A stretch of 64,000 nucleotides of DNA, from contig JAAYVG010000026.1 of the NCBI GenBank assembly GCA_012517285.1, positions 13,408-77,407 on the forward strand, read 5' to 3'. Within the stretch, counting starts at the first letter, position 1; each line of letters begins with the position of its first letter. This stretch comes from Elusimicrobiota bacterium. Lineage in GTDB: Bacteria > Elusimicrobiota > Elusimicrobia > Elusimicrobiales > UBA9959. The translations under genes were made by a program, and so were the position numbers. A model generated the notes under the pieces. The model was not told where the DNA came from and did not search any database. It saw only the letters and a program-made list of their open reading frames with translations. Shown piece after piece: positions 1-64,000 of this stretch.

Positions 1-1
1 G

Positions 2-313
2 CCTTATAAGAACAAGGGACTGATAGATAATGTTGCCCATTGTCATAACAGTTATATAACAACTGCTGCTGAAACAGGGATAATTGGGTTAGGTATGTTT
101 GTTTTTATAATATTTTATTTTTTGATGAAGTATTTTATGGTTGCAAAACGTAGTGGTGATGATTTTATGAAAGCTTTTGGTTTTTCACTGTTTGGTTGCT
201 GGCTTAATATTGGAATAGGTGGAATGTTTGAATCAAATTTTTCAACCTTTGTTATATGGGGTTTCTTGAGCCTCTGGATGGGTATGTTTGAAACCTTAAT
301 TAAACAGGAGTAA
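2..313 (+). CDS. O-antigen ligase (Wzy_C/RfaL-like) family membrane protein, N-terminus cut by window edge
   Basis: The frame is open from base 2. The translation PYKNKGLIDNVAHCHNSYITTAAETGIIGLG carries the H-N-x-Y...E-x-G signature of O-antigen ligases, followed by hydrophobic helices. Track ORF 95..313 is only its internal Met. Confidence 0.55.
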   Translation, partial: PYKNKGLIDNVAHCHNSYITTAAETGIIGLGMFVFIIFYFLMKYFMVAKRSGDDFMKAFGFSLFGCWLNIGIGGMFESNFSTFVIWGFLSLWMGMFETLIKQE

Positions 314-399
314 CCGCAAGTTATTCTGGTGTGTAATTTTGGTTATATAGTGATATTAAAAATTGATAAAATATTATTGTTAAGTTTTAAGGAGATTTT

Positions 400-1638
400 A
401 TGAAGAAGAATGTAAATCCATGGTATTTTGTGCCAAGCACTTATTTTGCAGAGGGTCTCCCTTATGTCGTCGTTAATACGCTTATTGTGGTGTTATATAA
501 AAAATTAAATATTCCAAATGATGTCATCGCTTTTTTAACAAGCTGGTTGTTTTTGCCTTGGACAATAAAATTTTTGTGGGGGCCGGTGGTTGATATAGTT
601 GGAACTAAAAGAAAGTGGATAATATACACTGAGCTTGCTATGGCGGCACTTGCAATTTTAGCATCAATATCCTTAGGAACAAAATATTTTCTGGTAGCCT
701 CTTTGACCTGTTTTATGATTATGGCTTTTCTTTCTGCTACTCAGGATATTGCAGTGGATGGTTTTTATATGATCTCTATGGATGATAAAAAACAAGCCTT
801 TTTTGTTGGCATAAGATCTTTTTTCTATCGTTTAGCAATGCTATTTTCTTCAAGCGTTCTTATCATATATGCAGGAAGGTTAGAAAGTGTCACAAATAAT
901 ATAGTCCTTTCATGGCAGACAATCATAGTTATTGTCGCTCTGATTATGGGTGTTCTCTTTCTATACCATACATTTGTCCTTCCATTTCCTGATGCTGATT
1001 CATCAAACAAGAAGTTTAACTGGCATGAGTTCTGGGATGCAATAATAAGCTTTTTTAAGCAGGATAAGATATGGCTTGCAATAGCATTTATTTTGCTTTA
1101 TAGATTTGGTGAGGCTGTGCTCTTAAAAATAACACCACTTTTTATGCTTGATTCTGTTGCTAATGGCGGACTTGGGCTTCCAACAGCTGATTATGGAAAG
1201 ATATATGGAACGGTTGGCCTTATCTTTTTAATATTAGGAAATATACTTGGTGGTTTTGCAATAGCGAAGTGGGGACTTAAAAAATGTATATGGCCTATGG
1301 CTCTTCTTTTGAATGTTCCTGATCTCGTTTATGTTTATATGGCATATCATACAAATTTGAGCATAGGCTATGTTTATGTCCTTGTTTCACTGGAACAGTT
1401 CGGTTATGGCGTAGGAACCACAGCATTTATGTACTATCTTATACAGATATGTGGTGAAAAGTATAAGACAACTCATTTTGCAGTTGCTACAAGCATTATG
1501 AATGTTGGTCTGATGATACCTGGTATGTTTAGTGGAAAGCTTCAGATGGCAGTAGGATATCCAAAGTTTTTTATAATAGCATGTTTCTTAACAGTACCTG
1601 GAATGATCCTAATACCATTCCTTAAATACAAAGAATAA
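400..1638 (+). CDS. ampG: MFS permease, AmpG-like (muropeptide transporter family)
   Basis: AAGGAG lies upstream of the ATG. About 12 hydrophobic helices. The N-terminal FAEGLPY...KFLWGPVVD resembles the AmpG family signature. Confidence 0.6.
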   Translation: MKKNVNPWYFVPSTYFAEGLPYVVVNTLIVVLYKKLNIPNDVIAFLTSWLFLPWTIKFLWGPVVDIVGTKRKWIIYTELAMAALAILASISLGTKYFLVASLTCFMIMAFLSATQDIAVDGFYMISMDDKKQAFFVGIRSFFYRLAMLFSSSVLIIYAGRLESVTNNIVLSWQTIIVIVALIMGVLFLYHTFVLPFPDADSSNKKFNWHEFWDAIISFFKQDKIWLAIAFILLYRFGEAVLLKITPLFMLDSVANGGLGLPTADYGKIYGTVGLIFLILGNILGGFAIAKWGLKKCIWPMALLLNVPDLVYVYMAYHTNLSIGYVYVLVSLEQFGYGVGTTAFMYYLIQICGEKYKTTHFAVATSIMNVGLMIPGMFSGKLQMAVGYPKFFIIACFLTVPGMILIPFLKYKE

Positions 1639-2654
1639 TGAATGGTTTTTTTTTGCCTTTATTGTCAGCGTTTTTCTTTTCTATTTCTATACCTTTTTCC
1701 AAAGAACTTTTAAATTATTTTTCACCTGTTTTGTTGAGCTCACTGCTTTACTTTTCATCTGCAATATTTCTGATATTTTTTAAGATTATTTACAAATCAG
1801 ATGAGACAAAAATAAAAAAAGATGATTTGATTTATCTGATAGGTATAATTGTGTTTGGTGGTTTTCTTGCACCACTCTGTTTTATAACATCGCTTAAAAA
1901 ACTTCCAGCATCCACTGTATCACTCTTATCAAATTTTGAACTTATATTTACTGTTCTTATATCTATATTTTTTTTGGGTGAAAAGAAAGATAAGAGATTT
2001 TTTACAGGTTTTTTAATTGTTGTTATTGGTCTGTTCTTTGTGACTGATATTTCATCTGTTGATTTTAATAAATCTGTATTATTGATTCTTGCAGCAACAT
2101 TGTTTTGGGCCATAGATAACAATCTTTCCGGCAAACTTTCAGTAAAGGATCCTTACATAATATCAATAATAAAAGGCATTGTTGGTGGGGGAATAAATCT
2201 TCTGATCGCCTTTAATGTGGAGACTATTAATTATTCTGTAAATAAACTTTTTTATGTTTTTTTGTTGGGTGGAGTAAGCTATGGAGGTAGTCTTGTATGT
2301 CTCATATATTCATTCAGATTTGTAGGCGTGTCAGTTAGCATAAGTGTCTTTAATTCATATCCTTTCATTGCATTCGTATTATCAGTTTTATTCTTAAATG
2401 AAAGTGTTTCAATGGGTGTAATAATTGGTGCTCTGCTTTTTGCTACAGGATTGTTGGTGATAATGACTGCATCGCATTCTCATTTACATTCACATATAGT
2501 GGAACATGAGCATTTTCATTCGCACAACGATGGTCACCACAACCATAAACATAATGAGATTGAGTACACAAAAAAGCACTCACATATTCATAAGCATAAT
2601 ATAATACTTCATTCTCATACACACCTTGATGATAGTCATCACAGACATCATTAA
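1638..2654 (+). CDS. DMT/EamA-family transporter with C-terminal histidine-rich tail
   Basis: The ATG overlaps the ampG stop (TAATG). There are two EamA-like halves of hydrophobic helices. The last ~60 aa contain more than 20 His (HSHLHSHIVEHEHFHSHNDGHHNHKH...HSHTHLDDSHHRHH). Confidence 0.6.
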   Translation: MNGFFLPLLSAFFFSISIPFSKELLNYFSPVLLSSLLYFSSAIFLIFFKIIYKSDETKIKKDDLIYLIGIIVFGGFLAPLCFITSLKKLPASTVSLLSNFELIFTVLISIFFLGEKKDKRFFTGFLIVVIGLFFVTDISSVDFNKSVLLILAATLFWAIDNNLSGKLSVKDPYIISIIKGIVGGGINLLIAFNVETINYSVNKLFYVFLLGGVSYGGSLVCLIYSFRFVGVSVSISVFNSYPFIAFVLSVLFLNESVSMGVIIGALLFATGLLVIMTASHSHLHSHIVEHEHFHSHNDGHHNHKHNEIEYTKKHSHIHKHNIILHSHTHLDDSHHRHH

Positions 2655-2669
2655 AAGTATTTTAATTAA

Positions 2670-2721
2670 TTTGGTTATTTGTGTCAGGATGTAAACGGAC
2701 TAATTAGTTATTTAGTTATAT
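2670..2721. repeat. Intergenic module block (CAGGATGTAAACGGACTAATTAGTTATTTAG type)
   Basis: Shares AACGGACTAATTAGTTATTTAG with 52951-52975 and CAGGATGTAAACGGA with 43123-43137. Confidence 0.8.
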
Positions 2722-2831
2722 AGTTTTCCTTCATTTTGACACGATCGTATGGAATTTGAGAAGAGTTAGGTAAAAACAAGCATTGTGGACTATTAAATCC
2801 AAGACGATATCCACAATAATTACGAAAGAAC
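2722..2831 (+). repeat. 110-bp repeat unit, copy A (left arm of inverted pair flanking the transporter operon)
   Basis: Identical at 107/110 positions to the reverse complement of 5491-5600. Contains the ACGATCGT palindrome and the ATTGTGGA..TCCACAAT hairpin. Confidence 0.9.
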
Positions 2832-2854
2832 CATAATTATTGAAAAAATCAATT

Positions 2855-2863
2855 TGCTATAAT
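2855..2863 (+). promoter_or_regulatory. Extended -10 (TGcTATAAT) 8 nt upstream of ATG 2872
   Basis: Read directly from the sequence. No SD lies between it and the ATG, implying a leaderless or near-leaderless transcript. Confidence 0.45.
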
Positions 2864-2871
2864 CTAATTAT

Positions 2872-4530
2872 ATGGAAGCTTTTTTTAACATGATTTTTCA
2901 AAACAACATTCTCTCCACCCTTTTAGCCTTATCGCTTACAGGGCTTATAGGGCTTTATATAGGTAATATAAAAATATTTAATATTGAGATAGGTATAACT
3001 GGCGTTCTCTTTGCCGGAATAATACTATCCTACTTGTCATTGCCATTTGATGAAAATCTTATAATTTTTATAAGAGAGTTTGGGCTTGCACTGTTCGTTT
3101 ATGCTGTTGGTATGCAGGTCGGAAACGGTTTTTTTTCATCATTTAAAAAGAATGGAATTTTTTTAAATCTTTTTTCGCTTGTTATAATCCTTTTAAATCT
3201 CTTGGTTCTTTTTGCAATAAAATATTTTACAAATATAGATATAGCTACACTGATAGGTATGTACTGTGGAGGTGTGACAAACACTCCAGCGTTGGCAACG
3301 GCTCAGACAGCACTTTCGTCTGTCTCAGCATCCGCCCCTGTGGATAAAATATCAATAGGTTATGCACTTACATATCCTGGCGCTGTGCTTTCCATAGTTA
3401 TGTCAATGATAATTATAAAATATATCTTCAGAAAGGAGTGTGAGGATGATATAAAACAGAGCGTTTCAATAAATCAGAAGCCAGAGATATTAAATGTTTC
3501 AATGGTGGTGGAGAATAAAAATCTTGATGGGGTTATGATAAAGGATATCCCTGCAATAGATGAGCTAAATGTCGTTATATCAAGGATAAAAAAGAAGGAT
3601 GGAAGCATAATGATTGCAGGACCTTCAACTGTAATAAATGTTGGTGATATTGTTCTCGGCGTAGGTGAAGAAAAAAATCTTGAGGAGCTTAGAAAAATAA
3701 TAGGCAGCAGGTCTGATTATGATTTTAAAAAACAGAATTCAAAGATAATAAATACAAGGGCAATAGTAACAAACAAAAAGATTATAGGGAAAAAGATTTT
3801 TGAAACAGTAATTCCATCATATAATGTAATTATAACAAGGGCTTCAAGGGCTGATGTGGAATTTGTTGTAACTGATGATTATACCATACAGTTTGCTGAT
3901 AATATTGTTATAGTTGGTGAGGAAGCAGATGTTTTAAAGGTGGCTAAATATATTGGTAACTCTCCAAAAGAACTTACCATACCGAACCTTATACCAATTT
4001 TTATAGGTTTAATAGTTGGTGTTATAATAGCGGTCATACCATTTCGTATTCCATTTGTTTCAACCCCTTTAAAATTGGGCCTTGCTGGGGGACTCCTTAT
4101 AAGTGCTATAATATTTGCAAACTTAGGAAGCATAGGAAAGATTTCGTGGTATATTCCTCCATCGAGCAATCTTATGCTAAGGGAGCTTGGAATAGTTATG
4201 TTTTTAAGTGCTGTTGGTCTCAAATCAGGTCATAACTTCTTTTCAACACTATTGAACAAGGAAGGTATTATGATAGTTGGTGGTGGAATTCTAATTTCTT
4301 TTGTTCCGCTTATAATCACAGGCTATGTTCTTAAAAGATTTTATAAGCTTCATTACCTTACGATATGTGGGCTTCTGAGCGGTTCTATGACAGACCCACC
4401 TGCCCTTGCTTTTGCTAACTCTATTTCAGAATCAAGTCTTCAATCCATATCATATGCTACGGTTTATCCTCTTACAATGTTTATGAGAATAATCTCGGCG
4501 CAGATACTTGTCTTATGGCTAATTCCATAG
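2872..4530 (+). CDS. YidE/YbjL/AspT-family transporter (Asp-Al_Ex repeats with two central TrkA-C/RCK_C domains)
   Basis: N- and C-terminal hydrophobic repeats flank two soluble RCK_C-like segments (VVENKNLDGVMIKDI...VLGVGEE and NKKIIGKKIFE...VIVGEEADV). The N-terminus is similar in layout to E. coli YidE. An alternative start exists at 2890. Confidence 0.75.
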   Translation: MEAFFNMIFQNNILSTLLALSLTGLIGLYIGNIKIFNIEIGITGVLFAGIILSYLSLPFDENLIIFIREFGLALFVYAVGMQVGNGFFSSFKKNGIFLNLFSLVIILLNLLVLFAIKYFTNIDIATLIGMYCGGVTNTPALATAQTALSSVSASAPVDKISIGYALTYPGAVLSIVMSMIIIKYIFRKECEDDIKQSVSINQKPEILNVSMVVENKNLDGVMIKDIPAIDELNVVISRIKKKDGSIMIAGPSTVINVGDIVLGVGEEKNLEELRKIIGSRSDYDFKKQNSKIINTRAIVTNKKIIGKKIFETVIPSYNVIITRASRADVEFVVTDDYTIQFADNIVIVGEEADVLKVAKYIGNSPKELTIPNLIPIFIGLIVGVIIAVIPFRIPFVSTPLKLGLAGGLLISAIIFANLGSIGKISWYIPPSSNLMLRELGIVMFLSAVGLKSGHNFFSTLLNKEGIMIVGGGILISFVPLIITGYVLKRFYKLHYLTICGLLSGSMTDPPALAFANSISESSLQSISYATVYPLTMFMRIISAQILVLWLIP

Positions 4531-5429
4531 TATCAATAATATTAATAATATTTATTGGTTATGTCTTTGCTTTTTTAGATAGGAACAGAAAAAACACAGA
4601 AAACGCATTAAACAAATATCTTTATTATTTAGCACTTCCATTAACTATATTTGTAAGCACTTATTCACTTGATACAAAGTTTATAACATTGAATTTTGTT
4701 CTTATAAACTCTATACCATTGCTGCTGATTTTTTTTGTTGTTTATTTATTATGCTGTATTAAAGTTTTAAAACTGGATTTCGCAAGGACACTTATAATAA
4801 CCTCAACGCTTGGGAATCTTGTCTATTTAGGCTTTGTCATGGTCTCTCTAACAGCAGGTTCTTCCAATCTTGGAACTGCCGCATTCGTCTCAGCAATTCA
4901 AAATATTGTTGTTTTTACTTTTGGCATATTTTTTTTAAATCTTCTATCATATGAAAACAATATTAAAAAAACAATCATCTCTAAAACTTTAGAAAATCCT
5001 CTGATAATATCATCAGTTTTGGGAATCTTTTTTGCCTGTTTTCATATTCAGCTTCCAGATTTTATCAGCAATATTTTTAAGGAGTTTTCAAAATCAACAT
5101 CGGTCGTCGCTCTTTTTATAATTGGTATGGGGCTTTATGGGAAGAAAATTAATATTATAAATATAAAAAAGATCCTTGTTATCTCATTTTTTAAAATGAT
5201 AATCCTACCATTCATTGTTTTGTGCTGGATCTATATTTCTAAAGATTTGAGTGTATCAAGCTATGTAACATTCATACAGTACACAATGCCGCCAGCTGCA
5301 GCCTGTTATGTTCTTGCATATAAGTTGAATCTTGAAGCTGATGTCATTGCTGAATGCATAGTTTTTGACACGCTTCTTTATTTTGCTCTTTTCCCAGCAT
5401 ATTTATATCTTGCAGCTCTCATTTTTTAA
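4515..5429 (+). CDS. AEC (auxin efflux carrier / membrane transport) family permease
   Basis: About 10 hydrophobic helices with an AEC-like N-terminus (IILIIFIGYVFAF). Overlaps the upstream transporter gene by 16 nt, suggesting translational coupling. Confidence 0.6.
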   Translation: MANSIVSIILIIFIGYVFAFLDRNRKNTENALNKYLYYLALPLTIFVSTYSLDTKFITLNFVLINSIPLLLIFFVVYLLCCIKVLKLDFARTLIITSTLGNLVYLGFVMVSLTAGSSNLGTAAFVSAIQNIVVFTFGIFFLNLLSYENNIKKTIISKTLENPLIISSVLGIFFACFHIQLPDFISNIFKEFSKSTSVVALFIIGMGLYGKKINIINIKKILVISFFKMIILPFIVLCWIYISKDLSVSSYVTFIQYTMPPAAACYVLAYKLNLEADVIAECIVFDTLLYFALFPAYLYLAALIF

Positions 5430-5490
5430 AATTATCATAAAAACGGTTAAACATCATAAAAAATTTTATCCTTATTTAGGAATAAAAAAA

Positions 5491-5600
5491 GTTCTTTCGT
5501 AATTATTGTGGATATAGTCTTGGATTTAATAGTCCACAATGCTTGTTTTTACTTAACTCTTCTCAAATTCCATACGATCGTGTCAGAATGAAGGAAAACT
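5491..5600 (-). repeat. 110-bp repeat unit, copy B (right arm)
   Basis: Reverse complement of copy A with 3 substitutions. Confidence 0.9.
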
Positions 5601-5788
5601 TAATCATCAATATCTAAAAGATTTAATCATTGTTTAAATAAATAAACATATATGCATTTAAATATTTACCCAAATTTTTCATTTGTAATCAATCTGTGTT
5701 GTTAAATTGAATAATAAAATCATTAAACGATCTGATTGTGAAAAAAAGTAGCAGATAACTGTTTTTGTTCTTGTTATTTTTGCTTCAG

Positions 5789-5831
5789 TCTTCTCAAATT
5801 CCATACGATCGTGTCAGAATGAAGGAAAACT
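5789..5831 (-). repeat. Truncated copy C of the 110-bp unit (outer 43 nt only)
   Basis: 43/43 identical to 5558-5600 and in the same orientation as copy B, 188 bp further on. Confidence 0.9.
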
Positions 5832-5949
5832 ATTTTAAATTTTATATAAATTTTTTATGTATAAAGTTTTAGGTGTCACTGAAGAACTGCAGGTTAATAT
5901 TAAGATTGAGGTTAAGAAGAAAACGACAAATCCCCATCGAAATAGTGAT

Positions 5950-5996
5950 CAGAAATCAGAAGTCAGAGGACAGAATACAGAAGTCAGAAAGCAGAG
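5950..5996 (+). repeat. Degenerate heptamer array CAGAARN
   Basis: cagaaat cagaagt cagagga cagaata cagaagt cagaaag cagag. Confidence 0.85.
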
Positions 5997-6110
5997 CCTG
6001 CCTACCCGCCCACTGCAATGTGTTAAGAAGTTGTAAACCAGCATTAATTTAACACATATAATCCGTCATAATTCCTACCTGCCTGCCGAAGCCGCTTCGG
6101 CGCAGGCAGG
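5997..6110 (+). repeat. Long-form ~110-bp element ending in the GC-rich palindrome (copy X1)
   Basis: Aligns with 54965-55076 (CTGCAATNTGTTAAGNAGTTGTAAACCAGCATTAATTTAACACATNTAATCCG...). The 33-nt palindrome is at 6078-6110. Confidence 0.85.
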
Positions 6111-6112
6111 TT

Positions 6113-6315
6113 GTATTGGATAATTCTTGTATTATCCATTTTCATCTTGATTACATCTGTATTCATCCTGATGAATCCGTTTCTATCCTGATGATTCTTC
6201 TTCCTAAATAACTATCTTCTTGATTTATCCGTCTTCATCTCGATGAATCTGTTTTCATCCCGATTACATCTGTCTTCATCCTGATGATTACATCATGATG
6301 ATTTCATGCGGATGA
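6113..6315. repeat. Array of TCATCNNGATGA-type mini-palindromes (~20-bp period)
   Basis: tcatcttgatta, tcatcctgatga, ctatcctgatga, tcatctcgatga, tcatcccgatta, tcatcctgatga and acatcatgatga, separated by ATCYGTYTT spacers. The array runs up to the stop codon of the O-methyltransferase gene. Confidence 0.85.
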
Positions 6316-6981
6316 TTATTTGATTATTCCAACAGCTATTCCATCTGATGTAGGAATAATAGCCCTGTGTGAAAAACTCTCATCAGTAAAGAGTATGTGA
6401 AGAAATTCTCTCATCCCTCTTGATTTTTTTTGCTGTTCTTTATCATCACTATCGTAGAACAGATTGCCTTTCATCAGTGGATTGTGTGCCAGTATTATCC
6501 CACCACTTCTGATATTTTTTATTGCCCATTTTATATAGAATGGATATTCATCCTTGCTCGCATCCATAAAACAAAAATCAAAAGTTCCTGTCTTTGATAG
6601 CTTGGTTAATGCTTCCTTTGCTTCGCTGTTCATTAGTATTATCTTTCTTTCAAGTCCTAAATCAATAAAAATTCTTGATGCTATCTCGGCATGCTTTGGG
6701 TCTCTTTCAATTGTATAAAGCTTTGAGTTATCGTCAAGTGCCTTTGAGATCCATACCGATGAGTATCCACAGAGTGTTCCAATCTCTACGCCTCTTCTCG
6801 GTTTTATCATAGCAATAAGCATTGATATTATATTCCCTTCAAAGGGGGTTATGTTTATTTTTCTTATATTGTTTTTTTCCATCTCATCCATTACCCTTTT
6901 TAAATAATCATCATCATTGGCTGTATGGGTTATAATATATTCAAGTGTCTTTGTATCAATATTTTGTGGAATTATATTCAT
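6316..6981 (-). CDS. Class I SAM-dependent O-methyltransferase (caffeoyl-CoA OMT-like / YrrM type)
   Basis: SAM motif I VEIGTLCGYSS, FDFCFMDASKDEY, and the overall length are typical of the Methyltransf_3 family. Confidence 0.75.
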   Translation of the reverse strand: MNIIPQNIDTKTLEYIITHTANDDDYLKRVMDEMEKNNIRKINITPFEGNIISMLIAMIKPRRGVEIGTLCGYSSVWISKALDDNSKLYTIERDPKHAEIASRIFIDLGLERKIILMNSEAKEALTKLSKTGTFDFCFMDASKDEYPFYIKWAIKNIRSGGIILAHNPLMKGNLFYDSDDKEQQKKSRGMREFLHILFTDESFSHRAIIPTSDGIAVGIIK

Positions 6982-6988
6982 AAGTAAT

Positions 6989-6997
6989 ATTTTATCA
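6989..6997 (-). promoter_or_regulatory. Extended -10 (TGaTAAAAT) 7 nt upstream of ATG 6981
   Basis: Minus-strand reading of 6989-6997. No SD. Confidence 0.45.
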
Positions 6998-7084
6998 AAA
7001 AAGCTTTGTTAATTTTTTTCTTTTACTTTATGAGAATATAGTAGAGATAATATAATAAGATGTTATCAGTAAGAAGCAAAGGTT

Positions 7085-7645
7085 TTAAATTAATTTTTCT
7101 CTCAATTTATCCATTGCTCTTTTAAATCTGCTTAAAAGAGTTCCCAATGGAATATTAAGTGTTTTTGAGATCTCTTCAAACCTGAGACCAGAAAAATGTT
7201 TTAATAATATTATCTCCCTGTACTCTTCTGACAATGTTGATATAGCCTCATATAGTTTCTTATTTTCATAAATTGTTATAAGTTCTTTTTCAGGATTTTC
7301 GCCAGATGCTATCAAATCTTCAAGAGTGTGTTTCTCATCTATATTCTGATCTATGGATATATTATTCCTTTGATTTTTATTTTTTTTACTTTTTATAAAG
7401 TCAATGACAGAATTTCTTGCTATGAGATATATCATTGCCTTAAAATTCCCTTCTCTGTATGAGGGAAGCTTATTTATTACTTTTATAAAAACTTCTTGAA
7501 ATATATCATTTGCAGCTTCATTATCTTTTACCATTGATAGTATAAAGTTAAATAGTTGAATGTTGTATCTGTGGTAAAGTTCTTCAAAAGCTTTCTCATC
7601 ACCATCAAGATATTCACTTACCAGCTCATCATCAGTTTTTTCCAT
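7085..7645 (-). CDS. RNA polymerase sigma-70 family, ECF subfamily
   Basis: Region 2 (DDELVSEYLDGDEKAFEELYHRY...DIFQEVFIKV) and region 4 HTH (EYREIILLKHFSGLRFEEISKTLNIPLGTLLSRFKRAMDKLR). I prefer the ATG at 7645 (TAAAAT 7 nt upstream) over the track's TTG at 7678. Confidence 0.85.
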   Translation of the reverse strand: MEKTDDELVSEYLDGDEKAFEELYHRYNIQLFNFILSMVKDNEAANDIFQEVFIKVINKLPSYREGNFKAMIYLIARNSVIDFIKSKKNKNQRNNISIDQNIDEKHTLEDLIASGENPEKELITIYENKKLYEAISTLSEEYREIILLKHFSGLRFEEISKTLNIPLGTLLSRFKRAMDKLREKLI

Positions 7646-7652
7646 AAATAAT

Positions 7653-7658
7653 ATTTTA
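7653..7658 (-). promoter_or_regulatory. -10 hexamer TAAAAT 7 nt upstream of ATG 7645 (ECF sigma gene)
   Basis: Minus-strand reading. TTATTG lies 17 nt further upstream. No SD. Confidence 0.4.
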
Positions 7659-7719
7659 CTAAACTGTTCGGCTTGCAATAAAACAATAAATATTTCGTTA
7701 TTATAAATTGGGAGGATGT

Positions 7720-8121
7720 ATGGAGTGCGGTTTTAAAGAAAAGGTTATAATGTTTTTCTACAACGAGCTTAAGGATGATGATGGTGAGATCAGGAGTCAT
7801 ATTGAATCCTGTGATGAATGCAAGAATCTTTACAACAGTCTTGATATGATTGAGAATAAACTTTTTGTAGGTGGATTTATATATGAAAATGTTGAAAAAA
7901 ATATTATGGTGTATGCTAAATCTAAGTTAAAAAGAGTTTCATTAAAAATTTCTAATATTTTGATTCCTCTGGGTTTTTCTTTTTCAGTACTTTTGCTTTT
8001 TTTTCTTCCACAAAAAACTTTCGTGAGTGAAAACAATATAGATTTAGAATTAACAAATTTAGAAAGCAGTGTTGCTATTGCTAACTACGACTTAGAAGAT
8101 TATATTGATTATGGATTTTAA
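7720..8121 (+). CDS. Putative anti-sigma factor, zf-HC2 type, single TM
   Basis: MEC...x26...H-x3-C-x2-C (HIESCDEC) matches the zf-HC2 pattern, and a central TM helix is present. GGGAGGA lies upstream of the ATG at 7720. Divergent from the ECF sigma gene. Confidence 0.55.
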   Translation: MECGFKEKVIMFFYNELKDDDGEIRSHIESCDECKNLYNSLDMIENKLFVGGFIYENVEKNIMVYAKSKLKRVSLKISNILIPLGFSFSVLLLFFLPQKTFVSENNIDLELTNLESSVAIANYDLEDYIDYGF

Positions 8122-8139
8122 ATTAGTAAGGAGGTTTAT

Positions 8140-8838
8140 ATGAAAAAGATGTTACTGTCAGTGATAGCGGTATTTTCATTGATGTCATTTGCTTATTCAG
8201 ATAAGCTTATGGCACAGATGGCTGGACCGGACAGAGACCCTGCTGAGATATCAGATGACTTTCAAGGTCATAACTGTCCTATGGGTGGTGGTGAGGGCTA
8301 TCAGATGGGAGCTGGTATTGGAAAGAAGGCTATGAAACAGCCCGGTATAGGAATAAAGGGTATGGCTAAGAAACCTATGATGGGTGAGGATATGGAGTCA
8401 AAGATTATGGAAATTATAAAGACCTATGACCCATCCTTTGCATCAAAGCTTGAACAGCTTAAGAAGGATGACCCTTTTAAATACAAGAATGTTATGAGAA
8501 TGGCCGGTGCTTCTTTAGCATCTTCAAGGAATATTGATGATAAGGATGTGGAGAAAAATATTGTTCGTGAGATATCACTTGAATACGAGGTTAGAGAGCT
8601 TTCATTTGAGTATAATAAGGCATCAAGCAATGATAAGGCAAATATAAAGTCTCAGATCAAATCCAAACTTTCTGAGATATTTGATATAAGAACAGCCATT
8701 AGAGAGCTGAGGATAAAAGAGCTTGAAGGCAAGGTTGCTGAACTAAAATCTGATATCAACTCAAGGAAACAGAACAAGGATAAAATTATTGAGCAGAGAC
8801 TTAATAAGCTTACTTCAAAGGAAGCGTTTGATTGGTAG
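8140..8838 (+). CDS. Secreted Met/Gly-rich coiled-coil protein (possible Spy/CpxP/ZraP-like envelope-stress protein)
   Basis: AAGGAGG RBS and a signal peptide. Met-rich segment CPMGGGEGYQMGAGIGKKAMKQPGIGIKGMAKKPMMGEDM, then a heptad-like helical region. The function is a guess. Confidence 0.35.
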   Translation: MKKMLLSVIAVFSLMSFAYSDKLMAQMAGPDRDPAEISDDFQGHNCPMGGGEGYQMGAGIGKKAMKQPGIGIKGMAKKPMMGEDMESKIMEIIKTYDPSFASKLEQLKKDDPFKYKNVMRMAGASLASSRNIDDKDVEKNIVREISLEYEVRELSFEYNKASSNDKANIKSQIKSKLSEIFDIRTAIRELRIKELEGKVAELKSDINSRKQNKDKIIEQRLNKLTSKEAFDW

Positions 8839-8855
8839 TTTAATGTATCCCCTAA

Positions 8856-8886
8856 TTATGCCCGTCACTTTAAGTGACGGGCATAA
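8856..8886 (+). terminator. Putative intrinsic terminator hairpin
   Basis: The 14-bp perfect stem TTATGCCCGTCACT / AGTGACGGGCATAA with a 3-nt loop, 18 nt after the stop at 8838, followed by TCCTTTCT. Confidence 0.6.
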
Positions 8887-8921
8887 TCCTTTCTGAGTTT
8901 ATATAATCAAGATAAATTTAA

Positions 8922-8927
8922 TAAAAT
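8922..8927 (+). promoter_or_regulatory. -10 hexamer TAAAAT 6 nt upstream of ATG 8934
   Basis: Read directly from the sequence. No SD. Confidence 0.4.
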
Positions 8928-8933
8928 AGTCTT

Positions 8934-10985
8934 ATGAGTTTTATTGTATTTATTTTATTTGAATTAAATTTATTTTCTGAGATTTCAAATTTAAACAATC
9001 TTGCATATACAAATTATTTGAACGGCAATTTAAAAAAATCTATTGAATATTATAAAGCACTTTATGAAACTGAAAAAAATTATAATGCACTGCTTAATAT
9101 AGCTATGATTTATAAGGATATGGATGATTATAAAAATTCTTTATATTATTTAGAAAGAGCACTTGATATAAAGAGGACTGATGATGTTTTAACCGAAGCT
9201 GGATGGCTTTATTTCCATACATCAAATATTGATAAGGCAAGGGTTTATTTTGAAGATGCTTTCAAACTGAACAGCAATAATTATAATGCAGTTTTAGGCC
9301 TTGCTACCGTTTATTCGCAGTTAGGAGATGTCATAAAAACTGTGGACTATTTGAATGTATATAAAAAGCTTAGGGGTGATTACTCTGGTGTGGATTATAT
9401 ATTTGCATGGAATTATTTTAATTTTAAGATGTATCATAGAGCAAAGGAATATCTTGTGGCAACGCTCAGAAAGGATCCATCCTTTGTTGAAGCAAGGGTT
9501 CCTCTTGCCCAGATATATTTAAAGGAGGGGGATTACAATCAGGCGTGGAATCAATACTACCGAATACTTGATGATGTTCCTGATCATCCTGTGGCTATGA
9601 GGATGATCAAGATAATAGAAGGTAAGCTTACAAAACAGCCGGAGGAGATCAGGCCTCCTTTTAAAATAAATAATCCTACTGTAATAGATGAGACATATGA
9701 TATAAATAATCTTAAAAAAAGTATTAAACTAAGGATTGCCATAGGAGCTAATGATAGTGGCAAGCAGAGGGCAAACACAGAACTTAAATTTAGGAGTTTT
9801 GGTGGAATTGGTGTATATGGTAAAAGTGGCAAAAAATATTCAGAAATAGGTAAAAATGAGATTTTAAGGTTAAAGTATGATCATGGTCAGATATATATTT
9901 ATTCTGGTAATAATGTAATTAAAAATATATTTAAAAGAGGTTTTATATTAAAACCTCTTGACCCTAAAAATGGAAGCATAATAATAGAGTCAGATTATAA
10001 AAGTTTAAATCCATATTTTAAATATTCTGACAGAGAGTATCGCGGTGATATAGAAATAGTTCCTCTTAATAATGGATTTGGGCTTATAAATATTGTTGAT
10101 CTTGAAATATATCTGCTCGGTGTAGTACCAGCTGAGATGGAACCCAAATGGCCAATTGAAGCATTAAAGGCTCAGGCAGTCATAGCAAGAACTGAGGCTG
10201 TAAGGAGGTATAAAGAAGGTCCTCATAAAAAACAGGGTTACGATCTCTGTGATACAGAGCACTGTCAGGTTTATCGTGGTGTCTCATTTGAAAAAAATTC
10301 TTCCAACAAGGCTGTTTTTGAAACTGAGGGAAGGGTTCTTACATACAATAACAGATTGGCCTATTCTTTTTATCACTCAAACTGCGGTGGATACATTCAG
10401 TCATCATCTGAGGTAACAGGATGGGGAAGGGTTCCATATCTTATTTCTCATCCTGATTATTATGAAAAAAAAGATGGTCTTGAGCCATGGGAGTTTGAAT
10501 TTTGGATAAAGGGTAATCCTGAAGCTTACTGCAATTATCCTGGGGTTGTACATGACAATGAGTTTAGATGGATGAGAATTATAAAGAGATCAGAAATAAA
10601 TTTTAAACTTAACAAAAGATATAATATTGGTGAGCTTAAAAGCATAGCTGTGATGAGAAGGAGCAAGAGTGGTAATGTTAATTCTGTAAAAATAACTGGT
10701 TCTAAAAGAAGTGTTACTGTGGACAGAGAGCATATAATAAGAAATATTTTTGGTTTGAATTCTCTTAAATCAACACTTTTTAATGTTGAGATAAACAGAT
10801 TTCCTGATGGAAGGATAAGAAATGTATGGTTTTATGGTGGAGGTTGGGGACATTCAATAGGTATGTGTCAGGGTGGGGCTGCAGGTATGGCAGGGAAGTA
10901 TGGCAAGACCTACAAAGAGATATTGAACTTTTATTTTCCAGGGACAAAGGTAAAAAGATTAAAATTTATAAAGAAATCAAAATAA
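8934..10985 (+). CDS. TPR-repeat / SpoIID-LytB domain protein
   Basis: N-terminal TPR-like repeats. C-terminal SpoIID signature EMEPKWPIEALKAQAVIARTEAV...GYDLCDTEHCQVYRG...FYHSNCGG. Confidence 0.8.
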   Translation: MSFIVFILFELNLFSEISNLNNLAYTNYLNGNLKKSIEYYKALYETEKNYNALLNIAMIYKDMDDYKNSLYYLERALDIKRTDDVLTEAGWLYFHTSNIDKARVYFEDAFKLNSNNYNAVLGLATVYSQLGDVIKTVDYLNVYKKLRGDYSGVDYIFAWNYFNFKMYHRAKEYLVATLRKDPSFVEARVPLAQIYLKEGDYNQAWNQYYRILDDVPDHPVAMRMIKIIEGKLTKQPEEIRPPFKINNPTVIDETYDINNLKKSIKLRIAIGANDSGKQRANTELKFRSFGGIGVYGKSGKKYSEIGKNEILRLKYDHGQIYIYSGNNVIKNIFKRGFILKPLDPKNGSIIIESDYKSLNPYFKYSDREYRGDIEIVPLNNGFGLINIVDLEIYLLGVVPAEMEPKWPIEALKAQAVIARTEAVRRYKEGPHKKQGYDLCDTEHCQVYRGVSFEKNSSNKAVFETEGRVLTYNNRLAYSFYHSNCGGYIQSSSEVTGWGRVPYLISHPDYYEKKDGLEPWEFEFWIKGNPEAYCNYPGVVHDNEFRWMRIIKRSEINFKLNKRYNIGELKSIAVMRRSKSGNVNSVKITGSKRSVTVDREHIIRNIFGLNSLKSTLFNVEINRFPDGRIRNVWFYGGGWGHSIGMCQGGAAGMAGKYGKTYKEILNFYFPGTKVKRLKFIKKSK

Positions 10986-11016
10986 ATTATAATTTTTTAC
11001 TGTTTGTATCCGCTGT

Positions 11017-11160
11017 CCCCTAAATAAATAACGAGATGACCAAATAACCAATTTATCTGTTTTCATCAGTGTATTTAATCCGTCTCCATCCTGATGATTA
11101 CATCTTGATGAATCTGTCTTCATCTCGATGATTAAACAACCAGATAACTAAATAACTAAT
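11017..11160. repeat. Intergenic module block (CTAAATAA heptamers + TCATCNNGATGA units)
   Basis: cccctaaataaataacgagatgaccaaataaccaatt ... ccatcctgatgattacatcttgatgaatctgtcttcatctcgatgatt ... aaacaaccagataactaaataactaatt. No GC palindrome in this copy. Confidence 0.85.
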
Positions 11161-12000
11161 TTATCTGTTCCCTATATTCATAAGTATCGTTGAGCCCTGT
11201 GGATTTTTTGATAGTGCTGATATAACATTTGGATTGGCCATAACCTCTGTAAGCTCGGGATTATTTTTTAATATATTATTCATTTTGTCAGGATCACTCA
11301 TAATATCAGTAACAGCCTTTGAAGAGATGATCTCCTGCATCATCTTGCTCTGAGCTATTGAATTTAAAAGCTGTGGATTGTTGAGTGCCTGCTGAACAAA
11401 GGAGTTGTTTAAGAAATTTCCTATGACCTGTGGGTTTGACAAATATGATTCAAGTGCCTTTGAGTCTGAGAGATTACGCTTAACAGAATCCCTTGATAAA
11501 AAGCCTTTAACAACAAAATCATTGTTAAAAAGCGATGAAATTGCTTTTGGATTGTTTGCAAGTTTTGAAACCGCATCGCTTAAAAATCCCTTTTTGTAAC
11601 CGACAGCTGCCATTTCTTTCTGTTTTATATCCTTTGTTATCTCAGCCTCATTTTTTGTAGTTCCTTTTTTTGATTTTGTTGAATCGTTAGTGGCAGTTGT
11701 CGTGTTGCTATCATTATCAGCCAGTGTATAAGTTCTTGTGGATATCACTCTGTCTTTTTCTTGTCCTATGTTCTTATAGTTCACTGAATATGTGAGATCT
11801 GCAAGATTTGGTTCATAAAATTTGTAGCCTTCTTCCTGTTTAATATCTGCGTTTGTATTAAATGCACTCAGAGTATCATCTGTGAGTTTAATATCTGTTG
11901 AGTATGATTTCATAATGATAACAATGATAACAATGGCAGCAATGATATAAAGCGGGATAAGATATAGCCAAACCTTTGATTTTTTTTGTCCATTTTCCAT
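11161..12000 (-). CDS. Membrane-anchored hypothetical protein with C-terminal N-P-x helical repeats
   Basis: The likely start is the internal Met (MENGQKKSKVWLYLIPLYIIAAIV), which avoids overlap with the divergent GT2 gene. One TM helix. C-terminal repeats NNPQLLNS / SDPDKMNNILKNNPELTEVMANPNVISALSKNPQG. Confidence 0.5.
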   Translation of the reverse strand: MENGQKKSKVWLYLIPLYIIAAIVIIVIIMKSYSTDIKLTDDTLSAFNTNADIKQEEGYKFYEPNLADLTYSVNYKNIGQEKDRVISTRTYTLADNDSNTTTATNDSTKSKKGTTKNEAEITKDIKQKEMAAVGYKKGFLSDAVSKLANNPKAISSLFNNDFVVKGFLSRDSVKRNLSDSKALESYLSNPQVIGNFLNNSFVQQALNNPQLLNSIAQSKMMQEIISSKAVTDIMSDPDKMNNILKNNPELTEVMANPNVISALSKNPQGSTILMNIGNR

Positions 12001-12058
12001 AATTATTTGATAAAATAAATTATAGTAATTTATTTTGATTAAAACAAGGTGAAATTTA

Positions 12059-13324
12059 ATGATTGAGGTTATATTTTTCTTTTTATTGCTTTTTCTTGGC
12101 AACTTAGCACAGCTTTATTTATTTATAACAATGATACTCTATCTCTTCATATCGTTTACAGGTGTTTTTCTATATATTAAGAATGAAAGTATAGATTTTA
12201 AAAAAAATAAGAAGTTTGCAGTTCTTATACCAGCACATAACGAAGAGAATGTTATTTCAAACCTTCTTGATAGTATTGATATGCTGGATTATCCAGAAGA
12301 TTTATATGATGTCTTTGTCATATGTGATCACTGTTCCGATAAGACAAAAGAGATTGTTAGTAATTATGATGTAGGATTGCTTGAGTATAATGACAGGTTT
12401 CCATCAAACAAGGCAAGGGCATTGAACAGAGCAATTGATGATATACTAAGAGAAAGAGATATTTATGATGCATTCTGTTATTTTGATGCAGATTCTCTTG
12501 TTCATCCTGATTTTTTGAAGGCTATGGCAGGATATCTCTCATCAGGAGCTAAGGTGATACAGGCCCAGCAGCTTCCAAAAAATCCTGAGGAGTCTTTTTT
12601 GTCAGTTATAATATCAAGCGGACAGTTTATAACAAACAAGTTTTTTCAGAAACCTAAAAATATGCTCGGCCTTTCAGCAACACTCCATGGAAAGGGGATG
12701 TGCTTTGATACTGATACTGTAAAAAGATTTAGATGGGATGAAAACTGTCTTACTGAGGACCTTGAGATGCAGATGAGGCTTATAGAGAATGGTATAAGGA
12801 TTTATTGGAGTGAGAAGGCTATTGTTTTTGATGAAGAGCCTATTATGATAAGACAGTATCTTATGAGATCTATAAGATGGACGAGAGGTTCACTTGATAC
12901 AGCAAAAAAGCATGCTTCAAATCTTTTTAAACTTTTTTTCAAAAAACTTGATTTCAAGATGCTTGAAGCCTTTGTATACTGCTTTGGAGTTTACAGGGTT
13001 GTAATTGTCGTCTTTGTTGCTCTTGCAATGTATCTTACAAGGAATGAGTTTAACCTTCTTATCTATTGTTTCCGTCTTATTCCATATGAGGCTCTGATTT
13101 CAAAGTTGTTGTTTATTGTAACGCCATTTGTTATACTTCCTTTTATGATACTTCTGGATAAAAAGATAGGATTCAATATGTTTGTTGGTTATTTCTTACA
13201 GCCTGCTTTAGGTTTTTTCAGAATTCCTATATTTTTATTTGGTATTGCAAAGGACAGAGAGTTATGGAATAGAACAGAGCATACGAGTAAGGTTAAAATA
13301 ACTGATATAATAAATAATAGATAG
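12059..13324 (+). CDS. Membrane glycosyltransferase family 2 (processive synthase-like)
   Basis: VLIPAHNEE, FDADS, TEDLE and a Q/RxxRW-like SIRWTRG motif, with N- and C-terminal TM helices. Confidence 0.75.
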   Translation: MIEVIFFFLLLFLGNLAQLYLFITMILYLFISFTGVFLYIKNESIDFKKNKKFAVLIPAHNEENVISNLLDSIDMLDYPEDLYDVFVICDHCSDKTKEIVSNYDVGLLEYNDRFPSNKARALNRAIDDILRERDIYDAFCYFDADSLVHPDFLKAMAGYLSSGAKVIQAQQLPKNPEESFLSVIISSGQFITNKFFQKPKNMLGLSATLHGKGMCFDTDTVKRFRWDENCLTEDLEMQMRLIENGIRIYWSEKAIVFDEEPIMIRQYLMRSIRWTRGSLDTAKKHASNLFKLFFKKLDFKMLEAFVYCFGVYRVVIVVFVALAMYLTRNEFNLLIYCFRLIPYEALISKLLFIVTPFVILPFMILLDKKIGFNMFVGYFLQPALGFFRIPIFLFGIAKDRELWNRTEHTSKVKITDIINNR

Positions 13325-13385
13325 TAGAAAGTTAAATATTGGAAACTGAGGTCAGAAAGTAGATAGATTTATCGCTGGAGTTTTT

Positions 13386-13853
13386 ATGAAAATATTTTTT
13401 ATGATTGTTGGAACATTTTTATACTCGCAAAATACATCTGTTCAGAGACCAGAACCTGATAAGGTTATGAAGACAATAGAAAGTATTACATTGTCAGAAG
13501 AGCAGAGTTCGGAGCTTCTTGATGACTTAAACAAGAACCTAAAAAAATTTGATTCTAAGGAAAAAAAGTATAAAAAAAAGATAAAAGAAAAAGAAGATAT
13601 TGAAAGAGAGATAGAAGAATTAAAAAATGAACTTACTGAGATAAATAAAAATGTTACATTAATAATCAAGAGTCATTTGAGCGAAGAACAGCTCAAGCAG
13701 TTTGATGATATAATAAAAAAGCAAAAGGAAAAGCTAAATTCTACAAAAACTGATGCTGTTAAAAAACAAGAGATTACAGATGATAGTGCTAAAAAGGTTG
13801 AAGAAAATAAAGACACTGATACAGTATCTCCTTTTAATGTATATTTCCCTTAA
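13386..13853 (+). CDS. Secreted Lys/Glu-rich protein with LTXXQ-like motifs (Spy/CpxP-like)
   Basis: Signal-like N-terminus. Motifs LSEEQSSELL and LSEEQLKQF within a highly charged helical sequence. Confidence 0.4.
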   Translation: MKIFFMIVGTFLYSQNTSVQRPEPDKVMKTIESITLSEEQSSELLDDLNKNLKKFDSKEKKYKKKIKEKEDIEREIEELKNELTEINKNVTLIIKSHLSEEQLKQFDDIIKKQKEKLNSTKTDAVKKQEITDDSAKKVEENKDTDTVSPFNVYFP

Positions 13854-13914
13854 TTTTTTTATTTTGTAAAATTTAAATTATATCTTTGTTTCTTGTTTTT
13901 AGCAAGGAGCTATT

Positions 13915-14289
13915 ATGGCTAAAGTAATGATAGTGGATGATGATCCTGAAATATCAAAACTATTGCAAATTGCGATGGAATCGCTTGGACATACTGTAAG
14001 GGTCTGCGATAATGGAAGGGATGTTATAGATGCATTAAGGGATTTTAAACCCGATCTTATGATACTTGATGTAATGCTTCCAGGTGTAGATGGATATTCA
14101 ATTACCTCAATAATGAATGGAGATCCTGAGCTATCCAAACTTCCTATAATAGTTCTTTCAGCCCTTGAACCTTCAAAAAGTCTTTTTGTTAAATTTGATC
14201 AGGTTGTAGCTTTTATTACAAAGCCATTCAACACAGATGACCTTTTTGAAGCAGTGAAAAATGCTCTTGAAAGGGTGAATAATAAATAG
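13915..14289 (+). CDS. Single-domain response regulator (CheY-like receiver)
   Basis: VDDD...DLMILDVMLPGVDG...ITKPF: acidic pocket, phospho-acceptor Asp and conserved Lys. AAGGAG RBS. Confidence 0.85.
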   Translation: MAKVMIVDDDPEISKLLQIAMESLGHTVRVCDNGRDVIDALRDFKPDLMILDVMLPGVDGYSITSIMNGDPELSKLPIIVLSALEPSKSLFVKFDQVVAFITKPFNTDDLFEAVKNALERVNNK

Positions 14290-14310
14290 TGTTTACTGAA
14301 AATAATAAAA

Positions 14311-14348
14311 TTGTCTTCCTAAATAACTAAATAACGAGATAACTAATT
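14311..14348. repeat. Intergenic module (GTCTTC + CCTAAATAACTAAATAACGAGATAACTAATT) abutting an RBS
   Basis: Same heptamer vocabulary as 36281-36325. It ends 0-1 nt before the GGAGG of the epimerase gene. Confidence 0.8.
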
Positions 14349-14357
14349 GGAGGTCTT

Positions 14358-15305
14358 ATGAAGAAATTGTGGCTTATCACCGGTGGAGCAGGTTTTATAG
14401 GTTCTAATATTGTTGAAGAGCTTGTCAGACGTGGGGAGCGTGTTAGAATAATAGATAACTTTTCAGCAGGAAAAAAAGATAATATAAAAGATTTTATGAA
14501 TAAAATTGAGGTTGTTGAGGGGGATATAAGAAAATATGATGATATAAAAAAGGCTGTGAAGGGTGTTGACTATGTCCTCCATGAGGCCGCTATGAGGTCA
14601 GTTCCTAAATCTGTTGATGATCCGAGAGGGGCAAATGATAACAATATAACAGGCACATTGAATGTTTTGATGGCCGCTAAGGAAGCAGGGGTTAAAAAAC
14701 TTGTCTATGCTTCATCAAGCTCTGTTTATGGAGACTCAAAAAAATTTCCTCAAAAGGAGGATATGTTTCCATCACCTATATCACCGTATGCTGTGTCAAA
14801 GTTAGCAGCGGAATATTACTGCGTGATGTTTTCAAAGACATTTGCGCTGCCAACAGTCTCTTTAAGATATTTTAATGTTTTTGGTCCAAAGCAACCACCT
14901 GAGTCTATGTATTCTCCTGTCATACCTAAGTTTATCAAATCTGCTATTGAAAAAAAACCGCTTGAGATCCACTGGGATGGTAAACAATCAAGAGATTTTA
15001 CATATGTTGCAAATATTGTAAAAGCAAACATAATAGCAGCTGAATCTGATGTTTATGGAAAGGTTTATAATGTTGCCTGTGGAGCAACAGTTTCATTGCT
15101 GGATATAGTAAAGCTTTTGGAATCCTTTCTGGGGTATAAGCTTGAAAAAAAATTTTTACCTAAGAGAGCTGGTGATGTGAGAAAGACATGTGCTGATGTG
15201 TCAAAAATTAAGAAAGAGTTAGGATATAAAAATGAAGTGAATTTTAAAGATGGGCTGAAAAAGACTCTTGAGTGGTTTATGAGTAATAAAAGGGGGGAGA
15301 AATGA
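14358..15305 (+). CDS. NAD-dependent nucleotide-sugar epimerase/dehydratase (UDP-hexose 4-epimerase-like SDR)
   Basis: GGAGFIGS Rossmann motif, catalytic YAVSK (YxxxK) and an extended-SDR length. GGAGG RBS. Confidence 0.85.
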   Translation: MKKLWLITGGAGFIGSNIVEELVRRGERVRIIDNFSAGKKDNIKDFMNKIEVVEGDIRKYDDIKKAVKGVDYVLHEAAMRSVPKSVDDPRGANDNNITGTLNVLMAAKEAGVKKLVYASSSSVYGDSKKFPQKEDMFPSPISPYAVSKLAAEYYCVMFSKTFALPTVSLRYFNVFGPKQPPESMYSPVIPKFIKSAIEKKPLEIHWDGKQSRDFTYVANIVKANIIAAESDVYGKVYNVACGATVSLLDIVKLLESFLGYKLEKKFLPKRAGDVRKTCADVSKIKKELGYKNEVNFKDGLKKTLEWFMSNKRGEK

Positions 15306-15895
15306 TAAATGTTTCAAATATAAACAACAAGGGCTCTATTGAGGTTATATGTGGTAGTATGTTTTCAGGAAAAACTCAGGAGCTTATAAGAAGGCTCAAA
15401 CTATGCATTATAGCAAAACAGAAGGTTCAGATATTCAACTCTTATCTTGATACTCGTTATGCAAAGGAGCACATAGTTTCACATGATAAAAGTATGCTTA
15501 AGGCTACAGGTGTAAAAAAAGCATCAGAGATATTAAAGAAGGTTCAAGATGATACTCATGTTGTTGGTATAGATGAGGCACATTTCTTTGATGATGATAT
15601 AATTGATGTGGCAAACAGGCTTGCTGATGATGGAAAGCGTGTTATCATAGCAGGGCTTGATATGGACTGGAGAGGAAAGCCCTTTATAAATATGGCAAAG
15701 CTTATGGCGATATCAGAGTATGTTACAAAGAATTTAGCGATATGTATGGTCTGTGGTAATCCTGCACACTACACACAGAAGCTTGTTGAGGGAAAGGATA
15801 GAATTGTAGTTGGTGCCTCAGATAAATATGAGGCAAGATGTAGAAGGTGTTTTAATCCAGAGCTCTCTGTTGCTTCTGAGAAATCAAAGAAGTGA
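15302..15895 (+). CDS. tdk: Thymidine kinase
   Basis: P-loop GSMFSGKT, DEAHFF, and zinc-ribbon cysteines CMVCG...ARCRRC. Confidence 0.9.
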   Translation: MINVSNINNKGSIEVICGSMFSGKTQELIRRLKLCIIAKQKVQIFNSYLDTRYAKEHIVSHDKSMLKATGVKKASEILKKVQDDTHVVGIDEAHFFDDDIIDVANRLADDGKRVIIAGLDMDWRGKPFINMAKLMAISEYVTKNLAICMVCGNPAHYTQKLVEGKDRIVVGASDKYEARCRRCFNPELSVASEKSKK

Positions 15896-15900
15896 AATGA

Positions 15901-17172
15901 TTATCTGCTCCACATAGGGGTGCTTGAGGTTCCCTTTATTTTATCGGATAGCAGTCTCGGTGATGAACCATCAATATCCATTATATATATCTGCTTTTTA
16001 CCCTTCCTTGTTGATGTGAATGATATAAATCTCGAATCAGGTGAAAACGATGGATCCTCATTATCTCCTTCATTCCTTGTTAATCTTTTGATGACGCTCG
16101 TGGTTGGATCCATAATAAATATATTCAATCTTTCTGCTCTTGTTTCTCTGGCAGAAAAAGTTATCCACTTTCCATCAGGAGACCAGTTGGGTGAGTCAAC
16201 CCAATAAAAGTTTGTGAGTTTTCTATATTTTTTATTCTCAATATTATATATATAAAGCTGTGGTTTTCCTGCCCTATCGCTTATGAATGCTACCTCTTTG
16301 CTGTCAGGTGAAAATGTTGGTGATGAACATACCCCAAACCTATCAAGAAGCTTTTTTACATCCTTTGTCAAAATATCTATCATATATATGGACGGATCCT
16401 TACCCCTTGATAGTGTTAATACGAACTGTTTATCATCAGGTGAAAACCCTCCTGCCACATTCAGCCCTTGGTATTTTGAAAATGGTTTTATTTTTCCAAC
16501 ACTCATATCTATAATAAAAAGATCAGGGTTTCCATATCTGTATGAGGTATAATAAATCTTTGTTCCGTCGTTGGTCCATTTAGGAATTATGGATATGCTT
16601 TTGTGATTCGTTAGTTGTGTAAGATTTTCACCATCATAATCTATAACATATATCTCCTTATGACCTGTTGAATCGTTTGAAAAAGTTATCTGACTTGTTG
16701 CTATTCCTTTCTTTCCAATTGTTTTTTCTATTATATCATTGCTCATCATATGAGCAGCTTTTCTTACAGCTCTCTGAGACGTTATATATTTTTTGATCAG
16801 TATTTTGTTTTTGAGTTCAGTGTTATATATTGTTTGTTTTATTGATATATTGTTCTTATCATCTGTTCCTATCTGGGCGGTAACAAGGAATTTAGATTTT
16901 TTAGAATATTCCGAGAGCAGAGCTGGTGTTATTACATCATCATCTGATTCTGTTACCAAAAAATATCTTGACAGCATAAGATCAGTTCTAACTATTTCTT
17001 TTATATATTCAGCTGAATATATATCTGTTTGGTTGGTTGTATCCTGTGTAAAATTTGATAAGATTATCCCATCTTCAGAAAAATTTTTTTCCACACCGAG
17101 ATATATTTCTGTGTTCTGTGAAAAGGCTGAAATGTTTAAAAATAAAAATATTTTTAAAAAAATATAAAACAT
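15901..17172 (-). CDS. tolB: Tol-Pal system beta-propeller protein TolB
   Basis: Signal peptide and an N-terminal TolB_N-like region. Repeated propeller blades with SPDG/SPDS motifs (FSPDDKQF, FSPDSKEVAF, WSPDGKWITF, FSPDSRFISF). Confidence 0.85.
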   Translation of the reverse strand: MFYIFLKIFLFLNISAFSQNTEIYLGVEKNFSEDGIILSNFTQDTTNQTDIYSAEYIKEIVRTDLMLSRYFLVTESDDDVITPALLSEYSKKSKFLVTAQIGTDDKNNISIKQTIYNTELKNKILIKKYITSQRAVRKAAHMMSNDIIEKTIGKKGIATSQITFSNDSTGHKEIYVIDYDGENLTQLTNHKSISIIPKWTNDGTKIYYTSYRYGNPDLFIIDMSVGKIKPFSKYQGLNVAGGFSPDDKQFVLTLSRGKDPSIYMIDILTKDVKKLLDRFGVCSSPTFSPDSKEVAFISDRAGKPQLYIYNIENKKYRKLTNFYWVDSPNWSPDGKWITFSARETRAERLNIFIMDPTTSVIKRLTRNEGDNEDPSFSPDSRFISFTSTRKGKKQIYIMDIDGSSPRLLSDKIKGTSSTPMWSR

Positions 17173-17927
17173 TATTTTTGCTTCTTTACAGTTTGAGTCT
17201 TTGGGTTTTTGGTAATATTCTTAGGAAAATATTCTTCAATCAATTGCTTGGCTGTTTGAGCCTCAAAGCTTCCATGAAAATCTCTTTCGACAGATTTTAA
17301 GTATGTGAGTGCTTCATCATTTTTTGTTTTGTCCTTCAGTCTTATGAGTGAAAGAGAGTATTTTATCCTTACATATGCAGTTTTTTCAAATGCAGGAAAG
17401 TTTGATATTATCTTTGCATAAAATATGGCTGATTCTTTATAATTTTTTATTTCAAATAGTGATTCAGCAGTATAGTAATATGCCCAGTCAATGTTTTGTC
17501 CCTTTGGATATGTTAGTATATACTCTTTGAATGATTCTATTGACTGTTCATATTTCTTTGAAGAGTAAAGTGAAAGTGATTTATAAAACAGATCAGCTTC
17601 TTTTGAATATGAATCATCTTTATCATTTTTCTGTGAAACAGCCTTTCCTATCTGATTTATTTTTTTATCTGTGAGATTACCGTAGTCATCTATCTTGCTT
17701 GATAGCTTTGACATCTCGGTTGAAAGTCCTAATGTGTTTTCTGAAAAAGCTGTAAGATTTTTATTAAGGTCATCTATTTTGAGCGAAAGGTCAGCCTGAT
17801 TTTTCTTTAATGTATATATATTGGAGTTTAAATCATCTATCTGACTCTGTAGAACAAGCATATCATTCTGTGTGGCCATACAGGATGTGAAAACAAGTAA
17901 AAGAGGAATTATAAGCTTGTTTTTCAT
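17172..17927 (-). CDS. cpoB: YbgF/CpoB-like coiled-coil plus TPR protein
   Basis: Lipoprotein-like signal (LLVFTSC), an N-terminal coiled coil, and a C-terminal YbgF-type TPR region. Lies between pal and tolB. Confidence 0.6.
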   Translation of the reverse strand: MKNKLIIPLLLVFTSCMATQNDMLVLQSQIDDLNSNIYTLKKNQADLSLKIDDLNKNLTAFSENTLGLSTEMSKLSSKIDDYGNLTDKKINQIGKAVSQKNDKDDSYSKEADLFYKSLSLYSSKKYEQSIESFKEYILTYPKGQNIDWAYYYTAESLFEIKNYKESAIFYAKIISNFPAFEKTAYVRIKYSLSLIRLKDKTKNDEALTYLKSVERDFHGSFEAQTAKQLIEEYFPKNITKNPKTQTVKKQK

Positions 17928-17930
17928 TTG

Positions 17931-18479
17931 TTATTTTGTAACCTTGGTCTCAGCCCTTCTATTTTTTGCCCAGCATTCCTCTGTGGACTCTGTACATACA
18001 GGGTTTTCTTCGCCGTATGATATTGTGGCTATACGACTTTCTGGAACTCCCATAAGTATATAATAATCTTTTAGCGAATTAGCCCTCTTCTGCCCAAGAG
18101 ATAGGTTGTACTGGTTTGTGCCTCTTTCATCGCAGTGACCCTCAACCGTTATTGTATAGTTGTTTGCAATGATATTCTTGGCATTTTTTAATAGTGTTTT
18201 TTTGGCATCTTGCAAAACATCATATCTGTCAAAATCAAAATAGACTGTATCAAGTGGCATAATCTCCTCTTTTCTAACATCAGCCTCTTCTGTTGTTGTA
18301 TCCTCTAAAACTTCCATAGAAACAGGTGATGTCGAGGTTGAGACCACTTCTATTTTTTCAGTCTGATCGTCAGGCTTTACAATATTATCCTTTTTAACCT
18401 CTTTTTTTACACAAGAAGATATAAATACCATTCCCAGCAAAACGATAATACCTGACATATATTTAGCTTTACTCATCAT
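17931..18479 (-). CDS. pal: Peptidoglycan-associated lipoprotein Pal (OmpA-C family)
   Basis: Lipobox FISSC. OmpA-like domain VYFDFDRYDV...EGHCDERGTNQYNLSLGQKRA...NRRAE. Confidence 0.85.
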   Translation of the reverse strand: MMSKAKYMSGIIVLLGMVFISSCVKKEVKKDNIVKPDDQTEKIEVVSTSTSPVSMEVLEDTTTEEADVRKEEIMPLDTVYFDFDRYDVLQDAKKTLLKNAKNIIANNYTITVEGHCDERGTNQYNLSLGQKRANSLKDYYILMGVPESRIATISYGEENPVCTESTEECWAKNRRAETKVTK

Positions 18480-18771
18480 AAATCCTCCACTAAGCTTTTA
18501 AACGCCTTGCAGATTTTAATCTGCTTTATAATAAAATTATATCAAATTTTATTGAATGTTTTAGGCTTAAACATTAAATCACATAATGTTAGCTAAAAAT
18601 ATAAATAAAGTGTTATCTATTGTCAGAATGTAACAATGATGAGTAAAGGAGCGAGGTTGGAATATATGAAAGAAATCTATGTTTTAACTTTAATAGGATA
18701 CTGTATAGATAAAAATATCTATCAATCATCCATTCACATTTTAAAGCTAAAAAAACTTTTAAGTGCCAACT

Positions 18772-19641
18772 CTAATAAGTTTTTATTATTGATGTCAAAT
18801 CCTCTTCTGAATATCCTTTTTTTACTCCATCCTCAAATATTTCTTTTACTCGTTCAGTCATCCTTATAACAAGGTTATCTGCTTTTGAAAGATCAATCAT
18901 AAAATTTACATCTTTCAACATATTTTTAAGTGAAAATGCTGGAGAAAAATCCTTTTCTATAAGGTTTTTTTCTTTCATCTTAAAATATCCGCAGTTTATT
19001 GCTGGACTCTTAGATATTGTTTCAAAAATCAGAGCAGGATTGATTGACGATTTTTCTGCAAGCATAAAACTTTCTACAAGTCCTGTTGTCATAGCGGCTA
19101 TTAAAAGATTTATAGAAAGCTTTAATATGGTTCCATTCGGAGCTTCACCACAATAAACAATATCTTTTCCCATTGAAAGAAGGATGTCCTTACAATCTGA
19201 TAAATAATTTTTATCAGATCCACAAAGAATTATCAGACTTTGATTTTCAGCAAGTGGTTTTGAACCTGAAACAGGGCAATCAAGAAATTTTATGTTTTTT
19301 TTATTGCATTCTTTTTTCAATTTTTCTGTATAATTTACACTTACTGTTGACATATTTATTAAAAAATCACCATCTTGTAAATTGTTTATAACTCCATCGT
19401 CACTAAAGCATACCTCATCCATTGCTTTTTCATTTTCAAGCATTGTAATTATGACATCAGATAATTCTGATATTTCTTTTATTGTTTGCAAAACAGTGGC
19501 TCCCATATGTTCAAGTTCTATACATTTTTCTTTCGTTCTGTTATAAACATTAATTTTATAATTGTTTTTTATTAGATTTTTTGCCATAGGTTTTCCCATT
19601 ATTCCAAGACCTATAAAACCTATCTTTTTTGAGTTTTTCAT
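18772..19641 (-). CDS. NAD(P)-dependent beta-hydroxyacid dehydrogenase (3-hydroxyisobutyrate / 2-hydroxy-3-oxopropionate reductase family)
   Basis: GFIGLGIMGKPMAKNL dinucleotide motif, with a 6PGDH-like NAD-binding domain and helical C-domain layout. AGGAGG RBS. Confidence 0.8.
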   Translation of the reverse strand: MKNSKKIGFIGLGIMGKPMAKNLIKNNYKINVYNRTKEKCIELEHMGATVLQTIKEISELSDVIITMLENEKAMDEVCFSDDGVINNLQDGDFLINMSTVSVNYTEKLKKECNKKNIKFLDCPVSGSKPLAENQSLIILCGSDKNYLSDCKDILLSMGKDIVYCGEAPNGTILKLSINLLIAAMTTGLVESFMLAEKSSINPALIFETISKSPAINCGYFKMKEKNLIEKDFSPAFSLKNMLKDVNFMIDLSKADNLVIRMTERVKEIFEDGVKKGYSEEDLTSIIKTY

Positions 19642-19712
19642 AAGACCTCCTTTAAAAATAAATGATTTGTTTAATCATAACATAGACTAAACATAGATAT
19701 CGAAATCATATA

Positions 19713-20432
19713 TCATATTTTTTTAGCCACAACAAAAGCACTCACTCCAAACGGCAGATCTATATATTTCAATAAAAAATTTTCAAAATGTATTATATAA
19801 ATTATAATTAAGTTTATAAGCTCTGGGAAGCTATAAAAATCGCTTTTTTTAAATCCAATCATACTCTTTGTTTTTCTTACAAGAAAATTTGGGAAAAACA
19901 TAAAAAAGTTCCAGTATGATGCCTTTTGAATAGTAAGGCCAGAGCCTAATATCTTGCTTTCAAGCTCCTTTAATGTATATCTTCTTTTGTGTCCATTTAT
20001 TACATCATGATATGACCATAACGACATAAATGCTGGAACAAAAATTATAATGATTCCATCTTTTTTTAGTATTCTTTTCATCTCGTGTATCGCTTTCATA
20101 TCATCATCTATATGCTCAATTATATCGGATGATACAATAACATCAAAAGTTTCATCATCAAAATCTGTTTTTATCAGGTCCATAGTGTGTGTTTCTATAT
20201 CAGAATCACTTAGCTGTTTTAAAAGTTCTTTATTACTGTCTATCCCGCATATATTTTTAAATCCTTTATTCCTGAGGTATAAAAGTAAATTTCCCTGAGC
20301 ACAGCCAGCATCCAGTATCTTTATATCATCTCTGATTGTATGTTTTTTTATCAGACCGTATATGAAATTATTCCTTGTTACAAACCACCAATTATTTTTT
20401 TTGATTTTAATGTATTCTTCTGTACATTCCAT
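19713..20432 (-). CDS. Class I SAM-dependent methyltransferase
   Basis: Motif I ILDAGCAQG, post-I FDVIVSSDIIEHIDD, and LKKDGIIIIFVP. Confidence 0.75.
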   Translation of the reverse strand: MECTEEYIKIKKNNWWFVTRNNFIYGLIKKHTIRDDIKILDAGCAQGNLLLYLRNKGFKNICGIDSNKELLKQLSDSDIETHTMDLIKTDFDDETFDVIVSSDIIEHIDDDMKAIHEMKRILKKDGIIIIFVPAFMSLWSYHDVINGHKRRYTLKELESKILGSGLTIQKASYWNFFMFFPNFLVRKTKSMIGFKKSDFYSFPELINLIIIYIIHFENFLLKYIDLPFGVSAFVVAKKI

Positions 20433-20438
20433 ATTTAT

Positions 20439-20444
20439 ATTATA
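20439..20444 (-). promoter_or_regulatory. -10 hexamer TATAAT 6 nt upstream of ATG 20432
   Basis: Minus-strand reading. No SD. Confidence 0.4.
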
Positions 20445-20612
20445 TAAGATTGAATAATAATTTTTATTTTAATGTGATCAAATTATATAAAATGTTACCA
20501 AAAATACCGACATATAATATTAAATAGGGACACTGCGGGTTTAATAGATAAAGGAATAAATTATTTTTTGAAATTGATATAATATAATTTATAATTAAAA
20601 TTGGATGTATTT

Positions 20613-23600
20613 ATGATATTAAGAATAATGTTGGGGATAATTTTTTCACTAAGCAGTTTGAATGCTATGGATATGGCTCGTGATTTCAACAATGAGCTGA
20701 TTTCTGTTTCTGAATTTTATAGAGACTCAATTGTTAAACCACCTCCTGATGTCATAATTCCAAAGCTTGATGATATAGCAAATAATTTTTCTGATGAATA
20801 TGATAAAACTGTAGTCCGTTTTGCTATGGCTGAGGTCTATCTAAAATATATAATTGATTCTGGTAGTCCTGGTAACTTAAATCAGAAAATCAAACAGGAT
20901 TATATCAATAAAGCTTATGCTGGGTATGATATGATAACGAGGACATCATCATATGATTTCTGGAAGGATCAGTCACTCTATCGTATGGGTGAGATTGAAT
21001 ACAACAGAAAAAATATTTTAAATGCTACAAAGCTGTTTGAAAATGTTAGTAGCAGGGTTTCAAACTACTTTGTTGGTGGTGAGGCAATGCTTGCCATGGT
21101 GTATTCAAATATGGTGTCTGGGGATTATAAGAAAGCGGAGGAAGTTTTTAATAAATTCTTGAACAAATATCCAAGATATACCAATGACAAAAATGTTATA
21201 TTTTTAAACGGATATTTTGCTTTTAGAAATGGTAAGTTTAATATTGCTGAGGATAACTTTACAAAATTAGCATCTCAAGAATCTATGCTATATCTGGGGT
21301 ACAGTTATTTTTTCGACGGTAAGTATCAATTAGCTGCTGCTACATTCGATAAAATTGGAAAGGATTATCCCACTGCTCCATACAGGGAAAAAAATGATTT
21401 TCTTATTGGTGAGTGCTTCTTTAAAATGAACAATTATGATACTGCTATAATGAAGTATAAGGCTTTTATTGATGCTTATCCTGATTCTCAATATAAGCCA
21501 ACTGCGATGTTTAGGATTGGGTTGTGCCTTTTAAAACAAAATGATTTTCGCGGTGCTGAGTTTTATTTCACTCATATAACATCATATTATCCTGATAAAG
21601 ATATTGCTCTTTTTTCAAGCTATTTCCTTGCAAGAAGTTATGAGATGGAAAAAAGATTTGCTGAGGCTATAGATACATACAAATCCATCACTGCCAGAAA
21701 AGATGTTTCACAGGATCTGTTATCGCTTTCATACTTTGGGCTTGCAAGAACTTATTATATGTTAAAGGATTATACAGGAGCAATCAATATATGTGATAAG
21801 TTTATATCACTTTTTCCTGCAAATAAATTGAGGATGCAGATGGATCTTATGCTTGCAAATTCACTTGCCAATAAGGGTGATGAAAAGCAGGCTCTGATGA
21901 TATTCAAAAATGTGATAATAGATATGTCATTGCCACCATCTGAGAGGGATGATGTGATTATATCAGTTCTTGATAAGCTTTCCGAGTCTAGGCAGTATAG
22001 TTCTATACTTTCTCTTTATAATCTTGTTATTAAATCATATATATCTGATAAGGACATAAATAATTATATAAATCTTATGTATGTTGCTGATGCATATCTT
22101 TTTACAGAGTTACCACACAAATCACAGCTGATTTATGAAAAAATAGTCTCTGAGTGTAAGGATGAAAAAATAATAGTTCCTGCTATGGACGGGCTTGCAT
22201 GGTCATATTTCTATCAGGGGAATATTGATAAAGCCCTTGATCTTAGATATCAGATTCAGAGGATGCTTGATGCAATGCCTGGCACTCATAGCTTTTATTA
22301 CAAAAACAATCTTTCAATAGCTGATATCATGTTTTATCAAAAGAGGTATGATGAAGCCTATAAACTATATGAATCTTTTGTAAAAAAGAGCTATGATGAT
22401 TTACTTGTTCCAAAGGCAATGTTTTTAGAAGGGCTTTGTCTTTATAGACTCAAGTATTATTCTGATGCTCTTGATGTATGGGAAAATCTTTTTAAAAAAT
22501 ATCCTGACAATGAGTATTCACAGAAAGCCGTTTTTAATATGGCTGATACATATTTTAGAACTGGGGATTACAGCAAGGCTATTGATTATTATAAAGAAAT
22601 AATCAGTATGGGAAGCAATGATGCTGATCAACCTCTCTACTATTTAAGGCTATCACAGCTCTATTACAGTATGCAAAACTATGTTGATTCTTTAGAAACA
22701 ATCAGTCTGCTTATTTCAAAGTTTCCTGATTCAGCTGAGGCAACAACCGCTCTTGATCTGGCTGAGGCAATATATGATAAAAATCCTAAGATTAACTATA
22801 AATTAAGCCTCAAGCAGCTGGCCAACGAAGGATCAAAATCAAAGGTTTCTGCTGATGCTCAGTTTCGTCTGGCAAGAAGGCTTTATGAGGAAGAAAAATA
22901 TGATGACGCAATAGCAGAGTTCAAAAATTTTATAGCTGCTTATACATCAAGCAATCTTGCCAGTCAGGCTCAGTTTTATTTAGGGATGTCGTATTATAAG
23001 ATAAAAGATTTTAAAAATGCTGTTGCTGTGTTAAAACCATATACCGATAACTACGTAACGAGTGAAGAATATCTTACTGCACTTTTTACACTTGCATCTT
23101 CTCAGTTTAAACTGAAGCTTTATAAAGAATCGCTTGAAAGCTATAAAATAATTGTGGATAAATATCCTGATTCAACCTATTACAACTTCAGTCTCTTTAA
23201 TCTTGCTATGACTTATAGGATACTTGGCGATGTTGATAAGGCGAAGGAATCTCTATGGAAGTTCTATGAGGTATCCACTGATAAAAAAGGTTCGGATGTG
23301 ATATCAGCTTTGTGGGAGATATTTAATATTGAAAAAGAACAGGCAAACTATGAAAATGCTTTGAAGGTTCTTGATACGCTTCAAACAAGCTTAGCTCAGA
23401 GTGAGGATATCTTTGAGGTCTTATACAGAAAGGCTGATCTGTTGATATCTATGAAAAAACAGGATGAAGCTGTAAAGATATATAAAGAAATAATTGCTAT
23501 GGAACCAAAGAAAAATCCTTACAGGCTTCAGGCTCTGATAAAGCTTGGTGAGATATATGAAAATCAAAAAATGTATAAGGCAGCAGCGGAGCTTTATGAT

Positions 23601-23699
23601 GATTTAGCAGCGAATTCCTCAGGGGATGTTAAGAAGGCAGCTAAGGAAAGAGCTGTTCAGTTGAAGGATATTTCCTCAGGAAATTCTAAAACAAACTGA
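20613..23699 (+). CDS. Large secreted tetratricopeptide-repeat protein (YbgF-type TPRs)
   Basis: Signal peptide after the ATG at 20613 (the track start is a TTG at 20601). More than 15 TPR-like units with recurrent F..YP.S.Y...A.F motifs. Confidence 0.7.
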   Translation: MILRIMLGIIFSLSSLNAMDMARDFNNELISVSEFYRDSIVKPPPDVIIPKLDDIANNFSDEYDKTVVRFAMAEVYLKYIIDSGSPGNLNQKIKQDYINKAYAGYDMITRTSSYDFWKDQSLYRMGEIEYNRKNILNATKLFENVSSRVSNYFVGGEAMLAMVYSNMVSGDYKKAEEVFNKFLNKYPRYTNDKNVIFLNGYFAFRNGKFNIAEDNFTKLASQESMLYLGYSYFFDGKYQLAAATFDKIGKDYPTAPYREKNDFLIGECFFKMNNYDTAIMKYKAFIDAYPDSQYKPTAMFRIGLCLLKQNDFRGAEFYFTHITSYYPDKDIALFSSYFLARSYEMEKRFAEAIDTYKSITARKDVSQDLLSLSYFGLARTYYMLKDYTGAINICDKFISLFPANKLRMQMDLMLANSLANKGDEKQALMIFKNVIIDMSLPPSERDDVIISVLDKLSESRQYSSILSLYNLVIKSYISDKDINNYINLMYVADAYLFTELPHKSQLIYEKIVSECKDEKIIVPAMDGLAWSYFYQGNIDKALDLRYQIQRMLDAMPGTHSFYYKNNLSIADIMFYQKRYDEAYKLYESFVKKSYDDLLVPKAMFLEGLCLYRLKYYSDALDVWENLFKKYPDNEYSQKAVFNMADTYFRTGDYSKAIDYYKEIISMGSNDADQPLYYLRLSQLYYSMQNYVDSLETISLLISKFPDSAEATTALDLAEAIYDKNPKINYKLSLKQLANEGSKSKVSADAQFRLARRLYEEEKYDDAIAEFKNFIAAYTSSNLASQAQFYLGMSYYKIKDFKNAVAVLKPYTDNYVTSEEYLTALFTLASSQFKLKLYKESLESYKIIVDKYPDSTYYNFSLFNLAMTYRILGDVDKAKESLWKFYEVSTDKKGSDVISALWEIFNIEKEQANYENALKVLDTLQTSLAQSEDIFEVLYRKADLLISMKKQDEAVKIYKEIIAMEPKKNPYRLQALIKLGEIYENQKMYKAAAELYDDLAANSSGDVKKAAKERAVQLKDISSGNSKTN

Positions 23700-23720
23700 T
23701 GATTATAATGGAGGATTGAT

Positions 23721-24452
23721 ATGACAGTAAACGTTATAGGTGTTTTGAAAGGAAGTTTCACCCTTACAATTCTTCTCTTCTGTTCTATTCTGGTAGTGGC
23801 TTTTGCTATTGAGAGGTGGTTTGCTTTTAAAAAAGCAAAGACAAAGAAGGTTGATGATCTCATAGCCAGCATTAAAAATATGGTTGAAGAAGGACATATT
23901 GATAATGCCAAAAAAATGACAGAAAAGATAGATACACCCATTGGAAGGGTTTTTACCTTTATATTGAATAACATCTCAATGAGGCAGGATGTCCTTGCTG
24001 AACTGGTGGCTACAAAACACCAGGAAGAGAAGGCAGGCCTTGACAGGTATCTGGGAGTTATTGGAACTATGGGTAACATCGCTCCGTTTATAGGACTTTT
24101 TGGAACAGTTTTAGGTATAATAACAGCCTTTAGGGATTTAGCTGTTGCAGGCGTTGGTGGGCCGCAGGTGGTTGCAAGAGGAATATCTGAGGCTCTTGTC
24201 GCTACAGCTGGTGGCCTTGCTGTTGCTATTCCTTCGGTAATACTTTATAACTATTTTGTTAGAAAATTGAAAACTATTATGACTGAGCTTGAGATATATT
24301 CAGATAGATTGATTATTATCCTGAAGAATACAGAATCGGTAAAAAATGAATTTGCTTCAGATGCATTGCCAAATGCTTCTTTAAAGAAAGAAAAGATGGA
24401 TACTGGTTCTTTGCCGCCTTCACCACCAACTCAACGATACTCCAAAGGTTAA
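23721..24452 (+). CDS. MotA/TolQ/ExbB proton-channel family protein
   Basis: Three TM helices. Signature LGVIGTMGNIAPFIGLFGTVLGII...GISEALVATAGGLAVAIP. GGAGG RBS. Confidence 0.85.
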   Translation: MTVNVIGVLKGSFTLTILLFCSILVVAFAIERWFAFKKAKTKKVDDLIASIKNMVEEGHIDNAKKMTEKIDTPIGRVFTFILNNISMRQDVLAELVATKHQEEKAGLDRYLGVIGTMGNIAPFIGLFGTVLGIITAFRDLAVAGVGGPQVVARGISEALVATAGGLAVAIPSVILYNYFVRKLKTIMTELEIYSDRLIIILKNTESVKNEFASDALPNASLKKEKMDTGSLPPSPPTQRYSKG

Positions 24453-24465
24453 AAAGAGGCTAATT

Positions 24466-24915
24466 ATGCAGGGCAAGGATAGTTCACAGAGCAGTGAGCC
24501 AATAACTGAAATAAATCTTACTCCACTTGTTGATATTTCATTAGTGCTTGTAATAATATTTATGGTTGTTGCCCCATTTGCTTTGCAAACTGGGATTAAG
24601 GTTTTACAATCAAAGCCCGGAGCTAGTACTGGAAAGGCAAGTATGAACGATGTTGTTCAGATAACAATATCTAAAGAAAACAGAATTAAGATTAATAATC
24701 AGGAGATAACTATAGAAGAATTACCATCAATACTATCACAGGCAATATCAGAATCTGCTGAAAAAATGGTAGTAGTTTCAGCTGATGATGAAAACAGTGT
24801 TGGACAGGTGGTCACTATTATGGATGAAGCAAAACAGTTGGGTGCTTTAAAGATTGCTCTTATGAAAACAGGTGGTTCTTCTGATTCAGGTGAGATTAGA
24901 GGAGATTTAAAATAA
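24466..24915 (+). CDS. ExbD/TolR family protein (paralog 1)
   Basis: EINLTPLVDISLVLVIIFMV N-terminal signature and a periplasmic ExbD fold-length tail. Confidence 0.85.
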   Translation: MQGKDSSQSSEPITEINLTPLVDISLVLVIIFMVVAPFALQTGIKVLQSKPGASTGKASMNDVVQITISKENRIKINNQEITIEELPSILSQAISESAEKMVVVSADDENSVGQVVTIMDEAKQLGALKIALMKTGGSSDSGEIRGDLK

Positions 24916-24916
24916 T

Positions 24917-25360
24917 ATGCCATCAGCTATGTATACGTCTAAACAGTTAGAACAATCGGATGAACCTGTAACAGGTATAAACATAACACCACTTGTGGAT
25001 GTCTGTCTTACCCTTGTTATAATATTTATGGTTACAGCTCCTATACTATCAGATCCTGTATTCAAGGTTACTCTTCCTGTTGCAAGGACTAAAGAAGGGG
25101 AGGAAACTGAAAAGATAACAGTTACAATATCTAAAGAAGGAAGGATGGCCATAAATGAGAAAGAGTTTAAAAGCTATGATGAGTTGGCTAAAAATTTAAA
25201 GAATACTTTGGAGAAAAGCAGTACAAAGTATGTAATATTTATGGCTGATGAGGAAGTTACATATGGCAAGCTTACTGATCTTATGTATTTAGCAAAGGAG
25301 TATGGTGCTCTTTCTATGACAATAGCAACAGAGCAGGGTAGAGCTAATGGTCACAAATAA
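24917..25360 (+). CDS. ExbD/TolR family protein (paralog 2)
   Basis: GINITPLVDVCLTLVIIFMV signature. Starts 1 nt after paralog 1. Confidence 0.85.
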   Translation: MPSAMYTSKQLEQSDEPVTGINITPLVDVCLTLVIIFMVTAPILSDPVFKVTLPVARTKEGEETEKITVTISKEGRMAINEKEFKSYDELAKNLKNTLEKSSTKYVIFMADEEVTYGKLTDLMYLAKEYGALSMTIATEQGRANGHK

Positions 25361-26324
25361 AAGATTGTATATAGCGTTTGGTTTTTCTATATTATTTCAT
25401 CTTTTTCTTTTCTTTTTTTTATTTCGTTTGATAGCTAAAATAGATGTAGGTAATCTGAAGGTTATAGATAGCGTTGATCTTATTATGAATAAGAAGGCTC
25501 TGGCAGAACGCAGTGTTCAGCTACCGCCAAAGGAAACACTTGATTTTTTGAAGATGGAGGTTGCAAAAACAACAATTAATAAAAAAGAAATTGATAGGCA
25601 GAAGAACAAGATATTTGAGGACAATATCAAAAATTTTAAATCATATCATCCAACACTTAAAATGCCATCCCAGCTTCCTGAAAATAAACAATCTAATTCA
25701 TTAAATAGAATTAATCTTCTTGCTTCAAATAATACAGGGATAGCTCCTAAGGATATCTCTGATAGGATAAGTGTTAATTCAAAGATAAAGGGTGGTGTTA
25801 TCGTTGTTCCTGATAGAATAGAAGAGGTCGGAATAAAAAAAGCAAAGTTCAGCGTGGATGATATAGATACTAAAAAAAGGGTGAGAAACATAGATGCTAA
25901 AACAGATATAGCTGATGATGAGATGATTGAAAAAAATAGTGTTTCCAAAATTCCTGTGGTTGTCCCTGAGGAAAAGAAAAAGATAGAGTTCAAAGAAAAA
26001 AGGGTGAGAAGTGATGAAATAATTGGTGATAATGGTTATCAGTTGGAAGGTCCTCTGAGCAATAGGAAGGTCATCAAGAAAAATTTACCGAGGATACCAG
26101 GCTGGTTGAAGGAAAAAAATATAACTGAGACAAAGGTCTCGATAAGATTTTATGTAAATAAAAGTGGTAATGTTCTTGATGATATGAAGGTGGAGCAAAG
26201 CTCGGGGTATCCGATCTTTGATCAAATTGTTATGGATAGCTTAAAGAAATGGATTTTTGAGCAGGATAAAAAAGGTATTACCAAGCAGTATGGAGTCATA
26301 ACATTTAAGTTTGTTATTGAATAA
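25347..26324 (+). CDS. TonB/TolA-like energy transducer
   Basis: N-terminal TM anchor, a long charged linker, and a C-terminal TonB_C-like domain (VSIRFYVNKSGNVLDDMKVEQSSGYPIFDQIVMDSLKKW). Confidence 0.65.
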   Translation: MVTNKRLYIAFGFSILFHLFLFFFLFRLIAKIDVGNLKVIDSVDLIMNKKALAERSVQLPPKETLDFLKMEVAKTTINKKEIDRQKNKIFEDNIKNFKSYHPTLKMPSQLPENKQSNSLNRINLLASNNTGIAPKDISDRISVNSKIKGGVIVVPDRIEEVGIKKAKFSVDDIDTKKRVRNIDAKTDIADDEMIEKNSVSKIPVVVPEEKKKIEFKEKRVRSDEIIGDNGYQLEGPLSNRKVIKKNLPRIPGWLKEKNITETKVSIRFYVNKSGNVLDDMKVEQSSGYPIFDQIVMDSLKKWIFEQDKKGITKQYGVITFKFVIE

Positions 26325-26335
26325 GGAGATTTACA

Positions 26336-27289
26336 ATGAAAATAATTTTGATCATGTTTTTTCAGTTGTTTAACATTAATGTTTATTCTGCTACTCAGAC
26401 CAGCACATCCACAGTTCGTAGCCTTCCACTTACGGATATATCCACATCTTCTATTGAATCTGAGGTGGTCATCAAGTCCAAGGAGCTTGAGGATTTCACA
26501 ATATATAAAGAACCATTTAGATTTGATATTGGTATTTCTACTAAGACTGATATATCAATAGATAAATATGAGCTGCCATTCTTTGATATCATATCAGGTG
26601 AAAAACTTGTGATGGATGAATGGTCACCCGAGCTTTTGTACAGCAATAGGATTGTAAACCCTCTTAGGATAGCATTTTCTCCCGATTCAAATATCAATTT
26701 CTATCCTTCTGTATGTTTTGGAAAGATATTCACTGATAAAACACTTGGAGATAAGCTTGTACGTGAGTGGAATCTTGTTATAAGCGATGAGCTGGGTGAT
26801 GAATTTAAAACTTTAAAAGGCAATATCGCTAACAGTGTCATAAAATGGGATGGCAGTGGAAAAAATGGTTGGATACTGCCGGGTCACACATACTCACCTC
26901 TTTTTACATATATAGATTCTGATAATCTTTCACACAGTTGTTTGTTGCCTGTTATAAATCTTAAAGGCTTTGTTTATACTGATAAAAATGTTCATATAGA
27001 GCTTGATTACAGAACACTTTTCACGACGAATAAATATAAAGAAACACATCTTGACTTGGACAAGGGAATCAATCTTTTACTCTACGCTTGTGATATAATA
27101 AGGGAAAAATATCCTGATATGTCAGCAAGGATTAACATCTTTACATCTAGCGATGATTTGTCTCAGGATGATATTGATAATATAAAACAAATTGTTTCTG
27201 ATAATATATTAATTTCGGTTGATAAGATCAATCTAAATATTGAAAAGGTTGATAAAACTATGGAGCTTGTTGATATTGTATTGGAGTGA
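26336..27289 (+). CDS. Secreted hypothetical protein with FlgD-Ig-like segment
   Basis: AAGGAG RBS and a signal peptide. The central segment WNLVISDELGDEFKTLKGN..IKWDGSGKNGWILPGHTY resembles FlgD-Ig-type beta sandwiches. Confidence 0.4.
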   Translation: MKIILIMFFQLFNINVYSATQTSTSTVRSLPLTDISTSSIESEVVIKSKELEDFTIYKEPFRFDIGISTKTDISIDKYELPFFDIISGEKLVMDEWSPELLYSNRIVNPLRIAFSPDSNINFYPSVCFGKIFTDKTLGDKLVREWNLVISDELGDEFKTLKGNIANSVIKWDGSGKNGWILPGHTYSPLFTYIDSDNLSHSCLLPVINLKGFVYTDKNVHIELDYRTLFTTNKYKETHLDLDKGINLLLYACDIIREKYPDMSARINIFTSSDDLSQDDIDNIKQIVSDNILISVDKINLNIEKVDKTMELVDIVLE

Positions 27290-27314
27290 TATCTTATGTT
27301 ATTTTTGGATTCTT

Positions 27315-28127
27315 CTATTCAGTTAATATCTTAAAAAATCTTCCACCACGTATTGAACTAAGTTTTTCATTTATTCTCTTAATATAAAATTGTGTCTCAG
27401 GATTTGTGCTATCTACTTCAATTATTTTTTTAAAAAGTTTTTCTGATTCAAAGTATTTTTCCTGAGTATATGATAGGTATGCCTTGTTGCTTATCTGAAT
27501 TAAAATAGTTATTTGATTTTCCATCCTTAATATTTTTTCTATTTCATCAGATATATCCTTGCTAATATCTACTGATTTGATATCCTTTAATGAAGAAACC
27601 TTCAGTTCTAAATTTTTATTTAATTTTTCAACAAGCTTCTTTTGAGGTTCTTTTATAACATCCTTAAACTCATTTTCAAAATCTGAAAATACTGGAGACT
27701 TAGATAAAAAATCATAGTATTTTACAAGACATTTATTTATATCCTTTTCTTTGATTATATAATCTGATGTCTCATATGACATTTCTTTCCAGCCTTTTTT
27801 TATCTTATTTTTTTCAAATAACATTAAATCTAACTCTTCCTTTATCCTCGTTGCTTCTCTAAATATCTCTTCAGCTGTTCTTGTTGCTTTCTCTTTTTCT
27901 TCTGCTAATAATCTATTTATTGTTTTATCCAAATATTCTTTTGCCTCATTATTATCAGGGTCCATAGTTAAAACGCTCATAAATCCCTCAAGTGCTTTAT
28001 CATTCTTGTTTTCGTTGTAATATCCCAAGCTCTGATAAAATATTATCTGAGACTGTGGGTTTGTTTCATCAGAAAAAAGATGTGGCGAAGACAATATAAT
28101 AAATATTTTGAGAATTAATTGTATCAT
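27315..28127 (-). CDS. Secreted TPR/coiled-coil hypothetical protein
   Basis: Signal-like N-terminus with TPR-like units at both ends (ALEGFMSVLTMDPDNNEAKEYL; SEKLFKKIIEVDSTNPETQFYI). Confidence 0.4.
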   Translation of the reverse strand: MIQLILKIFIILSSPHLFSDETNPQSQIIFYQSLGYYNENKNDKALEGFMSVLTMDPDNNEAKEYLDKTINRLLAEEKEKATRTAEEIFREATRIKEELDLMLFEKNKIKKGWKEMSYETSDYIIKEKDINKCLVKYYDFLSKSPVFSDFENEFKDVIKEPQKKLVEKLNKNLELKVSSLKDIKSVDISKDISDEIEKILRMENQITILIQISNKAYLSYTQEKYFESEKLFKKIIEVDSTNPETQFYIKRINEKLSSIRGGRFFKILTE

Positions 28128-28135
28128 AGAATATA

Positions 28136-29296
28136 TTATCTGATTGTATCAATCATATCCTTTGATTTTTCCATAAGCCTTAATGCATCGCGGTTCTTCG
28201 GATCTAATTTGAGTGCTTCATTGAGCTCAACTATTGCATCATAGTATCTGTTTTGTCCCATATACTCCTTAGCCTTTTCTATATGCCATACTGCATTCTC
28301 TTCCTCAGGGGTTAGATGAGGGGTCACATCAATAGGTGAGCCAAACTTCATAGATAGTGATATCCTGTGTGTGAGGTCAAAATCCCCATAACTTGTAAGT
28401 GCGTAATCAATTTTAATAAGCTTTAGATTAAATCCTGCTCCAAATCTAAACTTTCCTATCCCCTTATCAGTCATATCATTTTCATTTAAAAATCCAAATC
28501 TAAAGGCCACTATATTTTTTAATATGTATTCAATACCAAATGAGTATCCTGTGTCATCATCGCTCGGTTTTCTTAGATCAAAAGCAAGGGCTAATGGATC
28601 TCCAAAAAGCGTTGTAGTGTAGCCTATTCCTCCTCTATAAATCGTTGGTGCAGGATCCTGTTCAGTGTCAAACTTGAATCCATTGCTATTAGGAAGTGAT
28701 GATGCTGATGCTCCTATTGAAAATCTTCCACCACCTGCTGGTAAAACCCAGAGAGCGCCTAAATCAAACAATGTTGTATTTGCTGAAACAGTATCCAATT
28801 TTTCCTTCGCATATTTTACACCAGCACCCATAAACAAACCATTTCTCAGATCATTCCACGGGCCAAACAACCTTCTTGAATAAAGCAGTGAGATAACCAT
28901 ATCGCTTGATTCCACATCTCCCATCGGAGTTTCAAAATTATCATAACCATCAAATGATTCAACCTGAAGCATTGATATAGAAGCTGCCAAAACTCCATTC
29001 TTATCAAACGGGTGTGCGTATGCTAACTGCTGCATCGCTATATCCTCAAACCATGATGTATATACAAAGCCAATCTCCTTGTATCTTAAACTTGAAAGTG
29101 TTGCAGGGTTTAGCGAGACTGATGCCAATATGTCTCCACCAATAGCAACACCAGAATCCCCCATAGCGGCAGCCCTCGGGCTCTGAACAACCCTCATAAA
29201 AACCCCGCCATCCTCTCCACTCCCACATAGAGCATATATATTGCTGAATGGGGTTGATATAAAAATGATAGCCGATAGTGTAATAAATTTTTTCAT
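28136..29296 (-). CDS. PorV/PorQ-like outer-membrane beta-barrel protein with C-terminal TPR
   Basis: The N-terminal FMRVVQSPRAAAMGDSGVAIGGDILASVSLNPATLSSL matches the PorV/PorQ family opening motif. Alternating beta-strand pattern. The C-terminus reads YYDAIVELNEALKLDPKNRDAL (TPR). Confidence 0.6.
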   Translation of the reverse strand: MKKFITLSAIIFISTPFSNIYALCGSGEDGGVFMRVVQSPRAAAMGDSGVAIGGDILASVSLNPATLSSLRYKEIGFVYTSWFEDIAMQQLAYAHPFDKNGVLAASISMLQVESFDGYDNFETPMGDVESSDMVISLLYSRRLFGPWNDLRNGLFMGAGVKYAKEKLDTVSANTTLFDLGALWVLPAGGGRFSIGASASSLPNSNGFKFDTEQDPAPTIYRGGIGYTTTLFGDPLALAFDLRKPSDDDTGYSFGIEYILKNIVAFRFGFLNENDMTDKGIGKFRFGAGFNLKLIKIDYALTSYGDFDLTHRISLSMKFGSPIDVTPHLTPEEENAVWHIEKAKEYMGQNRYYDAIVELNEALKLDPKNRDALRLMEKSKDMIDTIR

Positions 29297-30678
29297 TTTA
29301 TCACCATAAGCTTACCTGTTTTTCTGTTATCACCAGAGACAACTTCCCATATATAAACACCGCTTGCAACAATATTGCCACTATCATTTTTTAAATTCCA
29401 TTTAACTTCACTGTTAGCATCTATATTTGATTCAATATCAATCTTTCTTACAAGATCCCCTGCTATAGTATATAGCTTTATAGTTCCAATACCTGGACAG
29501 TTTGCAAATCTTATACCATCGGCCCAGCTTCCGTATCTGTTAGGATTTCCCGCATTTGGCCTGAAAGGCACAGGATAGGCTATCACATCTGAGACATCTG
29601 TTGCAACCTTTGGAAACATCGCATATATGGTAAACTCATTTCCACGTGCAGATAATTCTTTGTTTGAAGTGTCTATATCATAATAAGGTAACTTAACCCA
29701 TCTATTCTTTGTTTTATCCAGTTTCCATAGTGAAAGATTGGAAGCCTTCGCCAATGGAAATAATCCATCTAACAAACCATTGTTGTCATTATCTTCATAA
29801 TCTGTTTTTATTGTAACAGGATACTTATCTGATTGGCCTGTGAAAGGATATGATGTTATCTCATTTCCATCCATGTTATAGGGAGTTATCTTTAGATATT
29901 TTACAGGTTCTTTTATGAGTGAGTTTGAGACCAAAAGCTTAGAGTTTGCCTCATCTATATCATCTGATTTTACAATAGTTGAAATAACAACAAAGTAATC
30001 GTTGCTTGATGGAGATTCCTTTAATGTAATCCTTGTCTTATCATTTATAAGAACAACAGTGCTTGTATTAGATGTGTCAAGTATAACAGAAAAATAAAAG
30101 GTTTGTGGTTTTTCAAGAGGTTCATTGTTTATGTCAGTTATACCTGTTGAAAAATAAGCTGAATAAAGTGATCCCTTTTTCCATTCTGCAGGTTTAAACT
30201 CAAGGTTGGTGCTATCTATCATATTATAATTTACGGCGATAGTTGAGTTTATTTGTGCACCAGTATAATCATATAATTCTGTGATCACAGTGTTTGATGA
30301 TATAGATTCAGTTGCTGCTTCATCAGTCAACACCGCCAAAACAGGTTGAGTCTGACGAACTCCCCACAGCTGTGGTGGAATTGATGTGGTTATGGTGTTT
30401 GTGGATGTTATATGATCTATACTTAGACCTGATGTCAGTATTATTGAAAGGTAGCCGGATAATACAGAATGTGAAGATGTGAAAAGCTCTTTTGTACTTG
30501 CAATTGGTTCGCCAAACGTATTTGAAATTTCACATCCTCCGCTAGATATAGATACCTCCCCGCTTGCTGTTTGAATATTTTTTAACAACTCAATGCTAGC
30601 ATATGATTGATTTGATATAAAAAACAAGATCATCATAGTTGTCATAGAAACTAAAAAAAGTCTTTTAATTTTTTTCAT
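29293..30678 (-). CDS. Secreted protein with T9SS-type (Por_Secre_tail / FlgD-Ig-like) C-terminal sorting domain
   Basis: Signal peptide and an SbsA-Ig-like segment. C-terminus AYPVPFRPN...IKLYTIAGDLVRKI...WNLKNDSGNIVASGVYIWEVVSGDNRKTGKLMVIK is typical of T9SS CTDs. Overlaps the PorV-like gene by 4 nt. Confidence 0.65.
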   Translation of the reverse strand: MKKIKRLFLVSMTTMMILFFISNQSYASIELLKNIQTASGEVSISSGGCEISNTFGEPIASTKELFTSSHSVLSGYLSIILTSGLSIDHITSTNTITTSIPPQLWGVRQTQPVLAVLTDEAATESISSNTVITELYDYTGAQINSTIAVNYNMIDSTNLEFKPAEWKKGSLYSAYFSTGITDINNEPLEKPQTFYFSVILDTSNTSTVVLINDKTRITLKESPSSNDYFVVISTIVKSDDIDEANSKLLVSNSLIKEPVKYLKITPYNMDGNEITSYPFTGQSDKYPVTIKTDYEDNDNNGLLDGLFPLAKASNLSLWKLDKTKNRWVKLPYYDIDTSNKELSARGNEFTIYAMFPKVATDVSDVIAYPVPFRPNAGNPNRYGSWADGIRFANCPGIGTIKLYTIAGDLVRKIDIESNIDANSEVKWNLKNDSGNIVASGVYIWEVVSGDNRKTGKLMVIK

Positions 30679-30733
30679 ACCTTCCTTGTTTCCTTTCTAA
30701 AAAACCCTTTAAAAAATAAAAAAATCCACTATA

Positions 30734-30756
30734 ATAGGGTTCACTGAAAAAGTCTA
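30734..30756. repeat. Left arm of perfect 23-bp inverted repeat
   Basis: ATAGGGTTCACTGAAAAAGTCTA is the exact reverse complement of 30994-31016. The match extends to 27 bp with one mismatch. Confidence 0.9.
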
Positions 30757-30993
30757 TTTGAGCAATAAAGCAATGATTTTCGTTATGAGGCGAGGAAGGA
30801 CGAGCGAGCATACTACAAAGTAGTCTGTAAGCGAGTTCTGACGAAGCCGTAGTAGAAAAGCATTATCTTTATTGCCAAAAGAAAGACAAAAAAAGTGCAA
30901 GGTTTTTGAAACATTACCCTAAAAATAGTGCACTTTCAAAACAATAATCTACTATAATCAAGACAATTATTCATTGGAAAAATTATCTTTCGT

Positions 30994-31016
30994 TAGACTT
31001 TTTCAGTGAACCCTAT
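30994..31016. repeat. Right arm of perfect 23-bp inverted repeat
   Basis: TAGACTTTTTCAGTGAACCCTAT. The arms are separated by 237 bp, which contain a further ~20-bp imperfect hairpin (30762-30781 / 30856-30876). Confidence 0.9.
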
Positions 31017-31508
31017 AATATACATTATAGCAGACAAATTGTTTGTAATCAATCTGTATTGCCGGGCAGATTTTATTTCTTAGAGAGCGTAAATGAGCAA
31101 AGCAGTTAAATTGCATAAATAACTAAAAGGAGCATATCCTTGATATGTTCTGCTTTTTCAGTCTGGGATCTCTTCCAGAATAGTAAATAAAGACGCTAAA
31201 AAAGTCTCTGTGGTATAAGCAAAGTGACCGAAGCGGTACTTGGAGTTTAACCCTGTTTTGTAACCATTATGTAGTTTATTAGTTTATTTGTGGAATTTAT
31301 TATCTTTCCCCAGTTTTCATCTTTTCTTGAATAGTCCTTTGAAGAATAAGAAATATTATATTTTTTGTTTATTTTTTTCTTTATTAACTCTTTATACATA
31401 GCCGCCCCCATATATAAATATTATAGAATATAAAATTATAATATACAAAGAGCATTGGTTCTATAGTAAAGTGGGGCATATGACCTATGGTTTTATTTAA
31501 GAACTCTA

Positions 31509-31537
31509 TTGACATTTTAAATTATTGAGTATAAACT
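31509..31537 (+). promoter_or_regulatory. Promoter of pilin operon: TTGACA - 17 nt - TAAACT, 8 nt before ATG 31546
   Basis: Perfect -35 at 31509-31514 and -10 at 31532-37. No SD before 31546. Confidence 0.5.
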
Positions 31538-31545
31538 GTATTAAT

Positions 31546-34062
31546 ATGATAAAAAGAGTTGCATTTACATTAACAGAATTGATGGTGAGTGTGGTTGTTA
31601 TATCTGTTTTTATAGTTGTTGCTGTTGAGTCTTTTAAGTATATTCAGAGGGGGATACAGTTTTCAAAGGACAGAACAATAGCTATTAATTTGGCTCAGGA
31701 AAAGATGCAGATAGTCAAGCAAAAACTTTATTATAAGGTTGTCTCATCAACATATACTGATTATTTAGATGATTTTAATCCTTCTATTCCATATGACACA
31801 TATTATTTTCCACCTGAAAATATTCTGGAAGCAGGGGTTCAATATACAAGATATACTTATATAATTCCTGTTGTGGAAAGTGGGGGGCAGATAGTAGAAT
31901 TGCCTCCTCAAACACCTGATACAGGGATGAAAAAGATAACAGTGACAGTTGTCTGGAAAAACAATAATGAAAAGAAAAAAGTTCAGATATCAAATATATA
32001 TACCAATAGGGATACAGCTATGTCAAACTCGGCTATTACAGGATCTATCAAGGATTCATATTCATTTGTGCCTATTCCCGGTGCCATGATAAACATAGCT
32101 GAGTATATGGGAGTAAGAGGTGTAAGTGACTCTAATGGTAATTATCTTATTGATATGACTCCTGGCAATTATACATTATATATTGAGGCAAGGGGCTATT
32201 TCCCGTATTTAGGAATGTTTTCTGTTGGTCCCAATCAAACACTTACTCAAAATGTTTTACTTACAAAGATGGCTTCCGGTGAGATAAGGGGCTATCCATG
32301 GATAAGGGATCATTTGGTCATAAGTCAAGTAGTTGGTTCTACTGTAAATCCTTCAGGGTTTGATCAGGAGTATATTGAGATATTTAATCCAACTACATAT
32401 ACATGGCTGGTTAATGGAAATGTTGGTTTAAAGTTTCAAAGAATATATGATAACGAAAAAAAAATTATACAGATAGATTATATAAATAATTCAATATCTT
32501 CTGGCGGATTTTATCTTTTTGCAAACACATCCCCTGTTATTATAAATCAAATACCTGTATATGCTGATGCTGTTTGGTCAGATTCAAATTCATCATCAGA
32601 TTTTCCATACTTTAATCCTGGGTATAATATAATACCTGTTTTTGGCGATGGTCCTGATGAGGGAGGTGGAGCTGTAGAACTATATGATATATTGAGCAGT
32701 AAAACCATTGATTCTGTTGGCTGGAACAGAAACAATGGGGCAAGCGGTAAGAAACAAGCTCCTTTTTATGAAGGTTCTGCTATATCTCAGGATATAGGCC
32801 TTCAGATAGCTGAACAGTATGTAAGATATTCATCAACCAATGGTCCAAGTATTGCATATGGGCCATCATATGATTCAAACAATAATAGTGTGGATTTCTA
32901 TGATTATACATCAGGGATATCAGTTTCTCCAAACAATTCATCATCACCGTCTAAAACAGTTGTATCTGCAACACCTGCTTATGGAGCGATTGTAGGGTGT
33001 AATGATGGCTTTTCTATTTCGACGAATGCTTATACTGTTGGTAACCCACCATATTCATATTTTGATTTAACTCAAATAGCAACCGGGACATGGAGCTGTT
33101 CTATATCAAGCAATACATATGGAGTTGTGATGGATACAATAACAATTAGCTCGGGTTCTATAACTTCATTGAACTCGGTATTTCTTGATACTCAGATAAC
33201 ATGGGGTTATGTAAGCGGTATGGTAACTGATGTATTCGGGGCAAATATAACACCGGCCATAAAAGTTATTTCTGATTCTGGAAGCTCTGCCTATGTAGCT
33301 TCAAACAAAAGATATATGCTTAATGTTTCAACTGGTATGGTTAATGTAACTGTTAACCCTAACAATCTTGACACGAGATATGTTTCAATATCGTCATCTG
33401 GAATAAATGTACTCCCTGGAGAAATAAACAGCAGTGTAGATTTCGTCCTGTTTCAGGGTGGAAGGATAAGTGGTTATGTAACAATTGCTGGTAGTACTGT
33501 CCCCTTAGGAGGAGTTGCTGTTGCTATCTATGATAGTTATGATACTCTAAGGGATGAGCAGATAACAGCTAACAATGGTAGATTTATAACAAATGTCCTG
33601 AGCACTGGAACTTATGTCGTTGAACCTATGGTTGACTCAAAAGAAAATGTGAATCCATCAACAGCAACTGTTACTATAGCAACAGCAGGGAGTACAGTAT
33701 TCTCTACAACCTTTACTGTTTCAAGCTCGCTTGGCTATGTTAAGGGAAGTGTAAAATTTCATGGAAATATTGTTAAAAGTGGTGCCCTTATTTTAGTCAC
33801 AACCGTAACATTAACTGGAACACCACCAGCTCCTCCAATCCTTAGTTCACAAACAATCACAGGAGCACCATACTATATGGCATCCTCATATGAGGATGGG
33901 AGCTATTCTGTTGAGGTAAGACAATCAACAAATCCTAAGTATAATGTTTATTCCTATTATCCAGATTTGAATGGTTCTACTTTTACAATATATTGGAGTT
34001 CAAAAAACAATATCAGTGTCTTAGGCGGTCAGAGCGTTGGAGGTATTGATTTTTCATGGTAA
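31546..34062 (+). CDS. Modular type IV pilin-like protein: prepilin N-terminus + CarboxypepD_reg-like domains + lamin-tail (LTD) domain
   Basis: MIKRVA/FTLTELMVSVVVISVF is a prepilin cleavage/methylation motif with Glu5. CarboxypepD_reg-like ITGSIKD...SDSNGNYLIDMTPGNYTLYIEARGY recurs three more times. LTD-like ISQVVGS...DQEYIEIFNPT...GGAVELYD...IDSVGW. ATG 31546 is preferred over the track's TTG at 31525. Confidence 0.65.
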   Translation: MIKRVAFTLTELMVSVVVISVFIVVAVESFKYIQRGIQFSKDRTIAINLAQEKMQIVKQKLYYKVVSSTYTDYLDDFNPSIPYDTYYFPPENILEAGVQYTRYTYIIPVVESGGQIVELPPQTPDTGMKKITVTVVWKNNNEKKKVQISNIYTNRDTAMSNSAITGSIKDSYSFVPIPGAMINIAEYMGVRGVSDSNGNYLIDMTPGNYTLYIEARGYFPYLGMFSVGPNQTLTQNVLLTKMASGEIRGYPWIRDHLVISQVVGSTVNPSGFDQEYIEIFNPTTYTWLVNGNVGLKFQRIYDNEKKIIQIDYINNSISSGGFYLFANTSPVIINQIPVYADAVWSDSNSSSDFPYFNPGYNIIPVFGDGPDEGGGAVELYDILSSKTIDSVGWNRNNGASGKKQAPFYEGSAISQDIGLQIAEQYVRYSSTNGPSIAYGPSYDSNNNSVDFYDYTSGISVSPNNSSSPSKTVVSATPAYGAIVGCNDGFSISTNAYTVGNPPYSYFDLTQIATGTWSCSISSNTYGVVMDTITISSGSITSLNSVFLDTQITWGYVSGMVTDVFGANITPAIKVISDSGSSAYVASNKRYMLNVSTGMVNVTVNPNNLDTRYVSISSSGINVLPGEINSSVDFVLFQGGRISGYVTIAGSTVPLGGVAVAIYDSYDTLRDEQITANNGRFITNVLSTGTYVVEPMVDSKENVNPSTATVTIATAGSTVFSTTFTVSSSLGYVKGSVKFHGNIVKSGALILVTTVTLTGTPPAPPILSSQTITGAPYYMASSYEDGSYSVEVRQSTNPKYNVYSYYPDLNGSTFTIYWSSKNNISVLGGQSVGGIDFSW

Positions 34063-34580
34063 AAATAATAAAAAATAAATATAAAAACATAAAAAGAAGG
34101 GCTACAACTCTTAGTGAGTTGATGGCTGTGGTGGTGATAATGTCAATACTTGTGGCTGTTGGCGTGCCTGTACTTAATACAGTAAACCAGAATATAATGA
34201 TGTCAAAGACAAGGCTATCACTCCAGCAGGATGCGAGGAATATAATGTTTTTAATAACAAGGGTTACAAGGGAGGCAAAGGCTTCTACTGTTTCTATATC
34301 AAGATACAACACGTCCGAGCCTTTTTATTCAAAGATAAATTTTACTACTATTGATAACAGAAATTATCAGTTTTATCAGAATGGAACAAATCTTTTTATG
34401 GTTGATAATGGAAGGACAAGGGTTTTAACATCAGATTTAAGATATTTAGCATTTACTTTCCCTGAGTCAAGCAATCTTGGAATAATCTCTATTTCTATAA
34501 CACTTGAAAAGAATCTGTTCAGTGGTAAAAGAAAGGCTTTACATATGGCTTCTGAAAAGGTTAGAATAATGAACGAATGA
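34056..34580 (+). CDS. Pseudopilin / minor pilin (prepilin-type N-terminal domain)
   Basis: KRRA/TTLSELMAVVVIMSILVAVGVP is a methylation-motif-type hydrophobic helix with Glu5. GspH/FimT-like size. Overlaps the upstream gene by 7 nt. Confidence 0.7.
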   Translation: MVKIIKNKYKNIKRRATTLSELMAVVVIMSILVAVGVPVLNTVNQNIMMSKTRLSLQQDARNIMFLITRVTREAKASTVSISRYNTSEPFYSKINFTTIDNRNYQFYQNGTNLFMVDNGRTRVLTSDLRYLAFTFPESSNLGIISISITLEKNLFSGKRKALHMASEKVRIMNE

Positions 34581-34619
34581 AAATAGTCGTCAGCCATCAG
34601 ACTTACACGATTGGCGGGC

Positions 34620-34753
34620 ACTGATCACTGTTTTGTTTTGCTGATCACTGATCACTGACCACTGTTTTTGTTTTGCTGACCACTGATCACTGACCACTGT
34701 CCACTAATTAAGTTTTGCTGACCACTGATCACTGACCACTGTCCACTAATTAA
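34620..34753 (+). repeat. Tandem repeat built from CACTGAY/CACTGTN heptamers (two perfect 42-bp units plus one shorter variant)
   Basis: 34670-34711 and 34712-34753 are identical (GTTTTGCTGACCACTGATCACTGACCACTGTCCACTAATTAA). The variant unit begins near 34634. The array ends at the AAGGAGG RBS of the PilX-like gene. Confidence 0.9.
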
Positions 34754-34762
34754 GGAGGCGAG

Positions 34763-36199
34763 ATGAGAAAAGGTTTTATTTTGCCAATGTTTGTAAGCAT
34801 AATGGTTATTTTTTTTATAATAGTGCCTGTTATATTAAACTGGGTTAGCGAGGATACAAAGAGTACCGTGAGTGAACAGAAGAAATCTATTGCTTTTAAC
34901 TTAGCAGAGGCTGCTGTTGAAAGGGGATACTGGAAGGTTAAAAGTTCAACCTCTACATTTGAAAGTGTTATTATGGGTGGAACTCTGGTCGGTTATAACT
35001 TTGATACTGTCTATAACGATATTCAGGGTGGAAGCTACAGAATTAAGATATCATCAGGACCACTCTCAAGGCAGGTAACAATAATAGGTGAAGGAAGGGA
35101 TAACTCAACTAAAGAGAAAAGGGCAGTTAAGGTGATTTATCAAAATCAAACAATCACTGGTGCTATGATAAGCGGTTCAAAAATAACGCCAAGTGATAAA
35201 ACAACTTTTCACTGGGGACCAATACTTGGCTGGGGTGAGATAAATCTAAGTGGTGGTGCAGGAAATGTTTATTATCCGAGAAAGTTTTCAAAGCAACTAG
35301 TAAGACCGAGGGATAACAGCTTAAATCCTCCAAATACAGATAATCTGGAGTGGTGGTCTGCCTATGATGTTCCTGAACTTCCTCAGTTTGATTTTGCGAC
35401 TATTCGCTCATCTGCTATGGCAAATGGTACTCTTAACTGTGGTGGATTCAACAATTATATATATCCAAATAGTTCAAATGGATACACGCTTAGCTGTAAC
35501 TGTAGTGGTGACAAAAAAAAATGCTGTGCCGATAGAGATAAGTGTAAGATTAAGAATATATATGCCGATAGAAGATATAACAAGGGGCTTTTGTGGTATT
35601 GGGATCCTGGAAAATCAGTTTATATTGATAACAGCGGGACGAAGGGCTCTTTTTTTGTAAGGGGTGATCTTACGATTAGTGGTGATGACTGCTATGGACC
35701 ATGGTATAAAACAAATGGTTATGACCCTTATGGAGGATATCATACCTGTGCTGGAGGACCTTCTTCTGATACTGGACCTGGTGCGTTGTTTGTAGATGTC
35801 CCAAAGACTGCATACTTGGAGTATCAAAAGATAGATACATCCTTATCAAATCAATATGCTGCCGATTTGGATTTGAGTTCATCAGCTGCGGTATATCAGA
35901 TTGGAGCATGTAATAAATCACATTATTATGACTGTGGTAGTAGCTGCGAAGAAGGTTGTGAAAGAGGGGCAAGTGGTGATGATATTGGGCTTGATGGCTT
36001 TTTATATGTAGGTGGTGTTCTTAAAATAACATCTGCCTTTGATATGTATGGTGCGGTATGGGTTGTTGGAAAGGTTGAAACCACAGGAAGTAATAATGTT
36101 TCTGTATTTTTTAATGAAAACTTAGATCTTCCAACTCTTAATGTAGTGCTTATAAGAAAAAGTTGGGAAGAGATACAACCATCATCTTCAATATGGTAG
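34763..36199 (+). CDS. PilX-N-like pilus-associated protein, Cys-rich
   Basis: AAGGAGG RBS. N-terminal hydrophobic helix (MRKGFILPMFVSIMVIFFII) followed by AFNLAEAAVERGYWKV, which resembles PilX_N. Many Cys in the C-terminal half. Confidence 0.45.
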   Translation: MRKGFILPMFVSIMVIFFIIVPVILNWVSEDTKSTVSEQKKSIAFNLAEAAVERGYWKVKSSTSTFESVIMGGTLVGYNFDTVYNDIQGGSYRIKISSGPLSRQVTIIGEGRDNSTKEKRAVKVIYQNQTITGAMISGSKITPSDKTTFHWGPILGWGEINLSGGAGNVYYPRKFSKQLVRPRDNSLNPPNTDNLEWWSAYDVPELPQFDFATIRSSAMANGTLNCGGFNNYIYPNSSNGYTLSCNCSGDKKKCCADRDKCKIKNIYADRRYNKGLLWYWDPGKSVYIDNSGTKGSFFVRGDLTISGDDCYGPWYKTNGYDPYGGYHTCAGGPSSDTGPGALFVDVPKTAYLEYQKIDTSLSNQYAADLDLSSSAAVYQIGACNKSHYYDCGSSCEEGCERGASGDDIGLDGFLYVGGVLKITSAFDMYGAVWVVGKVETTGSNNVSVFFNENLDLPTLNVVLIRKSWEEIQPSSSIW

Positions 36200-36280
36200 T
36201 TGGAGCACTTGAAAAGTTATCTAGTTGTTTAGTTATCTGGTTGTTTAATGGAAACAGAAGTTAGAACTTGCCTGCCGAAA

Positions 36281-36402
36281 CCTAAATAACTAAACAACCA
36301 GATAACGAGATGACTAAATAACCAATTAGTCCGTTTTCTGTCCCTGCCTGCGCCGAAGCGGCTTCGGCAGGCAGGATCTGACTTCTGACATCTGTCTTCA
36401 TC
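36281..36402 (-). repeat. Composite intergenic element, copy E1 (heptamers / 33-nt GC palindrome / heptamers / mini-palindrome)
   Basis: Its reverse complement aligns with 52885-52998, with 2 substitutions over about the first 100 nt and one heptamer-unit indel. The palindrome is at 36343-36375. Confidence 0.9.
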
Positions 36403-36418
36403 TTGTTGATGTATTTTA

Positions 36419-36424
36419 TATAAT
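36419..36424 (+). promoter_or_regulatory. -10 hexamer TATAAT carried on the repeat end, 10 nt before ATG 36435
   Basis: Part of the shared sequence GATGTATTTTATATAATATACTT. Confidence 0.4.
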
Positions 36425-36434
36425 ATACTTGTGA

Positions 36435-38438
36435 ATGAGAAAAATTTTATTTTTTATAATTCTTTTTTTGCCAACAAAAATTATGTCAGATGATTTTAAT
36501 CCCAGATCTGTAAATTATTTTATAAGCGATGCAAATGCTTTAAATATTATTAAGATAAAAAATCTTAAGAAATCAAGTCTTCCTGATATGATATTTGAGA
36601 CTATAAATCCTAAGAAGGATGCAGAAGTAGAGTTTAATATAAAAGTTCCTTTTTATTTTGATGAGATGATACTTTCGCCATCACCGCTTATATATGACGG
36701 TGATATTATAAAATCAGATGTGATTATAGATGATGATGAGTTCTCTTTTGGAAATTTTTCAATAGGAAAATCTAACAGCATAATAAAGAAAGATTCCCTT
36801 GGTGAGATGGATGTTGACACACTAAGGCTTAATAAAAAGATAAAAGAATTTACTGTTAAAATAAAGATTTTTAACAAATCTGGTAAAAAAACTGGGATAA
36901 AACTTATAAATATTGTGATTACAAACCGTGATAAAAATTTTAGCAACCCTATTCTGCCCGGGATGAGTGATACTGTGATTCTTAGTGTACCTAAGATTTC
37001 ACAGCTGGAGCAGCAGGTAAACTATGCTGGTGATATATGCAGTCCGACATCTCTTTCAATGCTTTTAAACTATTACGGTATTGATGTGTCAACAGTATCC
37101 TGTGCTTCCGATGTAATAGACACATCAAAAAATATCTATGGCAATTGGATCTTTAACACATCCTATGCATCAACTAAAAACTTATATTCATTCATTGTGC
37201 GAATAAACTCATATGATGAGCTTAAAAGATATTTACAAAAGGGAATTCCTGTGATAGCAAGCATAACATTCGGGCCAGATGAACTTAAAAATTCACCCAT
37301 TAAAAAGACAACAGGACATCTCCTTGTGATAAAAGGAATTGATAAAAATGGAAATATAATAACAAATGATCCCGCAGCACTCAACAGTAGCAGGGTTGAG
37401 GTGGTGTATGATAAAAAAGAGTTTGCAAATGCATGGTTTAAAAACAAATATGGAACATCATATATATTGGTTGACGATATATTTAAGCTAATATCCTCAG
37501 CCGTTCCTTATTCAGAGATTAAAAAGGATGACGATGTTCTTACACAGATAACACCTGATGAAGAAATAAGACTTGTTGAAAGAACAGCGGATTCTATTCT
37601 GGTCGAAGCCGTTGAACAGAAGATTGAAGGAAAGGATGGCAAGCCTGAGGGTTATAAAGGTTATATTGATAGATACGGATTTTCGTTACCGAAGAGCTAT
37701 AATGCATTTGTCTCTGAGAAGCTTGCAAAAATATATGATGATAAAAGGATTGAGATTGATAAAACTATTTCAGCAGGAACAAGAATTGATATACTGGATG
37801 ATTATGATAATTTTTTTCTTGCAATGGTTGATAATATGATGTTCTTTATCTCTAAAAAAGATGTTATTACTGATTCTGATCTTCATGACATAAAAGATAC
37901 AGGAAAGGCTGTGATAGAAAAGGCAAGGGATTTCATTGGAACGGTATATTACTGGGGTGGAAGAACATCAGATAAGTTGGATTGTTCAGGGCTTACAAGT
38001 TTAATACATAAAATATATGGATACACAATACCGCGTGATGCAAACGATCAGTTCATATATTCAAAGAAAATAAAAACTTTTAATGAGCTCAAACTGGGGG
38101 ATCTGATATTTTCAACAAAGGAGAACTCTGATTTTGTTGACCATGTGATGCTTTATTCTGGTGATGGCAATATCATTGAGGCGACAAAGGAATGTAATTG
38201 TGTTAGAGAGATACCATTTTTACAGAAGTTTGAAATTGATTTAAAAAATGTAATATATGGCAAAAAAATAAATGGTAAAAAGATATATTTTGGAAGATTC
38301 ATAGATGACAATACACTAAAAGATGATAAGAAATCTGATAAAAAAAATCTTAATAAAAATACAAAAACAAAAATAAAAAAGAGCATTCCAAACAAAACAT
38401 ACAAAAAAACTTCTAAAAAAAACAGGAGTAAAAAATGA
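36435..38438 (+). CDS. Secreted dual-peptidase cell-wall hydrolase: C39-like domain + SH3-like repeats + NlpC/P60 domain, Lys-rich tail
   Basis: VPKISQLEQQVNYAGDICSPTSLSMLLNYYG resembles the peptidase_C39_2 family. C-terminal NlpC/P60 motifs YYWGGRTSDKLDCSGLT...HVMLYSGDGNIIEAT. The last ~60 aa are very Lys-rich. Confidence 0.7.
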   Translation: MRKILFFIILFLPTKIMSDDFNPRSVNYFISDANALNIIKIKNLKKSSLPDMIFETINPKKDAEVEFNIKVPFYFDEMILSPSPLIYDGDIIKSDVIIDDDEFSFGNFSIGKSNSIIKKDSLGEMDVDTLRLNKKIKEFTVKIKIFNKSGKKTGIKLINIVITNRDKNFSNPILPGMSDTVILSVPKISQLEQQVNYAGDICSPTSLSMLLNYYGIDVSTVSCASDVIDTSKNIYGNWIFNTSYASTKNLYSFIVRINSYDELKRYLQKGIPVIASITFGPDELKNSPIKKTTGHLLVIKGIDKNGNIITNDPAALNSSRVEVVYDKKEFANAWFKNKYGTSYILVDDIFKLISSAVPYSEIKKDDDVLTQITPDEEIRLVERTADSILVEAVEQKIEGKDGKPEGYKGYIDRYGFSLPKSYNAFVSEKLAKIYDDKRIEIDKTISAGTRIDILDDYDNFFLAMVDNMMFFISKKDVITDSDLHDIKDTGKAVIEKARDFIGTVYYWGGRTSDKLDCSGLTSLIHKIYGYTIPRDANDQFIYSKKIKTFNELKLGDLIFSTKENSDFVDHVMLYSGDGNIIEATKECNCVREIPFLQKFEIDLKNVIYGKKINGKKIYFGRFIDDNTLKDDKKSDKKNLNKNTKTKIKKSIPNKTYKKTSKKNRSKK

Positions 38439-40168
38439 AAAAGATACTGATAACTATTATGGCACTTTCCATACTTTCCTGTGCCCAGAAAAACAGGTTA
38501 GATCTTGTTTTTTTTGCTCATACAGGTGAAATAACATCGCTTGATCCAGTTTATTCATACGATGCTGTAACACACGGGACACTTTTAAACATATATGAAA
38601 CACTTATTGGATTTAATGGTGATTCACTTGATGACTATATCCCACTTATATCTGAGAAAATACCTTCGCAGTCAAACGGACTCATATCAAAGGATGACAC
38701 AGCCTACACATTTCCAATAAGAAAAAATATTTATTTTCATAATGGCGATATACTTACAGCTGAGGATGTCAGATACTCGCTTTTAAGATTTATGATAATG
38801 GATGTATCAGGTGGTCCTTCTGCGCTTTTTCTTGAGCCTGTTTTTGGTGTGACTTCAATAAGGAATAAAAATGGAAACATTGCTATAACAAAGGATGAGT
38901 TCTTAAATGCGATAAAGGTTGATGGTGATAATGTTATTATAAAACTAAAAAAGCCATTTGCACCGTTTCTATCAATAGTTGCAAGATGGTCATATGTCAT
39001 GGATAAGAAATGGGCTGTTGAGAGTGGCGAATGGGATGGAAGTTATGAAACAATAAAGGATTTTTCTAACAGAACAAAGGATGCTGCCAGAATAATTTAC
39101 AAAGAAAATGGAAGTGGACCCTATAAAGTTTTGAAATGGGAACCGAACAGGAAGCAGATAACACTTCAGTCATTTGATAAATACTGGAGGGGAGAGGCAA
39201 AAGTAAAGACTGTTGTAGAAAAAACAATAGCTGAGTTTTCAACAAGAAGGCTTATGATTGAAAGGGGGGATGCAGATATAATAGAGGTTCCAAGGATATA
39301 TGAGGAACAACTCGTAAACTTAAAAGGGGTGAAGCTTTATTCAAGACTCCCAAGACTTATGACAGATCCTGTGTTTTTCTTTACATTTGATATAAACACT
39401 GATGGAAACCCTGATATAGGAAGTGGGAAGTTGGATGGTGAAGGGATACCGCCAGATTTTTTTAAGGACATAAACATAAGAAAGGCTTTTGCCTGTTCAT
39501 TTGATTATGACAGATTCATAAAGGAAAGTCTTAAAGGAGAGGCGGAGAGGGCATATTCACCCATACCACCATCTGTTTTAAAAATTGATGGAATAAAACG
39601 CTATGAGTTTAATACTGAGCTTGCAAAGGAATATTTTAAAAAGGCATATGGCGGAAAGGTATGGCAAAACGGTTTCAAGTTTACTCTGACCTTTAACAAT
39701 GGAAGTGATGTAAGGCAGTTAGCGGCGGAAATACTGAAGAAAGGTATTGAGGGCATAAATCCTAAGTTTAAGATAGACATAAGAGGGCTTGACTGGGCAG
39801 TTTATTTAGAAAAGGCGGGTAGCAAAAAAATGCCGCTTTTTACAAGAGGATGGGTTGGAGATTATGCTGATCCACATAATTTTATATTTCCATTCTATCA
39901 TTCAAATGGAAGATACCCTGTCTCTCAGGGATTTTCAAACCCTGAGCTTGACAGAATGATTGAATATGCTGCAACAGAAACAGATAAACGAAAAAGGAAG
40001 GAAGCATACAGAAAAATAATTGATATTGCAAATGAAAATGTCTATCAGATCTATACTATTCATCCATACGGAATAATGGCTATAAGGCAGAGCATAAACG
40101 GTTTTGTTGAAAACCCGCTTAATATGGGCATATATTTTTATGAACTCTCAAAATCGGAGGCCAAGTGA
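38435..40168 (+). CDS. ABC transporter substrate-binding protein, family 5 (peptide/nickel type), lipoprotein
   Basis: Lipobox LSILSC with an SBP_bac_5-like length and motifs (YTFPIRKNIYFHNGD, GWVGDYADPHNF). No permease or ATPase genes lie adjacent. Confidence 0.8.
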   Translation: MKKILITIMALSILSCAQKNRLDLVFFAHTGEITSLDPVYSYDAVTHGTLLNIYETLIGFNGDSLDDYIPLISEKIPSQSNGLISKDDTAYTFPIRKNIYFHNGDILTAEDVRYSLLRFMIMDVSGGPSALFLEPVFGVTSIRNKNGNIAITKDEFLNAIKVDGDNVIIKLKKPFAPFLSIVARWSYVMDKKWAVESGEWDGSYETIKDFSNRTKDAARIIYKENGSGPYKVLKWEPNRKQITLQSFDKYWRGEAKVKTVVEKTIAEFSTRRLMIERGDADIIEVPRIYEEQLVNLKGVKLYSRLPRLMTDPVFFFTFDINTDGNPDIGSGKLDGEGIPPDFFKDINIRKAFACSFDYDRFIKESLKGEAERAYSPIPPSVLKIDGIKRYEFNTELAKEYFKKAYGGKVWQNGFKFTLTFNNGSDVRQLAAEILKKGIEGINPKFKIDIRGLDWAVYLEKAGSKKMPLFTRGWVGDYADPHNFIFPFYHSNGRYPVSQGFSNPELDRMIEYAATETDKRKRKEAYRKIIDIANENVYQIYTIHPYGIMAIRQSINGFVENPLNMGIYFYELSKSEAK

Positions 40169-41784
40169 TATCTGAAAAAATAAAAAATATATTTATAAAT
40201 GAAGCTGATATACCATCTGAGTTTGAAATAGATCCAAAAACTTATGATCACTATCTTGTTGATGGCAAGATAAAAAAGTTTAAAGGAAAATTTCACAAGG
40301 CTTATTCACCTGTTATGGTTTATGATAAAAACGGAAAGCTTGAACAAAAATATATTGGTGAATATCCACTTATGAATGAGGATGAGGCACTCAGTGTTTT
40401 AAATGCTGCTGTAAAAGCATATGATAAAGGATGTGGGGTTTGGCCAACGATGAGTGTTGAGGAAAGGATAGAATGCGTCCTTAAATTTGTTGATGAGATG
40501 AAAAAGCGAAAGCCAGAGATTGTTAAGCTTATAATGTGGGAGATAGCAAAAAGTTATTCTGACAGTGAAAAGGAGTTTGACAGAACTGTAGCATATATAA
40601 ATGGGACTGTTGAGGCATTAAAAGAGCTTGACCGTAAATCATCAAGATTTATAACATCTGATGTCTATGCCCTTGCAAAGCGGTCACCGCTCGGCGTGGT
40701 TCTGTGTATGGGACCATATAATTATCCTTTGAATGAAACATTTACAACCTTAATCCCTGCTCTTATAATGGGAAATACAATAGTTTTTAAACCACCAAAG
40801 TTTGGTGTTATACTCCATTCTCCGCTATTAGAAGCATTTAAAGATTCATTTCCACCCGGAGTTGTAAACACTGTTTATGGCCGTGGTGATGAGGTGATAA
40901 CACCGATAATGAAAAGCGGGCTTGTCGATGTGCTTGCATTTATTGGCTCAAGCAGGGTAAGCGATATATTAAAAAAAGAACATCCAAAGCCACACAGAAT
41001 GAAATCAGTTTTAGGACTTGATGCAAAAAATGCTGCAATAATACTCGATGATGCTGATATAGACCTTGCAGTCAATGAATGTATTGATGGAGCATTATCG
41101 TTTAATGGCCAGAGATGCACAGCAATAAAGATGATTTTTGTTCATCAGAATTTTCAGAATGTTTTTATAGAAAAGTTTGTAAGGGAGATAGAAAAACTAA
41201 AGTTTGGTATGCCATGGGAAAAGGATGTTAAGATAACTCCTCTTCCTGATTTATCAAGGATAAAATATCTTAAAGGGCTCATAGATGATGCTTTATCAAA
41301 GGGAGCAAGGGTTATAAATGACTGCGGTGGAACTGACAACGGAACATTTCTTTACCCTGCAGTTTTATATCCTGTAAAAAATAATATGAGGATATACAGT
41401 GAGGAACAGTTTGGTCCTGTTATTCCGTTTACATACTTCAATGATATAAAAGAACCACTTGATTATGTCATAAACTCAAACTATGGCCAACAGGTTTCAA
41501 TATTTTCTAAAGATCCTGTGCAAATATCAAGACTAACTGATGTCCTTGTTAATCAGGTTTCAAGGGTTAATCTAAACTCACAGTGTCAGAGGGGACCGGA
41601 TGACCTTCCTTTTACAGGTAGGAAGGACTCTGCGGAACAAACTCTATCAATAAGCGATTCGTTAAGAGTTTTTTCAATCAGGACGCTATTTGCGTTCAAG
41701 GCAACGGATTATAACAAGGAGATAGTAAAGGAAATACTAAAGAAGAGAAGTTCAAAGTTTATATCAACTGATTTTATAATGTAG
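40165..41784 (+). CDS. gapN: Aldehyde dehydrogenase family, non-phosphorylating NADP-dependent GAPDH (GapN)-like
   Basis: GTG start with a GGAGG RBS. ALDH motifs FKPP, catalytic GQRCTA, EEQFGPV, and the GapN-like C-terminus FTGRKDSAEQTLSISDSL. Confidence 0.7.
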   Translation: MISEKIKNIFINEADIPSEFEIDPKTYDHYLVDGKIKKFKGKFHKAYSPVMVYDKNGKLEQKYIGEYPLMNEDEALSVLNAAVKAYDKGCGVWPTMSVEERIECVLKFVDEMKKRKPEIVKLIMWEIAKSYSDSEKEFDRTVAYINGTVEALKELDRKSSRFITSDVYALAKRSPLGVVLCMGPYNYPLNETFTTLIPALIMGNTIVFKPPKFGVILHSPLLEAFKDSFPPGVVNTVYGRGDEVITPIMKSGLVDVLAFIGSSRVSDILKKEHPKPHRMKSVLGLDAKNAAIILDDADIDLAVNECIDGALSFNGQRCTAIKMIFVHQNFQNVFIEKFVREIEKLKFGMPWEKDVKITPLPDLSRIKYLKGLIDDALSKGARVINDCGGTDNGTFLYPAVLYPVKNNMRIYSEEQFGPVIPFTYFNDIKEPLDYVINSNYGQQVSIFSKDPVQISRLTDVLVNQVSRVNLNSQCQRGPDDLPFTGRKDSAEQTLSISDSLRVFSIRTLFAFKATDYNKEIVKEILKKRSSKFISTDFIM

Positions 41785-41792
41785 GAGATGTT

Positions 41793-42425
41793 ATGGAGCT
41801 AAAGAAAAGAGCCGGTGAAATTTTAAAGATATTAAAAGAACTTTATCCTGATGCAAAAGCAGAACTTAATTATTCAAATCCTTTTGAACTCTTAATAGCC
41901 ACTATACTTTCAGCCCAGACAACTGATGCCACAGTAAACAAAATAACACCAGAACTCTTCAAAAAATATCCGACACCTGCACTGCTTTCTAAATCAAAGC
42001 AAACAGATGTTGAAAGGATAATAAAGCCATCAGGATTTTATCACAACAAGGCTAAAAATATAATAGAAACATCAAAAATTATTGTAGAAAAATTTAATGG
42101 AAAAGTCCCTGATGATATGGAAGGACTTTTGAAGCTTAAGGGAGTTTCAAGAAAGACTGCAAATGTTGTTTTAGCAAATGCATTTAAAAAAAATGAAGGG
42201 ATAGCAGTTGATACCCATGTCAAAAGGCTTAGCTATAGAATTGGACTAACAAAGAAAACCGAACCTGAAAAAATAGAAAAAGATCTTATGATTTTGTTTG
42301 ATAAAAAGGATTGGGGATTTATATCAAATGCCCTCATTCTTCACGGCAGAAGAGTGTGTAACGCTAAAAAGCCTTTGTGTGATGATTGTAAAATAAATAA
42401 ATATTGTGAGAAGAATATCCAATGA
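41793..42425 (+). CDS. nth: Endonuclease III
   Basis: The HhH-GPD motif LKLKGVSRKTANVVL, the catalytic Lys/Asp context, and the C-terminal 4Fe-4S cluster C-x6-C-x2-C-x5-C (CNAKKPLCDDCKINKYC). Confidence 0.9.
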   Translation: MELKKRAGEILKILKELYPDAKAELNYSNPFELLIATILSAQTTDATVNKITPELFKKYPTPALLSKSKQTDVERIIKPSGFYHNKAKNIIETSKIIVEKFNGKVPDDMEGLLKLKGVSRKTANVVLANAFKKNEGIAVDTHVKRLSYRIGLTKKTEPEKIEKDLMILFDKKDWGFISNALILHGRRVCNAKKPLCDDCKINKYCEKNIQ

Positions 42426-43117
42426 ACAATGGATTGATAATTAAAACTACAGAAATGGATGTTTATGAGAATATGTCCTGTGATGAAGTGCTCTGTGAAA
42501 CAATGCCAGAAAAATATATACTCAGGTTTTTTAACTGGGCTAAGGATGGAATAACATTTGGGCTTTCGCAGAGGTTTAACAATGTTTTAATGGAACTTGA
42601 TGCTGAGGATAAAAATATTGATATAACAAGAAGGCCTACCGGTGGAGGGGTTGTTATACATAAAACAGATATTACATTCTCATTCATATTTTATAGTCCA
42701 ACCGAATTTAATCCATTAAAAACATATGAACAGCTTCATACTGCAATACTCGATGAATATTTAAAAAATGGCATAACGCTTGAGCTTATGAAGGAAAAGA
42801 CTAAAAGCTATGATATAAACAGCTCCATCATAAGTTGTTTTAAAAAACCTGTTGAAAAAGATATTATGTCAGGTGGCAAAAAGGTTTTGGGCGGGGCAAT
42901 AAGAAAATTTTCAGACTACATACTTTATCAGTCATCGCTTCAAATAGAGGGCGCAAGAAATGAGAGTGAACTGCACAAGGGTATAATAACATCAGCATTT
43001 AAAAAATCATTTGATCTGGAGTTTGAAAAATTTGAACTGACAAATGAATACTATAAAAAGATAGAATCAAAAAAGGTTGAAAAGTATCAAAACTCTCTTT
43101 GGATAAAAAGGATTTGA
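42422..43117 (+). CDS. Biotin/lipoate A/B protein ligase family protein (LplA/LipM-like)
   Basis: RRPTGGGVVIHKTDITFSF corresponds to the R-x-SGGGAV-x-HD motif region of lipoate-protein ligases. A conserved Lys-containing C-terminal half (GGKKVLGGAIRK). Confidence 0.6.
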   Translation: MNNGLIIKTTEMDVYENMSCDEVLCETMPEKYILRFFNWAKDGITFGLSQRFNNVLMELDAEDKNIDITRRPTGGGVVIHKTDITFSFIFYSPTEFNPLKTYEQLHTAILDEYLKNGITLELMKEKTKSYDINSSIISCFKKPVEKDIMSGGKKVLGGAIRKFSDYILYQSSLQIEGARNESELHKGIITSAFKKSFDLEFEKFELTNEYYKKIESKKVEKYQNSLWIKRI

Positions 43118-43162
43118 ATCATCAGGATGTAAACGGATAAGACATAAGATTAAAATGGATAA
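43118..43162. repeat. Intergenic module (ATCATCAGGATGTAAACGGATAAGACATAAGATTAAAATGGATAA)
   Basis: Opposite-strand version of the GTCTTCATCCTGATGA / TCCGTTT vocabulary. Starts right after the stop codon at 43117. Confidence 0.7.
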
Positions 43163-43230
43163 ATTTATTTTTTTATTATCTTATTGAGTATTAATCCGAG
43201 AAAATATATGTTATGGACACTTACAAGTCC

Positions 43231-43259
43231 TTGAAAAACTTAGATTTACCTGCTAAAAT
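43231..43259 (+). promoter_or_regulatory. Promoter TTGAAA - 17 nt (TGc) - TAAAAT, 6 nt before ATG 43266
   Basis: Near-consensus -35, an extended -10, and correct spacing. Confidence 0.55.
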
Positions 43260-43265
43260 ATAAGT

Positions 43266-43562
43266 ATGAAAATAAAAAAGAGGAAAGGAACCCTTGCTGC
43301 TATATTAGTTTTGATTATAATGATAATTACGATTTCCACATATGTTATGAAATGGGCGTTTGATAGGCATACCACTGCAACAAGATTATATAGAAGTTCA
43401 ATAACTAAGGTTCAGGGTGAGGGAGTTATGTACAACAGGGTAGCATGCTGCAGGTATGGGGTTGGTTGTCAATCTTCTGTCAATGGGAAAACAGCATCTA
43501 TATCGGTGAATTGTTCGGCGTCAAACGCCACAACTTTTACAGTAGATATTACTGAGGATTAG
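43266..43562 (+). CDS. Small Cys-rich membrane-anchored hypothetical protein
   Basis: N-terminal basic stretch plus a hydrophobic helix (KKRKGTLAAILVLIIMIITIST), and 5 Cys in the C-terminal half. A strong promoter lies immediately upstream. Confidence 0.4.
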   Translation: MKIKKRKGTLAAILVLIIMIITISTYVMKWAFDRHTTATRLYRSSITKVQGEGVMYNRVACCRYGVGCQSSVNGKTASISVNCSASNATTFTVDITED

Positions 43563-44404
43563 TGGGTAGTAAATTCTATGGTTTTAAATGGTTTAAACTC
43601 AAATGAATCGTTCTTTCCATCGTGATTTATGATCTCACTATCCAGCCAGTAAAACCACTTCTTTTCAAATGATTTTAAATTGTTGATCCTGTAGTTATTC
43701 CAAAGTGCTTTTTCAAGTTTTTTACCTTTTAATATATCTGAACAGAATCTGTAGAATATAATTTTTCTTGATGGTGAGTAGAGGTATTTAACTATTCCAT
43801 ATGCCTCTAAATACCAGTTTGCTATATCCTTATCATCCTTCAAGCTGTTTAACTCTGTATCAAAAAAAACATCAAATTTCATATAGACTTTTTTAGGAGA
43901 ATATTTTAGTGCTCTATACCACTCTCCTTCATTACTTTTTGATGATAGATCTTCCATATAAACAGCAAGTCCCTCATTCAACCATAGTGGTGGTTTTTTG
44001 GATTTTTGTCTAAAGTAGCTCTCAAAGTAAAGATGTGTGAGTTCGTGTGTTATGGTTGGAATCAATGAATCTTGTTTATCACTATTGTATACAACTATTG
44101 TCTTTTTTTCAAAGAGCGCAAGCCCCTTTGACCATTCAGGAGGTTTGAACTCCCCTTTTATATATGTATCATATCTTGAGTATATATAAATACTTGTTTT
44201 TTCTTTGCTCATCCATGGGGCAAAATATGAGAGATTGAGATTCATAAGATTATATATCCTTTCCATCTCCATACTAAATGATGGTATCTCCCACTTACCC
44301 TCAAAGTATATGTCAAAGTGTTTGGTCTCAACCCTCTGCCAGTTCTGAGCTGAAAGAGGAGAAAATACTGTAATCATTAAAATCAAAAATATTCTAATCA
44401 TCAA
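43559..44404 (-). CDS. Peptidase MA-like zinc metalloprotease (HExxH)
   Basis: Signal peptide. ITHELTHLYFE (HExxH) followed by LWLNEGLAVYME (third ligand Glu), as in the Peptidase_MA_2 family. Confidence 0.6.
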   Translation of the reverse strand: MMIRIFLILMITVFSPLSAQNWQRVETKHFDIYFEGKWEIPSFSMEMERIYNLMNLNLSYFAPWMSKEKTSIYIYSRYDTYIKGEFKPPEWSKGLALFEKKTIVVYNSDKQDSLIPTITHELTHLYFESYFRQKSKKPPLWLNEGLAVYMEDLSSKSNEGEWYRALKYSPKKVYMKFDVFFDTELNSLKDDKDIANWYLEAYGIVKYLYSPSRKIIFYRFCSDILKGKKLEKALWNNYRINNLKSFEKKWFYWLDSEIINHDGKNDSFEFKPFKTIEFTTH

Positions 44405-47172
44405 AGATAATCCTTTGTTATTGATCTATCTGAATCCTTAATTTTTGATAGATATCCCTCATAAATAAGATTTCCGCCATCAGGGCCGCCACCCGGACCC
44501 AACTCAATAATCCAGTCAGCTGATTTTATAACATCTATATTATGCTCTATGATAACTATAGTATTACCCTGTTCTTTAAGTCTTTGAATAACCTTTAAAA
44601 GCTTTTCCACATCAGCAAAGTGAAGGCCTGTAGTCGGTTCATCAAGTATGTAGAGATTTTTTCCACCAGTTCTTTTTGAAAGTTCATATGCCAGTTTTAT
44701 TCGCTGTGATTCACCACCGCTAAGGGTGGTTGAGCTCTGACCTAATTTTATATATCCCAAGCCTACATCATTAAGGAGTGATAGTTTGTTCTTTATATGG
44801 GGAACATCATTAAAAAAGACAAGTGCTTCTTCAACACTCATCTCAATAACGTCATAGATGCTTTTCCCTTTATAGGTTACTTCGAGGGTCTCAGTGTTAA
44901 ATCTCTTGCCCATACACTCATCACATATTATGTGAACATCTGGCAAAAATTGCATATGTATATCTATGTATCCCTCACCCTTGCATTTTTCACATCGTCC
45001 ACCTGTTAGATTGAATGAAAACCTTGATGGTGAATAACCTTTTCTTTTAGCAGCTGGTGTTATGGAAAAGAGATATCTTATCTCATCAAAAAAACCAGTG
45101 TATGTTGCAGGGTTTGATCTTGATGTCTTTCCTATTGGAGACTGGTCTACAACAACTATTTTTTCTATTTTATCAAAACCCTTTATGTTTTTAAACTTTC
45201 CCGGCTCCTCCTTGAAGAGCGGTGTTATTTTTTTCATCATTCCTTTATACAGTATCTCGTATAAAAGTGTTGATTTACCTGAGCCTGAAACTCCGCATAT
45301 AACCGTTGTTAGGCCTAAAGGAATTTTAACATCTATGTTTTTCAGATTGAAATGATTTGCTCCATATATTTCTATAAATCCATTTTTTGCTTTAGAATCG
45401 CTTTTCTTTTCAAATACCTGTTTCTTACCGCTAAGATAAGCCCCGGTTATAGAATCCTCTGATTTTTCTATCTCATTTATATTTCCCTGAAATATGAGCT
45501 TTCCTCCATATATACCAGCACCGGGTCCTAACTCAATTATCTGATCGGCATTCCTTATTGTCTTCTCATCATGCTCAACCACAATCAATGTATTTCCTAT
45601 ATCCCTCAATGATTTAAGTGTTGTTATCAGTCTGTCGTTATCCCTTGGATGAAGGCCTATGGTTGGTTCATCAAGCACATAAAGCACACCAGTGAGACCA
45701 CTGCCTATCTGAGTTGCAAGTGATATCCTTTGAGCCTCACCACCAGAAAGAGTTTGAGAATATCTTGAGAGGGTTAGATAGCCAAGTCCTACATTTAAAA
45801 GAAAATCAAGCCTTGATCTTATCTCTTTTATTATAAGTTTTGATATCTCCTTTTCTGAATTTGAAAGTGTAAGATAATCAATAAATTTTCTTAATTCAAT
45901 CACTGTCATATCAGAAAGATCTGATATGCTTTTGCTGCTTATCAAAACCCAGAGAGCTTCTTCCTTTAATCTTTTGCCTTGGCACTGAGGGCATGTAAGT
46001 TCCTTCATATATCTGTTGTATATCTCCTGTTTTACAAACTCTGATTCTGTTTTGGCATATCTTCTCTTTAAATTGTTTATTACTCCTTCAAAATCTCCAT
46101 CGCCATAAAGCATTATCTTTTTATGTTCATCTGAAAGTTTAGAAAATTGAATATCAGTTCTTATCTTATGTTTTGCTGCAACATTGTTTATGATATCCAG
46201 ATAATAATTTCTCCACGAGTTTTTCCATCTGTTTGTTCGGTTGGTGACAGGATTTTCCCAGCATTGAAGAGCACCATCATCTATAGACTTACTAAAGTCA
46301 ATAGCTAATTGTTCATCTATTTCTGTTATAAAGCCTATTCCCTCACATTTAGGGCAGGCTCCATATGGGGAATTGAATGAAAAAAGTCTTGGTTCTAAAT
46401 CTCTTATGCTTATATTACAATACGGGCAGGAGTTTTTCTGACTGTAAAGAATATTGTTTTTTCCAGATAGTATCTCCACAAGCCCACCTGATTCCTTTAC
46501 TGATATCTCAACTGAGTCAGAAAGCCTTTCCATTTCATCATCTGTAAGTGTAAATTTATCAACAATTATTGATATAGAGTGCTTCTTATATCTGTCTAAT
46601 TTTGGTATTTTTGATGTCTGGTATATTTTCCCATCAATCTCAAAGTTTACAAAGCCTTTTTTCTTAAACCTTTCAAACATTTCTTCGTATGTCCCTGTCC
46701 TGCCGCTTACAAGAGGTGATTTGATTGTGATTGGATTGTTCTTAAATTTAGCAGTTATATCCTTGAGCATTGCATCAATACTCCAGCTCGTTATTGGTCT
46801 GTGGCATTTAGGACAGTGAGGCTTTCCAATCCTTGCAAAGAGAAGTCTCAGATAATCATATATCTCTGTGACAGTTCCAACTGTTGAACGTGGATTTTTG
46901 GATGGTGAGTGCTGCTCTATTGCAATGGATGGAGAAAGCCCGTCTATTACATCTATATCAGGTTTTTCCATCATTTCTAAAAATTGTCTTGCATATGCAT
47001 TAAGACTTTCTATATATCTTCTCTGACCCTCAGCATATATTGTGTCGAAGGCAAGCGATGATTTTCCACTCCCGCTCAGCCCTGTTATTACCACAAGTTT
47101 ATTCTTTGGAATTTCAAGATTTATATTTTTAAGATTATGGGTTCTTGCCCCTTTTATTGTGATTTTATCCAT
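44401..47172 (-). CDS. uvrA: Excinuclease ABC subunit A
   Basis: Two ABC modules ([18 protein letters not shown]; [16 protein letters not shown]) interrupted by zinc-finger CxxC pairs. N-terminus [17 protein letters not shown]. Confidence 0.95.
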
Positions 47173-47173
47173 A

Positions 47174-48790
47174 TCAGATCTGATTGTATCTGTTTAAAAC
47201 TGTGTCCTTAACAATTTTATTCTGCTGGGTATGATCCTCATTGTAGTATGCTCCCCTTGATTCCTTTCTTTGAAGTGAGCTTTCTATAATAATTTTTAAC
47301 ACAACTGCAATGTTTCTAAGCTCTATAAAATTTTTGTTTGGCCTGTACTTGGTATAGTAATAGTTTATCTCCTCAGTTATGAGATCTATTTTCTTTTTTG
47401 CTCTTAAAAGCCTTTCATCACTCCTGACTATTCCCGCATAGTTGTTTGCAAGGGTTCTTATCTCATTCCAGTTCTGAAGTATTATAACATCCTCACGAGA
47501 TTGAACTGTTTTAAGATAGTTCCAGAGTGTGTGTTTTTTATCTGAATATTTGGATATTTCTGTCCTGTCATCTTTTATTGAAAGATATGCTCTGTTGGCA
47601 AAGACAGCTGCTTCAAGCAGTGAGTTTGATGCTAACCTGTTTGCACCATGAAGCCCTGTGTGTGAGACCTCTCCTATGGCATATAAATTTTTCATCTTTG
47701 TTCTTCCATGTTCATCAACATCTATACCGCCACAGAAAAAATGAGCAGCAGGCACTACTGGAATAGGTTGTTTTGTTATATCTATCTGATAGTCAAGGCA
47801 TGTTTTATATATATATGGAAATCTTTTTTTTACATAGTTTTGAGGTTTGAATGATATATCTAAATACACATAATTGTCACCAGTTTTTTTTAATTCATTT
47901 GCTATTGCCCTTGACACAACGTCCCTTGGAGCTAGTTCCTTTTTTGGGGAGTATTTCTGCATAAATTCCTTACCATTTTTCAACTTTAACACAGCTCCCT
48001 CACCACGCAATGCTTCTGATATCAAAAAATTCTGTGCCTTTGGATGATACAGGCAGGTGGGATGGAACTGTATGAATTCCATATTCGTAAGGTCAAGGCC
48101 GCTCTTGTATGCTATAGCATAGCCATCACCTGTAGCAGTTTGTGGATTTGATGTGTATAAATATGTCCTTCCTCCACCACCTGTGGCAAGAATAGTTTTT
48201 GATGATATGAACGAGTTTATCCTATTCGTTTTAAGATCAAGTACGTATGCACCTAAAACTGAATTTTTTTCTGGTCTTGTATCCTTTGGATGTGATGAGA
48301 GTATCAGATCAATTATCTGATGCTGTTCAAAAATTTTTATATTTTTATTGGTCTTAATCCTTTTTATCAGAGCTTCAACTATTGCCCTCCCAGTGTAATC
48401 ATAGTGATGAAGTATTCTTCTGTGCGAGTGGCCTCCTTCAAGACCTAATTCAAATTCGCCACCTGATCTGTCAAACTCCACCCCAAAATTGATCAGTTCT
48501 TTTATTATTGTCGGAGCATCTCTAACAACAGCTTCAACTATGTTTTTTCTTGAAAGACCACATCCTGTTCTGAGCGTGTCTTCTATATGATCCCTAAAAC
48601 TATCATCCCTATCAGTGACTGCTGCAATACCGCCCTGAGCATATATTGAGTTGGATACGTTTATAAAATCCTTTGTTATTAAATTTACCTTTCCTATTTC
48701 AGAGAGCTTTAAGGAGGCAAAGAGTCCGCCAACACCGCTTCCTATCACAAGAAACTCGGAATATATTTTTTTATTTTCTGTTTTGTTCAT
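47174..48790 (-). CDS. nadB: L-aspartate oxidase
   Basis: FAD motif VIGSGVGG, with [10 protein letters not shown], Hxx[28 protein letters not shown] and [13 protein letters not shown]. Confidence 0.9.
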
Positions 48791-48854
48791 AAAATTTATA
48801 AAATATAGTATGATTACTATTATATTTTAGCACTTTTGAAGTATAAATAAAATA

Positions 48855-49877
48855 ATGAAGATAATAAAGAAGCTTATAAAATTCATACCATTGATAGTTG
48901 CTATAGTGATACTTTTTTTTCTCATATATCCGAACTATGACCAGATAGTAAAAGTCTATTCAATATCTTCAAAAAAATATCTTTTTTTAGCCTTTTTATC
49001 AGCTATAGCAAGCTATTTTTTTATGAGCCTCTCTCTCCATGAGATGATTAAAATAATGGGATATAAGATTGGTTTTTTTGATTCATTTTCTATAACATTT
49101 ATTTCTACAAGTGTCAATTATTTCCTTTCCTCTGGCGGAGCAAGCGGTTTTGCAATAAGAACACATCTCTTAAATAAAAAAAAGGTGCCTGTTAGTGCTT
49201 CTGTAACAACCTCTGTTGTCCTTACCGCATTCATATATCTAATATTAGGATTTATAATATTTCAGAGTTTTCTTCTTCATCTCTTTCAAATAAAGCATTT
49301 AAATAGTCAGATAATTGAAGGGTTTGTTGCATCAATTGTAGTTTTTTTGATACCTCTTGTTATGACTCTTATACTTTATAATTACAGATTCAGAAACAGA
49401 TGGGCCATAAGAATTTACTATTTTATAAATTCTACTTTATATCAGATAACAAAATATCAGATAGCCAAGGAGGATTTTAAGTACTTTAAAAACCAACTTA
49501 ACTTCGGAATAAATTTGCTTGACAAAAAAAAATACGAGCTACCAAAGGTAATAATATATGTCCTTTTTGACTGGGTTTTTAATATAATTGTTCTCTACTT
49601 TGCTTTTATGTCCATAAATATAAAGATATCAGTTATAACACTTATAGTGGGTTTTTCCTTTGGAATAGTTATGGCTGTGATCCCAATCCTTCCAGCAGGA
49701 CTTGGTGCTATGGAGCTTGTTATATCAGGATTTTACTCCAACTATGGAATTCCATTTGAGTCAGCAATATTTGCGAGTCTTGTGTTCAGGGTCTTTTATT
49801 ATATAGTTCCATCTATAATAAGTCTTATTATGTATTATGGTATGAGAATGGTGGAGCCAGATATTGATAGAGTCTAA
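48855..49877 (+). CDS. Flippase-like / LPG-synthase-TM (UPF0104) family membrane protein
   Basis: About 8 hydrophobic helices. The layout and N-terminus are similar to the TIGR00374-type family. No soluble domain. Confidence 0.5.
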   Translation: MKIIKKLIKFIPLIVAIVILFFLIYPNYDQIVKVYSISSKKYLFLAFLSAIASYFFMSLSLHEMIKIMGYKIGFFDSFSITFISTSVNYFLSSGGASGFAIRTHLLNKKKVPVSASVTTSVVLTAFIYLILGFIIFQSFLLHLFQIKHLNSQIIEGFVASIVVFLIPLVMTLILYNYRFRNRWAIRIYYFINSTLYQITKYQIAKEDFKYFKNQLNFGINLLDKKKYELPKVIIYVLFDWVFNIIVLYFAFMSINIKISVITLIVGFSFGIVMAVIPILPAGLGAMELVISGFYSNYGIPFESAIFASLVFRVFYYIVPSIISLIMYYGMRMVEPDIDRV

Positions 49878-49878
49878 A

Positions 49879-49972
49879 ACAGTGGACAGTGATCAGTGGA
49901 CAGTGGTCAGAAAAGGCAAAAAGCAATAGTGAACAGTGGTCAGTGGACAGTGATCAGTGGACAGTGGACAGA
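49879..49972 (-). repeat. Heptamer array (CAGTGRW on + strand, the complement of the CACTGAY family)
   Basis: cagtggacagtgatcagtggacagtggtcag ... cagtggtcagtggacagtgatcagtggacagtggacag. Same family as 34620-34753 in the opposite orientation. Confidence 0.85.
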
Positions 49973-50032
49973 AAAGATAGTTGTTTAGGAAGAAATAGAG
50001 ATGTAAACATCAAGATTAAGACAGTGATCAAA

Positions 50033-50107
50033 GGTCAGAAGACAGAAATCAGAAAACAGATGTCAGAAGTCAGATGACAGAAAACAGAAGGCAGAAGACA
50101 GAAAGCA
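50033..50107 (+). repeat. Degenerate heptamer array CAGAARN (11 units)
   Basis: cagaaga cagaaat cagaaaa cagatgt cagaagt cagatga cagaaaa cagaagg cagaaga cagaaag. Confidence 0.9.
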
Positions 50108-50154
50108 CGAAACAGGATTTAAGAAGTCAGAAGAATAAAAAGAAATCACTCTTT

Positions 50155-50225
50155 ATCTGACTTCTGTCCATGCCTGCGCCGAAGCGGCTTCGCCATGCTG
50201 GCTCTGTCTTCTGACTTCTGTTTCA
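50155..50225. repeat. Degenerate GC-palindrome copy flanked by CTGACTTCTG heptamers
   Basis: ctgacttctgtcc-atgcctgcgccgaagcggcttcgccatgctgg-ctctgtcttctgacttctg. The outer stem is decayed relative to the other copies. Confidence 0.75.
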
Positions 50226-50236
50226 TGGGAGGTTAT

Positions 50237-50746
50237 ATGGTAGAAAAGTTTATGGATTATGTTCCAGAGATATCTGATAAGGCGATGATTCATCCATCAG
50301 CTACTATTATTGGCAGATGTGAAATTGCTGAGGGCGTTTCTATATGGCCGGGGGTTGTTATAAGGGGTGATGTGGATAAGATTAAAATAGGGAAAAATTC
50401 AAATGTTCAGGATAACAGTGTCTTTCATCCTAACCTAAATAGGCCGGTTATCATAGGCGAAAATGTAACCGTAGGACATTCAGCTGTAGTACATGGCTCT
50501 GTAATAGGCAACAACTGTCTTATAGGCATGAATGCAACGGTTATAGAAAGTGAGATAGGTGAAAACTGCCTTATAGGAGCAGGATGTCTTATAACTCCCA
50601 ACAGCAAGATTCCACCAAATTCACTTGTTTTAGGTCTTCCGTTTAAGGTGGTGAGACAGCTTTCTGATGATGAGATAAAATCACTTAAAAACTCTGCTGA
50701 TGAGTATTTAGAATTGGCTAAAATCTATGATTGGAGTAAAAAATGA
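50237..50746 (+). CDS. Gamma-carbonic-anhydrase-like left-handed beta-helix (hexapeptide repeat) protein
   Basis: GGGAGG RBS then ATG at 50237; the track start at 50195 lies inside repeat DNA. IHPSATIIG...VSIWPGVVIRGD...IGKNSNVQDNSVFH...VTVGHSAVVHG is typical of the YrdA/PaaY family. Confidence 0.8.
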   Translation: MVEKFMDYVPEISDKAMIHPSATIIGRCEIAEGVSIWPGVVIRGDVDKIKIGKNSNVQDNSVFHPNLNRPVIIGENVTVGHSAVVHGSVIGNNCLIGMNATVIESEIGENCLIGAGCLITPNSKIPPNSLVLGLPFKVVRQLSDDEIKSLKNSADEYLELAKIYDWSKK

Positions 50747-51126
50747 AAAAAATACTTATAATAGAGGATAACAGGGAAACTGGAAATATACTTAAAGAGA
50801 TACTTATTAAGGAAGGCTATGATGTAAAAATAGCAAATGATGGAGTCACAGGTGTTCTTTACTCACAGAAGGAACTTCCAGATCTGATTCTCCTTGATCT
50901 TCTTTTGCCAAAGATAAGTGGTTTTGATATAGCAAACAGACTTGCTGAGAATGACAAAACAAGAAAGATTCCTGTAATTGTTATCTCCACACTTGCGGAT
51001 GAGAAGCAATCAAGGGATAAGCTTAAGAAGTGTGAAATAATAAAATTTATGAAGAAGCCGTATAATATTGAGGATCTTATGTTGGAAATAAAAGCTCTGC
51101 TTAAATCAAAAGATGATAAAAAATAA
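50743..51126 (+). CDS. Single-domain response regulator (CheY-like receiver)
   Basis: IIEDN...DLILLDLLLPKISG...MKKPY receiver motifs. Confidence 0.85.
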   Translation: MKKILIIEDNRETGNILKEILIKEGYDVKIANDGVTGVLYSQKELPDLILLDLLLPKISGFDIANRLAENDKTRKIPVIVISTLADEKQSRDKLKKCEIIKFMKKPYNIEDLMLEIKALLKSKDDKK

Positions 51127-51841
51127 AAACATAGTAGATATAAGAAAAATATTTGATCTCTTGTATGATAGTTTTCAAGCCCAAGGCTGGTGGCCTATTT
51201 ATGATTTAAAGACTGGACAATCACTTTACCGTAAAAACTTTTTTGGTCTGCTTGACGAAGATGAGATGCTTGAGATATCACTCGGGGCAATACTGACTCA
51301 GAACACTTCTTGGAAGAACGCTGAGAAAGCAATTGGAGAACTTAAGAAAAACAAGTTTATAGATTATAAAAAAATACTTTCCTCAGATGAACAAGATATA
51401 GCTCTTCTTATAAAATCCAGTGGATATTACAATCAGAAGGCTAAAAAAATAAAAAATTTTTCACTCTGGATAAAAAAGAACGGTGGGAAATTATCAGAGC
51501 TCAAAAAAAAGGATCCGTATCATTTAAGAGAAGAACTTCTTTTGATAAATGGGGTTGGCAAGGAGACAGCTGATTCAATACTCCTTTACAGTTTTTATCT
51601 TCCTTTTTTTGTTGTTGATAGCTATACAAAAAGAGTCTATCAGAGAGTTACTGGTGATCATAATGATTATGAATACGATGAGCTGAGAGAAATATTTGAG
51701 AACAGCATAGAAAAAAATTTTAAAATCTATAATGAGTTTCATGCTTTGCTGGTCAAAACCGCTAAGGATTTCTGCTTGAAGAATCTTCCGGTTTGTGTTA
51801 AATGTCCTTTAGAGAAAATATGCAGGAGATATTATGAATGA
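51113..51841 (+). CDS. Endonuclease III-related HhH-GPD DNA glycosylase
   Basis: ILTQNTSW, the HhH LLLINGVGKETADSILLY, and the C-terminal Cys cluster CLKNLPVCVKCPLEKIC. Confidence 0.75.
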   Translation: MIKNKNIVDIRKIFDLLYDSFQAQGWWPIYDLKTGQSLYRKNFFGLLDEDEMLEISLGAILTQNTSWKNAEKAIGELKKNKFIDYKKILSSDEQDIALLIKSSGYYNQKAKKIKNFSLWIKKNGGKLSELKKKDPYHLREELLLINGVGKETADSILLYSFYLPFFVVDSYTKRVYQRVTGDHNDYEYDELREIFENSIEKNFKIYNEFHALLVKTAKDFCLKNLPVCVKCPLEKICRRYYE

Positions 51842-52877
51842 TGTTATTGAAATGATAGAAAAAAAACTTGATGATGAGGATGTTTTATCTGCTCGCAAAA
51901 TGATAGAAAAGCTTGATAAAAATAGTCCTTATAGATATTATTTTATTGCTGAGTCTAAAAGAATAGAAGGTTTTCTTAAAAATGCTATATATGATTATCT
52001 CAGAGCAATAAAGGGATTAAAGGATATGGACAGAGAAAAGTATTTTAATTCTCTTTTAAAAATATCAGCGATATATAGAAGTGAGGGTGATAAAAAGAAC
52101 ACGTTGAAGTATATAAATATGGCAGAGAAAATAAATCCTAATTCTTTGGAGCTTATGATTGAAAAAGCTATGTATTACAGAATGATCGGTAACTTTGAAA
52201 AAGCGATCTCAATATTCAATAGAGTTAAAGAAAAATATATTTTGGAAAAAGATTATGCGGGTGTATCATACATAATGTGGGCTATCGGTGGAATACTTAG
52301 GTTGAAAGGGATGTTTAAGGAATCTATAAAATCTTATCAAAATGCTATCTCACATGCAAAAAGAGTGAAGGATTCATCGCTTGAAGTATATTCATTGTTC
52401 GGGCTTGCTGGTGTCTTAAGAGTAAGCGGTGAGATTAAAAAATCTTATGAGATTTACAGAAAATCATTATCTCTTATAAGCACTGATGACTCATTTGCTA
52501 CCGCTTATGTCCACTGTGGTATGGCAAACTCATTGAGGCAATCTCAAAGACTTGATGATGCTATAAAAAATTATAGGATATCATACAAATATTATTCAAA
52601 GATCAATGATTCTCTTGACCTTGCCCTTGTACTCTGGGGAGCGGGTGAGTGTTATAAGAAAAAGAATAAGCTTGATACTGCTCTTAAATTGTTTAAAAAA
52701 GCTTCAAAACTTTTTAAAACTGGTTTTGAGCCTCGTGGTGAGATATTGAATATGATATCAACAGCTGAAACTCTTTATCTGCTCGGTAATATAAAGGAAG
52801 CTAATAAAATTTATTTTAATGCAATTGAAAAGGCTAAAAAAAATCATCTCTACACATATCTTGAGAGATTCACATAA
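51834..52877 (+). CDS. Tetratricopeptide-repeat protein
   Basis: About 8 TPR-like units (e.g. YIMWAIGGILRLKGMFKESIKSYQNAISHAK). No signal peptide. Confidence 0.6.
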   Translation: MNDVIEMIEKKLDDEDVLSARKMIEKLDKNSPYRYYFIAESKRIEGFLKNAIYDYLRAIKGLKDMDREKYFNSLLKISAIYRSEGDKKNTLKYINMAEKINPNSLELMIEKAMYYRMIGNFEKAISIFNRVKEKYILEKDYAGVSYIMWAIGGILRLKGMFKESIKSYQNAISHAKRVKDSSLEVYSLFGLAGVLRVSGEIKKSYEIYRKSLSLISTDDSFATAYVHCGMANSLRQSQRLDDAIKNYRISYKYYSKINDSLDLALVLWGAGECYKKKNKLDTALKLFKKASKLFKTGFEPRGEILNMISTAETLYLLGNIKEANKIYFNAIEKAKKNHLYTYLERFT

Positions 52878-52884
52878 TAATAGA

Positions 52885-52998
52885 GATGAAGACAGATGTC
52901 AGAAGTCAGATCCTGCCTGCCGAAGCCGCTTCGGCGCAGGCAGGGACAGAAAACGGACTAATTAGTTATTTAGTCATCTCGTTATTTGGTTATTTAGG
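52885..52998 (+). repeat. Composite intergenic element, copy E2
   Basis: gatgaagacagatgtcagaagtcagat + palindrome 52912-52944 + gacagaaaacggactaattagttatttagtcatctcgttatttggttatttagg. Near-identical to the reverse complement of E1. Confidence 0.9.
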
Positions 52999-53037
52999 GG
53001 AACAGGGGAATTAGTCATTTAGTCTGATCAGTAAATT

Positions 53038-53046
53038 TGTTAAAAT
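53038..53046 (+). promoter_or_regulatory. Extended -10 (TGtTAAAAT) 7 nt before ATG 53054
   Basis: Read directly from the sequence. No SD. Confidence 0.45.
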
Positions 53047-53053
53047 ATAGGTT

Positions 53054-53737
53054 ATGAGAATTTTGTTTTTTATGCTGTTTTTTATGATCTGTAATTCGTT
53101 ATCGATTTTTTCGAAGGAAAATGCTGATAATTTTTTGATGGGTGGCGTCGTTAAAAGCGATGTATGGGAGATTGACAGAAAACTTAATCTTGAATATTTT
53201 AATGGTAATGTCTATTTCAAGAATTATTATCATGAGCTTAAAGCAAACAGTGCAGTATATAATCATAATATTCATAAATGGAATGCCCTTGGAAGGGTGT
53301 ATATAAAAAGGAATCTTGACAGTGAATCATATGCTGAAACATTCTGTGATATGGCTGAATATATGGAGGATACTCAGATAGCTAAGATGGATTCAAAGCA
53401 TAAAAAACTTAAATTGATTTATTATACAAATAATGAGGAAGCATATACCGCTTATTCTGTCAAGGCTGTTGTTGAGGCTCTTGATAGAAGGGTTACTTTT
53501 TATGATAAATTTGAACTATATGCATCAAGCATATCTGTTTTCTCTGATAAGGCTGTTTATGATGATTATGAAAAAACATTTGATATGACACTCAATCCTT
53601 ATGCTATGGGCTATGATGAAAAATATGATCTTTATCTTAAGGGTGATGAACTCCTGCTTTTAAAGAATGATGAAACATTGTATGCTTATAACAATGTCTA
53701 TGGTTTGATAAAACCTAGGAAAGAGGATCAGCAATGA
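53054..53737 (+). CDS. LptA/OstA-N-like periplasmic protein
   Basis: Signal peptide. Beta-jellyroll-like repeats of the type L.GNV.F......L.A..A.Y. Immediately upstream of and overlapping lptB. Confidence 0.45.
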   Translation: MRILFFMLFFMICNSLSIFSKENADNFLMGGVVKSDVWEIDRKLNLEYFNGNVYFKNYYHELKANSAVYNHNIHKWNALGRVYIKRNLDSESYAETFCDMAEYMEDTQIAKMDSKHKKLKLIYYTNNEEAYTAYSVKAVVEALDRRVTFYDKFELYASSISVFSDKAVYDDYEKTFDMTLNPYAMGYDEKYDLYLKGDELLLLKNDETLYAYNNVYGLIKPRKEDQQ

Positions 53738-54453
53738 AGCTATACTCCAGAGGACTTGTTAAAATATACAATAAGAGGCGGGTTGTTAATGGGGTATCTA
53801 TTGAGGTTGCTCAGGGAGAAATAGTGGGTCTTTTGGGTCCAAATGGGGCAGGAAAATCAACAACATTTAATATGATGATAGGATTTACTATTCCTGATGA
53901 AGGTCAAGTCTTTATTGATAATACAGAAATAACTGATAAGCCAGTATATCAAAGAGCAAGGCTTGGAGTTGGATATTTAGCACAGGAACCGACAATATTT
54001 AGGGAGCTGAGTGTTGAGGATAACCTTCGAGCTATCGTTGAAAGAACTGTTAAGGATAAAAATATTATAGCTGATAAGGTTGAAAGACTTTTGAGAGAGT
54101 TTTCAATTGAAAAACTAAGAAAGCAGAAGGCTTATACGCTATCAGGTGGAGAGAAGAGAAGGCTTGAGGTAGCTAGGGTTATGATAAATGATCCTAAAAT
54201 AATAATGCTTGATGAACCATTTGTGGGGATAGATCCTATAACAGTAAGCGAACTAAAAAAAATAATTCAGTATCTTAAAGAAAAAAACATAGGCATACTC
54301 ATAAGTGATCACAATGTAAGGGAGACCCTTTCAATAGTCAACCGAGCTTATCTCATATATATGGGTGAGATACTTGTTCAGGGCACTGCTGATACTCTCA
54401 TCAATGATCCTAAAGCAAAAGAGTTTTACCTCGGTGCAGATTTTAAGATGTAG
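53734..54453 (+). CDS. lptB: LPS export ABC transporter ATP-binding protein
   Basis: Walker A GPNGAGKST, signature LSGGEKRRLEVAR, Walker B IIMLDEPF, and the LptB-typical C-terminus DPKAKEFYLG. Confidence 0.9.
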   Translation: MKLYSRGLVKIYNKRRVVNGVSIEVAQGEIVGLLGPNGAGKSTTFNMMIGFTIPDEGQVFIDNTEITDKPVYQRARLGVGYLAQEPTIFRELSVEDNLRAIVERTVKDKNIIADKVERLLREFSIEKLRKQKAYTLSGGEKRRLEVARVMINDPKIIMLDEPFVGIDPITVSELKKIIQYLKEKNIGILISDHNVRETLSIVNRAYLIYMGEILVQGTADTLINDPKAKEFYLGADFKM

Positions 54454-54456
54454 CGT

Positions 54457-54963
54457 ATGAGATTCATATTATTCTTTATTTTTTCTTTTTGTCTGATTTC
54501 GTGTAAGAACACTGATAATGGGGTTAAGATAAGTCAGGAAACATTCATTAAATCTTTCAGCATAGATCACTTTGAAAACGGTAAGAAGTTATGGACTCTT
54601 AAATGTAATAATGCAGTGGTTGATGATAAAAAAAATACTATAAAGTGTTTTGAAACAACCGTAAACCTTTTTCGTGATAAGGTGCTGACAACTGAAATGA
54701 GATCAAGGTTTGGATATGGTGATCTCTCAGACAATTCATTCTATTTAAAAAATAATGTCTATATATTATCATATATTGAGGATACAAGCATAGAATCAGA
54801 TATAGTATATTTTGATTTTAAAAAAAATATTATACATTCTGATCTCAGATCAAGAATAGTTAAAAGAAGGGATAATGTGGAAATAATATCAAAGGGTTTT
54901 AAATCAAACACAGATATATCAAACATAAAATTTTTCAATCATACCACACGGGTGCTAAAATAG
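54457..54963 (+). CDS. LptC-like membrane-anchored protein
   Basis: N-terminal anchor/lipobox-like LISC. Short beta-rich periplasmic domain (KLWTLKCNNAVVD...FYLKNNVYI). Position is next to lptB. Confidence 0.4.
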   Translation: MRFILFFIFSFCLISCKNTDNGVKISQETFIKSFSIDHFENGKKLWTLKCNNAVVDDKKNTIKCFETTVNLFRDKVLTTEMRSRFGYGDLSDNSFYLKNNVYILSYIEDTSIESDIVYFDFKKNIIHSDLRSRIVKRRDNVEIISKGFKSNTDISNIKFFNHTTRVLK

Positions 54964-54964
54964 T

Positions 54965-55175
54965 GCCTGCCCCCTGCAATCTGTTAAGGAGTTGTAAACC
55001 AGCATTAATTTAACACATGTAATCCGCCATAGTTCCTGCCTGCCAGCCTGCGCCGAAGCGGCTTCGGCAGGCAAGGTCAGAAGACAGAAGACGAAGGACA
55101 GAAAGCAGGAGACAGATAACTAAATAACTAATTTGTCTGTCTTTATCTTGATGATGTATTTTATATAATATACTT
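54965..55175 (+). repeat. Long-form element copy X2 + CAGAAG heptamers + CTAAATAA heptamers + promoter-bearing end
   Basis: The whole 212-bp lptC-like/rfaE1 spacer consists of repeat modules. The palindrome is at 55035-55076. The end GATGTATTTTATATAATATACTT is shared with 36408-36430. Confidence 0.85.
55164..55169 (+). promoter_or_regulatory. -10 hexamer TATAAT carried on the repeat end, 6 nt before ATG 55176
   Basis: Same repeat-borne sequence as at 36419. No SD. Confidence 0.45.
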
Positions 55176-56210
55176 ATGGATAAAATAGATCGAGAATCTC
55201 TCATTAAAACAATCGATGGTTTTAACAACAAAAGAATAGCGGTAATAGGTGATGTCATACTTGATAAATATGTCTTTGGCAAGGTTAGAAGGATATCGCC
55301 TGAGGCGCCTGTGCCTGTGCTTGAAATAGAAAACGAAAAAACAACATTTGGTGGTGCAGGGAATGTCGCCAACAATATATCTGAGCTTGGGGCTAAGTGT
55401 TATCTGGTATCGGTCATAGGCCGTGATGATACAGCCTCCGAGCTTATATCTCTTCTTAATGAAAAAAAGAATATAGATACAGGATATATTGTTCAGAGCA
55501 ATGACCAGAAAACAATAAAAAAAACAAGAATAGTAGCAGAGCACCAGCAGATTGTAAGGGTTGATAGGGAGATAAAATTTTCATACTCACAAAGCATTAA
55601 AAATAAGTTTATATCAAGCATAGATAGTGTGATAAAAAATGGTATTGATGCAATAATACTTTCTGATTACGGTAAAGGTGTTCTTTCAAAGGAGATAATA
55701 AATTATTCAATAGTAGTAGCAAACAAAAACGGGATACCAATCTTTGTTGATCCAAAAATAGAGCATTTTTTCTCATACAAAAAAATAACTTCAATGACCC
55801 CAAATATAATGGAAGCATTTGCTGGTATGAGAATGATTGAGTCAAGAGAACAATCAGATATAGAAAATATTGGTCGTAAAATACTAAGGGAGTTATCACT
55901 TAAATCACTTATAATAACGCAGAGTGAACAAGGTATGACGGTCTTTGATAACTTTAAGAAATCACTTAAGATAACACATATTCCAACCAATGCAAAAGAG
56001 GTATATGATGTCACTGGTGCGGGTGATACTGTTATATCAGTTCTTGCACTTGGCTACTCTGTTTCAAAGGATATTCTTTTGTCATCTGTTATCTCTAACT
56101 ATGCTGCGGGAATAGTAGTTGGTAAATTGGGGACAGCTACAGCGAGTGTGAACGAAATTAAAGAGGCAATAAAAAATGAAAATAGTTACAGTAATACCGG
56201 CAAGGTATAA
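55176..56210 (+). CDS. rfaE1: D-glycero-beta-D-manno-heptose-7-phosphate kinase (RfaE domain I only, PfkB family)
   Basis: IAVIGDVILDKYVFG...RISPEAPVPVL...GGAGNVA and the PfkB motif DVTGAGDTV. No adenylyltransferase domain is attached. Confidence 0.8.
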   Translation: MDKIDRESLIKTIDGFNNKRIAVIGDVILDKYVFGKVRRISPEAPVPVLEIENEKTTFGGAGNVANNISELGAKCYLVSVIGRDDTASELISLLNEKKNIDTGYIVQSNDQKTIKKTRIVAEHQQIVRVDREIKFSYSQSIKNKFISSIDSVIKNGIDAIILSDYGKGVLSKEIINYSIVVANKNGIPIFVDPKIEHFFSYKKITSMTPNIMEAFAGMRMIESREQSDIENIGRKILRELSLKSLIITQSEQGMTVFDNFKKSLKITHIPTNAKEVYDVTGAGDTVISVLALGYSVSKDILLSSVISNYAAGIVVGKLGTATASVNEIKEAIKNENSYSNTGKV

Positions 56211-56940
56211 TTCAACAAGGTTTCATGGAAAGGTTTTGTATCCTATTGATAAAAAACCGATGCTTCAATGGGTGTGGGAAAGGGCTGTATCCATAAAAGG
56301 TATGGATAGGGTCATAATAGCAACTGAGGATATAAAGGTTCTTGATTTTGCAAAGTCAATTGCTGCAGATGCTCTTCTCACAAGTCCTAATTGTCAGAGT
56401 GGAAGTGATAGAGTCTGGGAGGTTGTAAAGAATATTAAGTGTGATATCGTTGTTAACCTTCAATCAGATGAGCCATTTATAGAGGCTGATGTCATAAAAG
56501 ATGCTATTGAGCTTTTGATTAAAAGAAAGGATTTTGATATATCAACAGCTGTTTCTAAAATTGATAATAATAGTGATGTAATGAACTCGAATTGTGTTAA
56601 GGTTGTTATTGGTGATGATATGAATGCCCTCTATTTTTCAAGACTTCCTGTTCCTTATCACCATAAGCTTTCAGAGATATCCAAAACATATCCATACTAC
56701 AAACACTGTGGGTTTTATGTTTACAGAAAGGAAGCTCTCGGAAAATATGTTTCTTTTAAGCCATCAAATATAGAACTTTTAGAAAGGCTTGAACAGCTTA
56801 GAGCTTTAGAAAATGGGCTTAAGATAGGTGTTGTTATGGCAGAGAGATTAGGGCCTGCAATAGATGTATTATCAGATATAAAAAAAGCAGAAAAGTATAT
56901 AAAAACAGTTAGCAGGATTGAGAGATCAAAAATCAAATGA
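56176..56940 (+). CDS. kdsB: 3-deoxy-manno-octulosonate cytidylyltransferase (CMP-Kdo synthetase)
   Basis: VIPARYNSTRFHGK, SGSDRV and VNLQSDEPF. Overlaps the heptose kinase gene by 35 nt. Confidence 0.9.
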   Translation: MKIVTVIPARYNSTRFHGKVLYPIDKKPMLQWVWERAVSIKGMDRVIIATEDIKVLDFAKSIAADALLTSPNCQSGSDRVWEVVKNIKCDIVVNLQSDEPFIEADVIKDAIELLIKRKDFDISTAVSKIDNNSDVMNSNCVKVVIGDDMNALYFSRLPVPYHHKLSEISKTYPYYKHCGFYVYRKEALGKYVSFKPSNIELLERLEQLRALENGLKIGVVMAERLGPAIDVLSDIKKAEKYIKTVSRIERSKIK

Positions 56941-56974
56941 CAAGGTTAAGTTTAAATTTGGACACGATCTTTTT

Positions 56975-57047
56975 TTCTGACTTCTGATTTCTGTCCCTGC
57001 CTGCGCCGAAGCGGCTTCGGCAGGCAAGTTCTGTTTTCTGTCTTATC
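56975..57047. repeat. GC palindrome copy with flanking TTCTG heptamers between kdsB and pyrG
   Basis: ttctgacttctgatttctgtcc + palindrome 56996-57028 + ttctgttttctgtcttatcc. It ends at the GGAGG RBS of pyrG. Confidence 0.85.
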
Positions 57048-57057
57048 CGGAGGATTT

Positions 57058-58662
57058 ATGCCGAAGTATATTTTTATAACCGGTGGCGTTGTAAGCTCGC
57101 TCGGTAAGGGGATAACAAGTTCTTCAATTGGAAGGCTTTTGAAGTCCCATGGATTTAAAATAAATATGATAAAATGTGACCCATATCTGAATGTTGATGC
57201 AGGCACAATGAGTCCATTCCAGCATGGTGAGGTTTTTGTCACAGAGGATGGTGCCGAAACTGATTTGGACTTAGGACATTATGAAAGATTTGTTGATATA
57301 AATACAACAGCAGATAGTAATATTACAGCTGGAAAGGTTTATAGCTCCATAATAGATAAGGAAAGGAAGGGGGCTTATTTAGGACAGACTGTTCAGGTTA
57401 TTCCACATCTTACAAATGAAATAAAAGAAAGGTTTATAAAGGCGAGTGATGGTTATGATATCGTTATAGTTGAGATCGGTGGAACCGTTGGTGATATAGA
57501 AAGTCTTCCGTTTTTAGAGGCTGCAAGACAGATGAGAACAAACAGGAATTCAAATGATATAGTTTATATCCATCTGACCCTTGTTCCATATCTCAGTTCA
57601 AGTGATGAGCTTAAAACCAAGCCAACCCAGCACTCCGTTATGAAGCTAAGAGAGATAGGAATAGATCCTGATATAATTGTAACGAGATCAGAAAAGCCGC
57701 TTGATGCTGATTTAAAAAGAAAGATTGCCCTTTTTTCTTCCGTTCCTCCTGAGGCTATAATAGAGGCTCATGATGTAAAAAACATCTATGAAGTCCCAAG
57801 CCTTCTTAAAAGGCAAGGAATGGATGAGCAGATAATGATGCTTTTAAGACTAAGAAGCAATATTTATAACAGCACTGAGTGGGATAATTTTGTTAAAAAT
57901 ATTGATATGATAGATAGCCTTAAAAAGGTTAGGATAGTTATGGCTGGTAAGTATGTTAAGTTAAAGGATTCATACAAATCCTTGAACGAGGCTCTCCTTC
58001 ATGCAGCTATAGAAAATGGTGTTAAGCTTGATATAGATTATCTTGACACTGAGGAAAGTAAGGATGTTATAGATGATAAAATAAAAAACTCCAACGGGCT
58101 TATCATCCCCGGTGGATTTGGAGGAAGGGGGATAGAGGGTAAAATATATTCCATAAAACTTGCAAGGGAACAAAACATACCATTCCTTGGAATATGCCTT
58201 GGCATGCAATGCGCTGCTATAGAGTTTGCAAGAAGTGTTTTAGGGCTTAAGGATGCTAACTCAATTGAGTTCAATACTAAAACCAAGAATCCAGTTATAA
58301 CTCTTATGGAAAATCAGAAGAACGTAAACAAGGGTGGAACTATGAGACTTGGCAATTATCCATGCACAATAAAGAAAAACACATTGGCATATAAAATATA
58401 TGGTAAGACCCTTATACAGGAAAGACACAGACATAGATTTGAGTTTAATAACAATTATATACGTGTGTTTGAGGCTAAAAACATGGCTATTTCAGGTTTT
58501 AATCGCAAGGATAAGCTTGTAGAAATAATAGAACTTAAGAAACATCCATTTTTTATCGGTGTACAGTTTCACCCTGAGTTTAATTCAAGGCCTTTATCTC
58601 CTCATCCATTGTTTGTTGAGTTTATAAAAGCCTCTGTTAAAAGGAGAGAAAATGAAATATAA
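57058..58662 (+). CDS. pyrG: CTP synthase
   Basis: YIFITGGVVSSLGKGI, the GATase active site GICLGMQ, and HRHRFEFN. GGAGG RBS. Confidence 0.95.
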   Translation: MPKYIFITGGVVSSLGKGITSSSIGRLLKSHGFKINMIKCDPYLNVDAGTMSPFQHGEVFVTEDGAETDLDLGHYERFVDINTTADSNITAGKVYSSIIDKERKGAYLGQTVQVIPHLTNEIKERFIKASDGYDIVIVEIGGTVGDIESLPFLEAARQMRTNRNSNDIVYIHLTLVPYLSSSDELKTKPTQHSVMKLREIGIDPDIIVTRSEKPLDADLKRKIALFSSVPPEAIIEAHDVKNIYEVPSLLKRQGMDEQIMMLLRLRSNIYNSTEWDNFVKNIDMIDSLKKVRIVMAGKYVKLKDSYKSLNEALLHAAIENGVKLDIDYLDTEESKDVIDDKIKNSNGLIIPGGFGGRGIEGKIYSIKLAREQNIPFLGICLGMQCAAIEFARSVLGLKDANSIEFNTKTKNPVITLMENQKNVNKGGTMRLGNYPCTIKKNTLAYKIYGKTLIQERHRHRFEFNNNYIRVFEAKNMAISGFNRKDKLVEIIELKKHPFFIGVQFHPEFNSRPLSPHPLFVEFIKASVKRRENEI

Positions 58663-59491
58663 AGAAGTTAAGTGTGGCGATATAGTTTTTTCAAATTCTC
58701 TGCCAATTAAATATATATCTGGGACCTGTGTTATAGAAAGCAGGGAGAATTATACCAAGACTGTTTCTGAATTGAAAAGGATTTTTAACTCTGAAAAATC
58801 AAAATTTATTGCGAAGGCCTCATTCGATAAGGCAAACAGAACATCTATATCATCGTTTAGAGGAGTGGATTTTGATGAAGCTATGGATATATTGAGGGAA
58901 GTAAAAACAGGGTATGGTGTTAAACTTTTGGTGGATATTCACCTTCCGTCACAGGCAGAAAGGATTGCTGAGGTTGCAGATATAATACAGATTCCAGCCT
59001 TTCTTTCAAGACAGACTGATTTAATCATTGCTGCAGCTGAAACAGGTAAAGTTGTAAATGTTAAAAAAGGACAGTTTATGTCTCCATGGGATGTGGAGAA
59101 TATAATAAAAAAAATTGAGTCACGAGGCAATAAAAAAATACTTCTTACTGAAAGAGGAGTAAGCTTTGGTTATAACAACCTTGTTGTAGATATGAGATCG
59201 TTTGAAGTAATGAAACAATTTGGATATCCTGTTATATATGATGCAACTCATTCTGTCCAGAAGCCTGGCGGGCTTGGAAATAAGACAGGAGGGGATAGGG
59301 AGTTTATATTCCCGCTTTCAAGAGCAGCTGTTGCAACAGGCATAGCAGGGATTTTTTTTGAAACTCATATAAATCCTGAAAAGGCTCTTTCAGATGGACC
59401 AAATTCTATAAAGCTAAGCGATGCAAAAAAATATATTTCGGTTTTAAACAGAATTGATAAATTGATAAAATCTATTATAAAGGAGGAGTAA
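58652..59491 (+). CDS. kdsA: 3-deoxy-8-phosphooctulonate synthase (Kdo-8-P synthase)
   Basis: KASFDKANRTS, IQIPAFLSRQTDL and DATHSVQKPGG. Confidence 0.9.
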   Translation: MKYKEVKCGDIVFSNSLPIKYISGTCVIESRENYTKTVSELKRIFNSEKSKFIAKASFDKANRTSISSFRGVDFDEAMDILREVKTGYGVKLLVDIHLPSQAERIAEVADIIQIPAFLSRQTDLIIAAAETGKVVNVKKGQFMSPWDVENIIKKIESRGNKKILLTERGVSFGYNNLVVDMRSFEVMKQFGYPVIYDATHSVQKPGGLGNKTGGDREFIFPLSRAAVATGIAGIFFETHINPEKALSDGPNSIKLSDAKKYISVLNRIDKLIKSIIKEE

Positions 59492-59754
59492 TGAAGTGTT
59501 CTAACTGCGGATTTGAAAACAAGGCTAATTTAAAATTTTGTAAAAAATGTGGCAATGATATGACAAAACCACCTGAGTGGTTTTGTGATACAAAATGGCA
59601 TATAAAAACTCTTTCCATTATATATATTGTTCTTATAATTGGATATTTTGCTATAAGCGCTTTTCTTCATAAACTTCCACCACCTTATGATCAAAGAATA
59701 ATTCCTGAGGAGATGACCCCATGGCTTTATCCTCACAAAACACCGGAGCCATAA
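59491..59754 (+). CDS. Zinc-ribbon membrane protein
   Basis: MKCSNCGFEN...CKKCG (two CxxC pairs) followed by one TM helix. The ATG overlaps the kdsA stop. Confidence 0.5.
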   Translation: MKCSNCGFENKANLKFCKKCGNDMTKPPEWFCDTKWHIKTLSIIYIVLIIGYFAISAFLHKLPPPYDQRIIPEEMTPWLYPHKTPEP

Positions 59755-59759
59755 ATAAA

Positions 59760-60728
59760 ATGAATGAAAAAAAAATTATATCTTATGGTAGGGAGGTTAT
59801 ACAATCTGAGATAGAGTCGCTGAGGAGACTTCTAAAAAAGAGTATTGATAAAAATTTTGTTAAACTTGTTGAAATGATATTGAGTTCAAATGGTAAGATA
59901 GTGATGAGCGGTGTTGGTAAGTCAGGTATTATAGCTCAAAAGATATCATCCACCCTTATATCAACAGGGACACCAAGCATATTCATCCATCCTGTTGAAG
60001 CCATGCATGGGGATTTAGGTATGATATTCCCTAATGATATTTTAATACTTCTTTCAAACTCTGGGAATACCGTAGAGACAAATAGATTAGCTTCTATAGC
60101 TAAAAAGAAAAAAACCATGGTAGTTGCTATTACCAACAATGATAAATCAAAGATAAGATCTTTTTCAGATCTGATCATAAACACACAGACATTAAAAGAA
60201 GCTTTACCTGATAATATAGTTCCCACATCATCAACTACAGCAATGATTGCTTTCGGTGATGCTCTTGCCATAACCCTTATGAGAATGAGAGGATACAGCA
60301 GTGATGATTTTGCTAAAAATCATCCTGGAGGAAATTTAGGAAGGCTTTTATATCTTAGGGTTAGTGATATAATGAGAACAGGAAGGGATAATCCTGTTAT
60401 AAAAATTAATAGTAGTGTTGCTGAGGCTATCAGGGTTATGAGCATAACTTCTCTCGGTGCTGTGTCTGTCGTTGACCTTAAAAATAGGCTTTTAGGTTTT
60501 TTTACAGATGGTGATATAAGAAGAAAGTTTGGAAGCATAGCTCCATCTGATTTGATAGAAAAACATATGACAAAAAATCCTGTTTCAATAAAAAATTCTG
60601 ATATGGCTATAAAGGCAGCTGAGATTATTGAGAGAATGAAGATAGATAACCTGCCTGTGGTGGATGAGAGGGGAAGAGTTGTTGGAATAGTTGATGAAAG
60701 GGATCTGATAAAGGAAGGGATGTTCTGA
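59760..60728 (+). CDS. kdsD: Arabinose-5-phosphate isomerase (KpsF/GutQ/KdsD family; SIS + tandem CBS)
   Basis: SIS motif GVGKSGIIAQKISSTL...SNSG, then two CBS domains. The start is chosen at the Met of MNEKK (59760) to avoid overlapping the zinc-ribbon gene. Confidence 0.85.
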   Translation: MNEKKIISYGREVIQSEIESLRRLLKKSIDKNFVKLVEMILSSNGKIVMSGVGKSGIIAQKISSTLISTGTPSIFIHPVEAMHGDLGMIFPNDILILLSNSGNTVETNRLASIAKKKKTMVVAITNNDKSKIRSFSDLIINTQTLKEALPDNIVPTSSTTAMIAFGDALAITLMRMRGYSSDDFAKNHPGGNLGRLLYLRVSDIMRTGRDNPVIKINSSVAEAIRVMSITSLGAVSVVDLKNRLLGFFTDGDIRRKFGSIAPSDLIEKHMTKNPVSIKNSDMAIKAAEIIERMKIDNLPVVDERGRVVGIVDERDLIKEGMF

Positions 60729-60736
60729 TTAAATAG

Positions 60737-60775
60737 AAAACAGACTTCTGACATCTGTCTTCCGACTTCTGTCTT
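60737..60775 (-). repeat. Short heptamer array (complement of CAGAAG family)
   Basis: gaaaacagacttctgacatctgtcttccgacttctgtctt between kdsD and the GT9 gene. Confidence 0.75.
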
Positions 60776-60783
60776 AACATGAT

Positions 60784-62277
60784 ATGAAAAAAATACTCAT
60801 AATAAGATTTTCATCCCTCGGCGATATAATACTGACATTTCCAGTTTTAAGAAATATAAAACTCAATGATAAGAATATAAAAATATATTATCTGACGAAA
60901 AAATCATTTTCTGAGATTGTAAAAAGCAATCAGGATGTTGATGAAGTCATTGAATTTGAGGAATTGTTTAAAACTATAAAAAAAATAAAGGGTTTAAGGT
61001 TTGATGCTGTCATAGACCTTCATTCAAATCTCAGAAGCTTTATATTCAAGCATTTGGTTAAGAGTGATAAAATAGTAAGGTACAATAAAGATTCTATTTA
61101 CAGAAGATTGTTTGTTAATTTTAGAATACTATCGGCAAGGCTCAACAAAAATGTTGTTGAAAAATATCTGAAAACCATTGAAGAGCTCGGTTTCAAGATA
61201 TATTCATCAAATATAGAGCTTAATACCACAAGATTTTTACCTGAAATAAAAAAGAAGATAAATAAGATACTTATAATACAGACTGCATTTCTCGGTGATC
61301 TTATACTCACCCTTCCACTTGTAAGGGAGATAAAAAATAAAATTCCTGATTCATATATCGCAATGCTTGTGAGGGCTGAAAACGTAAATGCCGTTAAGGA
61401 TGTCAAACAGATTGATGAGATAATAACTGATAACAAGAAGGAGAAATCTTTTTTTGCTGAATTTTTTAGAATACTAAGGATATTAAAATCAAAAGATTTT
61501 GATATCGCTTTAATTCCTCATCGTTCCCTACGTTCTGCTTTACTTGGATATTTATCAGATATAAAAATAAGAATAGGATTTGATATAAAACCAGCATCAT
61601 TTTTTTATACACATAGCGTTCCATTTGAATGGCTTGTCCATGATGCGATGAGAAATAATATGCTTTTATCACCACTTATAAGCGATAGTAGTATAATCTT
61701 TCCTTCAATTTCTCATCCCATTGATAGCTTAAGTATGAAGGAGAAAATAGATAATATAATTAAGAACAAACCAGTTATCACAATTAATCCTTCATCTGCT
61801 TGGGAGACTAAGAGATGGCCTGATTACAAATTTATAAAACTTGCTGAAGAGTTATATAAGATATACTCTGTTCCAGTTATCTTTACTGGCTCAAATAAAG
61901 AAAATGGATATATAAGCGGTATGGAGAAGCTTCTCGGCAATAAATGCATAAATATGGCAGGGAAAACAAGTTTATCAGAGCTTATATATCTGATAAAAGA
62001 ATCAGATCTGCTGATAACAAATGACTCTGGTCCTATGCATATAGCCTCTGCTACATCCACTCCTGTTATTGCAATATTTGGTCCGACAACAAGGGAGCTT
62101 GGATTTTTTCCTTATGGAAGCAGGTCTATCGTTATGGAGAGCAATATCAGATGTCGTCCTTGCACTCTGCATGGTTCTAAAAAATGTCCGAGAGGACATT
62201 TTTTGTGTATGAATATGATAAAGGTCCGTGATGTTTTAAATGAGGTTGAAAAAATTCTAAAATATAAATATGAATAA
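60784..62277 (+). CDS. Glycosyltransferase family 9 (heptosyltransferase-like) with an extra N-terminal GT9 half-domain
   Basis: Two copies of the GT9 opening motif (KILIIRFSSLGDIILTFPVLRNIK at aa 2; KILIIQTAFLGDLILTLPLVREIK at aa ~160). C-terminal TNDSGPMHIA. 497 aa versus about 340 for typical GT9 enzymes. Confidence 0.75.
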   Translation: MKKILIIRFSSLGDIILTFPVLRNIKLNDKNIKIYYLTKKSFSEIVKSNQDVDEVIEFEELFKTIKKIKGLRFDAVIDLHSNLRSFIFKHLVKSDKIVRYNKDSIYRRLFVNFRILSARLNKNVVEKYLKTIEELGFKIYSSNIELNTTRFLPEIKKKINKILIIQTAFLGDLILTLPLVREIKNKIPDSYIAMLVRAENVNAVKDVKQIDEIITDNKKEKSFFAEFFRILRILKSKDFDIALIPHRSLRSALLGYLSDIKIRIGFDIKPASFFYTHSVPFEWLVHDAMRNNMLLSPLISDSSIIFPSISHPIDSLSMKEKIDNIIKNKPVITINPSSAWETKRWPDYKFIKLAEELYKIYSVPVIFTGSNKENGYISGMEKLLGNKCINMAGKTSLSELIYLIKESDLLITNDSGPMHIASATSTPVIAIFGPTTRELGFFPYGSRSIVMESNIRCRPCTLHGSKKCPRGHFLCMNMIKVRDVLNEVEKILKYKYE

Positions 62278-63079
62278 ATTATCTTTGTTTTTACCTGCTG
62301 CATTAGCAGCCTACTCATTCAGATGGTCATGGTGGAGTAAAAATAAAAAAGGTCTGAATGTGCTGGTTTATCATAAAATAGGATATCACCCTCGTGGCTC
62401 TAAACTAAAGGAACTCTGGGTTACTCCTGAAAGATTTGAAAAGCATATAATTTGGCTTGTAAAGAATGGTTACAATCCTGTTGGATTTTCTGAACTGCTT
62501 GATTGTTATAAAAATAATAAGCCTGTGGATAAGCTTGTTTTAATAACATTTGATGATGGCTATGAGAACAACTACAAATATGCATATCCAATACTTAAAA
62601 AGTATAATGCTAAAGGGAATATATTCATAGTTTACAACACAATAGGAAAGGTAAATATATGGCATAAGCCGGAGAAAGAGGTATGGGTTAATATGGCAAC
62701 AAAAGAAATGCTCTTAGAAATGGATAGGAGTGGTGTTATAGAATTTGGCTCTCATACGATGAATCATCCGAGGCTTGCTGAAATTTCACATGAGGATGCA
62801 AAATGGGAGATAACTGAGTCAAAGAAACAGCTTGAAAATCTTTTTCAAAAAGAAATGTTTGCTTTTGCTTATCCATATGGCAGTGGAGCATACAATAAAG
62901 ATGTAAGGAAATTGGTTTTGGACGCTGGTCATATATTTGATTTCAGTTTCAAACAGGGCAAAACCCAGTGGCCATGGAAAAGGGATGATATGCCAATAGA
63001 CAGGTTGTTTATAAAAAACACAGATACATGTTTTGACTTGGGATTACATCTAAAAAAAGGGATAGCAAAGTTTTTCTAA
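62270..63079 (+). CDS. Polysaccharide deacetylase (NodB homology domain)
   Basis: ITFDDGYENNY and GSHTMNHPRL metal/catalytic motifs. Confidence 0.8.
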   Translation: MNKLSLFLPAALAAYSFRWSWWSKNKKGLNVLVYHKIGYHPRGSKLKELWVTPERFEKHIIWLVKNGYNPVGFSELLDCYKNNKPVDKLVLITFDDGYENNYKYAYPILKKYNAKGNIFIVYNTIGKVNIWHKPEKEVWVNMATKEMLLEMDRSGVIEFGSHTMNHPRLAEISHEDAKWEITESKKQLENLFQKEMFAFAYPYGSGAYNKDVRKLVLDAGHIFDFSFKQGKTQWPWKRDDMPIDRLFIKNTDTCFDLGLHLKKGIAKFF

Positions 63080-63080
63080 A

Positions 63081-64000
63081 ATGGAAATAGAAAACATAAG
63101 AGACAGGATAAAAAAGAATAAAGGAGGTTATTTTTTTCTTTTTATATTAAGCCTCATTTATAAATTTTTGTTTAAATTTAAAAAAAATTTGTATAAAAAA
63201 AATATAATTAAATCAATAAAATTTTCAAAACCTGTTGTGTGTGTCGGTAATATATCAACAGGTGGAACAGGCAAGACTACATTTGTTCTTTCTCTTTCAA
63301 GAAAGTTATCAAATACTAAAATTAAGCACTGTATAGTTTTAAGAGGATATAAAAGCAAACTTTCTAAAAATGAGGTGGCTGATATAAACGAAAATAATTT
63401 TGAGAATCAGATAAAAAATCCATATCTATCAGATGAACACAAGCTTATTGCTATTTCTGTCAAAGGAAATTCTGTTCCTGTAATAGCATCAAAGAACAGG
63501 GCAAAATCAATAGAGTTTGCTATAAACAACTATCATCCAGATCTGATTGTTATGGATGATGGTTTCCAGAATTTTTCAATAACTAAAGATCTTAATATTC
63601 TTATATTCAATATCAATAAAATTAATGATAAACTCCTGCCGCTCGGTAATTTGAGGGAAGGTTATGATGCCATAAAAGGATCAGATTTTGTTGTATTAAA
63701 CCACTGTGAACTTTTTGATGATTCTTATATAGATGAGAGGATAAATTTTTTTAAAAAATATATAAACAGTGATAGAATTATTAAGTCATATTACGAACCT
63801 TCAGCTCTGATAGATTTAATAGAAAACAAAAGAATCCCAATAAATTCATTCAATCATAAGGATATAGCAATATTTTCTGCCATAGGCGATAACTCCCAGT
63901 TTAAAAAGTTGATTGAAAAGATGGGTTTTAATGTTTTAAAATCTTGGCAGTTTTCTGATCACCACTCATATACACGAGAGGAGCTCGTATCAATAAATAA
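63081..64000 (+). CDS. lpxK: Tetraacyldisaccharide 4'-kinase, C-terminus cut by window edge
   Basis: The frame is open from ATG 63081 to the window end, so it is not in the track. P-loop VGNISTGGTGKT, VMDDGFQN, LPLGNLRE and FSDHH. Confidence 0.85.
   Translation, partial: MEIENIRDRIKKNKGGYFFLFILSLIYKFLFKFKKNLYKKNIIKSIKFSKPVVCVGNISTGGTGKTTFVLSLSRKLSNTKIKHCIVLRGYKSKLSKNEVADINENNFENQIKNPYLSDEHKLIAISVKGNSVPVIASKNRAKSIEFAINNYHPDLIVMDDGFQNFSITKDLNILIFNINKINDKLLPLGNLREGYDAIKGSDFVVLNHCELFDDSYIDERINFFKKYINSDRIIKSYYEPSALIDLIENKRIPINSFNHKDIAIFSAIGDNSQFKKLIEKMGFNVLKSWQFSDHHSYTREELVSIN

Follow-up and report, generated by a model that had tools for sequence, protein, structure and literature searches.

Among the closest described systems are BOX elements, known from Streptococcus pneumoniae and S. 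suis, which follow the modular plan boxA-boxB(n)-boxC and for which inverted repeats at the termini, duplications of the target and a predicted RNA with extensive pairing have been reported (PMC3049150). Mosaic clusters of REP sequences form another such group and include the BIMEs of E. coli, the NIMEs of Neisseria and the REPIN/RAYT systems (PMC3184786, PMC2817692, PMC3116915). Here we describe repeats in a 64-kb window (the whole 64,000-nucleotide stretch of DNA that was analysed) which, with their copies elsewhere, constitute a previously undescribed mosaic intergenic repeat of an uncultured Elusimicrobiales lineage.

The repeats share a short core, C. Like BOX, the core family is non-coding, intergenic and modular, has an internal tandem unit whose number varies between strains, clusters with other repeat families, and is polymorphic between strains. 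Unlike BOX, it shows no convincing terminal inverted repeats, target-site duplications or paired RNA, has no sequence similarity to BOX, and carries a tandem unit that, at 231 bp, is much larger than boxB. With BIMEs, NIMEs and REPINs it shares the form of an intergenic mosaic of short modules, often between convergent genes, that is linked to recombination and targeted by insertion sequences (IS). The likeness to REPIN/RAYT extends to a RAYT with its own REP hairpins in the species, and hairpins of this type lie next to the core at several loci. However, the core is not a palindrome and forms no stable stem-loop, its copies number tens rather than hundreds, and the REPs that flank the RAYT differ from it in sequence.

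Inverted arms and their modules

The initial annotation had reported 110-bp inverted repeats around two transporter genes, and both alignment and a probe search bear this out. The reverse complement of 2722-2831 is identical to 5491-5600 at 107 of 110 positions, the mismatches falling at unit positions 26, 63 and 96, and 2659 bp (2832-5490) lie between the two arms. When 40 nt of the outer arm are used as a probe, exactly three matches are found in the 64 kb, compared with none in 100 shuffles. The third match belongs to a further copy that had been taken to be 43 nt long. Its outer 43 nt (5789-5831) are indeed 43/43 identical and begin 188 bp beyond the end of the right arm, but the copy itself measures 58 nt (5774-5831) and is 93% identical to 5543-5600. 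Each arm is built of two modules, an inner 52 nt (X) and an outer 58 nt (the core C), the latter centred on ACGATCGT. This octamer occurs in the window only at 2741, 5574 and 5805, always inside a core. The features of the locus are as follows.

2684..2721, minus strand: module F, 38 nt on the outer side of the left arm, which in other strains also follows the core of the 'far' copy
2722..2779, minus strand: core C, left arm (outer 58 nt), 96.6% identical to 5543-5600 (family HMM E = 4e-20)
2741..2748, unstranded: ACGATCGT palindrome of the left arm and IS target, carrying an IS with duplicated octamer in sample 3300050336
2780..2831, minus strand: module X, left arm (inner 52 nt), holding the ATTGTGGA...TCCACAAT stem, 98% identical to 5491-5542
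2855..2863, plus strand: putative extended -10 promoter TGCTATAAT of the AspT-AEC operon, read from the sequence and kept in sister lineage L032
2872..4530, plus strand: AspT/YidE-type transporter gene (PF06826 1.5e-77, plus TrkA_C)
4515..5429, plus strand: AEC-family transporter gene (PF03547 3.9e-23), overlapping AspT by 16 nt
5491..5542, plus strand: module X of the right arm, by alignment to the left-arm X
5543..5600, plus strand: core C of the right arm, with ACGATCGT at 5574-5581 (alignment, probe, family HMM)
5601..5773, plus strand: module T, a 173-nt spacer that recurs in L010, L014 and L017; C+T forms the 231-bp tandem unit
5774..5831, plus strand: third core C, with ACGATCGT at 5805-5812 (alignment, probe, family HMM)
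5832..5952, plus strand: module P, an AT-rich stretch and ATGTATAAAGT..., found downstream of the core at many loci

Several further elements of the earlier description hold, namely the ACGATCGT palindrome, the ATTGTGGA...TCCACAAT stem, and an AspT/YidE and AEC gene pair with a 16-nt overlap and its own extended -10 promoter inside the span. The weak inversion of the unit's own ends proved weaker than claimed, with GGTTCTTTCGTAAT and AGTTTTCCTTCATT matching at only about 7 of 13 positions at the DNA level. In the right arm, the X hairpin followed by GCTTGTTTTT may serve the AspT-AEC operon as a weak terminator.

The modules differ in how far they are distributed. The 38-nt module F was found in other strains (L003 10407-10444, L027 17868-17905, and L019), and part of it is seen again in other intergenic repeat clusters of the window. 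Copies of module P, 95-98% identical, lie 3' of C in L001, L003, L009, L010, L017 and L027. Within the 370 kb of sequence compared, module X was found at this locus only; the full 110-nt X+C unit is likewise confined to it.

Residence of the operon and insertion of the left arm

Two copies of a non-autonomous element that enclose genes could represent a composite transposon that mobilised the transporter pair into this site, and cargo capture between such copies had been suggested. The geometry fits this reading, as the outward ends are identical (AGTTTTCCTTCATT...) and enclose two genes with their own promoter. The genomic context of the pair points elsewhere. AspT-AEC lies beside MFS-EamA in five Elusimicrobiota relatives and beside MFS alone in a sixth, with AspT identities of 57-68%, and the MFS/EamA/AspT/AEC neighbourhood is represented in L029, L031, L033-35, L036 and L037. 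The AEC gene is paired with AspT in all relatives examined, and the best AspT matches, at 50-68% identity, are all from Elusimicrobiota. Therefore, AspT-AEC is resident DNA. Moreover, the GC content of the cassette matches that of its flanks, and an identical operon was never seen in any other genomic context.

The sister lineage L032 (~90% identity) carries EamA, an 82-nt spacer, AspT and the same TGCTATAAT promoter that lies inside the bracketed span here, but it has no left arm: X and C are both missing upstream of AspT, and homology to the window restarts at 2833. EamA is thus seen next to AspT already in a lineage in which the left arm is lacking. Because the spacer and promoter are present in L032 without the arm, the left arm is, on this comparison, an insertion relative to the sister lineage. 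The synteny comparison that the initial annotation had proposed extends to more distant Elusimicrobiota relatives, whose orthologous locus has no repeats. For the empty site of the right arm, a search for a sister-lineage AEC homologue returned none closer than 54%.

Finally, unlike a composite transposon, the arms encode nothing, no target-site duplication surrounds the unit, and AspT-AEC does not appear in varied contexts; the same neighbours are kept across the order. We consider the captured-cargo reading largely refuted and its remaining probability very small.

A dispersed core repeat

It had also been proposed that the copies of the unit be counted. The outer part of the unit proved to be a multi-copy, non-autonomous, non-coding family. 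The same-species metagenome Ga0302250 contains at least 18 near-identical copies, which are distributed over 11 intergenic loci and seven contigs. One of these seven contigs is syntenic with the window. We conclude that core C represents a lineage-specific, non-coding intergenic repeat family of an uncultured Elusimicrobiales species. Diverged copies were not recovered when the window was searched with a core HMM, and the core is absent from viral contigs, plasmids and phages. Representative genomes gave no match to a core 20-mer or to the EamA protein query, so both the species and the repeat are missing from these genomes as searched; no record was retrieved when EamA and O-methyltransferase of the window were looked up by exact match.

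The minimal core comprises 45 nt within the 58-nt C and never stands by itself, being linked in every instance to further modules (T, P, P', F, X, hairpin modules or 20-mer arrays). Copies often form 231-bp tandem units; C+T stands in tandem two to three times in L010, L014 and L017, with one to three units per locus; in L010, TRF gives a period of 232, 2.3 copies and 96% matches. Genes next to core copies are mutually unrelated. At about 7 of the 11 loci, both arms here included, the core is directed towards the 3' end of a convergently oriented gene, whereas it faces gene 5' ends at only about three (L009, L014 and L017); in L003 it faces the radical-SAM cluster. Between lineages the 45-nt core is identical while the adjacent T module is only ~80% identical. 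An invariant 45-mer beside a diverged T suggests a sequence-specific function, for example as a protein binding site, which a purely neutral repeat would not need; this pattern tells against the explanation that we favour below. We propose that the C family is either young or homogenised.

Could the core, or the 110-nt X+C unit, be an active miniature transposable element moved by a transposase supplied in trans, such that the arms are independent or paired insertions? The candidate enzymes would be a RAYT/IS200-like protein or another IS of the species. The many near-identical dispersed copies, with no old degenerate ones among them, and the presence/absence polymorphism among strains and lineages are consistent with this. 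A RAYT-like gene is present in one strain (L001), where it is flanked by its own AAGTAACCGAAGCGGTTACTT REP hairpins and not by the core, and a hairpin module that resembles these REP hairpins directly adjoins the core at four loci. The core family also resembles bacterial MITEs (Correia/NEMIS, RUP, ERIC, Nezha) in being small and non-coding, with near-identical copies and filled and empty sites. The MITE label is nevertheless not supported. Unlike bacterial MITEs, the core has no convincing terminal inverted repeats, no target-site duplication and no parent IS with matching ends. We found no duplication or direct repeat flanking any X+C or core copy, in agreement with the initial annotation, and no terminal inverted repeat or hairpin in the 45-nt core; the arm ends match only as poorly as noted above. 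In the partial genome data, the ends of ISL3/IS256-like IS, of IS1634 and of the RAYT region showed no resemblance to the core. Together with the restriction of X to this locus and a left core boundary that varies from copy to copy, these results make a miniature transposable element unlikely. The window holds no transposase or recombinase, as first reported: a Pfam scan of its 56 ORFs (≥90 aa) found no such domain and tblastn with the IS proteins of other strains found no match.

The fallback offered by the initial annotation, a structural or regulatory RNA, fared worse. If the unit specified a riboswitch, sRNA or attenuator, the position of the left arm just upstream of the AspT promoter and the 8-10-bp stem in module X would fit. 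However, Rfam scans at gathering thresholds and at E ≤ 10 returned nothing relevant to the unit. The 110-nt unit folds no better than its shuffles (z = -0.2 to -1.5), and the 45-mer, folded as DNA at -1.0 to -1.3 kcal/mol (z about +1), forms no hairpin, so that z-scores over unit and core range from -1.5 to +1.1. The proposed covariation check gave RNAalifold terms near zero on both strands (-0.07 and -0.9), and divergent copies break the predicted pairs. Furthermore, the left arm lies upstream of the promoter, outside the leader, and the other copy lies 3' of the operon in antisense. A structured RNA is accordingly the least credible reading, with a probability close to negligible. Nor are the modules genes, as only short, non-conserved ORFs run across core, T or P, and the ORF of module P has no conserved C-terminus. 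The arms are neither genes, structured RNAs nor transposon ends.

A regulatory role is a further reading, since the invariance of the 45-mer across lineages, beside flanks that have diverged to ~80%, and the palindromic centre of the core would also suit a protein-binding or portable promoter cassette, that is, an operator or 5' leader that sometimes supplies a start codon. As summarised in one account, REP2/CREN-type repeats of Neisseria carry a promoter, an RBS and an ATG (PMC3184786). Similarly, the core with module P has an AT-rich -10-like box (TATATAAAT) and an ATG followed by four or five codons (ATGTATAAAGT). In L014 this ATG is the genuine start of a gene, encoding a 177-aa PaaX_M/Cas2-like protein, 26 nt past a three-copy array, and a remnant ATGAACAAAAAA start is kept on the other side of many copies. 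The PaaX/Cas2-domain protein encoded beside this array might itself be the binder. The loci at which the core faces a gene 5' end or the radical-SAM cluster count in favour of such a cassette, and the larger number at which it aims at a convergent 3' end counts against it. Unlike REP2/CREN, most core copies precede no gene; regulation is a candidate role only. Core-to-start-codon distances span 26 to >450 nt, a promoter scan called no sigma-70-like promoter in the core, and the AspT promoter is kept in the sister lineage without the arm. We therefore hold a protein-binding or promoter cassette to be unlikely. By inspection and promoter scan, the core was also compared with ECF, sigma-54 and sigma-70 promoters, attC, dif, parS and uptake sequences, none of which fits.

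Strain variation, recombination and inversion

The arms differ between strains. Left-arm SNPs read 26C/63C/96A in the window, 26C only in L001 and 47T/63C in L027. L001 carries a mirrored 364-bp repeat, with P'-C-T-C-X on the left and X-C-T-C-P on the right. The outer modules vary by strain (F, P', m-F), as does the number of 231-bp C+T units at this locus, which are absent in L003, L005 and L027. Comparison of these strains shows that the arms recombine with each other and with other copies: arms undergo gene conversion, outer modules are swapped, and the 231-bp unit is gained or lost. The arms were also shown to border DNA that varies from strain to strain, among it a radical-SAM/ABC island. 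At 36.3 kb the window has no core, where L016, L020 and L021 have the core with P' and L023 has the core with an IS. Comparison of one filled site with its empty counterpart reveals, in place of a target-site duplication, a common module imperfectly duplicated over 28 nt; this single case fits recombination.

Insertion sequences enter the repeats at one position. In sample 3300050336 an IS lies in the left-arm ACGATCGT, with the 8-bp octamer duplicated on both sides (end of L025, start of L005), and in L004 and L006 an IS interrupts the third core copy at the same octamer. Five independent IS insertion sites were found, and the ACGATCGT centre of the core is shown to be the preferred landing site of an IS.

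As in invertons and shufflons, inverted repeats here enclose a defined segment, and recombination between the 110-bp arms, homologous or enzyme-driven, could flip AspT-AEC, either as a population switch or as an evolutionary rearrangement. The arms are long, 97-99% identical and kept similar by gene conversion. The same gene pair has also changed orientation in situ among relatives, L031 and L029 differing in this respect from L036, L037 and L033-35, with the flanking ABC, MFS, CDF and POR genes otherwise collinear, and the assemblies L007, L028 and L003 break exactly inside the arms. However, the orientation of the cassette is the same in each of the seven to eight assemblies whose flank can be read; none is inverted. 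Unlike the recombinase sites typical of invertons and shufflons, the arms are far longer, and no invertase is encoded nearby, in keeping with the empty recombinase search of the window. The promoter lies inside the segment with both its genes, so a flip would not obviously alter expression. No repeats mark the site of the past inversion in the relatives, and an assembler is expected to break contigs wherever a repeat exceeds its k-mer length. An invertible cassette is improbable on this evidence. The 20-mer block 'm', found beside the O-methyltransferase in the window and beside EamA in L025, was considered as proof of an inversion and rejected; these are common modules that undergo simple expansion and contraction.

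A bolder version, in which the 45-nt core is the functional site of a lineage-specific recombination or DNA-binding system and the inverted pair actively flips or relocates AspT-AEC, is a long shot. If true, an active core substrate would explain why AspT-AEC has repeatedly changed orientation in Elusimicrobiales while staying next to MFS-EamA.

The explanation that we favour, and think probable, is that the arms are oppositely oriented copies of composite non-coding modules around a resident AspT-AEC operon. An X+C composite would have been added beside the long-resident operon, the left copy being acquired after the split from the sister lineage, and a local inverted duplication would then have put one copy on each side. 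Recombination through neighbouring modules common to several loci would have been the main route by which new copies spread, with a trans-acting enzyme as the alternative. The inverted pair is a possible substrate for inversion of the cassette, which has kept a single orientation in the seven to eight assemblies of the species.

For the organism, the repeats shape strain-level genome structure: they bound variable DNA, vary in unit number, exchange sequence, and draw IS to a single octamer. For annotation they carry a warning, namely that long inverted repeats flanking an operon need not signify captured cargo or a switch. Finally, if the core is a protein recognition site, it would offer a handle on genome rearrangement in a phylum almost without genetics.

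Inverted arms around a resident transporter operon

The AspT-AEC transporter operon (the cassette) lies between two inverted repeats, here called arms:

2722-2831, left arm
2872-4530, AspT/YidE-type transporter gene
4515-5429, AEC-family transporter gene
5491-5600, right arm, inverted relative to the left
5774-5831, third copy of the outer part of the arm

The 110-bp inverted repeats described in the initial annotation are present: the reverse complement of the left arm matches the right arm at 107 of 110 positions (mismatches at unit positions 26, 63 and 96), the bracketed span is 2659 bp, and the two genes share the 16-nt overlap. The third copy, 188 bp past the right arm, is identical over its outer 43 nt as described, but is longer than claimed, reaching 58 nt at 93%. 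A 40-nt probe has exactly three matches in the window (both arms and this copy) and none in 100 shuffles.

MFS, EamA, AspT and AEC genes remain neighbors across Elusimicrobiota (window 400-5429 compared with contigs L029, L031 and L033-L037), in three arrangements, related to one another by inverting two-gene units in place or by swapping them.

Arrangements of the four transporter genes
AspT>AEC>MFS>EamA: L033-L036; L037 likewise, without EamA
EamA<MFS< AspT>AEC: L029, L031
MFS>EamA>AspT>AEC: window

In the sister lineage L032, which has ~90% nucleotide identity to the window and 94% identity in the AspT protein, a spacer of 82 nt separates EamA from AspT, whose promoter (TTGAAAAAA...TGCTATAAT) is that of the window. 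Neither part of the arm occurs there, and homology picks up exactly at the arm's inner end (2833). The arms are additions and the AspT-AEC genes residents. AspT-AEC adjoins MFS in six relatives, with MFS-EamA adjoining in five of these; the best AspT homologues (50–68% identity) are confined to Elusimicrobiota, and the GC content of the cassette is not distinctive. The proposal that the operon is captured cargo is therefore rejected, given this stable neighborhood, the ordinary GC and the sister locus, which lacks the left arm. A composite transposon with the operon as its load, which the paired arms might call to mind, is highly improbable. As first noted, the 64-kb window shows no transposase or recombinase: none of its ORFs carries a domain of either kind, and tblastn with IS proteins of other strains found no match in it.

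Otherwise, L031 and L037 run collinear for ~13 kb (POR, ABC, ABC ... MFS, CDF, ferredoxin, MalK), so AspT-AEC has flipped in place at least once within the order. Such a flip is what an invertible cassette would produce, yet we consider this reading quite unlikely here: orientation is the same in all strains compared (seven to eight assemblies), and no repeats remain at the flipped AspT-AEC junctions of relatives.

The EamA/DMT gene (1638-2654) encodes a C-terminal His-rich tail of ~60 residues (window ~2460-2651; HSHSHLHSH...HHNHKHNE...HSHTHLDDSHHRHH), conserved in the sister's protein too; among relatives, the EamA gene lies near a cation-diffusion-facilitator gene.

Modular anatomy and dispersal of the repeat

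When all copies were aligned together with their flanks, the 110-nt unit proved to be a composite of modules. Its inner 52 nt, module X, carry a ATTGTGGA...TCCACAAT stem and are confined to the AspT-AEC locus (both arms, plus a third 'far' copy in one strain). The repeated part is the outer 58 nt, the core C, whose minimal form is the 45-mer ASTCTTCTCAAATTYCATACGATCGTGTCARAATGAAGGAAAACT. At least five alternative modules occur 5' of C and one of four 3' of it, so that the right side of the window reads X-C-T-C-P and the left side F-C-X reversed.

Modules 3' of C
T: 173 nt; runs into another C, giving tandem arrays with a period of 231-232 bp
P: AT-rich; terminates ...ATGTATAAAGT...
P': bears a AAAAAAAAGACGWWCGTCTTTTTTT hairpin
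F: 38 nt; leads into arrays of 20-21-nt repeats

C recurs elsewhere: seven contigs of Ga0302250, a metagenome of the same species, hold 18 exact-pattern copies of it, spread over 11 loci and beside mutually unrelated genes (pullulanase, polyprenyl synthase, TatD, glycosyltransferases and others). Such dispersal would suit a miniature element mobilized in trans, a reading we regard as fairly unlikely. No target-site duplication was found at repeat copies, the inverted ends claimed for the unit amount to a weak terminal repeat (~7/13 matched), and no IS end seen in the species resembles C as an autonomous parent's should. The collections of plasmids, phages and viral sequences do not contain C, and representative genomes, when scanned, gave no match.

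A more distant lineage carries a single T+C unit within a 20-mer array (L012 1220-1450, ERZ795051). Its T part matches those of the window species at 78–81%, and its 45-nt core is identical. Perfect conservation of the 45-mer beside a T diverged to ~80% keeps the more interesting readings alive: it fits recognition of the site by a protein or, alternatively, a spread that is very recent. Among these, a portable operator or promoter cassette would accommodate a recognition site but is unlikely, with C facing a gene's 5' end at only ~3 of 11 loci.

In L014, a gene at 3866-4399 (minus strand) begins 26 nt past a three-copy core array. Its 177-aa product has a PaaX-central/Cas2-like domain, and the gene's opening four or five codons (ATGTATAAAGTC) are common to the P module after cores elsewhere.

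Strain variation and insertion at the core

The identical AspT protein, which NCBI annotates as coming from uncultured Elusimicrobiales MAGs, is found on ten or more contigs of various samples, which served as comparators. Together with the core scan of the metagenome and further look-ups, they gave seven to eight independent assemblies of the locus, plus a 140-kb contig of this species that is syntenic with the window. The inward X and outward C of the cassette are invariant, and all surroundings vary. L001 has a mirrored 364-bp repeat (left P'-C-T-C-X, right X-C-T-C-P), the right-hand C+T unit is lost in L003, L005 and L027, and the outer position on the left is taken by F, P' or a 20-mer block that has expanded. 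Left-arm SNP sets vary as a mosaic from strain to strain (26C/63C/96A; 26C alone; 47T/63C) and the right arm is near-fixed, which indicates gene conversion.

A strain-specific island separates the right arm from the O-methyltransferase gene in L003 (2890-10296) and L027 (12729-17822); the window (~5953-6247) lacks it. A pair of small ORFs with genes for a radical SAM enzyme and an ABC exporter gives it a layout resembling a peptide-maturation cluster, and in both strains it has an rve-fragment ORF as well. The L003 island (7.4 kb, with an IS1634-family transposase found there only) is bounded by direct X-C copies, closing with a third; that of L027 is shorter. An unrelated intergenic site (window 36199-36435, compared with L016, L020, L021 and L023) shows three states: no core; core and P' with two terminator-like hairpins; or hairpin module, core and IS. 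A common module, imperfectly duplicated over 28 nt, flanks the filled state, and this pattern points to recombination rather than classical transposition.

In sample 3300050336, two contigs meet at the left arm (L025 11286-11427, L005 1-110), reading ...GAC ACGATCGT GGGATAAAGACAG... and ...CGCCCTTATCCC ACGATCGT ATGG.... The insert is an IS with imperfect inverted ends (GGGATAA[AG]G[AG]C...GGTTGGT) that duplicated an 8-bp palindrome. The same ends abut ACGATCGT at four more sites, making five independent sites in all.

Further sites of the IS
L004 7921 and L006 6298: third copy of C
L011 139: ACGATCGT
L023 ~5660: ACGATCGT
L014 3693: remnant in a P'-type hairpin

A transposase fragment weakly matches ISL3 and IS256 (Zn-variant) models. 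In the 64-kb window, ACGATCGT occurs three times (2741, 5574, 5805), always in cores, against 0.6 expected.

Other repeats occur as well. A GC-rich intergenic hairpin repeat, CCTGCCTGCCGAAGCCGCTTCGGCGCAGGCAGG, lies at 6078-6110, 36343-36375, 50167-50206, 52912-52944, 55043-55081 and 56996-57029; the copy at 36.35 kb is missing from that site in L020 and L021. Many intergenic regions (5948-5995, 6134-6287, 11078-11131, 36390, 43119, 55135) are filled by tandem arrays of 20-21 nt (consensus ~ATCTGTTTTCATCCTGATGA) and repeats of the 7-nt CAGAAGT type, with unit numbers that differ among strains; the core's final 18 nt are similar to one array unit. In L001 (1364-2140; MAG GCA_018000795.1), roughly 5 kb before the window begins, a gene resembling a REP-associated tyrosine transposase (NF047646, 70.8 bits, just below cut-off) is flanked by AAGTAACCGAAGCGGTTACTT hairpins; strain L025 lacks it at that site. 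The core has a related hairpin module beside it at L008, L009, L014 and L023.

Character and kinship of the repeat

A structured RNA, for which the stem in X might speak, is scarcely credible. The 110-mer, the 45-mer and C+P fold no more stably than shuffles on either strand, covariation terms are −0.07 and −0.9 with a single compensatory pair (eight aligned C+T units, one diverged to ~80%), and Rfam gave no match at gathering score or at E<=10. ORFs over C, T and P are short and without conservation.

In organization the repeat comes closest to pneumococcal BOX elements, which are modular with an internal unit in variable tandem number (PMC3049150), and to BIME/NIME-type mosaics (PMC3184786, PMC2817692). 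Unlike BOX, BIME/NIME and MITEs, however, it has no hairpin, terminal inverted repeat or target-site duplication, and it therefore belongs to the broad kind of mosaic intergenic repeats but outside every named family. We favor, as the probable reading, that the arms are lineage-specific repeats of this kind: local duplication in inverted orientation would have placed them either side of the resident AspT-AEC operon, where they serve as recombination substrates and as a landing pad for the IS.

Follow-up and report, generated by a model that had tools for sequence, protein, structure and literature searches.

The near-identical inverted sequences at 36.3 and 52.9 kb of the DNA analysed here appear to belong to a mosaic of repeats that occupies intergenic regions throughout the genome of an Elusimicrobiota species. 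We assign a probability of about 0.6 to this explanation as a whole, in which a mobile 33-nt hairpin and gene conversion between spacers are included. Positions refer to the complete stretch that was analysed, 64,000 nt in length and called the window throughout.

Results

The host belongs to a lineage of Elusimicrobiota MAGs with a GC content of 33%. In roughly half of its intergenic spacers the sequence consists of tandem units of 7, 8 and 14 nt, all of them degenerate: heptamers of the form NNCTGWC, octamers of the TAAATAAC type and 14-mers of the CATCYTGATGA type. Within the window, 11 of the 21 spacers of at least 40 nt are filled with the same repeat units as the two composite copies at 36.3 and 52.9 kb, as measured with TRF. 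Comparison between strains revealed length polymorphism in six of the seven spacers considered, while the genes are 98–99.7% identical; the single invariant spacer is the 56996-57028 site between the kdsB-like and pyrG genes. In the 60.7-kb spacer, one strain (L022) contains an extra 33-mer and another (L076) an extra long variant of 75 nt. The spacers are a mosaic of tandem arrays, and recombination among these arrays makes the spacers differ even in closely related strains.

An inverted-repeat search of the window recovered the pair reported in the initial annotation as two arms (36290-36403 and 52884-52997) of 114 nt, which align without gaps and, at 3 mismatches, are 97% complementary. The annotation had extended the first arm to 36281 at the price of one heptamer indel; one indel is indeed required to reach this position, and the unit concerned is the octamer TAAACAAC, not a heptamer. 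The module order is the one claimed, running from GATGAAGAC through CAGATGT/CAGAAGT heptamers, the 33-nt palindrome and GACAGAAAACGGACTAATT to TTATTTAG-type units, for which TRF gives a period of 8. The central 17-mer is found at 6 window sites (12 strand-matches when up to 2 mismatches are allowed), and 100 shuffles gave an expectation of 0.00, which excludes chance. The 36.3-kb spacer lies between an unannotated ORF of 478 aa and the gene of a Peptidase_C39_2 + NlpC/P60 protein. At 52.9 kb the neighbours are the gene of a TPR protein and an unannotated ORF of 227 aa, which is followed by ABC_tran and LptC-like genes. The flanking genes of the two loci are unrelated, and the pair, as the initial annotation had held, is copied non-coding DNA and not a segmental duplication. 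The initial annotation did not record the six window copies of the palindrome, the recurrence of the repeat units in so many spacers, or the inverted partial copy in the left part of 36200-36434 (Table 1).

Table 1 Position and strand of the repeat features in the window.
Feature	Position	Strand	Remarks
33-mer, canonical, 0 mismatches	36343..36375	+	absent in L069/L070
33-mer, canonical, opposite orientation, partner copy	52912..52944	-	
33-mer, canonical	6078..6110	-	adjoins module of ~66-75 nt (6005-6077) and 14-/21-nt arrays (6125-6318)
33-mer, degenerate, 4 mismatches	50169..50201	+	end of long CAGTGNN/CAGAAGN heptamer spacer
33-mer, 2 mismatches	55043..55075	+	in L021/L022/L076 the same spacer is 98 nt shorter, with a perfect copy in opposite orientation
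33-mer, 1 mismatch, ...GGCAAG subtype	56996..57028	+	between kdsB-like and pyrG genes
CACTGAY heptamer array	34619..34754	+	71-nt CTTCTGAC-type array instead in five other strains
CAGTGNN + CAGAAGN heptamer arrays	49879..50115	+	copy number strain-dependent, spacer 266-482 nt
Heptamer array	60743..60775	+	window has the short allele (55 nt); other strains +151 nt
Composite copy A: 8-mer block, AATTAGTCCG, CTGTC heptamers, 33-mer, CTGAC heptamers, CTTCATCT	36290..36403	+	
Composite copy B, probable donor	52884..52997	-	starts 7 nt past the stop codon of the TPR gene
Left homology block, octamers TAAACAAC CAGATAAC GAGATGAC TAAATAAC CAATT	36291..36327	+	locus-resident
Inferred conversion tract, AGTCCGTTTTCTGTC + 33-mer	36328..36375	+	100% identity with 52.9-kb copy; missing from L069/L070 allele (three-way alignment, BLAST blocks)
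Right homology block ATCTGACTTCTGACATCTGTCTTCATCT	36376..36403	+	identical in window allele, L069/L070 allele and 52.9-kb copy
Inverted partial copy, octamers + heptamers reversed	36215..36279	-	ends in truncated palindrome arm CTTGCCTGCCGAA, 36267-36279

Three tracts make up the chimeric copy at 36.3 kb: 37 nt of the resident type on the left, 48 nt in the centre that match the 52.9-kb copy exactly, and on the right a heptamer block of 28 nt common to this copy, the L069/L070 allele and the 52.9-kb copy. The left block is 100% identical to positions 6480-6516 of L069/L070 and contains all 3 mismatches to the 52.9-kb copy. These two strains carry the exact empty site at 36.3 kb, TTTTCTGTC^ATCTGAC, without the 33-mer, and the 33-mer at 52.9 kb is found in every strain examined (the window, L021, L022, L076 and L045). 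The chimeric copy together with the exact empty site in other strains indicates ectopic gene conversion, and this process in the window strain produced the 97% identity of the two spacers. The event would have copied a tract of about 48 nt with the hairpin from the 52.9-kb into the 36.3-kb spacer, between pre-existing homology blocks. The 52.9-kb copy is probably the donor, six strains being too few to fix the ancestral allele at 36.3 kb. Since other strains lack the 36.3-kb version, the similarity is recent, as the initial annotation had proposed, and mobilisation or gene conversion was the right pair of alternatives to consider. The presence/absence polymorphism among related strains that it had envisaged is likewise seen, both as filled and empty alleles at 36.3 kb and as length variation in six of the seven spacers.

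The only module with sharp and conserved ends is the 33-nt GC-rich bulged hairpin CCTGCCTGCGCCGAAGCGGCTTCGGCAGGCAGG. Its layout is CCTGCCT-GC-GCCGAAG-CGG-CTTCGGC-AGGCAGG: CCTGCCT/AGGCAGG pair as the outer stem of 7 bp, GC forms a bulge, and GCCGAAG/CTTCGGC form the inner stem, which is closed by the loop CGG. The hairpin is 76% GC in a genome of 33% GC, has a fold energy of -22.1 kcal/mol (z about -3.4) and is very stable on either strand; its length corresponds to 11 codons, with no stop in any of the six frames. Besides the six copies in the 64-kb window, same-species contigs totalling about 1.5 Mb hold at least 34 exact-core copies, and the host copies are very uniform, mostly with 0-1 mismatch. 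When located in arrays, the 33-mer always sits at one phase, ...CTGWC^33-mer^NNCTG... (42 host contexts). Its strand is coupled to that of the heptamers (28:6), and relative to gene direction the ratio is 8:8.

The copies are singletons or direct neighbours, with a spacing of 75 nt in L051 and 170 nt in L055, both in direct orientation, and in L003 one 33-mer is nested in another. A 33-nt indel consisting of the palindrome only distinguishes strains, as seen in L022, and variants with the same termini and different interiors measure 29, 30, 33, 66 (nested) and 75 nt. We considered whether the 33-mer always lies at the apex of a larger hairpin, which was the case in 7 of 21 contexts and was not significant (152/1000 permutations). 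Nor does the 33-mer represent the collapsed ends of a longer IS: each isolated half-arm proved to belong to a short variant or a nested copy, and none marked the end of a kb-sized element.

The hairpin is also present outside the host phylum. A search with an exact 28-nt pattern retrieved the core at 20 loci of GTDB genomes assigned to Lentisphaerae, Kiritimatiellae, Victivallales, Verrucomicrobiota, PVC, Cytophagales and Saccharibacteria (MAG taxonomy as deposited), and as the pattern was exact, the apparent lack of divergence between phyla is partly by design. The exact core occurs in about 16 further metagenomes with a GC content of 0.56-0.69, and the foreign contigs that carry the 33-mer reach 1 Mb at a GC content of 0.47-0.69. 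All 45 match rows from other genomes span the same 33 nt (query 63-95), and in 38 of the rows the match begins and ends precisely there. The unit of about 115 bp put forward in the initial annotation thus gives way to the 33-nt hairpin, which alone has defined ends. No cyanobacterial genome was among the matches of the exact-core scan; neither the 33-mer nor the whole spacer matched plasmids or phages by BLAST, and viral contigs gave 0 exact matches.

Several copies lie in frame within genes. An IS66 transposase (Pfam 5.8e-39) and IS91 Zn-finger/Y2 transposases contain in-frame 33-mers, and all 22 close IS66 homologues examined are without the 11 codons. At the DNA level, the empty IS66 site reads AACAGCCA^CAAGCC and the filled site is longer by exactly 33 nt, with no duplication. 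Filled and empty hairpin loops were also found among the paralogous composites of a Lentisphaerae MAG. In a PKS-like ORF of 1,891 aa, six in-frame 33-mers form the linkers of ACP domains. Tandem arrays, too, are translated as protein linkers.

Filled and empty sites of the 33-mer are observed, and no target duplication was found in any filled/empty pair compared. The site preference is weak, with a purine at -1 in 20 of 23 contexts and C at +1 in 19 of 23. Clean insertion is seen only in GC-rich genomes; the presence/absence cases of the host all fall within heptamer arrays, so that homologous recombination alone could explain them without transposition. The data suggest that the 33-mer is a discrete, very small and non-autonomous mobile insertion that enters without target-site duplication. 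Being 11 codons long and free of stops in six frames, it survives inside ORFs. The identical 33-mer in several phyla implies horizontal spread, for which hitch-hiking in IS66 and IS91 elements is a plausible route.

Our best guess for the mover is a trans-acting, single-strand enzyme of the HUH type (RAYT- or IS200-like) that would recognise the hairpin, a guess prompted by insertion without duplication, by the conservation of the bulge and by the weak preference for R^C sites. The initial annotation had suggested an IS200/RAYT-like association; tblastn with an approximate query gave no such match in about 351 kb of host-species DNA, a weak negative given that the genome is incomplete. We also looked for REPtron geometry, and the palindrome pairs detected bracket genes that by eye resemble an IS3-type element (L029) and an rpsP + KH gene pair (L009), neither of which is a Y1 transposase.

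Discussion

Our results favour the copying of a hairpin-bearing tract into a pre-existing repeat spacer over the whole-element reading in the initial annotation, according to which a discrete MITE-like element of about 115 bp was transposed from one spacer to the other. The latter would account for 114 nt of 97% identity at unrelated loci and for the similar module order in other spacers of the species (L053, L068, L027, L036 and L061). However, the 36.3-kb copy is made of tracts of 37, 48 and 28 nt, the first of which belongs to the resident allele and holds every mismatch to the partner; the 114-nt ends have neither terminal inverted repeats nor target duplication and fall in repeat arrays that the empty allele also contains, and other copies have only sub-blocks of 30-70 nt in common. 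This reading is already largely refuted and hardly tenable. It is also very improbable that the similarity reflects function rather than copying, as it would for a selected cis-acting RNA or DNA signal such as a terminator, an mRNA 3'-end stabiliser, a protein-binding site or a small RNA. The stability of the hairpin, which is high for both strands (-22 kcal/mol, z about -3.4), and its location between co-directional genes, right past stop codons and ahead of ribosome-binding sites, would fit a signal of this kind, but there is no T-tract, a scan of 36100-36500 gave 0 terminator-like sites, and copies within ORFs are translated through. Moreover, presence, absence and orientation differ between near-identical strains, and the unbiased orientation relative to transcription (8:8) led us to reject a strand-specific RNA function. 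A promoter reading of the spacer was likewise rejected, promoter-like sites being no commoner than in shuffles. Neither the window nor L021 had any Rfam match at gathering thresholds, and at E<=1 the sole match in the whole window is an irrelevant miRNA inside a gene. That an adaptor-like hairpin was put into contigs during sequencing or assembly is a negligible prospect: a short, GC-rich and perfect-looking hairpin in many unrelated metagenome assemblies might raise the suspicion, but the same copies stand at the same loci in independent JGI, ENA, NCBI and Logan assemblies, assemblers work with k-mers longer than the 33-mer, there are degenerate copies as well as diverged variants, and some copies are in frame within long ORFs.

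The comparison with REP/BIME systems is closer. An ordinary lineage-specific system of this type, with a single-copy RAYT (HUH Y1) elsewhere in the genome, vertical inheritance, and foreign copies that are unrelated or due to contamination, is in our view unlikely, yet it matches much of what we see. Size, GC-richness, imperfect palindrome, intergenic site, copy number and mosaic clusters fit the REP/BIME description (PMC3184786; PMC3733652), namely a multi-copy, mostly intergenic GC-rich palindrome of 20-40 bp, and insertion without duplication is consistent with HUH chemistry. Some REPs are also located inside genes or nested in target palindromes (PMC3733652). In contrast to REPs, the 33-mer sits in tandem heptamers and is not paired with other REPs, and no REPIN-type inverted doublets were found. 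The GTAG and CGTC tags of the super-families of Di Nocera 2013 are absent from both strands of the 33-mer and lie within 8 nt of one of its ends in just 5 of 54 unique contexts. To this is added the weak negative for RAYT in 351 kb. REP families are lineage-restricted, and REPIN/RAYT systems are described as vertically inherited, whereas the identical 33-mer, with ends that are mostly identical, occurs in at least 5 other phylum-level groups, a distribution at odds with vertical, lineage-specific REPs. We therefore regard the 33-mer as REP/SDR-like, its cross-phylum identity being unusual.

The likeness to the cyanobacterial SDR elements lies in behaviour. SDR1-8 are reportedly elements of 21-27 nt, some of which form hairpins; many lie inside minitransposons or tandem heptameric repeats, and nested insertions occur. 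They are said to have been proposed as the smallest mobile elements and to be confined to one cyanobacterial subgroup, the heterocystous forms and their relatives. Compared by description and not by sequence membership, the 33-mer works alike, given its fixed phase in heptamers, its nesting (L003) and its filled and empty sites, but it differs in length and host phylum and apparently in sequence, crosses phyla and is found in frame in ORFs. The degenerate tandem heptamers called STRRs fill intergenic DNA of cyanobacteria as heptamers do in the spacers of our host, where the units are of NNCTGWC type, the host is an Elusimicrobiota lineage, octamer and 14-mer arrays lie alongside and arrays are read as protein linkers.

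Other families resemble the hairpin in part. Rickettsia palindromic elements (RPEs) measure about 100-150 bp and are known only from Rickettsia, unlike the 33 nt found here in many phyla. With them the hairpin has in common its in-frame position, here in IS66, IS91 and a PKS-like ORF, RPEs being palindromic repeats that lie in frame in protein-coding genes that stay open (PMC3733652). The arms of the 33-mer are inverted repeats as in a MITE, but MITEs measure 70-300 bp and have TIRs, target-site duplication and a parent IS, whereas the hairpin is 33 nt long and enters without duplication; no long element bounded by isolated half-arms, as expected of a parent IS, was found. In the IS200/IS605 family, an imperfect hairpin with extrahelical bases is recognised and insertion proceeds without duplication, 3' of a fixed tetra- or pentanucleotide. 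The bulge and the duplication-free insertion of the 33-mer would be analogous to these elements and their PATEs, from which it differs in being a single symmetric hairpin without distinct left and right ends and with just a weak R^C flank preference; TnpA was not found in the partial host data (351 kb). In full-text literature the central 17-mer had 0 matches, and descriptions of Elusimicrobia repeats and of heptamer/SDR systems yielded nothing specific. Together with the Rfam (gathering, E<=1), plasmid and phage searches, this agrees with the initial annotation, which had recognised no named family.

More tentatively, the copies could constitute a family of bulged hairpins of about 30-33 nt defined only by their termini, CCTGCCT + GC bulge + GCCG ... 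CGGC + AGGCAGG. Such a family might be horizontally common to at least 6 phyla, coding-compatible, and with interiors of 3 to 51 nt, and would enter without duplication at R^C sites that include ORFs, other hairpins and copies of related hairpins. If true, no smaller mobile DNA that crosses phyla than this terminus-defined family would have been described, and the heptamer arrays of Elusimicrobiota would be its preferred landing pad and amplifier. REP-type palindromes are usually held to be lineage-specific, vertical and RAYT-dependent, and here a 33-nt hairpin with exact ends crosses unrelated phyla. This raises the question of the minimum DNA able to move between or within genomes, and of the enzyme that recognises a 7-bp stem with a 2-nt bulge.

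For the organism itself, mosaics of 7- and 8-nt tandem units at this locus result in an intergenic turnover far above that of genes. Repeat spacers of this type cause errors in assembly and annotation, and they would offer sensitive markers to tell strains of this uncultivated Elusimicrobiota lineage apart. Finally, the repeats have come to serve as linkers in proteins, in this case joining ACP domains in a PKS-like enzyme.

Results

A repeat search of the window, combined with direct reading, aligned 36290-36403 with 52884-52997 over 114 nt, ungapped and 97% complementary with 3 mismatches. This bears out the near-identical inverted pair reported in the initial annotation, whose order of modules is also correct on direct reading. 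Extending the alignment out to 36281 does require one additional repeat unit in the 36.3-kb copy, which is the octamer TAAACAAC and not the heptamer that had been supposed; the TTATTTAG-type block has a period of 8 (TRF). The flanking genes at the two places are unrelated, as described. Because shuffles predict 0.00 occurrences of the central 17-mer of the embedded 33-nt palindrome (the 33-mer) and the window has six, the feature is real and well beyond chance, yet it is more than a two-copy phenomenon.

Sites of the 33-mer, neighbouring genes, spacer alleles and variants (coordinates are window positions; handles beginning with L denote retrieved contigs or loci)
Feature	Position or locus	Strand	Details
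33-mer	6078-6110	-	
33-mer	36343-36375	+	
33-mer	50169-50201	+	degenerate
33-mer	52912-52944	-	
33-mer	55043-55075	+	2 mismatches
33-mer	56996-57028	+	1 mismatch
Neighbours of 36.3-kb copy			unannotated 478-aa ORF; Peptidase_C39_2 + NlpC/P60 protein
Neighbours of 52.9-kb copy			TPR protein; unannotated 227-aa ORF, then ABC_tran and LptC-like genes
Spacer	34581-34762		window, 182-nt CACTGAY array; five strains, 71-nt CTTCTGAC array instead
Spacer	49878-50235		266-482 nt across strains
Spacer	52878-53053		two strains, +96 nt of repeat units
Spacer	54964-55175	-	some strains, perfect palindrome directly after stop codon
Spacer	54964-55175	+	window and contigs L023, L025: 66-75-nt module + palindrome
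Spacer	60729-60783		window, shortest allele (55 nt); others +151 nt
IS66-family gene	L057		DDE_Tnp_IS66, 5.8e-39 (Pfam); ...KDSHNSH-LPAPKRLRQAG-KPPSSDG...
Three diverged IS91-type genes	L010, L047, L059		all at one CPSCH^ codon
Y2_Tnp gene	L016		33-mer within ORF (Pfam)
Variant, 29 nt	L026		
Variant, 30 nt	L049		
Variant, 33 nt	L074		other apex; second site of IS66 family
Variant, 66 nt	L003		different 33-nt hairpin nested in canonical element at GCCGA^AGCGG
Variant, 75 nt	host species		with 51-nt AT-rich hairpin

The 33-mer folds as a hairpin in which a 2-nt GC bulge separates two stems of 7 bp each, the outer CCTGCCT/AGGCAGG and the inner GCCGAAG/CTTCGGC, the latter closed by a CGG loop; its free energy is -22.1 kcal/mol on either strand. 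We collected 42 unique contexts from the host species, mostly with 0-1 mismatch, and at least 34 copies of the exact core lie on about 1.5 Mb of contigs from one metagenome that carry the same species. The phase of the 33-mer within the heptamer array is constant across host contexts, and the strand of the hairpin is linked to that of the heptamers (28:6). Orientation relative to co-directional flanking genes is unbiased for both hairpin (8:8) and heptamers (7:8), which argues against a strand-specific RNA role.

The 33-mer amounts to 11 codons and is stop-free in six frames. In a 1,891-aa KS-3xACP-KR-DH protein of the host, six 33-mers and their heptamers are translated as linkers between ACP domains (...TEDRKQN-LPAEAASAQAG-AE...); in this ORF, non-coding repeat modules are recruited as protein linkers. 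The ORF is PUFA/polyketide-synthase-like (L051 60-5735, Ga0302250_1000090, same species), and its linker repeat has a 438-nt period at 98% identity.

Exact protein matches (NLH39270.1, MBP7796251.1) assign the window to an uncultivated Elusimicrobiota/Elusimicrobiales MAG lineage. The genome has a GC content of about 33%, and printing all window spacers together with TRF showed that degenerate tandem-unit arrays make up 11 of the 21 spacers of at least 40 nt. The units are NNCTGWC heptamers (CAGAAGT/CAGTGAT on the opposite strand), TAAATAAC-type octamers and CATCYTGATGA-type 14-/21-mers. Arrays extend from directly 3' of a stop codon up to directly 5' of the following ribosome-binding site, and the GC-rich palindrome is embedded within them. 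Two other spacer sequences were noted. A 55-nt block, TCTGTCTTYATCTTGWTGATGTATTTTATATAATATACTTRTG, is 85% identical between 36391-36445 and 55136-55190, directly upstream of unrelated genes (C39/NlpC peptidase and PfkB kinase); its TATAAT stands only about 7-10 nt ahead of the start codon, and it may be a shared promoter giving leaderless or very short-leader mRNAs. The divergent spacer 30679-31524, unusually long at 846 nt, lacks heptamer arrays and has a ~20-nt inverted repeat (GGGTTCACTGAAAAAGTCTA / TAGACTTTTTCAGTGAACCC, ~250 nt apart) around a GC-richer segment, with no Rfam match.

In same-species metagenomic and MAG contigs, genes are 98-99.7% identical to the window while alignments stop at the spacers, and length varies among strains in 6 of 7 spacers compared. 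At 60729-60783, strain L022 has a further insertion that consists of the 33-nt palindrome alone between heptamer units (CATCTGTC^...^TTCTGAC), and strain L076 has the 75-nt long variant. The 151-nt insertion in four other strains (L021 13687-13837, with equivalents in L022, L023 and L024; empty in the window at ~60764) carries both a GGTAAC...GTTACC hairpin and GCCTGCCGAAGYGGCTTTGGCAGGC, a variant of the palindrome that lacks the bulge. An AT-rich module of ~66-75 nt (CTGCAATNTGTTAAG...TTAACACATNTAATCCG) with an internal 9-bp inverted repeat lies at 6005-6077 and 54966-55038 and also in contigs L029 and L055; it is in the window, L023 and L025, and is missing from L021, L022 and L076. It abuts the 33-mer arm with direct CCTGCC/CCTRCC repeats on either side, as if another small element had entered the hairpin arm with a 6-nt duplication. 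In L023 (8-1321, ENA ERZ27257506), an IS256-type transposase gene (Transposase_mut) directly precedes the counterpart of the 53054 gene and stands in place of the TPR gene and the 52.9-kb spacer.

The spacer 36200-36434 is 235 nt long in the window; strains L069/L070 have an allele of 665 nt, and L072 has a third. A three-way comparison divides the 36.3-kb copy into three blocks. The 37 nt of octamers at 36291-36327 are 100% identical to the same locus of L069/L070, and all three mismatches to the 52.9-kb copy fall here. The following 48 nt (36328-36375, AGTCCGTTTTCTGTC plus the 33-mer) are 100% identical to the 52.9-kb copy and missing from L069/L070, which read TTTTCTGTC^ATCTGACTTCTGACATCTGTCTTCATCTTGTTGATG; at this empty site exactly the 33-mer is missing, and the sequence on its right is that of the window. 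The last 28 nt (36376-36403) are the same in all three. The window's copy is thus chimeric. The 665-nt allele also includes a member of a separate ~120-nt repeat family (...CTTCTCAAATTCCATACGATCGTGTCAGAATGAAGGAAAACT...; L069/L070 ~6190-6260, also L072), which has three window copies in both orientations (2722-2841, 5481-5600, 5774-5833; 90-94% identity) and no Rfam match.

Outside the host, one-genome-per-species GTDB contigs were scanned for the exact 28-nt core, which gave 20 loci, 13 of them sites in one Lentisphaerae MAG and the others in Kiritimatiellae, Victivallales, Verrucomicrobiota, 'PVC group', Cytophagales and Saccharibacteria MAGs, with GC ranging from 0.47 to 0.63 over all of these; metagenomes added about 16 more samples (GC 0.56-0.69). 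Flanks of these copies are unrelated, and all 45 foreign match rows span one common 33-nt stretch (query 63-95), 38 with exactly those endpoints. Pfam matches confirm for several copies a position within a transposase ORF, namely in the IS66-family, IS91-type and Y2_Tnp genes of the table. The 11 codons in the IS66 gene are missing from 22/22 close homologues examined (80-90% identity); the empty site reads AACAGCCA^CAAGCCGCC in DNA, and filled sites are exactly 33 nt longer, with no target duplication. Site preference is limited to a purine at -1 (20/23) and C at +1 (19/23). In the Cytophagales contigs L006 and L032 (183 kb and 1.09 Mb), the 33-mer by eye is nested in a CACGGAT...ATCCGTG hairpin repeat, which seems to break the catalytic domain of a histidine kinase shortly ahead of the IFQPFFTTK...GTGLGLS motif.

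Variants retain the outer stem, the GC bulge and GCCG/CGGC, and their interiors differ. The Lentisphaerae MAG has the 33-mer as a component hairpin of a longer composite, GGTAGGG...CCCTACC, which was itself amplified; paralogous composites differ by a 30-nt CCTGCCTG...CAGACAGG hairpin inserted in a loop, giving filled and empty versions, and by further insertions of ~30-nt hairpins. This composite (L001-L020, MAG JACPGM01) is abundant, ~150 nt long, with three hairpins and the 33-mer in the middle; it has at least 13 copies, some between rpsP-operon genes, and its closing sequence is a GTAG-type tag. Of 21 contexts, 7 have the 33-mer nested at a larger hairpin's apex, which is not significant overall.

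Discussion

The three-block structure of the 36.3-kb copy is the mark of ectopic gene conversion, with dispersed repeat arrays exchanging sequence through pre-existing homology blocks, and not of transposition of a 115-bp unit, which we reject since the ends of the copy are homology blocks already resident. The initial reading of the similarity as a recent copy stands, made by conversion, while the discrete 115-bp element it proposed does not. The 52.9-kb copy was found in all strains seen, and about 350 kb of the host species offered no better donor; judging from six strains, conversion probably ran from 52.9 kb to 36.3 kb. The spacers are mosaics that recombine, templated copying of a ~48-nt tract gave rise to the 36.3-kb copy, and gain and loss of the 33-mer, in the host and in GC-rich genomes alike, are precise to the unit and leave no duplication.

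By operational criteria, the 33-mer is REP/BIME-like (PMC3184786, PMC3733652): its size fits, it is GC-rich and palindromic, it takes part in mosaics and nesting, and its copies are occasionally intragenic. It lacks the GTAG/CGTC tag and REPIN doublets of REPs and, unlike them, is not restricted to a lineage. It is not a MITE, because it makes no duplication and is too small, nor a terminator, since it has no T-tract and the terminator scan did not score it. The Rfam search suggested at the outset gave no family for it, and its in-frame behaviour recalls the Rickettsia RPE. In behaviour, the nearest parallel is with the SDR family of cyanobacteria (Elhai et al. 2008), reportedly very small hairpins that lie within tandem heptamers and show nested insertions.

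That no duplication is made, that the extrahelical bases are conserved and that flank specificity is weak together suggest that the 33-mer is a non-autonomous mobile hairpin recognised via its stem-bulge termini, probably acting as single-stranded DNA and handled by a trans-acting HUH-type enzyme. A route through RNA, as proposed for the SDRs, is possible. A search of partial host-species DNA (351 kb), with an approximate IS200/RAYT query, found no mobilising gene. As a mobile hairpin, the 33-mer would have spread across phyla as a passenger in IS elements. In the AT-rich host, its amplification would come mostly from homologous exchange between heptamer arrays; their CTGWC units are similar to the CTGCC arms of the 33-mer. 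What is new here is a 33-nt hairpin family defined by its termini and identical across phyla, together with hypervariable heptamer mosaics in an Elusimicrobiota genome.
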